From assembly GCA_038496445.1 (NCBI GenBank), contig JALMLS010000344.1, forward strand, positions 372,001-436,000: 64,000 nucleotides of DNA. The letters are read 5' to 3'. Of the stretch, positions 1-64,000 are shown piece after piece. The stretch comes from Trichosphaerium sp. ATCC 40318. Its lineage: Eukaryota; Protista; Tubulinea. Each line of letters opens with the position of its first letter. Positions within the stretch are counted from its first letter, which is position 1. The position numbers and the translations under genes were made by a program. The notes below the pieces were generated by a model. That model did not search any database, was not told where the DNA came from, and saw only the letters and a list, made by a program, of their open reading frames with translations.

Positions 1-2491
1 ACATTAATGAGTGTCTCTAGCTCAGTTGGAATTTTAACACGGGCAAGCCTGACGCGTATCCCAAAAGTGACACTGATGGCCATGGTATGTGATGTTGTTG
101 TTGGTTATTTTTTTTTAGTAAACTCGCAATTAATTTTTTTACAGGCACTCAATGCGCAGGTAGTGCAGCAGCTGTTGCTGATGGAACCACTTGTGGAGTT
201 GGTGTCGCATTTAGAGCTAGGTTAGCAGGATTGGCTATACTCCAACGGGAAGGGACGTCAACTGATGCAGAAGAAGCAAGTGCATTGAGTCATAAAACAA
301 ATGACATTGATATTTATTCTTGTAGTTGGGGTCCGGTTGACACAGGTATACTCGTCCCTCTGGTAACTCCATTACTAACTCATTATACTAGCAAAACAAC
401 TTAAGGGTCCAGGACCTCTAGCACTAGCAGCTTTGGAGAAATCTATTCAGAAAGGACGTAACGGGCTTGGAACTGTTTATGTATGGGCTAGGTACTATTT
501 CTTTTTTTGGATAAAAAATGTTTCTCATTGTTCTAATTTTTTTGCCACTAGTGGAAACGGAGGATTAGTGTATGCAAACAAGTGTTCTCACTTAATTTCA
601 TAGAGTTAACATATATTTGTAGCAATGATAGTTGCGCATTTGATGGGTATGCTTCAAGGCGGGATACAATTACAATTGGGGCTGTAGGCGAGAATGGAGG
701 CCTGTGTACATATAGTGAGGTAATGGACATAAATGATCATCTATATAGCGTTTTATTGATCTATTGTAGGCTTGTAGTTCTGTTTTTGCAGTTGTGCCTG
801 GTGGATGTTATTCGGGTAGTGGAATTACTACTACCTTAAAATCAAACCAAAACGAGTGTTCTACACAGTTTCGGGTTAGAATTATGGGTCGATTATTCAC
901 ATATTAACTTTGATTCTAGGGCACCTCTGCTGCAGCGGCTATAGGCGCTGGTGTTATAGCTTTATTGCTGGAAGCTAACCCTAACTTGGATTGGTTACAA
1001 GTGAGCACTTTTACTATTGTTGTTATACATACGCACATTGACTTGTACTAAGGTACAATACATCTTACAATTGTCTACAGAAGTCATTCAACAAGATGAC
1101 CCAAGTTGGGTCCAAAATAGGAATGGTAAGACATCTTTATGATATTTTTATGTTGTATTTTACAATAAGGCATTATTCATTGTATTTAGGTATCTACTAT
1201 TCCAATAAGTTTGGGTTTGGACTTCTTAACGCCGGTAAAATGGTATCTCTAGCTAAAACTTGGAATGAAACTATAGATGAATACACAAGTGTATACAAGA
1301 TAACTGCAATAAGGTCAGCTTTCTGGAAACTTTTTTTCAGTGCTTTTTTTTTTTTTTGGTGCTGAGTGATTAGTAGGTCATTCATAACTCATGGCACTTT
1401 GCGTTGTATGTCATCAACAATAAGTATTTCAGAGAAGAGAAAAATTCATCACGTGATTGTTAATGTTTACTTGAAGCACTTAACAAGAGGCAAAACAAAG
1501 ATAATCTTAAAAAGCCCTTGGGGCACAGGTAAAGCAACAGTTTTTCCTTCAAAGAAAGCAAAAAGTCGAATTACATTTCCAATTTTCCAATAGTCAATTA
1601 GAGTCTCAGAGTTTGACATCAATAGCCGAACCAATTTTCTCATTTTTACTTTTTGACCGTTGGGCTTGTATTTAACAAGTTTATAGAGTCTGTGTTATCG
1701 CCAGAACGAGTTTTGGATACAGCCAGCGACTATAAATATTGGAACTTTACTACGTTAGCTTTTTGGGGTGAAAACTCAGATGTACGTGTCACCATCTCTT
1801 TTCCTTGGCTTTGTAAACGTATATTAGCTGATGCAAGCTAGGGTTTATGGTCTCTAGTTGTTCATGATTATGCACATGATTTATTTGGCGAATTGACAAC
1901 TTGGGAATTACAAATATACGGCACTGGTACTAACTACCAATAACAACATCTTTGTTAACTTTTGCCTTTTCAGAACTGCAAGCTTTTACTTCGGGACCTA
2001 GTGCACCACAAAAAAATAAGCTTATCATCATACAAAAGCGAGATTTCACCTCAGAGAGGGGATGTGGGTTTAGAACAGAGGTTAGTTAGTCCAAGGTTGT
2101 GCGTTTGCGCTAAAACTGTTTTGTTTTAGGTGATAATAACTCGAAAGTTTCCAGTGGCTTTCTTAGTAGTTGGCGTAAGTGAAGTGTTTATGATAGTGGC
2201 TTAATTAACTTCTTGTCTTTCTTTTAGATTACTGTTGCACTTGTTCTTATTGTAGGGTTGTCAAAGTGGATTCATAATGAGCGCAGTGCAATAGGTCATA
2301 AACTAGGACAGGTGTTACGAGGAAACATCAGAATTAGAGGGTATAAGTTTAACTTCTTTTTTTTTTGGGTTTTTCTAAAGCCTAATCGCAAAAGTAGGTA
2401 CAGCGCTGCCAAAAATGATTATTCTGATTCTGATAATCCCAATGGTGATATTGAATTGCGAGATGATGTTATAGAATCAATAGAATCTTAG
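1..2491 (+). CDS. Kexin/furin-type proprotein convertase (S8B subtilase + P domain + TM + acidic tail); 5' part lies outside the window
   Basis: Spliced translation gives DGHGTQCAG (catalytic His), YSCSWGP, VYVWASGNGG (oxyanion Asn), GTSAAA (catalytic Ser, ~921), FGFGLLNA, a P domain (WNFTTLAFWGE...GLWSL), a TM segment near 2230 and an acidic tail ending at TAG 2491. Confidence 0.9.
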
Positions 2492-2797
2492 CAATATGAG
2501 TTGACAACGAAACAAAACCTGTACATAAAAAAAAGTAATTGAACTTCGCAGAAATTATTAAGACTTGCTTCTCTGCTTTACAGTATTCCTATTCCTTAAG
2601 TAAAACTCTCCATTGACTGAGCTTGCGTTTGGTTGTTGGAGGATGCTTCAAGTTCGTCAAGTTCAAAGAACGGAGGAAAGAGTTGCGAAATCAACTTGTT
2701 GCTCAAGTAAAAGCACCTACTCTGTAATGAGTTTGTATTGTGGCATTGTCAAATCGTTAAAACAAGTGTTTATTCTGTACATCTGTACACTATTTGT

Positions 2798-5700
2798 CTA
2801 ATTGGTTAAAGGGGTATAAGGTGGTTTATAATCATTGGCGTTACTCGATAGAGTTCTAAGTTGAGTAGGTTGTGGCAGGTCATCATTCTTTGGTTTACAA
2901 CATTTAAGTATGATGTGGAAGGTAGAAGTACAGAAGCCAAACAGACTGTTTACCATGGATGCAAAGTTAACTATAACAGCCAGGATAACTATACAAGCAA
3001 AAAATGCTGTCTTTGTTGTTATTTGTAAAGACTCTTCTTCAATAACAATTGTAGGAGCATGTTTAAATAAAACATCTATTCTAGATGAAAAAGCTTTATG
3101 TCTGTAGACTCTTTCATCAGAAACCTTTAAAGATTTACCACCAAGTACTCTCGCCTTTCCAATGTTCACACTTATGTAACCTTTGATTTAAGTCAATGAT
3201 CACAAGTCTCGAAAAAAACTCAACTTACCATCAACAACAGGTTTTCCTCGTTTACGCTGAGAGTTGCGTATGACTGAGGTTGTTGTCACTGCGAGTTCCA
3301 TATCCTGAGATGGTAGGAACGCCCCTTCTTCAGCGAGTATGTATCGAGTAGCAGACGTTGCTAATAACGTATGAGAAGGCATCGAATATCGAGTTAAAAA
3401 AATAACGGTTGTTTTTTTTTGGAAATAGTAATGATTGCACAGTACGGTGTTTGCCAATTGTTTCTAAGTCAAGTCGTATTGCTGAAAACAACGGAGAAGC
3501 AGTCTTTGCGTTTATATCGGAGAAGGCAAAACTATGGTTCTGCCCTTCTGTGAAGTTTGCACCCAACATAATTGATGCACTACAAAAAATGTCGTAAGGC
3601 AATTTTAAATTGACCATTGAATAAAACTGTACGTACGTAGCATCTCGGGTAGCTATACGATCGCTCGTAAACTCAAGATCATTATTTTTATACATCTGAA
3701 CAATAAAGCTACCAAATTGTAAAAAGTGCGTAAACTGTATCCAAGTGACATTAAGCCTTATTTCTGTATCACTATAACAAAAAGTAAGAAAAAAAGAAGA
3801 ATGTGATGTGAGGAATCAAAGCAAGAGAGTAACGAATACAGACTAATAATAACAATTTTTAACCCTGTAGAATGCCAATTAACTATGAATTTAACGTACT
3901 GTTGCTTTTGGATATGTACAGTAAACTCTTCACCGCTTGTATCCATAATAACTTCAGAAAACAAGCGTTTTGTTCTTACCGTATTTAAAGGACCAGTAAT
4001 AGGTGTATCAAACTCATAAGGTAGTATACTATAGCTTTCGAAACCATATATAATAGCGGCAATACCTATTATAAGAAATAAAATCATACCGATAGTAATA
4101 AGACCTCCGCGTGTTGTTCCCTTTTCACTTAATTTGGAATTTTCCAAAACAGGTGATTTATCCATATCCATGTACTTTATACCTTTAATCGCTTTAGAAC
4201 TATGTATTCGTGATACACAATAGCGTAATGTATATGTTATGATCATGATGATAATAAAAATACCAAAGAAGACAGCTGTTGTAATGAAGAATTCAATCTT
4301 CTTTAGGGTTATTACTAGTTCGATGAATACTTCATCTGGGGAAGGTTGATCAAGTTCTTCAAATGGATATTTCTTTGGCTCCACATTCAGAAGAAGATCT
4401 AAATCTACAGGTGATACAGCTCCTCCTGGACAGTACGTTCCATCGGGGCACTTATGGCATTGCGAGATATTTGCTGGGCAATCTGGAGATACTTCTTTGT
4501 CTTTGCAGTCAAAATAGTGATTCCTTGTGACGTTCATGTACCACCCAATTGGGCACAAAGCACACCCAAAATGGCTAGGTTCAAGACCTAGTGGACAATG
4601 TGATCTTGGTGGTACAATAATATCATGAAAGAGTGAGGCTCCATAAACACTAGAGTCCTTAAATAGAATAAGTCAATAATAAGATTTCTTTCGTTTATCT
4701 ATAAATTTGTGCTTTACCTGATCTAATCGCGCCACAAGTGCGCCTGGTATCAATTCTATTATTGGTGCAAAAAATGGAAGATCGAAAATAGTAGGTGATG
4801 TGCTTTTCTCAAGCCTGTTGGAGAATCCAAAAATGCGTGGTTTACCGTCTAATGGGTCTTTTAAAAGTGCATAAATGCAAGGACCTTGTGTGAACCTATT
4901 TGAAGAGTTTAAGTGTGAGATCTTCGATGTGCGAAACCGTTTAAGTTACCCATAAAAACTGCAATCTCCCTGAAAGATTGACAAAGGAGAGTGGGCGTCA
5001 AGTTTGCCTAGGTCAATAGTTCTCAGTTCAGGTGCATAAATGACATCTTCACCATCTGGAGATTCTGTTCGGATTGCTATCATCGTATTTTCTGTTCTAT
5101 TTTTTGGATGAAGTACTAAAGTGTTTGAGTTTGGCTTTTAATATTTCAAAAAAGCTTAAAGTATTTTTGATTCGTACATAACTTAACATCTTTTATAGAG
5201 TTTGAGCTCATCCCACATTGTTCAAAAGATATATTATTAGCATTCCATTGCACTCTACAAGGAATTTCTCGAATAGTCCCTATATAAGCTCGCATATTTG
5301 GTATACCAGCAACAGTAAAAGAAGTTTTGTCAAGAACTTTTATATCTGTTATTTTAGTAAAGATATCAAGTTCCTCTTTTTCGACTCTCCTTATTTCACT
5401 GGTTACTGAAGGATTCCCTTCACTATAAGTGAATTGTATGACTTGATCATTTGTTAATTGTGAAACAACATGACCTGGGACACCATCAATGTTCTCACCA
5501 AAGTTTGTTTCTGAAATTGAAACAGGGTTTGTTATCGTTGTCACGTGCGTGAGTATTATTGGCGCAGTATTTGTACCAGTCACATTGACGTTAAATACAT
5601 CAATACTCTTGGTTCCACTTGCTACTGCTTCTGAGCTCACAAGAAATAAGTCCTGTGAAACTGAAACTGCAATGATATGTGTTTTTAATTCGAACGAAAC

Positions 5701-6038
5701 CTCAACACAGGAGAATATTGCGGTCTTGCGCTGAAAGAATACAGTATGATACGTTGCGAATATCCACATACTATCATCTACGCTCTGAAATGTGCCTGGT
5801 ATTAAATCTAGGTTGGAAGTGAGCGAAAACGTTCTACATGTTTACCAGAGTAGCCGCAGCGCTAAATATACTGGCTGGCATCTGACGCATGAGAAAACAG
5901 CGAAATGACTTCGGAAACTATTTCTCACGTACACTCAGGGGAAGAGCATTGTTTACCATAGTCTACAGTGAATGAATGTACACAAAATGCCAACGTTAGG
6001 CTTATAACTATAATGTACGAGTATTTGATCATTGACAT
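2798..6038 (-). CDS. Large secretory-pathway membrane protein: signal peptide, ectodomain, Cys-rich repeat, 2 TM, lumenal domain, C-terminal TM
   Basis: ATG 6038 gives MSMIKYSYIIVISLTLAFCVHS (signal peptide). ORFs 5146-5769, 3758-4558 (CPIGWY...CPDGTYCPGG plus two hydrophobic helices), 3330-3695, 3200-3457 and 2798-3169 (TM) join through GT-AG introns. Confidence 0.7.
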
Positions 6039-6154
6039 GCTGTAACTTGTACTAACATAAACGTATGCGAAATCAGGCGTAAAACTGAACGTTTTTGGTA
6101 AGTTTTATTCTTCGTTCAAAACAGCTAGCGGTTAAAACCGGTAACCTCTTCTAC

Positions 6155-9100
6155 ATGGCCGACACGTCTCTACAGCCATCACAAAGAACAGCAGACGTTC
6201 TTTCTGACATTGTAAACAAATTGTCTCAAGAAAACAACCTACCAAAGCCTCCCAGCTTTGTAGATTATAAGGATACAATCGATGTTCTTGTTAAGCGTAA
6301 TTCGCTCGAAACATGTCGCGAAAACAACGTAGAGGTATTGCGATACTGTTTAAACGCGTAGACAGGGTAATTGATCACTTTTAAGGTACTCAAGGCAGTC
6401 AAGCTTACACAATCACCAAAGAGCTTTTGGAGTGTTCCTGGAACGCAGTCACCGCGGAAACGCTCTAGGCCAACACGTACGTAAACTGCCGTTAAAAAAT
6501 ATTATCAGAAGCGCCTAACGTGCCTTAGAGCCTGACACTGCTGATTTTGAATTCTCTCAACCAGCTGAACGACCTCCAAAGAAACGAAAAATGGCACCAC
6601 AACCGAAAAATATGACAACAGCGCCACGGAGGTCTCCAAGGAACCAATTGACTCGTACAAAATCGAACGTGTCTTTGGGAGATCTCTTAGAAGCCAACAT
6701 GCTTAACATTGGCGACAACGTGGCGTATCAAGGCCAAAACGGTTAGTAGCACGCTTTTGGAATTTTTCTTGTACTGAAACCGTAGCGCTCGTAGGAAGCA
6801 TATGCAAGGAAGCTTGGATTGAATACGGAAACAGTAAATTTCCTACTTTAGAGGCTTTTTGCGCTGCTGTCAAACATACCCTGAAACAAAATCCAAAAGA
6901 GGTTTTAAAAGAAGATTTATGGTCTAAAGTCGAGTTCAAGGATAAACCTTTAGAGACATACAAAACAAAGTTTGTACGAGACTTGCTACCTTCTGGAAAA
7001 TGGTCAAAGAAAAAAAGGTAAAAAAAAAACAAACGTGGAGTCACCTTATGAGTCCTTTAGGAAACCTGTTTATGTGATGCCTCAGTCATGCTCTTTGATG
7101 CCTTCTCAAGATGTTGGCGAACAAGCTTATATTGATGCGCTAAAGTACGATACAAGGCCAACAATAAGGCGTCGTTTGGGGTTTTTTCTTACTTTTTTTA
7201 AAGTAATGCATACTGGCAAGAAATTGATACTCCTGGATCTCAAGAGTCTCACAATGGGAGTAAAAAAGACAGCCTAGAGCTTAAAAAATCCAGTACTGCG
7301 AATTCCACTCCAGTAAAACTTCCAGAAGTTGAAGAAGTAGTACAAAACGAAAGCGACGAAGAAATAATTCACAAAGAAGAAAGCCTAGATTTAAAGATTG
7401 ATGCACGTGATATTACAAAGAAATCACGTCGCCTGACACAACTTATAGGAAGACCAAAAATCCAATCTATCAGCAGATTGGTTACATCCAAGAAATCCAG
7501 AGAGCGACAATTCTGTAGCTCAGACGCAGGTACCCCTTAAATCTTTAAAACGTTTTTTTGCTAATTTATCTTGAATAGCTTCTATCTGCTAGTAGCCGCC
7601 CTGAACCAAAGCGTTCATTGTCTGATATTGATAGATATATTTTGGATGAAGTAGATAGAATGAAAGGAGCTAATCACATGGAGGGCAGCGAAAACATGGA
7701 AGGAGGTGACCTCCTCGATGTAATTCGTAAGTACATTGTTTTTATGGGCAACTCTAACTTTGTGTAGTTAATGCAGCAGACAATATGTCATCGACGACGG
7801 ACGCGCCGTTGACAGAGGATCTTACTTCTAATGTTATTGATCTTGCTTCAGAGCCCAAAAACGCTCTAGACCTAAGACTGCAAACACCCACAAAAAAACT
7901 AAAGCAACTAAAGCTTACACCAAAAAAACCCGATGCAGGCAAATGGTATCCAAGGCGTGGCGAACCAGATACTGACCCTGGTATGAAACAATGTTCCATT
8001 GACGCGTACATATTCTCGCAACCACCTGTCGCCAGTAAATCAGATATTGAGCTTGAAGAAGAATCACAAGTGGTACAGGAAGTAGTAGAGGAAGAAGAGT
8101 TTAGTCCAATTCCAGCATCACAGAAACGTTTACCGCGACCATCATTACCTCCTGTGCTAGACTCCCAGAAACGATTAAAAAAGCTCAAAGAAACTGTTGA
8201 AGAAGAATCAAGTACACCTGCTAGTCCTTCACAGAAGCGTTTATTAAAGAGGCGAAAATCATTTGTCAAACAAAAAACTGAAAAGTACTTAATATTATGA
8301 CTCGTCTATTCTCACCACCATTCTCCCTAGGAAAGCCACAACGCCTAAGAAGAAGAGGAAGAATACGCGTTCATCTGATAATACCCCAGTCATTGTATCT
8401 ACAGGCTTGAATGAGAAGCTTCAAGCACAACTGCTTGCAGTTGTAAGTAGGCTTGGAGGAAAAGTAGAGAAATCACTATCATCTTCACTAACACACGTTG
8501 TGGTTCTTGCCAATAAGGAAAAGTTGTCATGCCGAACGATCAAGTACGATAACTTTATATTATGAAAAAAGTAGGAACTAATGTCATTAACTTTAGGTAC
8601 CTTGCAGGCTTGTTAAATCATGCATATGTAGTAGATTACACTTGTACGTAATTACAATTCTTTTTTCCTATTATTGCTTTCTGTTTACTCATATATGATG
8701 TAGGGGTGCTTGAATCAGTTGCGGCAGGGCAGTGGTTACCTGAGGCAAAGTACATTACCAAGGGAGATCAGACAAAAGGTGTAACAAATGCTCCTAAACA
8801 AGTTATTGAAAGAAAAGTAGCTGGCACACCATCACTTTTTGATGGGTACAGTGCATACTTCTCTGGTACTTTTGGCGTCAAATCTCCTCCAAAGGATGCT
8901 TTAATAAACCTTCTAAAAATTGCGAAAGTCAAGGTACGCTGTAATACGTTGAAACTACATCCTAACATTTTTATTGAACAGATTTTGAAAAGAATGCCAA
9001 AGATGGCGACTGATCTCGAAGCTGCCTTGCATGAGAAACTTGTAATAATATGTCCACCGGAACCTCACACACCATCTTGTCGTACTGTATTTTTAAAGAC

Positions 9101-9301
9101 AGGAAGGTACGATTCTTTCTTTTAAAAATGTTTTCTTTTTTTCTCAAAACTTTCTTTTGTAGAATCCCTGTAAAAGCATCTTGGCTTCTTGACTGTATAT
9201 CAGCCATGACGCTATTGGATACTACACAATATCAGGCGCAAGTATTACTGGAAGAAGTACCTCAAGAGGATTATTTTGGAGAACAATCACTAGCGTATTA
9301 G
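6155..9301 (+). CDS. RAMA-domain + tandem BRCT (BRCA1/BARD1-type) nuclear protein
   Basis: RAMA-like block SLGDLLEANML...IEYGNSKFPTLEAF...WSKVEFKDKPLETYK (6670-6975). A long S/K/E/P-rich linker follows, then BRCT1 (IVSTGL...THVV...RTIKYLAG...WVLES) and BRCT2 (LFDGYSAYFSG...WLLDCIS). Stop at 9301. Confidence 0.8.
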
Positions 9302-9480
9302 TAACTTCAATAAAAGAACACAAAAAGTGTTTATGTAAATTACAATAAAAATGAATAGAGGCACGAAGCACGTTCTTCACGTAAGCGCTTTTTGAATAAA
9401 AACAAAAAATGGTCAAACAAAAGCCGTTCACTTAAATTTCAGAAGACATTAGCTATTATACAATTCTAGAGCATAAGATC

Positions 9481-11528
9481 ATGACTCGCTGCTATTACGA
9501 GGTTCTGGAAATACAGAGAGATGCCACAGCAGCGGAAATACGCTCGGCATACAAAAAACAAGCAAGAATATGGCATCCTGGTGCGTATTGTACCTTACAT
9601 ACGCTATTTCTCATTGTTTTACAGATAAAAACTTGGATAAACAAGAAGAAGCCGAAGAGCGTTTTAAAGAGGTAGGTTAATTATCATACGCGTTGTTGAC
9701 GAGAATGGCGTAGGTTAAAAGCGCATTTGAAATTCTTTCAGATCCAGAATCGCGAGCTTGGTTTGATAAATACCGCGATGAAATACTTGCTGTACGCGTA
9801 AGCATCGATTATTATAGCTGAAAACAATTTTAGGAAGCAGTTGGCGATGATTATAACCCAGCTGAAGTTGTACATGCTTATTTCAATACGGCATGCTTCA
9901 AAGGGTTTGGTACAGGTATTAAAACATAAAAAGAAAAATCAGATAATTTCTTTGTTTATTCTGCCATTTATTGGGTTCCTTTCTTCTTTTTTAGTTGATC
10001 TACAGCGTTGTTGACACTTGTCCTATAGATGCAAAGTCATTTTATAAAGTATACACAGAAGCGTTCAACACAATTGCTGAACAAGAAGAAAGATCATTCC
10101 CAGCGTTTGGTGATGCTGATACAACATTTCAAGATGTTGCCAAATTTTATCAATACTGGCGTGCCTTTACTACAAGTCAAGGGTTTGATTGGTACGTTGT
10201 ACAATGTAGTAGCGTGTAAGTATGATTTTCTAAAAATTCATAAAGGGCGAATAAATGGAAGGTGCGTGACGCTCCTAATGCGTATGTACGACGCATAATG
10301 AACAAGGAAAATGAGAAGAGCAGAAAGACAGCTAAATCTGGTTACAACAAGATTGTTAGGGTATGTTATGTGACTGATTTTTATTCGGACTTGTATGGTC
10401 ATTTTTTCTCTTTTTTTTCGAATTAGTTCTTAAGCAATTATGTAGGGGCTTGCTGAGTTTGTAAATGGGTTAGATCCACGTGTAAAATTAAGAGAGAAAG
10501 CAATACAAGAAAGAAAATTAAAGGAAAAGGTAAGAAAAACACGTGATTTTGTTAGATGTTGGATGATGTTGGATTACTAATGTTATCAATTTTCGCCAGG
10601 AAAAAGATATGAGAGTGGCTGCACTTAAGGATCAAATCATGAAAGAGCAGCATGCTGAGACTGATGCAACTAACGAAACTATTGAAATGGGTGATATGTT
10701 AAACGCACTGGGTGTCACAGAGGATGTATGCCTAGCTTGTAACTAATTGGAGACTGACACGGTTCAGGAATATAATCAAATGGTTAAGGAAACAGAAGAG
10801 AAAGTAGAGGATATCTACAGATGTGATGTTTGCTCCAAGCAATTCAAGTCTGAAAACCAGTACGTGTATCTAAGATTAGTATTTTTGCTAAAATTTATTG
10901 CCATCATTGACTTGCTCTAACATTCCTACTTTAAAGAATGAAACAACACTTACAAACAAAAAAGCACAAGCAAAAATTGAAACAATTGAGAAAAGAACTA
11001 ATGCTGGACGATGAGTGTATTGACACTGCCGCCGAAATGGATAAGCCTGAACCTGTAGTTGAACCTCCACAAGAAACACAAACCACTGAAGACGCTACTG
11101 AACCTACAACAACAGAGGAAGGCAAAGATGGTGAACAGGAAGCTACAGAGGAGGTAGCTCAAGAACCACCTAAAGAACTCACACCAGAGGAAAAAGAAGC
11201 TTTAGAGATGGAACGCATTCAGGCACGTGTTCTACTTGTTAAAGTCATAAATCACTAACTTGAACTTGCAGGCAGAACTAGCAGCACTAAATAGTACATC
11301 TAAGCGTAAAAAGAAGAAACAAAAGAAGGCGCCAATGTCAACAATGTATGAGCCACCTGAGGACGACGAAGATATATTGTTGATGGACCTGCACGCTCGT
11401 AAACCTCCCCCAGCGGCACGAAAGCAAGCGCCGAAGAAAAAGAAAAGGTACATATACACCCTTTACTCCAGTGTAGGTAAAAAAGCGCTAACTGGAAGTA
11501 TAGGCGGCGAAGACGCAAAAAGGACTGA
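9481..11528 (+). CDS. DNAJC21: DnaJ homolog subfamily C member 21 / Jjj1-like (J domain, zuotin-homology region, C2H2 zinc finger)
   Basis: MTRCYYEVLEI...WHP/DKN (HPD across an intron), FPAFGDAD...FYQYWRAFTT, RRIMNKENEK, DPRVK, CDVCSKQFKSENQ...HLQTKKH and a K-rich C-terminus. Confidence 0.85.
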
Positions 11529-11802
11529 ACAGAGATCGTCCTGTAGATTGTCAAGAACAACAAGCGTTAAAACACGCACACGCCAACGGCTCGGCGTCTT
11601 GTAACTGTTTTCAAAAGATGGCAGTTGATTCATTCTTTAAAGCACTGCCAACTACTGCTACAGGTTCACCAGTGTTTTATACTGTAAGATATTGTACAAA
11701 TAACCTCAAAGCTTGTATGAATGAGCCCATTAAAATCGACGTCAGCAAAATTCAAATAAAATTTGTTTCTCTGACACGTCTGCTCCGAGCTTTTATTTCA
11801 AG

Positions 11803-14800
11803 ATGAACGAAGCTTTGATGGCAGATGAGATGCTGTTAGAAGTACTCCAGCATGCTCATTTTAAGTGCTCTGTTACAAAACGCTTACGCACTCTTATCGT
11901 GATCGCAAGCGTTTGTAAACGCTGGAAATATATCACAGCGGACTTGTGGGAGAGATTAGATATTAGGTGACTTATTTTAAACACATCAAGCGCTTACATG
12001 TTATTAGTTACGCTAACGTATCATTACCGGCGTTACAGCGTATTTTTTCGGATACTTCAAGAAACGGAAGGTACAAAAGACCGTAAAAATACAAAAACCA
12101 TCTAAAACGCATGTAAATAGGCGTTTATGGGTAAAAGAATTGATTTTAGTAAACACAGTCAATATCAACATTGTAGAGTTATTATATGTACGCTTTGGTG
12201 CCTTAGTCACTTGCTCATATTTCCTAGATGCTACCTAACTTGGAGACGCTAGATCTAAGCTACTCAAAGGGATTATGTACGTTTATTCATGAATCACGTG
12301 ATGAGAAAAAAATGTTTTATTTTCATGCATCTACAAGGAACCGTATTCGACGTCTAGTCATAGTTGCAATGTTCTAAACAACGTGATTCAGCGCAAACCG
12401 TTTTTTTTTTCTTTTGACACTTGTTGTTCTTACTCACTAAATACTATAGTTGCTAAGTCTGCAATGTTTTCAAGTTTATTCTCTAGGCCAGGACAGAAAA
12501 TAAAAGTATTGAATATAAATAGTACGGCGTTCAATGTTTGTTGTTGATTCTCGGGTTTTGATGAATTTTGTAGAAACCAATATGCTACAGGATTCAATAC
12601 AACATGTGTTACGATTGTGTTATAATGTAGAAGAGTTGCATATCGGTAGTCTTACCTCATCAATCCCTATATCAAGTATTCTAAGGCTTCCTAAACTGAC
12701 TTTCCTTGTACTATCATTTCTTATTTCTTTCCGAAAAAGTAACTTACCTGTTGTACTTAGGACATTTCTAATACTACCCTCACATGGGATATTAAAGCCA
12801 TTCCGAAATCAAATAAATACAAGCTCAAACATATTGTTATAGATGAACAAACTAGAGGTACAATAGATTCTAATCCTATCATATATAACTTGTTCAAAAT
12901 TGACACATTTTACACAGGAACAGTAATCGACTTGGTAAAATTCTTCAGCAATATAGCCGATTGTCATGTTCACAAATGTTGTTACGCTATAATGTACTCT
13001 GATATAGGCTTGGAATCTTTATGGGCAACCATTGAATCTGGTAGAATAATACATTACAAGAGTTTGACATACTAATTTAAAAATAACAAGGTGCTGATAA
13101 AACGTACTCAAGAACAACTCGCACTCCATTAGGTATGCTGCTATGAGTATCCGTTAAATTCTAATCAATACTAGGCATGCTCATTTACAACTATCATACT
13201 GGCAAAGATGTTACGCTTGAGGATATAGAACGCTTTATAACACTTACCAGTACGGGAACAGAATGGGTACATAAGATATTCTAGTTGCTACTTTCTTACG
13301 TCATTTATTAGAAGTTAAGCAAGCTACTTAATCAACGTCATAGCCATGAAATACCTCTTTATATGGCAGTAGAATATAATGATATATCTCTAGCAAGATT
13401 GCTTCTATCATATAGTGGTAGCCCTGTCCCTCAGACAGGTCATAAAATTCGTTCATTTATTCGAGCCATAAAGCTGAATCGTTTTGAGATTGCGAAGGCA
13501 ATATATTCTTACATTGATATCACTGATAGGCCGAGTGTCGTACGGATGTTTAATCAATCTAATCAAAGAAATAGCGCTCTTTTTACTCATGTTTGCTCGT
13601 AGCTTGGCGATACTTGTCTCGATTTAGTACACACTCCTTTTGAATCTTGGTTTCATTTTATTGAAGAGCTATCTCCTACTGGATACAAAATAAGCCAAAT
13701 AAGAAGCTCTACAGGAAGATCTCTTGTTTGTATTGCTGCAATGAGGAAAGATTTGGGTTTTCTTCAATATCTGGCACGTGTGATCATCTTTTTTGACTTT
13801 TTTTCTGTCATTTTGTTGTATTGTATTGTTGATTCTTTATTAAAGGTCAATACTTTACACTGCCCACATGATGAAGCTGACGAAGCTCTAATGACACCAT
13901 TATTCTGCACCATGTGTCAAACCACACATAATCATGCAAATGCGTTTAAAACCAAGGGTGTAATAGAGTTTTTGTTGGCTAGAAATGCCCGACATGCTAT
14001 ACCAATAGAGAAGAAAGATAAAGGAGATTTACCAGCTTATATTTCACCTCTATTGGGTCTATGCAGAAACCAAGGTGTTCTATTAACTTTCTTGGAATTT
14101 GTTGATCACGTTCATGTACTTCCTTCATTTGTATCGATCACCTACTTAACATGTTATAGTTTTGCGATACTCAAGGATATTCTTGTTTATATCACGCTGT
14201 GAAAAATAACCATACTCAAGTCGTAAGTCTTTTTGCCTATGCTGAAAACCAAGTTCTTAGAATATTCTTGTTTTGTAGGTTAAGAAGTTGCTGGCAAAAG
14301 GAGCTTACCCAAATGCCAAGGGGATACGCAAATTAATATTAAGCTGTGCGCCTCAAATACACTTAAACATGTACCCTTCTAATGCTTAAAAGCTCTTGAA
14401 GATCTTTCAAATCCCAAAAATGTCATTCCGATACTCACAGCGCTACTTGATGGAGGTGAGTAAAGTTTTTTTTGGGTTTTAGAGTTTCTTGTTCTCAGCT
14501 TAACATAAAATCGAAGGCCTTGAGCTGGATGAAGATACCGAAGTGCCAAAGGCTTATCGCAATATGTTACCTTTTGCAAGTAATGGAGGTATTGGACCAG
14601 CATCTTTTTACTCGTACAAGCCGGGGACTATCTTGGAGTATCCTCAAGTAAGCTAAAACTATCGTTTATTCAAAACAGGTCAACCATTTCTTAATGTTTT
14701 TATTTTTAATAGCTTCATGTCGTTCAGCAATATTTACTAATCGCCCTCATGGGTGGTGGTAAAGTGCAGGGTTTTAAAGATGTTATTGAAGCTCACATAC

Positions 14801-15564
14801 TTGATTTCACATTTCCAGATGATAATGGAAACATTGGCCTACATTGGGCGTGCCTCTTTGGGTATAAAAAAACTGTAAGTATCCAATACTTTTTGGGTTT
14901 TTTAACTTCATGAAAACAACATTGCGTTGGATCCAAAAAACAAATCAACACGCGATCCACTAGAAATTTTACAAAACAACAGTAATATGTTGGAAGTATT
15001 TTAATCAAAATGATCGATAGGAAATGGTACTGTTTGTTCTTGAAAATACACCCGTGGAATACTGGCATTTCCAAAATAAGAGTTTATTCACTCCTTTCTT
15101 GTTATGCTGTTGTAATGGAAATGTAGACGCTGCCAGAGTTATACTCCAAAGTACGTCCTAAACATTTTGCTGTATACTCTTTCTTATTTTCTGTTAAACA
15201 CGTGTTTTACCACTGTGTTAACTCTCATCGTATCTAACTTTTTTCTTCCAAAGAAACCTCTGAGAATACGAGAAAGCCATTCTTGAATGAAGTCGATGGT
15301 GAAGGGAATACACCACTGCACCATGCGGCCAGATCTAATAGTACGATTGTTTTAGGAATCCCTTTAACTGTCACTAAACCACGTAACTTAGATGCTGAAT
15401 TACTCAAGTTACTCTTAAAGTATGGAGCAGACTTTACAAGAGAAAATAACAAAGGAGAGGTCCCACTTCGTACGTTTGCTAGCTCTAAGAAAAAGGAAAG
15501 TTGCTTACATAGTTTTATTAAGAATGGTGCAAATCACGCCGTAGTGCAACTTACAAGGAGTTGA
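11803..15564 (+). CDS. F-box + LRR + ankyrin-repeat protein (multi-exon; internal structure approximate)
   Basis: N-terminal F-box (DEMLLEVLQH...ASVCKRWKYIT...LW), LRR-like segments (LPNLETLDLS; LCYNVEELHI), then ankyrin motifs (PLYMAVEYND, GNIGLHWAC, GNTPLHHAARSN...LLLKYGAD). Confidence 0.65.
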
Positions 15565-16021
15565 CAAAGCAAAAGGAGCTACAACAGTTTAAAGCAGGAT
15601 TTTTAGAAATTGTTAAATAAAAATACTGGCATTCAACCTTTCTTTCTTTCTTCTCAGTTTTTCTGTGTTTCCGATCATGTTACAGATTACCTTATCTCTA
15701 CGACAAGCGAGACAAGGAGAGCTCATAAAAGTGTACTAGGTATGCTTCTTAAAGCCCAACAGGAATAATAGCTTTTAAAAATCTAAAGTGACTTAGAGGA
15801 TACATTGAAGTATAGTATTCACCCTCGGAGGGTCAAGGGTCAGGCAGTGCCTTTATTACATATTTTACACAATCTCGCTATGGCGATAAAGCTTGGTACC
15901 TTAGAGTAAACACATACTGATTGATTAGCAGGATTCTACAAACTTGACCACATACAAAATTAGGTTGTGTTATTAGTATGTTTTCACTAAACATGTAGCA
16001 ACTGTTACTACGACTTTGTTG

Positions 16022-17032
16022 CTAATCCTGTAGAGTAGAAGCGCCAGCATATGGGCTATCTTCAAAAGAATATGCTTCTGTGACGCTGTCATCTGGTTTA
16101 GTAATCTGTTCTTCATCCACTATTATCGATTCATGCACCTCTTTGGTTTCGCCATCTTGTTTGTTAACTCCCATGGATTGTTTTTCAGGCTCTTTGCTTT
16201 CATAGTCGTCGTTAACTACTTCTCCATTAACACACATGCCCTCACTCTCAAGTTGTCCATTTCTATCATATCTTGTGAATTTGCCATGGCATTTATCATT
16301 TGCCCACATGTTCCGTCCTGCAAGTTGCCCGCTTGGATACCAATATTTAGACTCACCATGTCGTTTACCATTTACCCATATGTATAGTGCTTTGAGTTGG
16401 CCATTTTCATGCCACTCTTTACCTTCGCCTTGTTCCTTTCCATCTACAAATGTGCACTGACCCTGAAGTTGTCGGTTTTTATGCCACCTTTTGAGTGTGC
16501 CATTCTTTTGCCCATCAGCCCACTTGGACTGTTCCTTAAGTTGTCCACTTGGATACCATTGTTTAGTTTTACCACTTCGTTTACCTTTTTTGTATTTACA
16601 TTGTTTCTTGAGTTGCCCATTTTGGTACCAACTTTTCTGTTTGCCATCACGTTCACCTTTAACATACCTGCCATGTTCCTTAAATTGTCCTTTTTCATAC
16701 CATAATTTGGTTTCACCATGTCTTTTATCATCAACCCAAATAGCTCGAGATTTCAGTTGGCCATTGTCATACCAAAATTTGATTTCACCATGTCTTTTGT
16801 CGTCAACCCACACGGACTGAGATTTTAGTTTGCCATTATCATACCACAGTTTGGTTTCACCATGTTGTTTATCATCAACCCACATACTTTGTTCCTCAAG
16901 TTGTCCATTTTCGTACCATTGTTTGTTTTCACCATGTCGTTTACCATTAACCCACATGCACTGTTCCTTAAGTTGTCCACCTTCATGAAAAAGTTTATGC
17001 TCCCCATGTTTAGGACTATTCTCCTTTGACAT
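16022..17032 (-). CDS. Intronless MORN-variant (YwqK-like) repeat protein
   Basis: Single 336-aa ORF with about 11 tandem 24-aa repeats of consensus HGETKxWYxNGQLKEQxxWVDGKR and an acidic C-tail. Confidence 0.85.
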   Translation of the reverse strand: MSKENSPKHGEHKLFHEGGQLKEQCMWVNGKRHGENKQWYENGQLEEQSMWVDDKQHGETKLWYDNGKLKSQSVWVDDKRHGEIKFWYDNGQLKSRAIWVDDKRHGETKLWYEKGQFKEHGRYVKGERDGKQKSWYQNGQLKKQCKYKKGKRSGKTKQWYPSGQLKEQSKWADGQKNGTLKRWHKNRQLQGQCTFVDGKEQGEGKEWHENGQLKALYIWVNGKRHGESKYWYPSGQLAGRNMWANDKCHGKFTRYDRNGQLESEGMCVNGEVVNDDYESKEPEKQSMGVNKQDGETKEVHESIIVDEEQITKPDDSVTEAYSFEDSPYAGASTLQD

Positions 17033-17119
17033 GTTAGTTTTAAGCCTAAAGAAAACAAAGTAAGGACTAGAACATTGGTTATTTCTAGAAATAAAAATAA
17101 CAATACGGCCATTTTTAAC

Positions 17120-17389
17120 ACAAATCCTTGTTGCTCAATCGAGCTATGGATAGTCTAGTACGATTCAAAACATATCGAGCCACATCCCAATACTGTCATT
17201 TTGATTGGTAGACGTTTTTTTTGATTATTACTATTTTTGTTTACTCCAAAAATGCAGCATTGACGCGATAAACGCCCGATTACGTAATCGTATTTTACAG
17301 AAGGAAAAAACCACCAATCAAAATGACAGTGTTGGGATGTGGTCCGACACTATTTAGAAGCGTACTAGACTATTCGTACAAGGATTTGT
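17120..17389. mobile_element. MITE-like/foldback element: ~270 bp with long imperfect terminal inverted repeats
   Basis: ACAAATCCTTGT (17120) is the exact reverse complement of ACAAGGATTTGT (17378-17389). The inner arms TAGTCTAGTACG / CGTACTAGACTA and CCACATCCCAATACTGTCATTTTGATTGGT / ACCAATCAAAATGACAGTGTTGGGATGTGG pair with one mismatch in 30 nt. No coding capacity and no clear target-site duplication. Confidence 0.6.
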
Positions 17390-17820
17390 TTTTGGCGTTG
17401 GAAAAACGGCAATGAGGTTTTACGCGCAAAAGCAAACGTACTGAACCTAAACGTAATTTGTGGCAGTATGCAATTAAGTTTTCGAGTTATACTATATTTA
17501 GGATGCTTAACCCTTTGTAAACCATTCCGTGAACAATAGCCTTAGACGTCGGGTCGACCCTTTTCGTCTGTTTACGTTTTTTGAAGGAGCTATTACATGT
17601 GACTGCGTAAACAACTTATAAAGCAATGTTAGCAGTCACATTGATTCATACGTCAATGTATGTAGAAAGAGGAAACATTTCATATTTCAGGGGAAACGCT
17701 GTACTCAGAGTACATACATAATTAGTTTATGTAAATGGGATGGTACATAATAACGGTACACAATCGACATTTATTTTTTTTGTTATTTCGCGGGTTTTTT
17801 GTTCGTTTTTTGTGATTGCT

Positions 17821-20800
17821 CTAGTCTTCTTCCATTGCATCTGGTTTATCCTCTTCATCGTTTGCCTCAGGCTCTTCGCTTTCCATAGGTGTAGGCTCTT
17901 GGTTCTCCTCTGGGGTCGGTGGAGGGGCCACAATCTTGCCTAGAAAATTACAGCGTTAATGGGAGTGTTTGCAACAAATAACTGAGCATACCCATATGTA
18001 AAACATCGCTAACGATTATTTGCTTATCCTTTGGAACCTTTGCGCCAAGGTCCCTGTCACAATTATTAAAGTCCTCATCTCTTACAAGAGATAGAGTATC
18101 AGGTCTCTTTGATAGAATTTCAAAAGCAGGAGCAAGTTCAAGGCAATCTTGGAAAAGTTCCTTTCTACAAAATACGTAAAGTCCCAAGCGAGCACGTGAT
18201 AGTGCAACCTATAAAAGCGTTAATTTGGGTGCACGGTTGGTCCTGATTAAAAATGAATGAATACACACCACCAAGCGACGGACATCACGGATATGACCAA
18301 CATGTTTGGTTCGGACCAAAGAAAGAAGTATGTCTAGAAAGAAAACAAAGATTAAAAAAACATTGCGAAAAAATAAAAAAAAATTACGTACAATCATTCT
18401 GTTGACCCTGGAACCTATCAACAGTTGCCAAACGAGCTGGCATTCCAAACAATGGGTTATTACGACATCTTTGATCAAGTACATCACGAAGCAGAGCTTT
18501 TTGTCCATTGTACGAGGTGATAATTGAAATTTTTTCTCGAGGATATCTGGAAGTGATTTAGAACAAACAAAAAAAGTCAACAAAAATAAAACATACCCCA
18601 ATAATCTCATGTACATGTACGTTGCAACAACGTACTCGGCTTCACCGAGATTTTGGTAGAAGAAAGGTGTTGGTGTAGTACACCCTTGGCCCATAAAATC
18701 ATCAACATTGATCATTTGATAATCGTAAACAAACCTTAAAAGAAGATAAGTCATTATAAAATGACATCGTATAGGTGTCTATTTTCTTACCCTGGGTTAG
18801 CTTTCAAGAATGGTCCTTGTTCTGTAACAGGCAAGTTACCAAGTTCAGGATACCGCCAGTTATACAAAGCAGCAATAGAAGTTCTTGCACGACCTTGAGA
18901 ATCAAGATTTATAGCAGGCACACCTAAGCGGACAAACCTACATGGAACTAAGTCACAAACATCGCCTCAATAACAAGAACTATTTTAGTACCTTGTAAAT
19001 AAACTCTGGTTCATCCTACAATACTTTTCAAAGGCTATATTTTGGATGACAGGTGGCAATTGGTTGTGATCACCAAGCATAGCAATACGCTTAAGACGTG
19101 ATCCTGATTCGATACTTTGCTCTTGTAGAAGCATTGGTATGAATGTCTCAACCTCAAGAATCTGAGCTGATTCCTCCATCAATATATTATCATATTTGAA
19201 TCCAGCTTTAACAAGATCTCTCCTCTGTAATATTGGTGTCAGTCAAAGCCAAAAAAATTCTTCAAAGAAAAAGTTGCTTTGTTTTTACATACCTTCAATG
19301 CAGCGTAGGTACACGTCATTGCGATAATCTTTGCTTGTTTGGTGAGTAAGTAATGAGAGCGGTCTTTCTCAAGCCTCAATATTTCAAAAGCTCTGCACTC
19401 TTCAATTCTACACAGTGATTAGCAAAATTGAGTTTTTCACAAGCTATTATTCCGTACTTGACAAACATTTCCTTGATTTCATCGTAGCAATTTTCAGCTT
19501 GTTCCATAGCCTGCTTATACGTTCTTACTTTGAACAAGTCTGGGTGTGAACCGGCGAAATATGTGGCTAATAAATCATTAGGCAAGCAGAACAACATAAA
19601 ACTCAGTCAACGTACCAAATGGAAAGTTGTCGCTCACAGCCTTCTTAGTATTCTTGCCTTCACTGCTAAAACATTTATAAGTATTTGCCGCGTATTGCTA
19701 TAAGGCGGAGTAGAGTAAGAAGGTGTTGAAGTACGTACAGGACTTGCAAGAACTGTTCCCAAATACCATGAATATTTTGCTTATAGAAATGATGCGCTGA
19801 CTCGCAACTGTAAGCTGCATTCTGTGGCATACCCAAGCTTTGAGTGAGCTTTTCAACTTGTTTCAATAATTCTAACCGAACACCCTACAAATACCTCATT
19901 AACGAACCGTTGCAGCAAAAAACTCCACAAACAAAATAAAAACAAAAGAAAAACCTACCAACATGTAATTTACTCTTCCTTTCTCGCTAAAATTCTTATC
20001 AGTCTCAAGCATCTCCTGACCATGTCCAAGTCTCAATAAATGACGCTCATCAATATCTTATAAGAGTGAGAACGACCATCTAAAAAAGAAATACAAGATC
20101 AAAAGAAAAAACAGTACCTAATTTCATAATCTTTTCAAAAAGATCGTTCAATGCATTATTAGAGTGAGTAACAAGAAGTGTTCTCTCATTAGGGTGATCA
20201 TGATACCAATTCGAGATTATTTGAACCGCAACGTCAGTTTTACCAGTACCAGGAGGTCCAACAATTAGAGTTAGTCCAGGATCATGTGCACTTTTGATTG
20301 CAGACACTAAAATAAAGTTAAACCACTTTATTGCCAAAAAGATAATCACGTCTACCTTGAGCTGGTGTGAAACGGATTGAGTTGCCTTTATCCTCTCCGT
20401 CAGCGTCTTTTCCAACAACCTCTGGTATGAATGGTGTAACTTTGATAGGAGCTTTCTCATCTTCTTCATCCTCAGGGAATTCAAGTTTGAAAGGTGGTAC
20501 TCTGCTCTTTTTTGTCCTTGTTGTAAACTTCAAAGGTCTGTCGAAACTCTCAGCCAAGTGATCAGCATCTAAGAATGTGTCGTTGAAGTTTATAACCCTA
20601 TGTTCACTTTCAGGGCGCTGAGAAGGGTCACCATAGCCTACACACAGAGTGAGAAAACATAAGAATTTTTGAAATAATAAAGCCAACTAAAACGTACCCA
20701 ACAATACATCATGAAGCCACTCAGGTACAACAATCTCTGGTTCATTCATAAGACCACGAATAGTCTCTAGAACACCCTTGAATATATTTTCCTAAACAAG

Positions 20801-23369
20801 TAATTTGAGTATCAACAGCAGTTTACATAGAATAAATAACTTACTTTTGGTCTACGACGAACAATAAGATTGAATGTGTTATAAGCATCAACGCCATTGT
20901 CCAGATCCATTTGGTATTGTACAGGATCCAATAATACACGCAGAGTACGTTGACTACCTTTTCTTCGAGAATCGTGATTATATAAATCAATCTCATTACC
21001 ACGTTCATCAAGCATACCTTGCAACTAAATCATAGAGTTAGTTTGGGTTTTTGTAATCTTCAAGTTTGTATTACCTCACAACCTCTGATGTACTCTATGC
21101 CAAATGCTTGTGGAAATGGTACGTCATAGTCAGGTTGGTCACGCTCTCCAATAGGTGATTTTATACGTAAGAGAAAGTATACATCTCCTGGAAGTGTAGA
21201 CTCCCAGTAGTTACGTAATCTTTGATTTCTTCCCTGAGGTAAACGTATAGAGAGTGTTGCTTTAACACGAGATGGCCATGTCTCACCAAGTCTTGCTGGG
21301 CTTACATCAACCACACCAAACTCACTTACTGCTTGCGCCATCTTTGCCCTATAAATACAGTAAGACACTTGACACAGAGAAGTGTTCAATGAACACAGGT
21401 AAAAAAAAACAAAACAATATTTTACCATCCTCGGAATACAGTGACACCATTTGATAAGGCTCTAGGCTTCATACGTTTCACAACATTTTCTATATCCTGT
21501 CGTATTTCATATGTCGTCTCTAATTGAAACAATGTATAGTTTCTCAAGAGATAATCATAAAAAGTTAGAAACTGAAGGTTAAGCTTTGGTAATGCCAAAC
21601 ATTCTCCATTATAGTTTCGACTAAACTCTGGAATAACAGTAGAATCCCACATTAATTTCTAAAGAGACTTTAGAACACGTTTTAAGTAATTAAAGACAGT
21701 CAATTACCTCATCTGGATAAATCGGTTTTGAGTTGATTTGTTCCAACTGAGACTTTCGTCTCTCGTGCCATGATACAATAATTTCAACCAATACATCACG
21801 AGGAAAATCTTGGTCTTCAGGAATCAAGCAAAGGAACCTTATAAAAAAAGTTAAAAAAGAACAAATAAAAAAAAAAGAGTGTCGGGCGTACTGTGCTAAA
21901 TTTACGAGATCTTCATCACTTAGTTCGCCCATATGCTTAAGTAATGCGTCTCTTGTGTCAATAGATGCAATACTTGCTAGTGAGAATCTTCTAAGTTCGG
22001 AGAATTCTTTAAATGTCAGTTTTTGTAAATTTTGCATCTTTGAATAATGTCTCTTTTGCATCTCCATATCTGAGAGTGACACGCCACTATAATCGTCGAT
22101 TTCAAATCCATCATAGAAGCGCAACATGCCAACAAGCCGGCTGTATAACCTAAAACAAGAATTTGAATAATCCGCTTCTCATTTAAAAGCAAACGTACAA
22201 TCCCATTTTTGAAGTCATTAATGGTGACATTCTTGATTTAATAAGGACATGGCTGTGTTGTATTACAGGTCTCAAAAAGCGACGCGTTGGGAGTTGAGAT
22301 ATCAAATCAATTAGTAGCTCCACAAAACGTTCACAATATGTAATTTTGTCAGCATCTAAAGAAGTAAGTAAACCATTAAAGGCTACTGAAAATAAAAAAC
22401 CCACCTTCATCTTTGGTGCAATCAATAGACGCCAATATATCCAAGTAATCAGCAAGAAGGGAAGGTATAAATTCGCTCTTCGGATTGTATGGTTGCCGTT
22501 TACCTGGAGAAATAAGATAAACAACGTCACAGTACACAAAAAAACAAACTCGTACGTTTTTTCTTATCTTTTACAATACGTTTCCAATGACGTTGTAGTT
22601 TCTTATCTAAGCGCCCTAGCTCAATGTTGCGTCTTCCTTCTGGTAAGGCATGCCACAATGGAAGTTGTACCAACCTAAAACAACACTTAGCCGAAGTACA
22701 GTGACTTTAATCCTATTTAGCGTACCCAAGGACTTGTTCTCGGACAACGTTATCCTCAAAACTTTGAAAGCACGTTATAAAAAATAAAATGTATTGTGTC
22801 TTTTCAGCTATTGTTAGGTCCTCGTTTTGTGAAAGACAGAGAGCACGCGTAAAAAATTGTTTAAATTTCTCTTCATCAGAATGGAATGCGGCTAAGTGAA
22901 CTTTAATTTGAAAAAAATAGGTATGTGATGCGTACTCCAAACTGGAACATCCTCACGTCGTTTTTCGTTCACCATAAATAGTATTGACAGTAAATGATTT
23001 CTTGTTGACCTTTTAGCGTTAAAGTGCGGCCATAAGTATCTACAGTTGTGAGAGAGTGATACAAGAACATTTCTAACCTCTCAAGGTATTGGCTCAACTC
23101 CAACACCATTAATCTGCCTTCATTGCCTTTGCCGCCTTCTAGGTGTTCTACATATATTTTTTCGACCACTTCCGTGTCGAATGTCTTCGGTTTACGCGAT
23201 TTTCCTCCCCAATGCTTTTTACTAAGTTCTACAAGAGGGTCCTTGGAGAACTGAAGGTTTTAATATAAATTGGTGCCAAAACACTTTGTACTTGTTGTTT
23301 AGAAGGAGCTGCGTATTCACCAGCAGCCTTGCCCTTGGAGCGACTAGTCCTTCTCTTCTTGTGCGACAT
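17821..23369 (-). CDS. AQR: Intron-binding spliceosomal RNA helicase Aquarius (IBP160)
   Basis: [54 protein letters not shown], Walker [32 protein letters not shown] and [14 protein letters not shown], all Aquarius hallmarks. Confidence 0.95.
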
Positions 23370-23580
23370 CGCTGCGGCAATGCTTAGTCGTACTTTTTTT
23401 TGTTGAACTTTTTCAACTCTGGTTTTTTTTTGTATCTGTTTGTTAACTTACAAACGTACTAAAACGGCGAAAAGCTCGTTATAAATGAAAACAGAGAAAC
23501 GACATGAAAAAATATGAATTTTCCGCCAATTAGCTTCCGCTCAATTTGCAACAACTCTTTTAACAAATTATTATATTAAG

Positions 23581-24300
23581 GTTACCCTTCTCAAGATCAG
23601 TACAAAGTACATTCTGTTCTTACATTTTCCTTGCTGGTTAGTCCGTTGTACATCATGAGGTGCTCAAGCATATTGGAGATCAAGGGCAGCGGCATGAAGT
23701 GCTACGATATGGATTTCCGTCATGCTTCGCCGAAGACCCTTGCTTTAGTCACATCTATTTTAAAGGCAATTCCACTTACGTTAGCTTCTCGTTTGATTCA
23801 ATGAGTGAGCAACATTGTTCATAAGATAAAGTGGAAAGTCAGGCGCTTGCATTGTTGCAAGATAGTTCTTATTGTGAGCATTATAGCCAATGTTTATCAA
23901 GGACAGGTGTTGTGGTAAAACGTGGGTCTTCGTGGATAGCGCAACAGTGGGAAGTGTGGTTGGTCAATGTGATGTGATAGAAAAAACTACTTATTGCCTG
24001 CGTACTGCGACCTGTATCTTCATTGTTCAGCACAAGTACGAAAGAAGTCTTTTGTGGAAGCTGGAAATGTCAACACCTTGCACTGTACCTTACTGGACTA
24101 AACAATTGAAAGTGGTATTCAAGACTTGCACCCTAAAATCTGAAATAGTGAAGTGCTACACTCTAGCGATAGCGGTCAGACATCATCTCCGTCAATTTTA
24201 CTCCAACACTTGCTTACGTGTCACTCGCCATTCAACAAATTTGAGACCAATCACAGTATGTTCTAAATGCTATGGAAGCACCTATAAACGAATCAAATAA
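23581..24300 (+). CDS. Hypothetical spliced protein, divergent from AQR (start not resolved)
   Basis: Plausible exons join to SVVHHEVLKHIGDQGQRHEVLRYGFPSCFAEDPCFSHIYFK-DKVESQALALLQDSSYCEHYSQCLSRTG...WIAQQWE-HKYERSLLW...CSKCYGSTYKRIK*. No family recognised. Confidence 0.35.
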
Positions 24301-24584
24301 GGCTATTCATGAACGTGTGTGAAATGTGACATTAAGGGTTTTTCTTAGCTAACATGTAGCACTTCGCTATTAAAAACTGAGCTCCCAATACTCCGCAACG
24401 TAGTGGAGTGTTACCAAAATCCTACACAGGTAGTGGTGTATATTGGTAACGTACACTTCATGAGAAAGTATGCACTCCACAAGAAAATATGGATACATTT
24501 TTGAAAATTGCGAATTTTCGGTTTTGGCAAATATTCGTTCTGAATAACAAGAAAGCGCTTCACTGCAACACCTCAACAACTATT

Positions 24585-26393
24585 ATGTCCTCAAAACAAA
24601 GAAAAAACAACTCCAACAACAAGGATTATGTAATCAAGGTAAACTAAACACAAGGCGGTTTATTTTAAGGTTATTACGTACTAAGACCATCTAGATCCCT
24701 CCATTCCACTACTTGCATCTTTTAAACACAAACAAGAACGTCACTCGCGTTGTAACTGGTCCACAAACGCTAACATGCTTGGAGGATGAACAAGGTACCC
24801 TACACGTCATTTACACTTAAAAAAAGGCGTCTGAGTACAGTTCACGCCTGTTTTCAAAGCTTTTTCAAGTAATTGTGTCTTTGACGTTGACAAGTTTTTT
24901 GCAGTCGTTCACGGGCCTGCGCACATGGTGGTAGTGCCACCACGCCATTATGTCATTGTAGACAATCCAGTAGTAACTACTGGAGACAAAGATGATAGCG
25001 GCCAACCAAAGGTATAGTGTATTTACACGCGTGTTACAAGTGTTAAAGTTTAAAAGGTCGTTATGGACACTTATGGTTCAGCAAAACTGAGGCATGGTGA
25101 CTCAGAAGTGCGCCTATCTGGTCAGCCGTTTCCTTTGTACCCAGGAGAAAAAATTTCAGGTTCTGTAAAGCCGTTAGTTATCGTAGCCGAAAACACAGCT
25201 CTACGCCTTCATGTGCGTATTTGTATAAGGTTTCTATTTCTAGAAGTTAACATCTGCCTAGGCATTGCGTACATTCGAGGATATTTACGCCCCAGACGGT
25301 CCCGAGTTACGCCAAGCTGGTACTGCGACTATATAACCTCAATACACGCTAAACGTACTCTCTAGGAGAGGTATGGCTCTTTTATGGTCCAGCCACGTAT
25401 ATCCCTCAAGTCCAAGTCGAGATGCTTCAAACCGTAAAAGCTGTTATATTGAGACCCCTACAAGGTGCATTTTAAACTTTTACAATAAACCAAAGTAATA
25501 TATTGACACTTTCAAGCCCTACAACTTCGTGCACGTGATGATTGTACTGATTGGAAGAATAAAGAAAGAAAGGCTGGTGAACAATGGCTAGTACAAACTA
25601 TTGGTGCCTACCTCCCACAAGCTAATGAAGAAATTGTAAAAACCATAACAGCCAAAGTATTGACACACAGTAAAGCGTACGAATTTATTATTTGTCTACA
25701 TCAACACTAATGGAGCTCAGAATTCACGTGCGCGCTGAGCGAACTTATACTGATAAAAACGGTATTGAGAGGAAGGCTGGTACAGAGTGGCTTGTGACTT
25801 CAGAAGACGCAACTACTTATATCCCAAGTGTTAATGAGGTACTAACCAAAAGCAAAGTAGTGCTTAAGCTGACTTTTGTTTGAAGACTATAACAAGAGAG
25901 ATAAACGCAACTACTATTCGCCAAAACCAATATGTTGTTATCAATGATCCAGTAGGAGAAGACGGTAAACCACAACTTGGTATGCGCAAGCTAGTCAGAG
26001 GACCTCGCAATTTGTTCTTGCAGCCAGGTGAAAGGCTTGAGGGCGGACACGTTAAAGCTATGTTTGTTCTGGATGCCGACACGTACGTTTATATTTATCA
26101 TAGTGCTTAAAGAATCTTTTTAACTTTTTTAAAGTGCTCTATTTGTAAGAGCAAAAGAAGAATTTGTTGACAGATATGGAGGTGGTTCTGTTAAAAGAAG
26201 ACCTGGTAATCGTTGGTATGTCTACGGACCAGGTGAATATTGCCCACCACTTGAAGTAGACGTACTACCAAAGCGCGCACGCGCTTTTGTAAGTGTTGAT
26301 GGTCTTGGATTGCATCTGTTTCATCCTGGCCAGTACGCTGGTTTGTTTCTCCTGTTTGCTATACTCTACATTTTGTACATTCGATACATGTAA
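24585..26393 (+). CDS. Truncated major vault protein (MVP) homolog: repeats R1-R7 plus C-terminal hydrophobic tail (~440 aa, 10 exons)
   Basis: IPPFHYLHLLNTNKNVTRVVTGPQT, VVPPRHYVIVDNPV, LRHGDSEVRL...PFPLYPGE, AGEVWLFYGPATYIP, RKAGEQWLV, RKAGTEWLVT, DPVGEDGKPQLG...FLQPGERLE and RPGNRWYVYGPGEYCPP are collinear with MVP R1-R7. They are followed by YAGLFLLFAILYILYIRYM* (TAA 26391-26393). Confidence 0.9.
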
Positions 26394-26534
26394 GTAACAA
26401 ACTAATAAAAGTGCAGTTGTTAGTTACAACACAAACAAGGTACACCTCGTATCATTGCAAAATAATCTCTGTTTTTCAATCGTGTCACAAACTAGTTTAG
26501 AAGTGTCGTTAACGCGCGTGCATTGAAAAAAACA

Positions 26535-26630
26535 CTATTTATAAGCGTTTAACACGATGTGCTGTTTTTTAGAATATTTACCAGTCAGAATATGTACACG
26601 TGACACGTTGTTAAATGCTTAAATAAATAG
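26535..26630. repeat. Degenerate inverted repeat between two convergent 3' ends
   Basis: CTATTTATAAGCGTTTAACACGATGTG (26535-26561) resembles the reverse complement of CACGTTGTTAAATGCTTAAATAAATAG (26604-26630). Confidence 0.4.
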
Positions 26631-26930
26631 CTGCACGTGCAAGAAATAACGTGTATTTTAATACTAATTCTTGAAGTACGAAATACTAACTAACGGTCAA
26701 AAGACAAAAATGGATTACTTCAAGCCGATAAGATAAATAAAACTAAAATCTGCTTTTTTTCGAACTGATTGCCAGTTTACTATCTTACACTACCAAAAAA
26801 AAGAAAAAAGAAAGAGAGGGTAAGGTTCTGAAGCAGTTTGCTTGTGCTTTTCTTCTTTGTAATATGTACAATTGTCGTGTTGTTTGTTTCTCGTTAAAAA
26901 TGAACAAAAAGGGTCGTTAAATATCTCTCG

Positions 26931-27686
26931 TCACTCGATAAAGTTGTTTCTGTAGGCAACACGGGCGCCTAGCATAAATACGACAAATAGCCAAACAGCA
27001 ACTTGCAGCATTAGCAATTTGTTCACGTTTTTGTAGGCAGATTTTCCAGACGACGACATGGCGTGTTCGTAATATTGGTGCCAACAACCTGATACGCGTC
27101 TTTCTAGCTCGTATTTGTGTTTGATGTCATCTTCTGCAGATTGAAGTTCTGATATCTTCTGTTTGCTTTGCTGTAGCAGGGATTCAAGCGTAACTCTGAA
27201 ATTTTTTTCTTGCTCGCGCGTTTTCCTTTCCACGTCTAATTCTGTTTGCAAATCTCTGCACTTATTTCTGTGCGTCTCGTTATCTTCTAGGGCACGGCGC
27301 AATTTCTCTTTTAGTTCTGCCATTTGTTGAGTTAATTCGTGTACCAAATGCTTTGCGTCTCCGGGCTTTCGTGGAGAAGCCTGAAAACCGGCGCCATTTG
27401 TTTTTGGTTTTTCTTGAGGTATTGGGCTCGAGTGCTCAGTGTGGTCCTTAGGCGCTTTGTCTGGAGATTTTAAAGCTTCTCCGCCAGCTCCTTGCCCTTC
27501 TTCTGCTGGTGGAGCCTTTTTTTTCGGTGTGTACCTAAACGCAGCCTTCTTCTTGCCCAGGAGTGAACGCAGTGATCCAGAGCGTTTTCCGCCTCCTTGG
27601 GACGGATCTGCATCAGAACCTTCTAATAGAGAATTGGCGACCAATGAGCCTGTTCGCTTACCTAACCGCGCGTAACGGGACGCCAT
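26931..27686 (-). CDS. Intronless coiled-coil protein with C-terminal transmembrane (tail) anchor
   Basis: 251-aa ORF with a disordered N-terminus, a heptad-rich coiled coil (LTQQMAELKEKLRRALEDNE...) and a hydrophobic helix LLMLQVAVWLFVVFMLGA near the C-terminus. Confidence 0.75.
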   Translation of the reverse strand: MASRYARLGKRTGSLVANSLLEGSDADPSQGGGKRSGSLRSLLGKKKAAFRYTPKKKAPPAEEGQGAGGEALKSPDKAPKDHTEHSSPIPQEKPKTNGAGFQASPRKPGDAKHLVHELTQQMAELKEKLRRALEDNETHRNKCRDLQTELDVERKTREQEKNFRVTLESLLQQSKQKISELQSAEDDIKHKYELERRVSGCWHQYYEHAMSSSGKSAYKNVNKLLMLQVAVWLFVVFMLGARVAYRNNFIE

Positions 27687-28049
27687 CTCCTATGTTTATT
27701 GTTTGTCTAACGGCTTAATACTTTTTTTTTGCGTAAAGACTAAGTGATCTCCCTCCTTAATACAAACAGGCTCAGATTCTAGTGCGCTGCTACGCGAATA
27801 CCAGAATATTTAAGTACAGTAATTGTGCCAAGTCTGTTTTTGTTTTTTAGGCAAAATGCTTAAATGGGTGCAAACGCTACAATTGAACCTCTGAAGGATA
27901 TTCTAGCAATCCTCTCGCGATACGCGCACATTTGACAATAAAATAACGGCACGTGTAAATTGGAAAACAACAATAACGAAGTGCTCGTATTTTGAGTCGT
28001 GACGCCGATTCTCTCTGAGGTAGGCAAAATACGCAACAATAATTTACTT

Positions 28050-30137
28050 TTATACACTACCATAGTTTTCCACCATGCCTCCCAATTTAGGTGCGCCTTC
28101 AATCTCACGATTGAGCCTATCGAAAGAGTAAGGGTTCAAACGCAAGTCTAGAAAAAACGTAAGGGTAAAGACAAAAAAAAAGGTAACGGTGCCTGGTTTA
28201 AAATGAGTTTGATCAAAAGTCTGCTTGGCACGTTTCACCAGCTTTTTGTCGTCTCTTTGAGGCGTGGGTAATGCGCGACTTTCTGACCTGTCTACAGCAC
28301 TTGAGACGTTCGTAGCACTCGCAGGTGTAACATCTACTACAACAGGCTCCTTTGGTTTGTTTGGTACTGGCAAAGGCTTTTTAGATTTCTTTGTAGGAGA
28401 TAGTGGCGCTGCTTTTTCTGCTTTTGGACTGGGCAAAGGTTTCTCACCTTTTGGTGGGCTTGGCAGGGGTTTCTCAGCAAGTGACGCTTTGGACGTCTTG
28501 GTTAGTTTTCTAGAAGAGGAAGGCTTCTTTTGTTTTTTAGTACTATCTTTTGCTTTGGTGCTCGAGTTAGAGTCCGCTGATTCTGTGCTAATAGACAGGG
28601 ACAGAGATAATGGAGGTGACGTTGGGCTAGCAACCAAGTAAGCAAGTATGCATGAGAGACTTTAATTACCTGGTGGGCCTACGCTTTGGAGACATAGATC
28701 GGGGAGCACGGAGTGAAGGAGCTGGAGGAAGTCGAGGCGAAGGCTTTTTAGGCTTAGTTTTAGTGCCTTTAGTACTCTTTGGCTTTGTTGCTCTTGGAGA
28801 CTCTTTGTTTGGTTTTGTGCCTTTTGACGATGCTCTTTTTGGTTTTGTAGATGCCCTCTTTGAATTTGCTTTCACTGGTGGAGCTGGTGACGCTTTCTTT
28901 GGCCTGACTGATTTCCGAACAGACTTCTTTGCATTCCTACAGCACATTAAACACAAAAAAAAATTAGTTGCTTACTTTGATTGCCATTCAAGAGGAGTTG
29001 GCACTCCAGGGAATAGCTCCTTGCCGCCAGTGAACCCGTCATCACAATGCCACTCACCACCAATTAGTTGGCAATAAGTAGGTAAAGCTTTCCACACGAC
29101 TACACCAGATACAGTTCCAACTTTTTCTTGGTTGCCGTCCCTATCATTAACATTAATTTTAATTGCATAACCTTTGTGGGTGTACTTTAGTCGTGTCGTA
29201 AATGAAGCCTTCTCTGGTGCAAGTACATTGCACACTTTAAGAGAACCCTTTGCGCCTATAACGGCGTTTTGACCAGGCGCTCTCTTGCCATTGTCTGCCT
29301 TTACTAAAAAGTCAATGGTTGCATCACCAAGTTCAGCGAGTGTAGTCAAGAGACTAATCTCTTTACAGGACATATGACCGTTCTCATTTTCGCATTTTTG
29401 AGGAGATTTTGTCATGTGCCATTTTGTGTCACTTTGTACTTGTTAGTTGCATTGTTATCGAGTACTAGCCGTTATACAATAACTTACATTGATAGCTTGT
29501 AGGATACATATAGGTTGTCCTTTGATACGCCGTCGGAAGGTAGAATTTTTAGTTTTTCAAAATTTAATTCGGCTTTAGATTCATGACGAAGTTGTAAATT
29601 AAATCTGAGTGTTGCAACGCGTTTGTTTGCATCCTAGCCAATTATAAGTTTGTGGGAGGATTTTGTAGCATCTTTTTTTGAAATTTACTTGCATTGTGAA
29701 GTTCCATAGTGTACTTAGGTGGCCCTGTCGCCAAGAGGTGAAGGTTTAGTTCTCCCTTACCTATTATTGTTAGTTGTGTATTGATTTATGTGCACTTGCC
29801 AACACAACGCCCTGACTTGGCTTCATTGCATTCAAATACGCACGCCTTCTTTTGTAGAGCGGAAGCATACTTTGTTTCGTAATGAAAGGTGTTTTCGGTG
29901 TCATACTCGGGTTTGAGGCCTTTAAGACGTTACTTGTTGCATTAGAAGTGGTTTGTACTCTGCTTTACTGTCGAAGTTTTAAACCGTTGATAATTATCGA
30001 AATTTACTCTCACAAATGTATTTAAGGGTTCCGTCCTGTTGTAGGTTAAGACATTTGGTGCAAAAATACTCTTACACTTCATCACAACAAGTAAAATCTA
30101 CGCATATACTGCTTATAGCACAACTGAAGTTTGCCAT
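28050..30137 (-). CDS. C2-like domain protein with K/P/S-rich low-complexity C-terminal half
   Basis: MANFSCAISSIC...NTFVRVNFDNYQRFKTSTVKQSLKPEY...FHYETKY...LLATGP is a C2-like beta-sandwich pattern. It continues through ORFs 28972-29415, 28666-28956 and 28050-28637 (KPLPSPP repeats). Confidence 0.6.
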
Positions 30138-30228
30138 TGCGTTATACTTGGATCATTGATGCTAAATCCAATTTGGTGCGTGTAATTAGTAAACTCTAGT
30201 CAAAAACAATTTTACAATATCTGTAACA

Positions 30229-31249
30229 ATGGACATGCCTGATCTCTTTGCTTCGTTTGATGGCGGCGACGATAATGACAACGCTGAAGAACCACCTAAC
30301 AATGCGCCAGAAACCACTCCAAGTACTGACGTAATGGCACCTCCAGCTGCGAAGAGACCAAAACTCGAACACGTACGTTATTTTATTGCAAAATAATTCT
30401 GCAAAGTGTTTTTATAGATGCTCTGTTTACCTTTGAGCGCTACAGAGCATAGTACATTAGCCTTAGAGGCTTACAACACAAGATCGCTTGACACTTGTCT
30501 CATAAAGATTTAGACTCCACAAGAAACACCAGCAGTTGTCGATAAAGAAAAAGACGAGGTAATGGATGATTATGAACAAGACGACTTTGACGACGAAGAT
30601 GAGGGTGCGAATACTATTGCATGGTATAATTAACTCCAACTAGAGGAAGAGTCAAGTGAGCACATTGGCGAAACGCCAGAAGAAAGAAAAAGGCGTTTAC
30701 GTGGTAAAAAGATGTTGTGCGTCTGCATTTTAAGCGTAATTAAACGCATTCTCATAAATCTAAAGGGCAATTCTGTCTCAATTTACACCAGAACAACTTG
30801 ATCGCTATGAGCATTATAGACGCTCAGCGTTTGATAAGAAAGACATTGCAGCAGTACGCTTTTTGTCAAAATGGGTTTTCACATTTTTTTCATAAACATC
30901 AATCATGATTTTCCATTGATGTCACTCTTCTTACTCACTAATGTCGCTCTTTTTTACTTACATTGTATACTTTAGATAATGTCTAAAGTTACAAAAACAC
31001 CTGTAAAACCTCTTACAGCTAGTGTAATGTGTGGTATTGTAAAGTTGTATATTGGAGAAGTTGTTGAAACAGCAAGAAAAGTAATGGGAGAATGGGATCA
31101 TACAGGTCCAATCAGACCTATTCATTTACGGTAACCTTTTTGTCAGTATGATATCTCAACTAATCATTGTACTTAGTGAAGCTTACAGGCGCCTGGTCGC
31201 TCAAAATAAAGTACCACAGCAAAATACACAAGCCCTATTTCGCGTGTGA
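30229..31249 (+). CDS. TAF11: Transcription initiation factor TFIID subunit 11
   Basis: Acidic N-terminus, then FTPEQLDRYEHYRRSAF...VMCGIVKLYIGEVVETARKVMGEW...GPIRPIHLREAYRRL (TAFII28 histone fold). Confidence 0.92.
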
Positions 31250-31522
31250 TGTACCTTATCAAAAAAATAATGTAAAATAGTAAATTGCAAAAAAGCATAA
31301 ACAAGGTTGCTGTTCCTTATGAGCCATGTCAATTAATGGTAGCGAGCTACCTAATGCTCACTTTTCGTCTTATGTAACCATTGATCAGTTCCTATACAAT
31401 TCTGATTTCAATTAAACGTTGTATGAAATTTTGACACGTGTCAAAGTATTTTCTTTGTTCAAAAAATCACATCACTTTTCCTGCACAACGTAACTCAGCG
31501 TATCCAATTGTACTCTACCTCA

Positions 31523-32555
31523 ATGGCCAATATACAAAGCGATGACACAAGCTCTCGTTTCCTTAAAACACTACCAGTAGAGCTTATTATTACAGTTTTT
31601 GAACACACCAATTAAAACACGATATCCTGTGGCTCAGACATGCTGGCTATTCCATGACATTATTCATAGATATGTCGGTTACGGTACAATCAATATTAGA
31701 TCAACGGAGTCCTTAAAGCGTTTAATCAACCATAAATTGCTGTTAAACAATACGTTCGTATCAATCGGGAACTGCAAAGCCACAGACCAGGAAATATGTT
31801 CATTGGTAGGTGCTAAAAAATTATCACTATGGAAATTGGAAGTGAGTGACAAGTGCCTTGAGGCACTTGCTGGTGTTGAGGAAATATATATATTAAAGTG
31901 CCCATGTATTACGAATGAAGGTGTACGATTATTGTCAGGTGTACATACGATAGATCTGAGCGATATGAAACAGCTGACAGACAAATCATTGGAAGCTTTT
32001 GCAGGTGCGCACACAGTAGATATTTCAGGCTGTACTCGTATCACTGATGAAGGATTACAATCACTTGCTGGCGTTCACCGGATAAATATAAGCTCTTGTA
32101 AAGTTACTGATGTTGGTGTTAAAGCACTTGCTGGAGCTCATACAATAGGAATGTCTTGGTGTGCCAATATTGATGGTTCTTGTTTTGAGCACTTGGTTAA
32201 AACAAAAACCAGGAAAGGTTTGCATACAATTAGCCTTGTTCAGACTCCAGTAACAGATAAAACTATCAAAGCACTTGCTGGAGTTCATACTATTTCCTTA
32301 GCTAGATGTGAAAATATCACAGATGAAGGTGTTATTCATCTTGCTGGTGTACACAAGATATCTTTAAATTTCTGTTTCAGGATAACAGATAGAGGCATTA
32401 AGGCTCTTGCAGGTGTTCATACAATCGATATAAAGGGTTGTTCTCTTGTAACAAATGAAGGGATAGCAGCTCTTAAAGGTGTTTTTAAAATTTGGATCTA
32501 TGGTACACAGTGCACACAGGCTGCTGTCGAAGCACTTATGGCACAACGTAGATGA
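31523..32555 (+). CDS. Intronless F-box + cysteine-containing LRR protein, frameshifted in the F-box (error or pseudogene)
   Basis: ATG 31523 reads ...LPVELIITVF then stops. The +1 frame (ORF 31599-32555) continues NTPIKTRYPVAQTCWLFHDII and carries about 9 repeats of LAGVHTIDISGCxxITDEGxxA. Confidence 0.75.
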
Positions 32556-32919
32556 TTTTTTCTACCATTAGAGTTAAACTGCCATGTCAAGTAAACATTA
32601 TTTTGTGTGGAAGAAATAGCAAGTAACTAATTTTTTTTTCCTGAATGATACCCTTGGGTTCATTTTCGTGAGGGTCTTTACCTTCTTCTCTATTCTACCT
32701 AATTTTCTAGTGTTGCTATAACATTTTCTTTTACTTCTATTCACGTGTCATGAGGGTAATTTCGTGCCAAAAAGATCTACAAAATGATGATTTCAGATTC
32801 AATGGATTTCATCCTTTTATTTAGTGGCTGAAGGGCGGCGTGCTCTTGCAACTTATTTACAGCTTTCTTTAAGGAAAAGCAGGCATGGGCACGCGTATAT
32901 TCACCATACAACTACGTAT

Positions 32920-35900
32920 TTACAAATTTTGTCTGTCCTTCAACTTTGAGGAGAGAAAGGCGTTGATCTCCTGCTTTAACTTGGTATCTGGTTTCAGCAT
33001 ATCCTTGGTTAATTTTTGCCTTTTATCATAGTAAGTAATAGAAGAATAGGAATTTTTTATTGTGATGAACAAAATATCAAGGGGTTTTTTTGTTCATCAC
33101 AAAAAAAAAGAACGGCTGTACCTATTGAAAGGATCTGTTTGATCGGACAACAGATGTCGTGTAATTGTGGCACGGTCAACAGTCATTTTAGATGAAGGTA
33201 AAATAACGGGATCTTTCATGAGCGTCTGAAGAATTGGATCTACAAGCAAGATTAACAACAGAAAGAAAAAAAGCAAAAAAACAAAGACTGAAAAAGAGCA
33301 TACCCAAGAATTGTGGTGGAATATCACCCAACTTGTCTTCAATATCCTGTTGCTGTTGAGCAATACCTTGTACATTATGTACAAAAGCCTCAAATTGATC
33401 CGAAAGTGCCTTAACAAATATTTAAGTAACGAGCAAACAGTAATTGAAAAAAAAGTTACCGAAGAAAGTAAATGCTTTGACTTTATGATTCCAGATGCCT
33501 TCAAAAATACTTCATGGCTGTAACTCCTAAAAACAAAATAGTATTAGTTTGAGTACAACACCCTCTAGAACAAGAATACGCCGAATATATTACCTTCCGT
33601 CTCTTGCAACAGACTCAGCGAATGCTGTGTTTGTTGATAAATGTAAATAAATACCAGCGATTCTTGTAAGAAGCCATTTAGGATCCCAGTTGTACTTGGC
33701 AGCGTTTTTAACAGAAAGCTCTTTCTGATTTCTTCCACATATCTTTACTAAAAAGTAATCGAGCATAGAAGCCATCCTACAAAAGATGTTAAGCCAGCAG
33801 AAGTAACATTGGTTTTTTTTTCACAAAAAGAATAGGAAAAGAGAATTGTACCTATCACATAGTTCTTCTCGTGTGAATGGTTCAGGAATGTCTTCAGACA
33901 TGTAATGAAGCATGATAATTGTTTCACGAGAAAGAAGCATATATGTCTTGGTTTGTCGTTGCAGACTTTCTAATTCACGCTCTTTATCACGTCTTTGCTC
34001 CTTTTTTAAAGTAATAAGACATACGAAAAAAAACGTGATCATGATTTTTTTTTCCTTTCTTACCTCTGAAAGAGACACCCATACTTTGTTCTCCTTCTCG
34101 TCAGTAAGATGTTTAATTTTAGCTAGTTTTGATAGGGATTCATCAAGTAGAAAGATAGAATCGTTCAGAAGCATATTCACAAACGTTACAAATCTTGTAG
34201 CATCTCTAAAGCAACCAGTGATTAGTTCATCTCTTTTTCAAAAACAAAAAAGTTAAAAAATGAAAGATACTCACTTAGACTCCTTTATAAATCTAGCATG
34301 ATGTTTTGGTTGTTTCCATAGGTATTTTATTACCAACGCTGCGTAGTATCGAGAGTTGAATTTATCATAGAACTGATTTGAAGCTAATTTTCATAAATTA
34401 GAATTTAGAGCTACTGGATGGTAATTAATAGAGATTACGTACATCCTGTGCGTTCAATATCAATATAAAATTGTACTAAACCACCAGGCAAGTGTTGACA
34501 ACAAGCTTCATTCCGTTCGAAAATATTAAACAATCCATAGAATTTTTCACCAATGTTTGAAGGCATAAGAGCCATAAACGTCTTTACAAAAACTATGTTT
34601 AGCACGTGACATTAAAAAAACAAAAAAAAAAAGTGTATCGTACCTCTACTAATTTTCCTCGTAAATAAGGATTATTGATGCAGTTCTTGTTGGTCATAAA
34701 TGTCACCATAAATGTCAAGAATTCGTCCATTGGTCGATTTCTTAGCAGTTCTTTGTTGTGCCTTGCACTGAATTGCAAAAACTCGGCGACATTACTAACC
34801 AGATGCTCAGGCATATATGCAATAACTTCATTTGCACAACCAGATGGTGTCTACACCAAAAAAGTGAGAAGGAAGTCAAATAAAATAAAAACGAGGTAAA
34901 GAAAAGCAACTACGTACACCAATGCTGAGTACATGTTTGGATAAAAACACGGCCAACAGCCTGTATATTTGGAATGATAGATCCATTATATTCTTCTCAA
35001 GTAAGTGCGCTTCATAACACAATCTGAACGTGATAAGAACAATAACAATACGTTAAACAATCACTTCTTACCTGTGACTATTCATTTCATTCAAACTCAT
35101 CTCAAGCTTTTTAAGCGCATCGTTGTGTATTGGAGTGCTAACGCCAAGGGACTTGAATGCTTCAAATCTTGCTTTTGCGTCATTGTACGCACGCATGTGA
35201 TTCGCATAGCGTTTGAAGACAGGTAATACACCCTTGTTTTACATTATAAGAACAAAAGGGAAAAATCAAGCAAAATTAAAAAAAAACGTAGGAACCGGCG
35301 TACCAAATGCAATGCGCGCAATGTCAAGAAAAAGCACTCAGTTATAAAATTAGGAGTCTTTGGTAACTCGTTTGAGTCAATGTTCATCGCTGAATCGATC
35401 TCACTTCTACGATTCGTTTTATATTCTTTGGCGTCTTCTTCTTTCATAGCAAGGTGAGTATCATTTGCAGTGTCAATTCTGTCAGATTTTATCAGGTACT
35501 CAGGATCGATTAATTTCATCTGTAGGTATTTTAAATAGGTGTTCAGAGTTACTTTTCAAGGTACCTTTGCTCCTCGCGGATCTAGGAACGGACTACAAAG
35601 CCTTAAAAGCACAGCAGAAAAGTTGAGCATGAATCCATCACTACTGACAGTAACACGATCTACTGACATTTTTATGCGATCCACGTTACGTTCAAGTACT
35701 GCAGCAACCCAATCCAACACTCCAGCGCGATTTTCTTTACTTTTAAGTAGAGTTCTAATAATTTGATGCATATAATTTTGAGCCTTTGATATTCTTGTTC
35801 TAATCTGAGATAATGCAGTCTCCTCGTTTAATTGTACGCTAGGATCAGCAAAAAATTTGTCTCTGATCAAAGGCTTGGGCAAAATGTAAGTAAATAACCA

Positions 35901-37731
35901 TTTTTAATGCAATGATACATACTTGGTCTGGGAACGAACTCATCCTGAAGTAGGAACCAAGAAGACTGATAACTTCCATTTCTTTGCCATGTTTTTTCTT
36001 GTTTGGCATCCAACTTGGTAACGTCATGTACTAGTATAAGATGTCAGTGTTGCTTCATCAATGCAAACAAACTCCTTACCAGTCGCTGTAGAGGCTTATG
36101 CCTTAGCAGTCGCTCCAAAGCTATATAAGGTCTGTGGTATTTATCTTGTTCTAGTAAATTTGTTTCGCGCATACGCGTCGATAAGGCAAGAAAGATTGGT
36201 TCGAATATCTAAAAGAATCAGTAAACTTTGTAAAGTGCATAGGCCGACATACATCACGCAAGATAACTTTATCGTCTTTGAATCTGAACACAAGTCGTAA
36301 CAGGAAATCACGTGGTAGAGCTTTAGGCTCGCGACTTTCTGCCATTAACATAGGCACCATTTGGAGAGGCCCTATAATTATTAATTTTTTAATAACAATC
36401 ACATTTAAAGGAAGTACCTGTTGTTTCTTCTGTAGAAAACAAATCACCACCACTTGAAAAAAAAAATGTGAGAAAAAAATTGATACTAAAATTAGGTAAT
36501 GCCAACCTGACAGTTGAAGGGAAATGTGTAGGATTTTGTAACACATAACCTGCGTATGACACAGACATCTTTAAGCAATGTTCTAATAAGTCTTTACGCT
36601 CAGGATCCTTAAAATAGCGTTATAACGTGCTATATCACGTGTAATCATTTTTACAGTGCATACCTTGTTTTCTGTTTTACCACGGAATACCCAAGCTCTT
36701 TTATAGCACGCCAGTAGAAACATGAATAAATCTGTACCAAGAATTGTTTCATCGCGAACAGAGCAGATATGAACGACTACAGCCTCCACATCTTTCTTTG
36801 TCAAAGCTGTCAAGGCTACACAATACGTCAATAACACCAATGAACAAAAAGCCACGTACAGCGGGAATCCTGCTTGAATTCTTTTGCCATATTATCGAGG
36901 TACAACAACTAAAACAAAATTATTACGTCACTGACACATCACCTTTTCGCACTCCATGCTGCCTCCTCTCTGGAGATAAGGTTATGTTAAATATTGAAAA
37001 AATGGTCTCTGGTTCCCACGACACAAACGGTTGTTTATTGGCTGTAAGAGGAACATTAGGTCTTTGTACTGTTTATTTGAATTTATAGAATCGTACCTTG
37101 ACTTATAAAAGGGCGTTTTAGGGAATCTGGGGTACCAGACTGTTGAGGTGAGAATGTAGGCGAACCAGGAAATCCAACTCTACAGCCATGTCAATTTTTA
37201 AACGGTTTAATAAACGTACGGCGAGCTAGGGGAGAACATAGGAGCGGAGTTGCCGAAGGAGGATGGTTGTTGGGGCGAATTAGCAGGAATAGATATATTG
37301 CTTGTCGGCGTTATGTCCATAGGTGCAGTGGTACTGGGGATCGGTGCTGGAGAGGTTGGAGGAGGCGAGTTCTGTTTGCTGAAGTTAATTTTGTTGAAGT
37401 AACCTAGAATTACGCGTACTATTACAACTGGTGGCTGTATTACTTGTGGGGGCGTTTGAGGTTGAGCAGGCGGCGTTTGAGCGCGCTGAGTAAATCTTGC
37501 AAGACGTTTTAAACGCATTTGTTCGGCGGTTAAAGATGCCTGATCCATACGCACTACAGGGGGCTGTGTAGTTGCGGTATCACCGCTTTGTTCATTTGTG
37601 TTGGTGTCAATTTCCATGTTGTCTGGTTGTTGATCATTTTCGCCAGTGTCCATGGCGTCAGATTCAGCGTTGGGTGGATTTTTGTCATCATCTTCTTCTG
37701 TTCGTCTCCGTAATACGAGTCTATTAGACAT
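32920..37731 (-). CDS. UFD2: Ubiquitin conjugation factor E4 (Ufd2/UBE4B-like, U-box)
   Basis: [68 protein letters not shown] and the U-box [17 protein letters not shown]...[19 protein letters not shown]. Confidence 0.93.
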
Positions 37732-37887
37732 ACTTCACGAAACACGTTAAATTATAGTGAAGTGACGGCTTACAGCTGTGTTTGAAGCGATATTACCCAG
37801 TTTGACCAAATAGAGTTGTAAGGCTAGAAATTTTATGACTACGGCTATTTTTTTTCGTTCTAACTTTATCGGTATTGACGGGGCAAC

Positions 37888-38532
37888 ATGGCACTTGTAA
37901 AAACAAAGAACATAGATGATGTTATCATCCGAGCGAAGAAGATCAAAAAGAACAAACTTCTCCTCAGAAGACAAATGGTACGTTTTACCACGCAATTACA
38001 CTGTAAAATACGCCTAAAACACAGCGCCGCCTTACTGGCGTTTCTGCACTTCTATGTTTTTTCCCTCACTTTTCGACGCCTCTAAACCTCACAGGTAATT
38101 GACGTTATCCATCCTGGAAAAGACTGCATCACCAAAGCAAAGTTACAAGATGCTCTAGGCGAAATGTTCGAATGCAAGGACTCCAAACAAGTCGTTCTCT
38201 ACGGAACCCGCCACGCATACGGCGGTGGTAGAAGCACATGCATGTGTTTGATTTACGAAACAATTGCCGCTGCAAAGCAATTTGAACCTAAATTCCGTCT
38301 TGCTAGAGTACGTGCCGCAATATGCATAATTACACTAAACTCGCGCGCTTTTAAGTGCAATTCAAGTTTGTTTCACCATTTTTTTTCAATTCGCGCTCGG
38401 CTCTGTGCTAACGTGTTATTTTAGGTCGGTCTTGCCACTGTAGATCACTCCACTAACCGCAAATCGTACAAAGAAAGACGCCACAAGCGTAAAAAGCTCA
38501 AGGGTATCAAAAAGTATTCCATCAAGATGTAA
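37888..38532 (+). CDS. RPS24: 40S ribosomal protein S24 (eS24), 3 exons
   Basis: IRAKKIKKNKLLLRRQM|VIDVIHPG...YGGGRST..LIY...AKQFEPKFRLAR|VGL...RKSYKERRHKRKK. Introns at 37978-38094 and 38308-38424. Confidence 0.93.
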
Positions 38533-38650
38533 TAAAGGAAGTTTTTATATCCATGACATTACGCACGTTGTTAATACACTAATTATAAGAAGTTTATTCA
38601 ACATTTTTTTTCATTTGTTATTATTATTGGTTTACAATCGATTGGCGACA

Positions 38651-40295
38651 CTACGAGGTGAAAGTTTTTTCTAGTGCCTTTTCGAACATTTGCATCGCAC
38701 AAACGCACTCTTGTTCGGTTACAATGAGTGGAGGCACCATGCGTATAGTATTTTTTGTTCCACAATTAAGAATGTACATGTATTGTTCCAACGCGTTTTG
38801 GATAATCTTTGTCGCAGTACCTTTTGGCGAGTCATCGAAATCAATGCCTATCATAAGGCCCTTGCCGCGAATGTCAGTTATTTGCGGAAATTTCTTTTGT
38901 AATGTGAATAGTGCGTCAAATAGTTGCTTGCTTCTTTCGTTCACGTTTTTCTTGAAAGAAGGATCGCTCAGGATATCAAGTGTTGCTATACTTGCTGCAC
39001 AAGATACAGCATTCCCAGAGTATGTACCGCCCATTGAACCAGGTGGTTGGTGTTTTGTTAGCTCGGAGGAAGCGGCAATTGCCGACAGAGGAAAACCGCT
39101 AGCCAAGCCTTTTGCCATTACCAAAATATCTAAAAAAAACGGTTACATGGGACACATTTTGTAGACAAATAGTGTACCTGGCTCCACGCCTTCATGTTGA
39201 TAAGCGAACATTTCTCCAGTGCGCATAAACCCTGTTTGTACTTCATCAAATATGAGTAAGATGCCCTTCTTATTACAAAACTAATAACGGCTGTTAGAAG
39301 CGTATCCAAGTAGTGCACAGTACTTCACGTAAAAATGTCAAAAATCCTGGAGGAGGTGGGATGTAGCCTCCCTCTCCAAGAACTGGTTCTATGATTATCG
39401 CTGCCGTCTCTTCAGGGCTAGTGTATCTCTGAAAGAAATCTTCGAAGTCTTCTTCGTACGAACGGCAGCAAATACCGTCTAGAGTGCGTCAAAATACGGT
39501 TGAGATAATGTCGACTACCTTCTTTTGGTAGTTTACATTTGACACAATTTGGAAAAGGCGCAAAATATCCGCCAGGAGGCAGTGGTCCGAATCCTAATTG
39601 TTGTCATACTATGTGTAGCTAATACTCGTACCAGCGCCATACACTGTCTTACTAGAAGTAATAAACAGAGTGCCAATAGATCGACCGTGATAGCTACCAC
39701 TCATAGCTACAATGTTTGGTTTTTTGGTTGCTTGTCTTGCTAGCTTAATGGCCGCTTCTACTGCATCAGAACCGCTAGAACTCATTTATTATATGTACTG
39801 CTTTATAGGAATGCCTGTTATTGAAGAACACTCTGTCCAGGCTTTTGGGAAGTAGCGGCAGAAGCTTTTGTGTGAGCTCTAAGAGAAAGTAAGTTAAAAC
39901 TTCTTAAAGTAACATTACGTACCTATCATTTTTTTGTGCATGAATATATTTACTTGACCGTGAACCATATTTTCTATCTGAGCAGCTGCTGCTTTGGTAA
40001 CTTTTGGATGACAATGTCCTTGGATATAAAAGTTAATTGCTTTTTTTTCCATATCAGGTTTTTCAGGATAATCTGGATTACAAGTACCTGTGTTTGTAAC
40101 GCCAATCCCAGCACTAAAATCGAGGTATCTGGTATTATCTACATCGTACAGCCAGCATCCTTTCGCCTTTAAATTGACTGTTAGGTGAGGCTAATTTTGG
40201 AAGAAAACTGAAATGGTTTTACTTGCCTTTTCCATTACGACATTCGATAGTCTTCCTATGCCTTGTGTTATGTGATCAACGCCATAAGAAGACAT
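38651..40295 (-). CDS. Class-III PLP-dependent aminotransferase (4-aminobutyrate/acetylornithine aminotransferase-like)
   Basis: [73 protein letters not shown] (PLP Lys), GGTYSGNA and IRGKGLMIG. Confidence 0.9.
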
Positions 40296-40669
40296 TTCAG
40301 CGTGGGTTTTTGACATATTGCTTTGGGTTTGGTACGATCTTTATCGGTTTAGCTTTACAACAATGAAACACGTTTTCATCGCACCTTACACGCTCCGCGC
40401 TTGTTTTTGTGCGGATAATTGCGGATCTGGAAGTGCGATTAGTATTATGTGCGATTGTAAACGTTTCTGGTAACACTACCTCATCTTTAGGATTGAACGC
40501 ATTATGAACAGCTAAAAAGTGCTCAAAGATGTTCAAAAAGCCAACTGTCTTTGTTTTACGTTGAAACCCAACGTTATACTAGTAGTGCGTACGTTGCGCA
40601 CGCTACAGAACAAAGGTCAAGAAATGGTCCTGGAAATTTTTTTTGAACTGAGTTTTCGAAAAATAAACA

Positions 40670-41417
40670 ATGGACCAATCTTCGCTCAATGGAGGTAATT
40701 TTGTACCAGAATCTAGTGCCGGCCTTTTAGATGAACCAGAGCCAGAAGAAACGAAAGTAAAAGACGAAGCAGTTTCTTTATTGGCAAAAGGGCTTATAGA
40801 CAATTTTTATACCACTCAAGAGGCTGCACGCACTAAATTGGGAGAATTACAGTGCGTGACATAGTAAAACATTGCTAAAATTGTCTAAATCACGTGGTCA
40901 AGAACCCAACAAGCTAAATGGTCTAATGAATTGAAAAAAGAGAGTACACTTATGATTAGAGCTCAAGACGAAATGTTTGAAGCCAAGTACTTAGTACGGT
41001 AACTAATGGTACATTACATGGTCTGACACAACTAGTTCCTTCAATTGCCTGCGTATATGAACAAGCTGAACAGAATTGTACAAGAGATGCAAGTAATTAA
41101 TAGGTATGTATGAGTGAGTGTAAGGCAGTATACTTTTAGAGGTTAATGGTAATAAAGGCGCATGAGGAACTTAAAAAATGCAACACAGCGATTAACTAAC
41201 CAACAACAAAGAGTACTACTTTAAATTTTTGTTTTATGTTCCAGTTACTTTCTTTGTCATGCATGTGAGTGACGTTATATTCAAGAAAGGTTTGCGAGAA
41301 GCAGAAATGGATCATGCACAGACAAAACTATTTCCCAAAGCAGGTGCGCCCACTGACACGTTCTCGTTGTTGTGTTTTAACTTGAAGAATAAAAGTGACA
41401 CCTACGATATTGAATAA
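40670..41417 (+). CDS. Snapin/pallidin family coiled-coil protein (BLOC-1 subunit-like)
   Basis: LLAKGLIDNF...KLGELQ-TQQ...FLQLPAYMNKLNRIVQEMQVINRRMRNLK matches the pallidin/snapin pattern (Y..KL..I...M.....R...LK). Confidence 0.65.
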
Positions 41418-41809
41418 TCCATCACCTAAAAGAAAGTTGGCGAAACAAAAACGAGCAAATAAGGTTGTAATAGGCACGTGACTACCTAAAAACAAAGCCC
41501 TCACCTAACTGGTATTAAAAGAAAACGTGGACTTAAAACCTAAGCCAAAGGACCCTATGGAAGGAACACCAAGCAGCTCAGAATAAGACCACGCCGTTTT
41601 TTTGAACGGTCCGAAAATGTCACTCGAAACTGCTTGTGTAGTAAAAAAAAACTAAAAAGATGACTGTCATTTATGTCAAAATCGAAAAAAACTTTTCATC
41701 TCACGTCACCTGTTGCGCGTTTTTTTTGCGCTAGCGCTTGTTGTGCACAAAATCGCAACAAAAAAAAATAAAGCGAGCATAAAGTCAAAAAACAAACTAG
41801 CGTTACATC

Positions 41810-43955
41810 ATGGCAGACGAGGCGGCAATGCAGCAGGAGGTAGTTGCTGAACCAGAAGTACCCGTACAAAAAGAGGTTGAGGAACCAACACAAGAAGAAG
41901 CAGTCGCCGATAAGGCGCCAGAACCTACACCAGCTGCAGAACCAGCGAGTGCTGGAGGTACTCTTGAATATTATCGATGTTTTATCACTTTTTTTTTCTT
42001 CAATACTATCAGTTCTTTCGTCACGTGCTCTACGAGCGTTTTACACTATTTTGCGTTCGCTTACGTAATGTTAGATAACGGGTTACTCGACGCTGTCGAA
42101 AAAATAGCTAGCATTGGTGACTTATCGAAGAGGTTAGAAGCATTTCAAGCGCTAGCTGCAAAAACCGATCCCAGTACGTTTTCTGAAAAGTTTTTTTTTT
42201 GCTAATCACGTGAAAGGTACTTTGAAAACAGACGCTTCATACAGTGCGTATCTTGTATTGATAGCTGGTTTCTTTGGTTCGCTTTGCGGTATTGTAAAGG
42301 ATAAGGTCAAATTCATCGAGAAAAAGGTTGAGATATTTTTGCTTCTTGCAGGCGAGAACAATATCGAGTGGCCAGAGGAGAAGCTTAACAATTTTAAAAA
42401 ATATTACATGTTACTTGAAGGTTTCTTTTTGGATGTTGACATCAACTCTTTACTTGTACGTCGTATGCATAACGCAACAAGCTAATATTGACAACAAACT
42501 AATAATAAACTTTCGTAGACTGCTGGTGATGTTCCACCACCTCCACCACCACCTCCAGCCCCTCCTATGGGTGGTCCAATGGCAGGCGGTTCTAGTGCGC
42601 CTCGAAGAAGTGCAAATCCATTTGCTGGGTCTGCAGGCTCAAGTGCGTCTTTCTTTTTTCTAGTTTTATTTTACACAATTTTATTTTAATTTGATATGTA
42701 GGCAGCGGTGGTGGACCAAGTTTGTTAGGACAAATTGGTGCTGGCGTTGCTTTAAAGTGCGTTGTATAATTTGATACTACACGTCAAAATTTGTCACGTG
42801 ACGAATGTGATAAATTAATTACATTTTTGTTCACTTGACGGAAAATTAATGGTGTTTACAGAAAAACACCACAAAATGCTAGACCAAGACCAGCTGCCCC
42901 TACAAACGACCTAATGGCCCAAATTGCAGCTGGTGTGCGACTGAAGAAGGCACCAAAGCCTGTCAGACCTAAACGTATGTTGCTAAAATTGCTAAGTAAC
43001 TACATTGGTTGACAACAATTAGCTGGTTCAAGACCAAAGACGTATATGAATCCAATTGCTGCTGCTGTGGCTGGTGGCGCACGTGGTCGTCTGAGAAAAT
43101 CTAGTGTATCTGATGTACGTCTTACTGTTTTATACCTTTTGTGTTCTTAGTATCTCCACAAGATCTTGACGAAGCCATGGGAAACAGCTAGAAATAAAAA
43201 CGTCAACAAGGGCGTAGATTGGCGTGGATACCTAAAGCAAAAGAGTGGTGTCGTTATGGATCCTAAACCTGCTAAGCCAACAGGTTCAGCAGAACCAAAG
43301 TTAATGTTTCAATTGCGTAAAACTGATAAGGCAGCACCACGTCCTGCTTCTCGCCGTGTAAAGAGCTATGCTCCAGGCATGCTGCAAAAGGATATGGCTG
43401 CTCTGCAACCAGCGATTGAAAAGGTAGGATCGACCACGCACTATAAATCACTTAATTACTTTAGGCACGTGAGGAAGATAGGAAACGTGAAGAAGCTAGA
43501 AAGGTATTTATATTATTACTTCACATTTTCTTACATTATCACTAGGCCCCTGAGAAACCAGTTGTAAAGAATACCGAACCAGCACCAACTAAAGAGCCAG
43601 TGAAATCTCCAGAACCTAAGAAAGCGCCTGAACCTGTTAAAGAACCCGCCAAAGCTCCAGAACCTGCTAAGGAACCAGTGAAAGCACCTGAACCTGTCAA
43701 AGAACCAGAGCCTGTAAAGAAAATTGAACCTGTAACTGCACCTGTAAAAGCTGAACCACAGAAGTCTGAGCCTGTAAATGCGACTATACCAAAGAAAGTT
43801 GCGCCAGCTAAAACGGCAACTTCGAAGTTGAAGACTGGTGCAAACAAGGTACTGTTTAATAATTTTATTTATTTTATCTTGACGTTTGTACTGATTTGGT
43901 TTTTCTTTAGCGTGCCAGTATGCGTGTAGCAAAATTAATGTCAATGTTTGAGTGA
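41810..43955 (+). CDS. Proline-rich, multi-WH2-like actin-associated protein
   Basis: PPPPPPPPAPP, then SLLGQIGAGVALKKT, DLMAQIAAGVRLKKA, GRLRKS, DWRGYLKQK and FQLRKT (WH2-like LKK motifs), PEPVKE repeats and a terminal RVAKLMSMFE* after the last intron. Confidence 0.7.
43575..43770 (+). repeat. Coding tandem repeat (K[A/E]PEP[V/A]KEP units)
   Basis: Imperfect nucleotide repeats such as GAACCTGTTAAAGAACC and GAACCTGCTAAGGAACC encoding PEPVKE. Confidence 0.75.
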
Positions 43956-44033
43956 TCGCACGTGATTAAATTTATACGTTTAGTTCATATTTAGTAATAG
44001 ACAGCTTTGAGCAAATTAAATAAAATTGTAGCT

Positions 44034-46676
44034 TCACTCTACTTTTTTCCTTTCATTCCTCATGTTATCCACTAATTTTTTTAAGTCTCCAGCTACTCCT
44101 TTGTTAGTAGGGGTTAGGAGGTTAATATCTACATACTTGTATGAACATCTTGTGACATTGCAACAATTATACAATGATGGTAAAGTTGTGTACAATTATG
44201 GTCACGTGAAAATTGAAAAAAGTCCAAAACGTTTTCTGTAGAAATAAGCGGTTGTAAAGCTCTTTCACAATATTGTACAAATCTTCTTATTCCTAAAAAG
44301 TTGCCAAGAACACAAGCTAATGATTATAAGTGTCAAGAATTCTATCAAAAAGTTTACCTTCACTAATACTTGCTGGGTGCTCAGACCATATAGTTTCGTT
44401 GGGTAAGTCAGTATACAAGTAATAAAGTACAGATGTAAATGCCAATACAGAAAATTCTGGTAAGCAGATCGTATCCATTGAACTATTTTTTTATTATTAA
44501 TAGCTCGCTATTAACCTACTTGTACCTTTCAAGCATACCACTGCCCAGCATTTGTTTAAAATAAGTCGATCGCGATGTTAGAATATCCCTTGAATTCATA
44601 ACATCAATTTTAACTCAATCAGTCATGTAGCATACCTGTGAGCCTTGCACGTGCCATCACTTAACTTTATTGTTATGTCTGTGTTTTTGTTTGGAATACG
44701 TGGACGTTGGCGGGAAGTTAGTAGTGTCACCAAGGAAGATACACCAAGTTCTTTAGCGACTCTCATAATATGTCTCTTTGTATCACTCTCCATAATCTCG
44801 ATGTGTTGTGGAGATGATGCATAGTAGGCACAACTCACTAACATTTTGATGTCAGCAATGTCAAAATTCGAATTGTTGATAGTAATCACATTTGACTTGG
44901 CTTCCTAAGTACGTACTTAGTTCAAGAGTTAGTGTTGTAAAATCGAATAAACCTTGCTATTATACAGTTCGGGCATACAATAATCAATAATAAATCTATG
45001 GCAAGGTACAGATTGATTCATTATTGATATTGTAGTGACGCTTGATTTAGGCTTGTCTTCTTGTAGTGTCTTTACATCTTGATGAAATCTACTGGGCACT
45101 ACTATTTGTATTGTTGGAACACTAAAAACTATACTTTGATTAGGAAAAGGCTACTATCGAAGTTCTATACCTTTCTGTGCTAGTTCTTTTGTTTGTACAA
45201 TCATAGAAGTACTCATACTTCCAGAAAATTTTGAAGTTAACACATCAGTGCGACCATGTTCTAACCAAGCCGCACATGCAATATCTATACATGACGTAAG
45301 TTTTATTCAAATTCATAAATAATCACGTACTACATATATCACATATATCCTTTAACGTTCCAAGAGTAAGTTGACTTGAACGGAGGCTGATTTCATTTGT
45401 ATCGTAAAGAAATTGTAGCAGTGCTTTAACGCAACCTAGAAAACAGAACTTGATACCAGTGCAACGTATTTTATAATTACCTTGTTCAGCAACAGCAAAC
45501 GTAAGATGATCTATTCGGATTTTAAGTGTGAGTACGTAAGCAAAACCTACCTGCTTTCGACGCTAAGTTTTTCAAAGTTCCGACTACCTTTAGGACATTA
45601 GTTCACTTGCTACCAATAAGTGTCTCACCTCATATACGATATTGTCATTGTCTCCATGTGCTTTGATAACACGCAATAGAGCTCGTATCAAATCAGGAAA
45701 CACCCCGGTATCAATATCATCAGGTTCTGTGCCTCGTTATAGCATGTAAAAATGGTGACTTGTACCTGCATGACATGCAATATTCCTTAATGCGCCAGCG
45801 CCGCTACCTTGATAAAAACTTAGTTTACTTGCACTGTATGAATAGGTTTAAAGTACGTATGCATTCTATGTTCTCTGAATCGAGAAGAGATATAAAGTAC
45901 TTCAGGCCTTGAATGATAATTTTTCCGTATTGTTCTATTTATGGTCACGTGATTTTTTTTAAATTCTTGCAAAATACCTTGTTCACTTTAGGTAAAAGCA
46001 TTAGCATAGAAAAGAGAATATCACCGCACCTGAGGTTGTGTAGCACACCAGCCGCTCTGTGCTGTATCTTCACATTAGCACTTTGACAAAGAACTAGCAA
46101 AGGTTGAATGCCACCACATTTGACAAGCCTGTTTCTGTTGGTACGGTCAACACCAAAGATGAGGTTTCTCAACGCGGATGATGCCGCCATTAGAACCTTA
46201 ACATGCAGTAAGATTAGTTGCATCTACCATTTGCGACTCACCAACGGACTGGTGCTATGGAGGAGACTGACAAGTTTTTCGATTCCACCTGAACAAACAA
46301 TTATGCCGCTAGTCTTACCTCCTACGCACCGGCTTTACCAATGAGCTGTCTATTTGGGTCTGCAAAACTTGTTAACATTAAAAAGTCAAAATAACTGTAC
46401 AAACCGTGCTGGTAGACCACATTGGTAAGTAAGCGACCAGTGGCGGCAATTATTTTGTCTGTACTATCTAAGAAGCTCAATATTAGCTCTATGCCCTCAC
46501 TGCCAATTTGATTCCTGTGATTCCCTTTTCGTAGCGTCAGTGGTAGTTTCTCGGGTACAAGTACAGTCTTTGTACGCCAACGAAGATAGCCGTTTAATTC
46601 GCTGCGTAATAACATCAGGATCTCGCTCTACAGTTAATTGATGTAATACAGAAGTAATTTCTGTGTTTGTGGCCAT
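44034..46676 (-). CDS. Armadillo-repeat + BTB/POZ-domain protein
   Basis: ARM motifs (NRNQIGSEGIELILSFL, ASSALRNL...NRNRLVKCGGIQPLLVL, AAGVLHNL) followed by BTB-like segments (TDITIKLSDGTCKAHR...SRSTYFKQML...FTSVLYYLYTD). Confidence 0.8.
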
Positions 46677-46790
46677 GTTGAGGTTGTGGTACAAGTGTAA
46701 AATATTGCCAATTTTCAAGGGTACAAAATACGCTTAAACGTTGTAACTTGGGCATCTGTACTATCAACCAATGCTTCATAACGCCTAAAC

Positions 46791-49700
46791 ATGCACAATG
46801 CAACCGATAATACGCAATTTCTGTTCAACCTGCACAAATATCTCACTGACAGACCACGTATGCTTAAATAGACTGTAATTTGATAACTTTTAATAGTGGA
46901 AAGCTTTCGAGATGGTCTTGAGCGACTAACACTGAATCCACGCTGTTTAAAGTATCTCACAGGATGTTTGAAGGCTTTGGAGAAGTCTGGATCGTTTTTG
47001 CGACCCAGTACGAATATTCGTTATCTACAAGTACTTTTCTAAGCGCAAGTAGTTGTAATAAATAGGGGATCGCTTGATCGAAGCAAATTGCTTGATTTGC
47101 AGTTCTATGTCGAAAACGTTCGCTCAATGCGAGTACGTGAACAGTCTTACGCCTTTTCTGTGTAACAGCGTGTCAGATAATGCCAAAAGATGACGTGGAA
47201 GGTATTTTTGAACCGACAGAACAAATTAGCCTTGAAGCTTTTAAGAATCTGCAAGTGTTAGAGGTAAGCATAACAATCACGATCAAAAGTTGACATCTGA
47301 CAGATACGATACATCAAACCTATGTTCGATCTCAAGTTCCTCTCTTCGCGCTTGACTATGTTTGTTGCGTACGGTTGCGTGCAAAGTATAGCGGACGTGC
47401 TTGGAACAGAGGAAATGCCGCTTGAATGGAAGCATTTATCAAACTTTTCATGCCTGTACAACGACTTAGGCGAATGCGATGCAGCACTGGTACCATAAGA
47501 AAAGTCTCCAGGATTTGTTCAACGCCTTACAACTTTCAGAAAAGAGCAGCAGAAGTAACTGCACTTGATCTTGGGCATAACAAGCTCACGTCCCTAGAGA
47601 ATTTAAACTCTTGTATTGGCGTGGCAACCTTAAATTTAAGTACGTGATTTTGTGTTACACAATTATTTGATGCATCCCAAAACTTAAAGAAAGTAGGCTA
47701 CAACCTCTTGAAGGAATTTGGCGCTTGGGCGCACTTGGGGAACTTATCTTCATTGTATTACCAATAATTTGTTGACGAGTTTGAGTGGCATTGATGTTAG
47801 TGTTTTTTTGCTTGTCAATTTGTATATCTGAATTGCTTCTTTACAATCGTCTAGACTCTTATGGCTCTTAAACGATTAGACGTTAGAGATAACCAGATAT
47901 CAAATATAGAAGAATGCTACAAACTTGACAAGTTACCATTACTAGAACACTTGAGAATCATTGGCAATCCAATCAGCACAGACAAACACACAAATGATTT
48001 GTTGTTTGGTCATTTTACAAGACCTGTACGTAAAACCTTATTCCAGATTTATTCCTAACTTTGCCGTAGGGGTTTAAAATTGACGGAAAGTATGCATCGT
48101 CAGCAATGGCTAGGAGGGACTCGGTACAGTAATTCAAAAATTGTGACAATGCTAACTTTTTTTGAAAGAAAACAGCTTTTGTTCAGGCAACACTAAGTAG
48201 AAGTGTCATTGAACGACCAAAAGTAGCTGCGAGAAAAGTACGTTCATATCCTATATATTAATTTTAATGGTGTTCAGAAAAAAAAGCGTAAAAAGCGTGT
48301 TGTTTTAATAGAATCAGGTACAACCGCTGTAGAAACGTCAAGTTTACATTTATTGAGGTGACACACCACCAATTAGTAGAAATAGTTCTCCAGTTGCTTC
48401 ATCGCCTAGAGTGAGTCAAACTCCTCCACGAGAACCAGAACCAGCCAATCCATTTGGTGATGAAGAACCAGCAAACCCCTTTGGTGATGAAGAACCTGCC
48501 AATCCTTTTGACGAAGTTATAGCACCAGTGAGCGAATCCTCAAATCCGTTTGATGATGAAGGTGAAGAACAAAAATCAACCCCTCCAAACCCCTTTGGTG
48601 ATGAACCAGAATCTGATTCGCCCAACAACCCATTCGGCGACGAACCGGTACCACAACAGCAATCACAACCACAACCTCAACCACCAAGACCATCTATTCC
48701 TATACAGGTGAACGCTTCGACAGTACCATTGTCTACCAAAGGCGGTTATATTACTCATTATGAACGTGTTGGCAAAGGTTGCGCACATTAAATATTAAAA
48801 ACACTAACCATTGTACCAGCCAACGCTGAAGAAGTACGAGAAAAACGACAACAACAAGGCGATAAATGGTTACTATCGTACACAGCAACTGTAGAGAATG
48901 ATGAGAATACATATAGCCCAACAATTTATGCACCCGATGATCAGGATGACATTATAGGGAAGGAAATAATAGTTGACAATAGCTCTGAAGAAGGGCCTTC
49001 TAACCCTTTTGGTGATGAAGAAGAGGAACCCAAAAAGCAGTAAGAGCCGCTGTTTCTGAAGCCAACTCAAAGTTGTAGGCAAGCAAGACCATGGACTCGG
49101 ATATCTGTACCTACTGAGCAAGAGAACCAAGTTCAACCCTCAAACGATATTAAAAATAAACCCGTGTCGACGAGGGTGCGTAGAGAACAACGACCATCGA
49201 TCGGTGTAAGGAAAGTGCGCTCAACGCCAGGAAAACTTGAGGTATTGTTACATTATGTAGCTCTTTCTTATACTTTCAAGAAACCCAAAACTAAAGAGCC
49301 TACTCGGTTGGATCCAAAAAGTATACTAGATGAAGTAGATGAGTACGATAGATATTGTTTTAAAGTGTTAACATTCATAGCATTGTTGAGAGTTTCATCG
49401 TACTTACTAAGAACGAAGACGGCAAATGGGAAGATAGGATTCTTCAAGTCACACGTAAAACTCTTGTAGAGTGCGATATGATCAGCTTGGAGAAACTTAG
49501 TACAATGCCACTTTCCAACTTGGTCCGGTTGATCAGAAGAGACGATTGCACGTTGAATTGTTGTTAGCAATTTACTCATTTGTCATTTAGCAAAGGGACC
49601 AATGATTGCCGTAGAACTGGAAGAACCAGGGGAATCCGCATTGCAAACTAATATTATAACGTGTCAATATCGAATGGAGAATGACGAAGATGCTTCAAGT

Positions 49701-51123
49701 GTCGAACAAATTTTGAATGATGCCATAAAACGGAATAGCACTGAGACAGATGAGCTTTCTAATCTCTTGCGTACAACACGTAGTACAAGTGAGATGGTAG
49801 AGGTACAATATTGTTTCATATTGTAGCGCCTTAATTCTGTACTAGGTGAAGCCACTTGAAAAAAAAAACATTGGCGTGGGCACAACTGACATGAACCTTC
49901 AACTAAGATTACGCCTCGATTTTTTTGTTGATGACTATGAGGAATTTATTACTTACTTTAGTACACATATGTTGTACTATGGTGCCCCTCCAGAAAGTGA
50001 AACGTACGTGTAGAAAAAATATCCTGCAAACCTATTGTTTGCTTAAAGATTATTTTAGATTGGTTCATGTTCTCATGACAAATGTGAATGTGTATATATT
50101 ACAAAAGGATAAAGGGTACACTTGTAGTGGTTTTAATGCTTTGTTAACGTTATCATAGCGGTTTATTTTCAAAAGGTGGTCGAACAAACAGTACGAAAGT
50201 TTTTTTTTCAACAAAAAAATATCAACTGCAACTTACTGTTTTCTTCTTAGCACCCCTTCGCCAAATCCTATTTTTCCCACTAAAAGATATTAAACAAATT
50301 GTTTATGGACTATTTTTTCAATGGTTTCGAGTAGAGATCGATAGAAAGCGAGCTTATATTTTTACATCACGATCTAGTGAAAAAACAATACATTTTATAG
50401 AAAAGGTCAAGACCTGCAAGCCATTCACACGTACACTGGATTTATTAAAGGCATCAGCTCATTTCTTTAGGGTCATTGAATAGGAACCGAGACACTGTAT
50501 CAAATATTGGTGACTTGATCTCAAACTCCGTTAGACCTTGGATTGAAATGTCAATCCATGTCTTTCAATGCACAGAGAAATCATCCTATAAATTTCAGAT
50601 CCACAACAAAGGTAGTACATAGATAAGTCATAATATTAACACCATTAGTATCATCGGTTGTACCAAGAACTTTGATCCTCACGCGAAACACAGTTGTATG
50701 CCACATTTGAAAATTATAAACCAATACTTGACAGCCTGACATTTCTAGCTTTTACTCTCTGAAGACTACACTAAATGGCCGCCACTTTGTTTCCCGTCGT
50801 CTACAAAACCTTCAACACCACAATTTCGTCTAATGGGCAAACAAGAAATCAAACATGTTGCCAAACTAGTGCGTGACCTTATTCAAACAAAAAAAAACCT
50901 TTATCAAAATGAAGAGTTCTTACAATAAAAATAGGAAAGACGAAGGGATGTTCCTCTTGCATTTGCCATTGAATTCGATGGCGCAAGCGACGGCGCAGCG
51001 GAAGCATCAGAAACATGGCATTTTGTAGCTGCTGAGGAGCTCGAGTATGAAAAATTTGTTGGGAAGCTTGGAAAGATCTGGGAGTCATTGTTCGGCGTCC
51101 CACTTGAACATAACGTAAAATAA
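46791..51123 (+). CDS. STK11-interacting protein/nischarin-like protein: LRRs, NPF-rich linker, C-terminal PH-like domains
   Basis: LRRs (ALDLGHNKLTSLENL, LDVRDNQIS...LRIIGNPI), an NPF repeat region and a C-terminal ...FVGKLGKIWESLFGVPL* like the nischarin/STK11IP end. Apparent frameshift near 47760. Confidence 0.7.
48436..48645 (+). repeat. Coding NPF-motif repeats (EPANPFGDE x3 plus further NPF-acidic units)
   Basis: 27-nt tandem units GAACCAGC(C/A)AA(T/C)CC(A/C)TTTGGTGATGAA; six NPF motifs here and a seventh near 49000. Confidence 0.8.
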
Positions 51124-51293
51124 ATACATAAAAAGGTTTTTTTGCTGAAAATTAAGCGCACAGCGATCAACATTAAGGAAGATTGTGCTACATATTCCAT
51201 TTCGTTGTTTGTTTACAACCTATCCGCATGGGGTAGTAATTTGACAGTGTCTTTAAAGTAAATCGTAATTTCTTGAATGTACGAATAGTAATT

Positions 51294-54200
51294 ATGAATA
51301 CAACCGCCCCAACACCCTTCCCGAACAATATTTCACCACATGAACAACGCATTGTGGAAGCCTTGACACTCACTTCTGCTGCCTTGACAATTACCGGTAG
51401 TTGCTTTGCGCTAACAGGGTGTACGATATAATACTAAATTGACAATAAATAACGCGACTAGTGTTTTACAAACAACTTCGCCACGCATTTGGACCCGTTT
51501 TAATAATGATTATGATCTTCACAGGTATGTAAAGCGCTCTATCACTTGTAAACATGGGTTCTAAAAAAAAAAATCGATAGATTTATTGGCAGCTGTTGGT
51601 CATTACATTGATTTAATATTTGGCTTATGTACACTTGGAGCTGTCACTATGCAGGTAAGACGTTCATCCTTATCAATACTTACTTCTTATCTGACACTTG
51701 TTAGTTCTTTTATTTATCCTCTATGGTTAGCACATAACTAGCGTTAATTACAATTTTATTGACTCTTTCGATTAGCTTTGGACAGTTTGCTACACGCATT
51801 ATGTTTTTGGTATGCGTTATCTTTTTGTTTATCACGTGATGTCTTATTATTATCCAGAAACTTTTGTACGCAAGAGTAGAGTCATGATGCTCACAAATTG
51901 GCCGTATCTTCTTCTTTATTCGTACACAAGTTATCGTTTCTTTCGCACAATGCTAAAATGCTAAAACCGTAGAATAATTTCGTTTGGCTTACCCACTGTG
52001 ACCGTGATTGTTGGGCTAGCTCAAGGCATATTTGGTCCAACTGTACCTTGGTGTATGTTAATGATTTAACCTGTTTTAAAAAATGTACTTACGTGTGTTA
52101 CAGGTTGGATTAAATACGAATTTGAGGTGCGATGAATCACGTGATAAAATTTCCTAACTTTAGATTTCGAAGATTTACAGATTATTACTTTTCTATTGTA
52201 CGTACTACTATTTCACTACCACCTATTCACTCACACTTAGTGCCTTATGTAATATTGTTTGTTATTGTTATTATTTTTTACATCCTGGTTCTACGGTACA
52301 CAAGCACCGTGTTTATTGTATGTTGAATATTCCTCTAGGAAAGTACTGAGCGCAAACAGTGCTGTTGTTGGCAAGAAGAAATACCACGCCAACTTTAAAG
52401 GTTAAATCCACTATGTCTGAGTGTTGCTAACATAAAATCATTATAGTCGCCCAAGCAGTTACAATAACGTTCTTGCTTCTCAGGTTCCCTGGACTCGTTG
52501 ATCGACTAGACGAATTTTTCTTCAAACGTAAGTAATCATAAAGGTAGTCTATGGAATAACAATGTTTAGAAAACGATACTTTCGTATTGACTGTATTACA
52601 CGCTAGTTTATCTCCTCTCAGAGGCTTTGTAAATAGTATTATTTTCTTGTGGGTACGCAAGAAAGAACAAAACTCTCATTTAAGTGTATGACATTTCAAT
52701 TAGATAACAAGACGATTGTATTTTGTTAACTTTGGCTGTATACAGAGACCTGATACCGTGTATCCAAGTGGAGATACGCTGACACGATCACTCATCACAA
52801 ATGATGTCATAGCCGAAGACGCATCTTTATTTGAGGAGCCTACATCTAAAGGTAAGCGTTACACTGGGCAAACATGCCCAAAATCTCTGTGTGATATTTA
52901 TTTTGTATAGGTACCAATTCGCAGTATTCAAGCATACCAGGTGGTTTCGCTGTGAAAAAGAGTAGACCTAGTGTTTTACCCACAACGAAGAGAGAGTGAG
53001 TTTGTTTGGTAATGTTGCATCTAATATGAGGTAGTAAACCTATCATTCTCGAAACTGGGGCACTTCGAGATGACAGACGCGCTGGCGATAAGTATAGTCT
53101 GTTTATTGGTACACAAACTAAGAAGTCAGTTAGCTATTAACACTCTTTCTAGGCACATGGAACATGGCATGTTTGATTTATATTTGTGTTGTTAATGTGT
53201 TAATTACAGGGCGCCGCTGCACCAGCTGATTTGACAAAATACTTCTCTCCGAAAGGTCAAGCATTTGACTTATATGTATTCGGATTGCAAGAATGTGTAT
53301 ACAAGCCTAGAGACGATTACAAATCAATAGAGGAGGACTTGTTAGAGTCCATTAGAGAGTCTCTTCCTGGTTCATACCATACTGTTTGTAGCCAAAGTAG
53401 TAAGTACTTAGTTGCATCAACCCATTTTAACAGCTGAATTTAGTGTGGCAATTACGCTTGGTGGTCTTAGTAAAGTATGAGTTGAGGGACTTGGTTCGTA
53501 AGTGCTGAAAAAACATATTTTCGGTGAAGCTTATTGCTCTTAGATCACGTGACGATTGGAAAGGAATCAACTGGTCTTGGTAATGTTGTGGTACGGTAAT
53601 TTATAGCACAAATGAGCATAACTTGTTGTATAGCCTAACAAAGGAGCACTCGGATTCACAATGTGGCTTGAAAATGTACAGTGGATTTTTTATCATAACT
53701 ACTCACTTTAACCCCTTAGACATCGTTTTGTTTCTTGAATACTCATCTTGCTGCACATGAATGCAATGTAACTCGTAGAAACAAAGACGCTTTAACAATC
53801 ATTAACGGTTTGAAGTGGACAAGGAAAAACAAAGAAAGGTAGTCATGATGAAAACCTTGTATTAGTATTTAATCAATTCACAAGAAACAAGCACCATGAC
53901 ATCCCGCTACGAGTTCCAAAAGGATTTCAGTTGACGCAAAAATTTCATCACGTATTTTGGTATTCTTATGACCTTTATGTGATGTTATGTAAAGCTAACA
54001 CGTTCTAGGTTTGGTGATTTAAACTACAGAATAGATAAATTGTTTGAAGAAGTTACTGAACATATTTCAAATGAGATAAAGATTCGTAATGGTGATAAAC
54101 CTGACGGAGAAGGACTTGATGGTTTGAGAGAAGAAGATCAATTAAATAAGCAACGTAAACTCGGAAAGGTCTTCTTTGGATTTAAAGAGGGGGAAGTCAA

Positions 54201-55210
54201 TTTTATACCAACCTACAGATACGAGAGGTAATACCTTTAATCTTTTTTTTTGTTTGTTTATTATTTTGTTGAAACTTTTTTTTTAACTTGTTTGTAAGGA
54301 ATTGTCGTGAGTTTAGTAAAAAAGTAGTACATGGGAAAATACAATCACCGAGCTGGTGTGACAGAGTATTATTTAAATCATTGCGTAGCAAAGAACTACA
54401 ACTTGTAGAGTACGATGCATGTCACAATGTACGTAGCAGAAACATGGAAATATGTCGCTAGGTTTTTTCCGTAATCGTGTTGTTAGATAATGTCATCGGA
54501 TCACTCGCCTGTTTATGCTGTATTTAATATCGAAACGATACCTGCACTTATACCTCAACAATCAGAAAAGCAAGCGTATACACTTACAATCTCACAAATT
54601 AAATGCTCTTCTTTGGAAGCTGCCAAGATGATGCAAGATACCATGGAACGAAGGACAAAACTTGTAAGTTCAATATTTTTAACTTGTACATCTTTTTTTA
54701 GTTTCACTAAAACATGTTGCAGGAGCCTTACGTTATATTACATCCGACCTGGATGTCTAAAAAAGATAAAGTTGTGACGGTACGCACCACTTATTTACGC
54801 ATTTATCTAATGATTTCTTGTAGCACGTGCGTAAAGGTGATGTAGAGCCTACATATGAGGAAGAAGATATCGAACAGCTTAATGCCTTTAGTGTAAACAC
54901 CTTTCTTCAATCAAATTGTTAACAACTGTAGGCTGACATGGGAGTGTTACCTTGGCATTTCCTTTTTATAGAAGTTAGAGATAGGTCCCTTCATGGTCAA
55001 GTACGCTTTTAAGAAAAATATATCACGTGGTGTGATTAATTTGGGGTTTTTTAGAATGATGTTTTGGGTGAAGGATTCTTCTCTATCAGAAAGGCATGTA
55101 CAAATTTAGGACAAACAGTCAAGTTCAGAAGTGCTCTCACGCGTGTCGGTTTATGTAGTGGGTTTGTAGAAGGTCTAATTACCTTCAAAAAAGTAGGAAC
55201 TAGTATATAA
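51294..55210 (+). CDS. 7TM GPCR (cAR/Crl/GCR1-like) fused to inositol polyphosphate 5-phosphatase + C-terminal C2-like domain
   Basis: Seven hydrophobic segments with LCT.GA..MQFF, PWCWI and LRGFVNSIIF. An in-frame spliced linker leads to FIGTWNM, GLQE, NKGA, FLNTHLAAH, FWFGDLNYRI, PTYRY, PSWCDRVL and SSDHSPV. Stop at 55210. Confidence 0.85.
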
Positions 55211-55422
55211 ATAAAATAATTCTTTATGTAACAAACCGTTTGCTTGGTCAACATCATTTTTCGACTGGTCCTTCACTATGTAATATGTAGGTTTTGTTCA
55301 CCTCATGAAACAAAGGCCGCTTGATAGCCACGTAGATCTTTTTGAATGAACTTTTTACAAGGTTGTTATTCACATAACCATTTACAGTCAAACGGCAAAC
55401 TCACTCAACGTAAAAAGCAAAA

Positions 55423-57249
55423 ATGTTTAGCAGATTAGACAATTTCGGTTCGTTATAGAGCTATTAGATAGCTTGTACATCTAACTATAAACCAGACCCT
55501 TTAAAACAATTACCAAAGATGGTAGCAATAGCTGGCGCTGTTACCATAGGCACTGGAGTACTTTATTGTATTTACCAGTTCGCTTTTAGCTCCAGCACAA
55601 GGTACATCTCATTTCTTTCCGCAGGAGACAAATTTACTCGTAGTTTCATGGATAAAACATTGAAATGGGACCCATCAAGCATAAATGATCGAACAGTGCG
55701 TATTCGCTCTTTTTTCATGCCAAAGGCGATTTTTCATACGTCTTTAGGCAGGTCTCTTCCTCATGTGCGCTGTGGGTGATGCAAAAGGAATCCCTTTTGA
55801 AATGAAGACATACGAAGAAATACAAGCACACCCAGGAAGAAATAAGGTGCATATTATCAAATCCTTTGCAAAAAAACTTGCCTTTTTGTCTCTAACAAAA
55901 CAAGCTTTACGCCAAATGTACAGATCACCCGCTTATGCCTGTGGGCTATGGCCCTGGAAAGCAAACAGATGACACGCAGGTACGAAATGACATTTCAGGA
56001 ACCGCTTGTTTTTATTCTGTTAACACTAAGGCTAGCTTACATGCGCCATGGCACGTGCAATCATGAAGGTATTGAATAAACTTAAACAAAATAGAGTTCT
56101 GAAACCTAATGTATAGGCAAACTGTGTAAATATGGAGGTAATGGCTGAAGAACACATTAAGGAATGGCAAATTAGTGTCGCTGGTACGAATGACGCCACG
56201 TAGAGCGATCATGCTAACCATAAAAGGTTGGGGTGGTACCAAGAAGTCTATTGAGAAATTGAGCCGTGGTATAAGATGGTCAAAGACAGGGAGAGAGTCA
56301 GCGATAGGTACAATTTAAGTTCATTTTTGATGTCATTGCTCACTATTTTAGGAAATGGTGTCATGATGAAAATGTGTCCACTCGCCTTTTTTTATGCATT
56401 CTCTAAGAACTACAACAAAGAAGAACAACTGGAAGTACGTGGTTACTCTGATGAATTAGTCATTTGACATTTTTCATTAAAAGGAAATAAGCACTTTAAC
56501 TAAAATGACACATGGCAGCCCATCTACACTTGTAACAACAGCTTTATTTACAAAATTTGCAGGTACGTTTTTTCTTGTTCATTTTTTTTTGTGCTCTTCG
56601 CTTACTGATAAATCAGAATACCTTTACAGTCACCCCTCAACTTTGGACACCTCATCTGAGCGAAAGGATTTCTTGAAAAAAGTAATTGGACTCGCTGAGG
56701 AAATGGAGCAATTATATATTCCAAAAACACTGGAAGATGAAGAATGGGTACGTCACTAGTACCAAACATCTGCAAGCCAGCAAAAAAACTTATTCATTTC
56801 ATAGATTAGTAAAAGCCAGTATAATGATTACGACGAATATTTGAGGACAGTGAAGGCTGTTTCACCTCAATTAAAGCAACTTCTAGCTAATTTTTCAACA
56901 TTGACAGACCAGAAACTTATAAGTATCAGTAATGGCGGCGGTTTCTTTTGTGTGGATTCACTAGTGATGATTATCGGTCTCTTAATGCGCAAACCACCTA
57001 CATTTGAAGTTATACTAGATGCTGTATACATTGGTGGCGACACAGATTCTAATGCAGCCATGATAGGTAAGAACAAATGTTACTTCCTTTAATTTTGTTG
57101 TTTTTAACATTTAAAAAGGAGGAATTATTGGAGGTATGAAGGGTCTCAAAGGTTTGGAAGTACCAGAAGACAGGTATATAACCCAGTTGGTTGGCTGGCG
57201 CTCTTTACTTGATTTATCACAAAGATTTGCAAAACTATTTAATGCTTAA
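55423..57249 (+). CDS. ADP-ribosylglycohydrolase (ARH/DraG family) with N-terminal hydrophobic segment
   Basis: AVGDAKGIPFE, QTDDTQ, GNGVMMKMCP, MTHG and GGDTDSNAAMIGGIIG; N-terminal MVAIAGAVTIGTGVLYCIYQFAF. Confidence 0.88.
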
Positions 57250-57375
57250 ATAATACAGTGTTGTCTTGTATCGATCAACTAGTCACGTGTGAATAAACAT
57301 TTTGAATTGTAGCACGCCTGAAAATTGAGTAGTACTAAACCAAATGCGCCTGACAATTGTGCAATTCCACTTTAT

Positions 57376-57720
57376 TTACGCCGTCTTTTGTTTGTCGCCT
57401 TGCTGTATTTCTTCTTCTTCATCGCTGGAGGATTCGTCATCACTGATGCAATCAAGACAATAATACATAACAAGAGTTCCATCTATTTGACTTACTATGT
57501 TGCCACACTGTGACCCACTACAAAAACTCCATGATTTATAAGGCTCAACAGCGTTGTTAAAATGTAAAACACCTTTAACACGAGCAAAATTTGTATCTAT
57601 GTAATTAACTAAACCCCACGTCGTGTAGTCTCCACAACCGGCATAAACATAACTCGAATAGTTATCAATGACATCTGTACACTCGGCTTTACCACATAAA
57701 CTGCATTGGTTGTGTTCCAT
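57376..57720 (-). CDS. Small intronless Cys-rich hypothetical protein with acidic tail
   Basis: 114-aa ATG-started ORF with CSLC, CSGSQC and CLDC pairs and DDESSSDEEEE, lying in otherwise unused space between two genes. Confidence 0.5.
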   Translation of the reverse strand: MEHNQCSLCGKAECTDVIDNYSSYVYAGCGDYTTWGLVNYIDTNFARVKGVLHFNNAVEPYKSWSFCSGSQCGNIVSQIDGTLVMYYCLDCISDDESSSDEEEEIQQGDKQKTA

Positions 57721-57806
57721 AAACTGTCAATACGCCTGCGGTTCAACACACAGTATCAACAACAGAATTTAATTACTTTGACAGGAACGTTGAAAACTTT
57801 ATTGAT

Positions 57807-58604
57807 TTATTCATCTCCAACACCAGAATTAGACGACTTTTCCCCGTCGTATTTCGCCATTAGCATACCGATGGTGTCGCGCGCTACTTGAGTAGGTGTG
57901 CGCTTCGTTAAATGCGTGTTTTTGGCACGATAAGATTGGCGCCTAGCGGCGTTTTTAGTGAAATAATACTTCTGCAGAACAAAATTCAAGTAAAGGGCGC
58001 ACCTGCGCTTGTAGTCGCGTTGTTTTGCTCTCATCTCTAGCCACGACTTGTTGTCCGAGTTAGTGCCTAATTTGCCTGTCAGTGAAAAATTAAAAGAGCG
58101 AGCTGATGTATTACCCGCTTGAGCACTGCCCAATAGAATCTCAGGAACCTGATTTGCCTTGTTTTCTCTTGACAGAGACATTATAAAATCATACTCTTGT
58201 AGAACGGACCCAAAGCGCTTACCTACGCGTTTATTGAGTCAGTATACTATTCAGCTAAACCTGCTACCAGTACTTCGATGCTTCACCACACCGATAGCAT
58301 TCTCATAAAAGAAGTCGTGCGTTCTCACGGGGTTGCTTTTCTGTGGTAATAAGACAAAAGCAGCGTTTAAATTTATAATAAGTGCCTTTTTGGTCGGAAT
58401 GAAGGTTGTGGACGCGTCTAAGCTTAGTTTTGTGAACACTTGTTGTAGTTTTTCCTTATTGTCAGCTAGCCAATGTTCCATTAGTGTTTTCACTAATTAT
58501 TCCGTCATCATAACGTTTGTCCGGTCCGGCGATTTTAACAAGTAACACAAACCACAAAAGTTTAACTGGCTTTTTTTGATAAGTTTGATTTCGGCGTGTT
58601 CCAT
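57807..58604 (-). CDS. SNRNP48: U11/U12 snRNP 48 kDa protein homolog (minor spliceosome)
   Basis: Removing a 60-nt GT-AG intron (~57943-58002) gives SWLEMRAKQRDYKRRRQSYRAKNTHLTKRTPTQVARDTI, the conserved U11-48K motif (RDYKRRRQSYRAKN). Upstream exons contain the conserved FFYEN block. The start codon (58604 or 58481) is less certain. Confidence 0.8.
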
Positions 58605-58890
58605 TTTTAAACGCCTCAACTAGCCACGAATCACGCTCAAATAACACCGCACGCACGGGAAATGTGTGATGGCCGGTTGCATTTGCTCTACTAAGTAACT
58701 GATACTTCAAAAAAAGCAACTTTTTGTTTGTACAGTTCTGATTAGTCTTATCGGATTGAACAACAACCGCGTTCACATCACTTTTTACTTCGGGAGGTTT
58801 TAGGCTATCAAATCGGCTGCTAAGTTTAGACGAACGAAATTTAGTCAGTTTTTCGTTACAAAACCTAAATCACAACACAAGCATAACAAC

Positions 58891-59978
58891 ATGGACGAGA
58901 GAGAAGAAGCAGTTTACATGGCAAAATTGGCTGAACAAGTACGCTTCCTTTGCCGCTGTTTACCGCTTGCTGTTTTGCTTTGTTTTTGTTTTTTGCGATC
59001 TGTTTTAGTAGTGCACTGAACGCGGTTTGGTTCCGCTGGTACCTCGGCCACTCGCCCTGGTTCCTCCGGCGCTTTTGCTGTTTTCAACTACTGATTTACG
59101 GTTGTGGATCTTTTTTTACTTTACCTGCCTTTCCACGCTCCCACAAGCGCTCTCGTTTACCCTTGTACCTACTTACGCTGTTTAGGCTGAACGCTACCAA
59201 GAGATGGTTGATGCCATGAAAAAAGTCGCTCAACTCGGCACAGAATTGACTGTTGATGAGAGAAACCTCTTCTCAGTTGCTTACAAGAACGTTATCGGCG
59301 CTCGCCGTGCTGCTTGGAGAATCGTTTCTTCAATCGAACACAAAGAAGTCGAAAGGTACCAATCGCTTTCTACTTCTTTCGTAGCTTTTTTTAGCTTTTT
59401 TTTTTTTGGGTTGTTAGTGTTTCGTTTACTCACGCCGTTAAATTAGGAACGAAAACAACGCCAAAATCGCTAAGGTCAAAGAATACCGCGTCAAGATTGA
59501 GGAAGAACTCACCGAGATCTGCAACGACATCCTTAAAGTTTTGGATGCTCACCTCATTGAAAAAGCTGTATCTAGCGAGTCTAAAGTCTTTTACCTTAAG
59601 ATGAAGGGCGATTACTTGAGATACATGGCCGAGTTCAGCACAGGCGATACACGCCAAGAAGCTGCCAACAAAGCCCTCACCGCATACAAAGCCGCCATTG
59701 ACGTTGGTTCCAACGACATGCCACCTACAAACCCAATCCGCCTCGGTCTCGTTCTCAACTTCTCCGTTTTCTACTACGAAATCATGGACAACCAAGACGA
59801 AGCTTGCTCTTTGGCCAAAAAAGCTTTTGATGATGCCATCTCTGACTTGGACAAACTCAGCGACGACTCATACAAAGAGACCACACTTATCCTCCAATTG
59901 CTCAGAGAGAACTTGAGCTTGTGGACATCTAGCAAAGGCGAAGATGATGACAAAGAAGAAGATGAAGCTGATGAATAA
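58891..59978 (+). CDS. 14-3-3 protein (3 exons)
   Basis: [16 protein letters not shown]|[55 protein letters not shown] and [19 protein letters not shown]. Confidence 0.97.
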
Positions 59979-60363
59979 TTCTCCTTTTCTCATTAATTAA
60001 TTTTAAACAATGGCGGCGGCCTCAACAACACGTTCTGTAACTAATAATAATAGAACCAAGTGGTTTTTGAAAGCTATACCTGTCTGTTTTTTTTTTCTTT
60101 TGTTTTTGCTTCGCTTTGTTTTGGTCGTGCTGTTTTGTTACCTTGACGTTTTGTTGGAGACAATTCGCCAATTCTCTTTTTGCAATTCCTTCCTTTTATT
60201 TTATTGTTCCTCTTCTCGGCTGAATTCTGTTTATCTAGTAAAAAAGTAGAGTGTACACTGTTTTAGTAGTAGTTTACGGAGTTGTTGCAGTTAAGTTCCG
60301 TATTACAGCCTTTTTTGTGTTTTTGGTTTGATTTCGCGAGCTTCGGGTGTGGTTTTGACCAAC

Positions 60364-62462
60364 ATGGCGGAATCACAGTCGAATATGAAGCTAATTGCGA
60401 AATGGAATGTAACAGATGTTATAAGTTGGTTAAAAGAGTTAAATCTAGGGCAATCATCCTTCTGCAAGCGCGTCTTCATCGAATTAAACATAGGCAAGAC
60501 CAAGTTTTGTTTTTATTGTTTACAAGTTACCAAGATGGTGCTACCTTGCTTTCTCTACGCGAAAAGACAATAAAACAAGACTTGCAAGTTAAAGACGCAG
60601 ACAGGAAGAAAGTAAAACAGTTGTACACTCGTATTACCTCGTTAAACTCTAGTAGATAATTAAGGCGCTTTCAGCTTTAAAAGGAATACACAAAGTCCAA
60701 GCTGGGGAAGCGGTACCAACAATAATTGCGCTGAAAAGTATCTCACACGCTCAAGGATCAAGGACAGGAAAGTGAGACACTAGCGTCTCTGGTTTTTTTA
60801 ATTATTGGTGGCAATACACAGTCAGATGAGTTTAAACGCTTATTGGACAAACTACCACACTTGAATATGCGTTACAAGGTATAGTGTTATGAGTGACATT
60901 TTCTTTATTGTTTTTTTATGTGACGTATTTACTTAAAAAGGGCGAAACCTTGCTGCACCTCGCTGCAAAGAGTGGTAACTTTGAAGTATTGAAGCTCTTG
61001 CTTGAGCGTGGGGCATCAAAAATAATAAAAACCGACAGGGTACACCAATACATTAATTCAAAAAAACCTTTGCATGAATTTAACTCTTATTTCTAAAGGG
61101 AACATCAGTGTTTGCTTACGCCATACGTGGTGGTAACAAGAAAATTTTAGAGCATTTAATATACGTTGGTGCTGATTTGCGCAAAGAAAAGTACGTTGTG
61201 GTTGTGTAGGCTCTACATTAACGTTTTTATTCGTGCAGACAACTGCGGCTTGCAAACAATTTTTTAGCTATGTTCTACAAGTTGCACCCGAGACAAGTCA
61301 TCATGCGTTGTAAAGTCAACAAACTTAGCAAACTAGAGCTTAATAACTTGCAGCTTACATCGTTGCCAAAGTCCGTTTGCGAGCTCACTTTTTTAGAAGG
61401 TATAAATTAGTGGTGATGATGTGTCCTAATTCGCTTTTAGTGTTGAACTTGAATAATAACTATCTTACAAAGCTCCCAAAGAACTTGAATTCTTTGAGAG
61501 CATTGATGCAACTTGATATAAAATATAATCAGTTTGCTACAATTCCAAGGGTTTTAGCGAAGTGCACTAGCTTGCTAAGAATAAATGCTAGAGGTAATCC
61601 TCTTATAAAGTCTCACAAGCGCATCCTCAAAGCCAATGATGTTGGTACAATACGAAGTTTTTTAAAGTTGCTGGAACGCAACGAAGTAGATGATACAACA
61701 TCTCAACCAACATCACCACGGCGTGGTCGTTTTGGAAGCAGACTGCCATTTGCGTACGCCTATAATTGCTCAGTTTTACACTTGCATTGCTTACATTTTA
61801 TTTTTTAGGCCTCGGACGAAACGGGGTCCTATAGTGCGTTACTACAAATTCCTATAATGTTTGAGTATAACGTATTATGATAGAGAAAAGCTTTTAGTTC
61901 CTCAAATGCTGAGCGTGCTTTTGTCAACAAGAATGACGATTTTTATGAAAAACGAGCAAATACCTCGTATGGTTTATCAATGAAACCTGCTGTCGAGGTA
62001 ATCCCAAAAGAAGCAAATAAACCTGTGCACAGATACAATACTGTGCAAGTATCAATAACAGCTGCGGGTGATGATGTACGTTAAAGTGGAACTTGATTTC
62101 ATTGTTCTTACTTTTATCAAGAGTTCTGAGGAAGAAAAAGCAAAGCCTCGCAAAGCGTCAACACCACGTGTTTTATCCACAAAGTTAAATTCATCGCGAT
62201 CGTTGGACGGCAAACCAAAACCTGCTTCACGAGGTGCATGTACCAAAATTTACGTTTGATGCCTCAGCTTGTTGTTAACGCATTTTTAGAAAGAAGTGAC
62301 AGCGGCTGCAAAGCAAGATCTACCCCTAACACGTAAAAAAACTGCTGGCGAACCGTGCGGCTTTTTAGTGTAAGTGGAATTTACGCTCTATCAATTAACG
62401 CAATATCTAGTTACACAGGCGACAGGCCTGATGACAAAGATACAGCGCACGAAGAAAGCTAG
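60364..62462 (+). CDS. SAM + ankyrin + LRR domain protein
   Basis: SAM (WNVTDVISWLKELNL...IDGATLLSL), ankyrin (GETLLHLAAKSGNFEVLKLLLERGA), LRRs (LNLNNNYLTKLPKNLNSLRALMQLDIKYNQFATIP...GNPL) and an S/K-rich tail. Confidence 0.8.
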
Positions 62463-62562
62463 CTTTCGTCATGACACGGTTTGGCGTTAAAATAAGTTTT
62501 TAGAGATTAAAAAGTATTTTTACAAGCTTGATTTATTGATTGCCACTTGATTGGGCTAATTT

Positions 62563-62860
62563 TTAGCTTTTGGAGTTGTTACTTCCTTTCGATGACTTTC
62601 GGTTGGCGTCTTGGCGTTCTTCTTCGTCAGAGTCGTAATTAGGGTCTATATTTGATAAGTTGGCCTCGTTTTGTTGGTTTAGTACCGTTTTTATCTAAAT
62701 ACGCTGGACCATCTTGGTCTGTGGCTTTACCCCAGTCCTTACCACCTTGCATGCCGTTAACGCTAAACCGAAAAAGTTACGCTATTTACGAACCTCGTTT
62801 AGACGACTCTTTTCCTGCACCGGATCTTTTATCAAAGCCCTCGTGCTTCTTAGATGACAT
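62563..62860 (-). CDS. 69-aa microprotein with PDCD4-N-terminal/Stf2-HABP4-like motif (3 exons)
   Basis: Two GT-AG introns join to MSSKKHEGFDKRSGAGKESSKRGGKDWGKATDQDGPAYLDKNDPNYDSDEEERQDANRKSSKGSNNSKS*. The ATG is preceded by an A-rich context, as in other genes here. Confidence 0.7.
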
Positions 62861-62954
62861 ATTTTTTTTTGAATTTTGAAAATTGTTGAACGCGAGATCG
62901 CTGGCGTTTGCTGAAACTTACATTCGGCGTTTAGCGCCAACCGCAACCAAATGC

Positions 62955-63057
62955 GTCGGGAGTTACGGCTCGAATATTCACGGAGTCAGTGCACACAAAG
63001 CACCCGGATGAGTATTCCGATAGTACCGTTGCGGACAAGACCGTAGCGACTGTTTTT
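62955..63057 (+). ncRNA. Candidate structured RNA of unknown class
   Basis: GC-rich intergenic island with helices 62972-62980/63009-63017, 62981-62983/63004-63006, 62989-62992/63000-63003 and 63027-63034/63041-63048 (G-U wobbles on the + strand), ending in TTTTT. Confidence 0.3.
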
Positions 63058-63192
63058 CCGAAGCTAAGAGGGATGGTGGTTGTCGTAGTTAGCTAGGATG
63101 GAACGTTTTGGTTCTTTAGTTTAGGTTTGTTCACAATACTAAATAGTGTGAAAGGCAGTTCCCCGTTGAAATACAAACACTACTTCTCTTAC

Positions 63193-64000
63193 ATGGCTCG
63201 CATCACGTGGATAGCTGTTCTTGTCTTTCTTTCCATTGTCAATAGTTGTTTTGCAACGAAGAATGTACTTTTCATTGCTGTAGACGACTTGCGGCCGGAG
63301 TTGAATAGCTATGGAGCTACCTACATGCATACACCAAACTTTGATCGTTTGGCTAATATGAGCTTACAATTTAACCGTGCTTACACTCAACAAGGTTCAC
63401 AAATTTGTTTGGATTATGCTAACTTTTATAAGCTGTATGTGGACCTTCAAGAGCCTCGTTGTTAACCGGAAGAAGACCCGATACTACCCGCGTATATGTA
63501 GGGTACGTGTTTTCGCTTAACTGGAATCCTTGGCTAACTTTAGTAGACAAACATATTGGCGAACAGACACTGCAAACTTTACAACATTGCCTCAGTTTTT
63601 TAAAGAAAATGGGTATGTCATAGTGACACTTATTTTTTTGTCCATGTAACGAATACGTATTAGGTATGAGACTGTTGGAGCCGGAAAAATTTTCCACCCA
63701 GTACGCTTGTAGAAATGTGAAGCTTTGACAATAATGAATCGGATAGGGACATGACAACGATCCTATTAGTTGGAATAATAGATATTACGAGTCTTCTTCA
63801 CGCTTTTACAAAGACAGACAGCCATCTACTTCGTGGGAAGCGTTTCCAGAATCTGTAACGGATGTAGTACGTATTGTTACTCACACATCTTTGAACTTAA
63901 TTATGTGCAGAATATACTTGATGACACGGCAAACACAGAGCATATATTGCGGAAAATAAAGCAATTCAAACGTTCTGGAAGTAAGAGCTCTCGTTGTGCA
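63193..64000 (+). CDS. Sulfatase, iduronate-2-sulfatase-like (3' end outside window)
   Basis: Signal peptide, [41 protein letters not shown] (formylglycine CxPxR motif), [10 protein letters not shown] and GKIFH. Confidence 0.9.

Follow-up and report, generated by a model that had tools for sequence, protein, structure and literature searches.

Is a major vault protein (MVP) gene that stops after the seventh repeat and ends in a hydrophobic segment a broken copy of a longer gene or a protein in its own right, and what could a wall of MVP repeats do without the half of the molecule that closes the particle? The question is raised by a Trichosphaerium locus lying in a 64-kb stretch of DNA, which was analysed as a whole (the window). 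Few eukaryotic particles match vaults in size and conservation, yet their function is still unclear decades after their discovery. In canonical MVP, the cap helix drives the 39-fold assembly.

Three-frame translation combined with splice-site tracing resulted in a model of ten exons at 24585-26393 on the plus strand, whose nine introns (44-110 nt) are all of the GT..AG type and whose 435 codons run without frameshift or internal stop to a TAA at 26391-26393. All nine junctions were reproduced as modelled in spliced contigs from four public runs of three studies over the region 24300-27900, with the first one (24638/24695) seen in contigs X2, X3 and X4. The ten intact, canonically spliced exons claimed in an earlier note on this DNA are thus borne out by both the rebuilt model and the RNA. 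The features are listed below.

24547..26434, plus strand: transcribed unit of the short MVP gene, from its 5' end as far as the RNA contigs reach
24585..24638, plus strand: exon 1, coding part, with the start codon (first ATG of the transcript) and a Lys/Asn-rich N-terminal extension
24695..24794, plus strand: exon 2, R1, with waist-tip residues and the family-specific Cys46 (24776-24778); junction in RNA contigs
24905..25011, plus strand: exon 3, R1/R2 (Vault_2, PF17794); junctions in RNA contigs
25057..25212, plus strand: exon 4, R2 (Vault_2, PF17794, E 1.7e-13); junctions in RNA contigs
25262..25319, plus strand: exon 5, start of R3, from the translation; junctions in RNA contigs
25366..25464, plus strand: exon 6, R3 (Vault, by Pfam); junctions in RNA contigs
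25517..25676, plus strand: exon 7, R4 (Vault, PF01505, E 3.9e-11); junctions in RNA contigs
25721..25838, plus strand: exon 8, R5 (Vault, PF01505, E 2.3e-12); junctions in RNA contigs
25886..26082, plus strand: exon 9, R6 (Vault_2, by Pfam; MVP 272-326); junctions in RNA contigs
26135..26393, plus strand: exon 10, coding part, with R7 (by Pfam; MVP 332-378), the family motif, the transmembrane segment and the stop codon at 26391-26393
26283..26327, plus strand: post-R7 family motif AFVSVDGLGLHLFHP, residues 400-414 (consensus AFLxIEPLGLYxFxP), from the family alignment
26289..26333, plus strand: in-frame 45-nt GTAAGT..CAG intron look-alike (CAG at 26331-26333), unspliced and encoding part of the conserved motif
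26334..26381, plus strand: predicted transmembrane tail anchor YAGLFLLFAILYILYI, residues 417-432, from hydrophobicity and the helix in the homologue P0161
26404..26409, plus strand: AATAAA poly(A) signal, 11 nt 3' of the stop codon

Homology searches were run exon by exon rather than on the spliced 435-aa protein. Seven of the eight exon translations scanned matched Pfam Vault (PF01505) or Vault_2 (PF17794), five of them above the curated cut-off, and comparison with solved MVP chains placed exon 9 at MVP 272-326 and exon 10 at MVP 332-378, which is R7; the presence of R1-R7 in order, as the note had read it, is confirmed. The other half of a canonical MVP was sought with tblastn, using 22 full-length MVPs against the whole window, and all 130 significant matches fell within 24677-26348 on the plus strand, with nothing past MVP residue 408. 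R8-R9 (PF17795 / PF17796) were not found in the window by this search, and the transcript ends after exon 10; the SPFH-like shoulder (PF11978) was found neither in the window by tblastn nor in the transcript contigs. The long cap helix was likewise not found in the window by tblastn, and the only helix in the structural model of the homologue P0161 is a C-terminal one of 21 residues. Everything needed for closure is absent by the tblastn search and the transcript end, in agreement with the proposal that the product cannot close a vault.

The 3' end was delimited by the same RNA contigs. X4 starts at 24547 directly after the template-switch oligo sequence and thus looks like a full-length cDNA of ~1.4 kb. 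Exon 10 is unbroken in the contigs, which end at 26434 (X1), 26432 (X4) and 26401 followed by adapter (X2), the ends of X1 and X4 lying 23-30 nt downstream of AATAAA. No coverage was seen from 26435 to ~26770 in the contigs of four runs, which as assembled contigs show presence rather than absence, so that rare longer isoforms may exist. From ~26770 onwards, the RNA belongs to the unspliced transcript of a convergent gene with its coding region at 26931-27686 on the minus strand; as a host of hidden MVP exons this gene was rejected, being an unrelated, unspliced coiled-coil gene. Splicing into downstream shoulder or cap exons, which would have overturned the reading of the locus, appeared in no contig, and the contigs end near the poly(A) signal. 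The two GTAAGT sites at ~26289 and ~26390, pointed out earlier as alternative donors, do exist, but neither is used in any contig. The former would only drop an in-frame 45 nt of the motif and was unused in four runs; the latter would append ~20 unrelated residues and was unused in all RNA contigs.

This 3' end bears directly on the reading of the locus as a truncated relic or an assembly artefact, in which the 5' half of an MVP gene was joined to unrelated DNA and the hydrophobic end is a chance read-through. Such a reading is in keeping with a stop that falls exactly where R8 should start and with a GTAAGT there that resembles an ancestral intron donor. However, the RNA contigs of three studies carry the identical exon 10 and 3' UTR with its poly(A) signal, which rules out a local misassembly, and the residues of the supposed read-through correspond to a motif that has been conserved among many amoebae, in ~90 proteins.

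The protein ends in ...KRARAFVSVDGLGLHLFHPGQ-YAGLFLLFAILYILYI-RYM. After R7, the motif AFVSVDGLGLHLFHP (400-414) is followed by GQ, the hydrophobic stretch YAGLFLLFAILYILYI (417-432), RYM and the stop. The residues behind R7 had been taken for the short start of an R8-like repeat; they are not a remnant, since they constitute the motif conserved across the short family. The last 19 residues (417-435), with a mean Kyte-Doolittle value of 1.76, form the top and sole strongly hydrophobic window of the protein, and the N-terminus MSSKQRKNNSNNKD is hydrophilic, unlike a signal peptide, so the sole predicted membrane segment lies within about 30 residues of the C-terminus, as in tail-anchored proteins. 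Members of the short clade were recognised by the post-R7 motif and a hydrophobic segment of 16-22 residues next to it, and the Trichosphaerium protein has both. Its membrane segment is short, with 16 residues.

A search of the whole protein library with exon 10 gave 190 matches, and many of the best ones were proteins of 380-470 aa in which nearly the whole query aligned through to their own C-terminus. The architecture of R1-R7, motif and hydrophobic tail was found in 90 of the 268 proteins examined (267 sampled ones and the Trichosphaerium protein). These family members are roughly 400-480 aa long, their hydrophobic segment has a median uncharged run of 17 residues, and their Pfam content is restricted to PF17794 and PF01505. 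All three major amoebozoan groups are represented: Discosea by Acanthamoeba castellanii (P0221), Balamuthia mandrillaris (P0174) and Luapeleamoeba hula; Tubulinea by Pyxidicula operculata, Amoeba proteus, Copromyxa protea, Flabellula baltica (two copies) and Nolandella sp.; and Evosea by Cavostelium apophysatum. The Trichosphaerium protein aligns end to end with the family, its best matches including P0151 with 53% identity over 425 residues. Its closest homologue P0161, with 57% identity over the R1-R7 columns, has a tail that likewise stops right after the membrane segment. The description of an intact, tail-anchored MVP paralogue is therefore supported by transcripts, conservation and motif, whereas its supposed uniqueness did not hold, as the protein belongs to an Amoebozoa-wide family. 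In a smaller set of short proteins, including those of Thecamonas trahens and Pelomyxa schiedti, the chain stops shortly behind the motif, with a short FFFW-plus-basic peptide in place of a full membrane segment. Short and full-length forms were seen together in Cavostelium, the one such species reached by the co-occurrence check. Only two proteins came from a region-restricted word search that used the P0272 tail. A profile search with the family alignment was swamped by full-length MVPs, owing to the strong conservation of R1-R7, and yielded no further named taxa.

For phylogenetic analysis, the R1-R7 columns of 85 sequences were used (37 tailed forms, 8 short forms lacking a complete membrane segment, and 40 forms that extend to R8 or further), with rows above 72% identity removed and the tail columns left out. 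In the IQ-TREE analysis (quick, LG+C20 PMSF), 43 of the 45 short forms, that of Trichosphaerium included, fell on one side of a branch with an SH-aLRT of 99, and all full-length MVPs fell on the opposite side. FastTree grouped 42 of the 45 with a support of 0.989, and the short forms outside the split were long-branch rows. Since the quick PMSF tree and the FastTree tree are unrooted and give SH-like support values only, the claim made from them is limited to one old paralogue group of short forms, apart from the full-length MVPs, with no dated origin.

The own clade of the short forms further argues against a relic, as do the differences between strains. Contig X2, which comes from a slightly different strain, differs from the Trichosphaerium gene at five coding positions, one of them in the motif region at codon 411; all five differences are synonymous, where 23% of the possible changes in the coding sequence would be. 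The gene is expressed and its homologues are 45-57% identical, so the case of a silent, neutrally evolving sequence, which the earlier note had named as a possible refutation, is contradicted on both counts, and a truncated relic or assembly artefact is an extremely improbable explanation of the locus.

The predicted structure was obtained with AlphaFold2 for the closest homologue P0161, in place of the Trichosphaerium protein, from a family alignment of 72 sequences. The model (mean pLDDT 95) is all-beta to residue 397 and continues with a single helix at 400-420, whose block pLDDT is 89-97; the segment equivalent to the post-R7 motif is modelled as short beta strands packed on R7. The helix of the homologue, together with the hydrophobicity of the Trichosphaerium segment, dispels the objection that no transmembrane helix might be predicted at all. 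In Foldseek comparisons, the P0161 model matched the murine MVP R1-R7 crystals 3GNG/3GF5 with 48% identity and a TM score of 0.84 (0.83-0.85 when normalised to the target), and the MVP chains of whole vaults with an rmsd of 2.1-2.5 Å over ~380 columns. Mammalian MVP R1-R7 fragments are reported to crystallise as isolated chains (3GF5/3GNG entries), which implies that lateral self-assembly free of the cap helix is not guaranteed.

The membrane in which such a helix may reside is indicated by the residues behind it. A [DE]L ending, mostly with a K at position -4, is carried by 36 of the 48 members whose chain continues for at least 10 residues past the membrane segment (for instance KQEL five times, KDEL and KKEL twice each, KTDL, KSDL and KTEL), and by none of the 42 members in which fewer than 10 residues follow. 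The restriction of [DE]L endings to long spacers points to a lumenal C-terminus and residence in the ER or nuclear envelope, and argues strongly, as a pattern of the sequences, for ER retrieval of the long-tailed short MVPs. A precedent is yeast Sec20p, a tail-anchored protein with a lumenal HDEL. The Trichosphaerium copy belongs to the short-tailed subtype, with three residues (RYM) after the segment and no K-x-[DE]-L ending, and its target membrane is for this reason less certain than that of its relatives; its assignment to the ER follows from analogy with them and from the route that tail-anchored proteins take by default.

The same endings weigh on a second alternative, in which the C-terminal helix is a substitute oligomerisation element that would bundle in the cytosol and seed a soluble, vault-like cage of small size. 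In MVP, assembly is driven by helix-helix contacts of the cap helix (PMC3595041), whose place at the end of the rod is here taken by the tail. A soluble bundle would also suit the smaller group of short forms, among them those of Thecamonas and Pelomyxa, that have just the FFFW-plus-basic peptide. On the other hand, the segment, at 16-22 residues, is uniformly hydrophobic and not amphipathic, and K-x-[DE]-L endings placed 10-25 residues past it, and restricted to members with long enough spacers, make sense only in the ER lumen. A cytosolic bundle is accordingly regarded as improbable, and a membrane anchor is the preferred reading of the tail.

Human vault halves meet at the waist via R1, through a hydrophobic patch (F6, I7, I36), a polar triad (N22, Q38, N40) and a D39-R42 salt bridge, and lateral contacts in the cap helix are stronger than those between the repeats (PMC13347060). 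The short family keeps the equivalents of human I7, R9, N22, D39, N40/H, E41 and R42/K with the same residue spectrum as full-length MVPs. Two tip positions differ: 33 of 40 tailed members have Cys in place of human R37 (Cys46 in the Trichosphaerium protein), and Q38 gives way to Leu or Lys (Leu47 in the Trichosphaerium protein). Over R1-R7, the short and the full-length families have 101 columns in common that reach at least 75% conservation in each, and the residue is the same in all 101; conservation is confined to full-length MVPs in a further 45 columns and to the short family in 18. Judged by these columns, the constraint on the wall and on most of the waist tip equals that in vault-forming MVPs, and what is gone is the self-assembly engine. 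The 45 relaxed columns and the replacements at R37 and Q38 imply that docking to canonical vaults could be altered or abolished.

It is also possible, though rather doubtful, that the protein is membrane-anchored yet independent of vaults, the R1-R7 rod serving as a cytosolic ER spacer or as a binding platform, for example for a PARP-like partner. Vault PARP binds the repeat region of MVP at about R3-R4, which would suit a platform, as would the family-specific Cys46 and Leu47 at the R1 tip. However, identity in 101 of 101 shared conserved columns and 48% identity to mammalian MVP are more than a spacer needs, and the presence of both forms in Cavostelium fits a joint function without proving it.

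The feature is real, expressed and conserved; it is an MVP paralogue whose architecture is both distinct and conserved and, in its family, bears a signature of ER topology. Its identity as an MVP paralogue and the predicted anchor are well supported, and docking or palisade formation, like the vault tether or membrane lattice suggested in the earlier note, is put forward as a hypothesis. The explanation held to be probable as a whole is a short, tail-anchored MVP paralogue whose membrane-anchored R1-R7 rods may dock half vaults or form a palisade. The C-terminal helix would be inserted post-translationally into a membrane, most likely that of the ER or the nuclear envelope, because three quarters of the relatives with a lumenal extension carry KDEL-type signals; the seven-repeat rod would stay cytosolic, and its R1 tip would face away from the membrane. 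As the wall and waist residues are largely kept and the shoulder and cap helix are absent, the favoured mode of action is one in which membrane anchoring would replace the concentrating role of the cap helix. The membrane would then concentrate and orient the rods, and anchored rods could pack side by side or meet head-on at their R1 tips. Such rods would either hold canonical half vaults at the membrane as docking sites or build a palisade resembling the vault wall.

A more specific version is advanced only tentatively and is on balance unlikely: rings or rows of ER-anchored short MVP would be cap-less half-vault walls with the bilayer as their cap, whose R1 tips dock half vaults or pair with each other. 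Docking, if true, would give membrane-docked hybrid vaults with their lumen facing the ER or the nuclear envelope, and pairing of R1 tips would bridge two membranes at a fixed spacing. In the docking or the bridging case, vaults would acquire a specific address at a membrane and, in amoebae, a function that can be tested.

Compared with known systems, the short form shares with canonical MVP (rat, human, Dictyostelium MVP-alpha/beta) the order and fold of R1-R7 (Foldseek TM 0.81-0.84 for P0161), the Pfam Vault/Vault_2 domains and most waist residues. It differs in being without R8-R9, shoulder, cap helix and cap ring, in ending in the motif and a transmembrane helix, in the family-specific Cys at the R1 tip and in its separate clade. 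Database entries of 400-520 aa named 'major vault protein' have the same architecture, post-R7 motif and hydrophobic end, with 45-57% full-length identity. Within the family, many relatives have a K-x-[DE]-L extension of 10-25 residues, in contrast to the Trichosphaerium copy and P0161. Tail-anchored ER proteins with a lumenal HDEL/KDEL such as Sec20p resemble the predicted topology of the family in their single C-terminal segment, their cytosolic N-terminal domain and, for many short MVP members though not for the Trichosphaerium copy, the lumenal retrieval tetrapeptide; their cytosolic domain is unrelated to MVP repeats.

Shortened MVP relatives are also found in other protists. The short MVP-like proteins of Naegleria (530-559 aa) retain the shoulder and have fewer repeats (PMC3595041), whereas in the amoebozoan short family seven repeats remain and the shoulder and cap are lost. 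According to a paper on a trypanosome paralogue (PMC12547018), Dictyostelium has two full-length MVP paralogues, and MVP truncations are blamed there on genome quality. A full-text literature search, whose coverage left out most subscription journals, found no description of a tail-anchored or short MVP family, and no account of it appeared in passages of PMC3762200, PMC3595041, PMC12547018, 10.1101/872010 (bacterial homologues) and PMC13347060. The statement that no such system has been described agrees with this search, yet members are present in public databases under the label 'major vault protein'.

The short family represents a conserved, expressed paralogue with an anchor in place of the self-closing half, which may link vaults to the ER in a genetically tractable way, and it serves as a natural experiment on the abilities of a repeat wall that has no cap helix. 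Since members occur in culturable amoebae, e.g. Acanthamoeba castellanii, localisation, knockout and cryo-ET are feasible. In genome annotation, these short genes should neither be called plain 'major vault protein' nor be dismissed as fragments; the labels carried by family members in the databases are 'major vault protein' or 'colicin uptake' protein.

Cysteine at the tip of the first repeat (R1) of the short MVP is a recurrent residue of the tailed members of the short family, the corresponding codon being:

24776-24778, + strand, codon of Cys46 in the short MVP gene, at the R1 tip

Cys46 occupies the position of human Arg37 and adjoins the residues joining the two vault halves. This cysteine is conserved in 33 of the 40 tailed members of the family, and is not among the five commonest residues of this column in full-length MVPs.

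A second type of short MVP retains the motif after R7 and ends about 10-20 residues later with an aromatic FFFW-like peptide and basic residues, without a full membrane segment. Proteins of this type in the family sample (P0010, P0032, P0034, P0056, P0194, P0211, P0236 from Thecamonas trahens, P0238, and P0012 from Pelomyxa schiedti) take several separate positions within the short-form clade of the tree. In the transcriptomes of Nematostelium gracile (P0192/P0339), Squamamoeba japonica (P0267/P0279) and Clastostelium recurvatum (P0372/P0280), a single Trinity gene gave rise to an MVP of full length (about 844-883 aa) as well as to an isoform of 342-477 aa. Some of the short database entries are therefore isoforms, either alternative or partial, produced by full-length genes, and lie outside the tail-anchored clade. 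In a profile search, bacterial MVP homologues (P0201, P0208, P0214, P0217, P0338, P0341 and P0364) scored as high against the short-family profile as eukaryotic homologues. They are annotated as 'colicin uptake protein' or 'hypothetical protein', and derive from cyanobacteria such as Moorena, an Anaerolineae bacterium and Candidatus Parabeggiatoa.

The short MVP gene has a convergent neighbour, which is unspliced and lies within a transcript spanning about 26771-27691:

26931-27686, - strand, gene encoding a 251-aa protein

The product contains a coiled coil in the middle and the C-terminal hydrophobic segment LLMLQVAVWLFVVFMLGARVAY, and therefore looks tail-anchored, as is predicted for the short MVP; a Pfam scan of this protein returned no family at or above the cut-off. 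The word depth of the RNA contigs was much greater for this gene than for the short MVP gene. The public RNA runs X2 and X3, from another study and under another organism label, carry the locus in a slightly divergent form, that of another allele or strain, with differences from the window at 25135, 25418, 25915, 26044, 26318, 27123 and 27366. Five of these differences fall within the MVP coding sequence, all of them synonymous, and the other two in the neighbouring gene.

Elsewhere in the window, an ORF of 318 aa consists of leucine-rich repeats, which match the LRR_6 type in Pfam (E 3.6e-16):

31599-32555, + strand, leucine-rich repeat ORF
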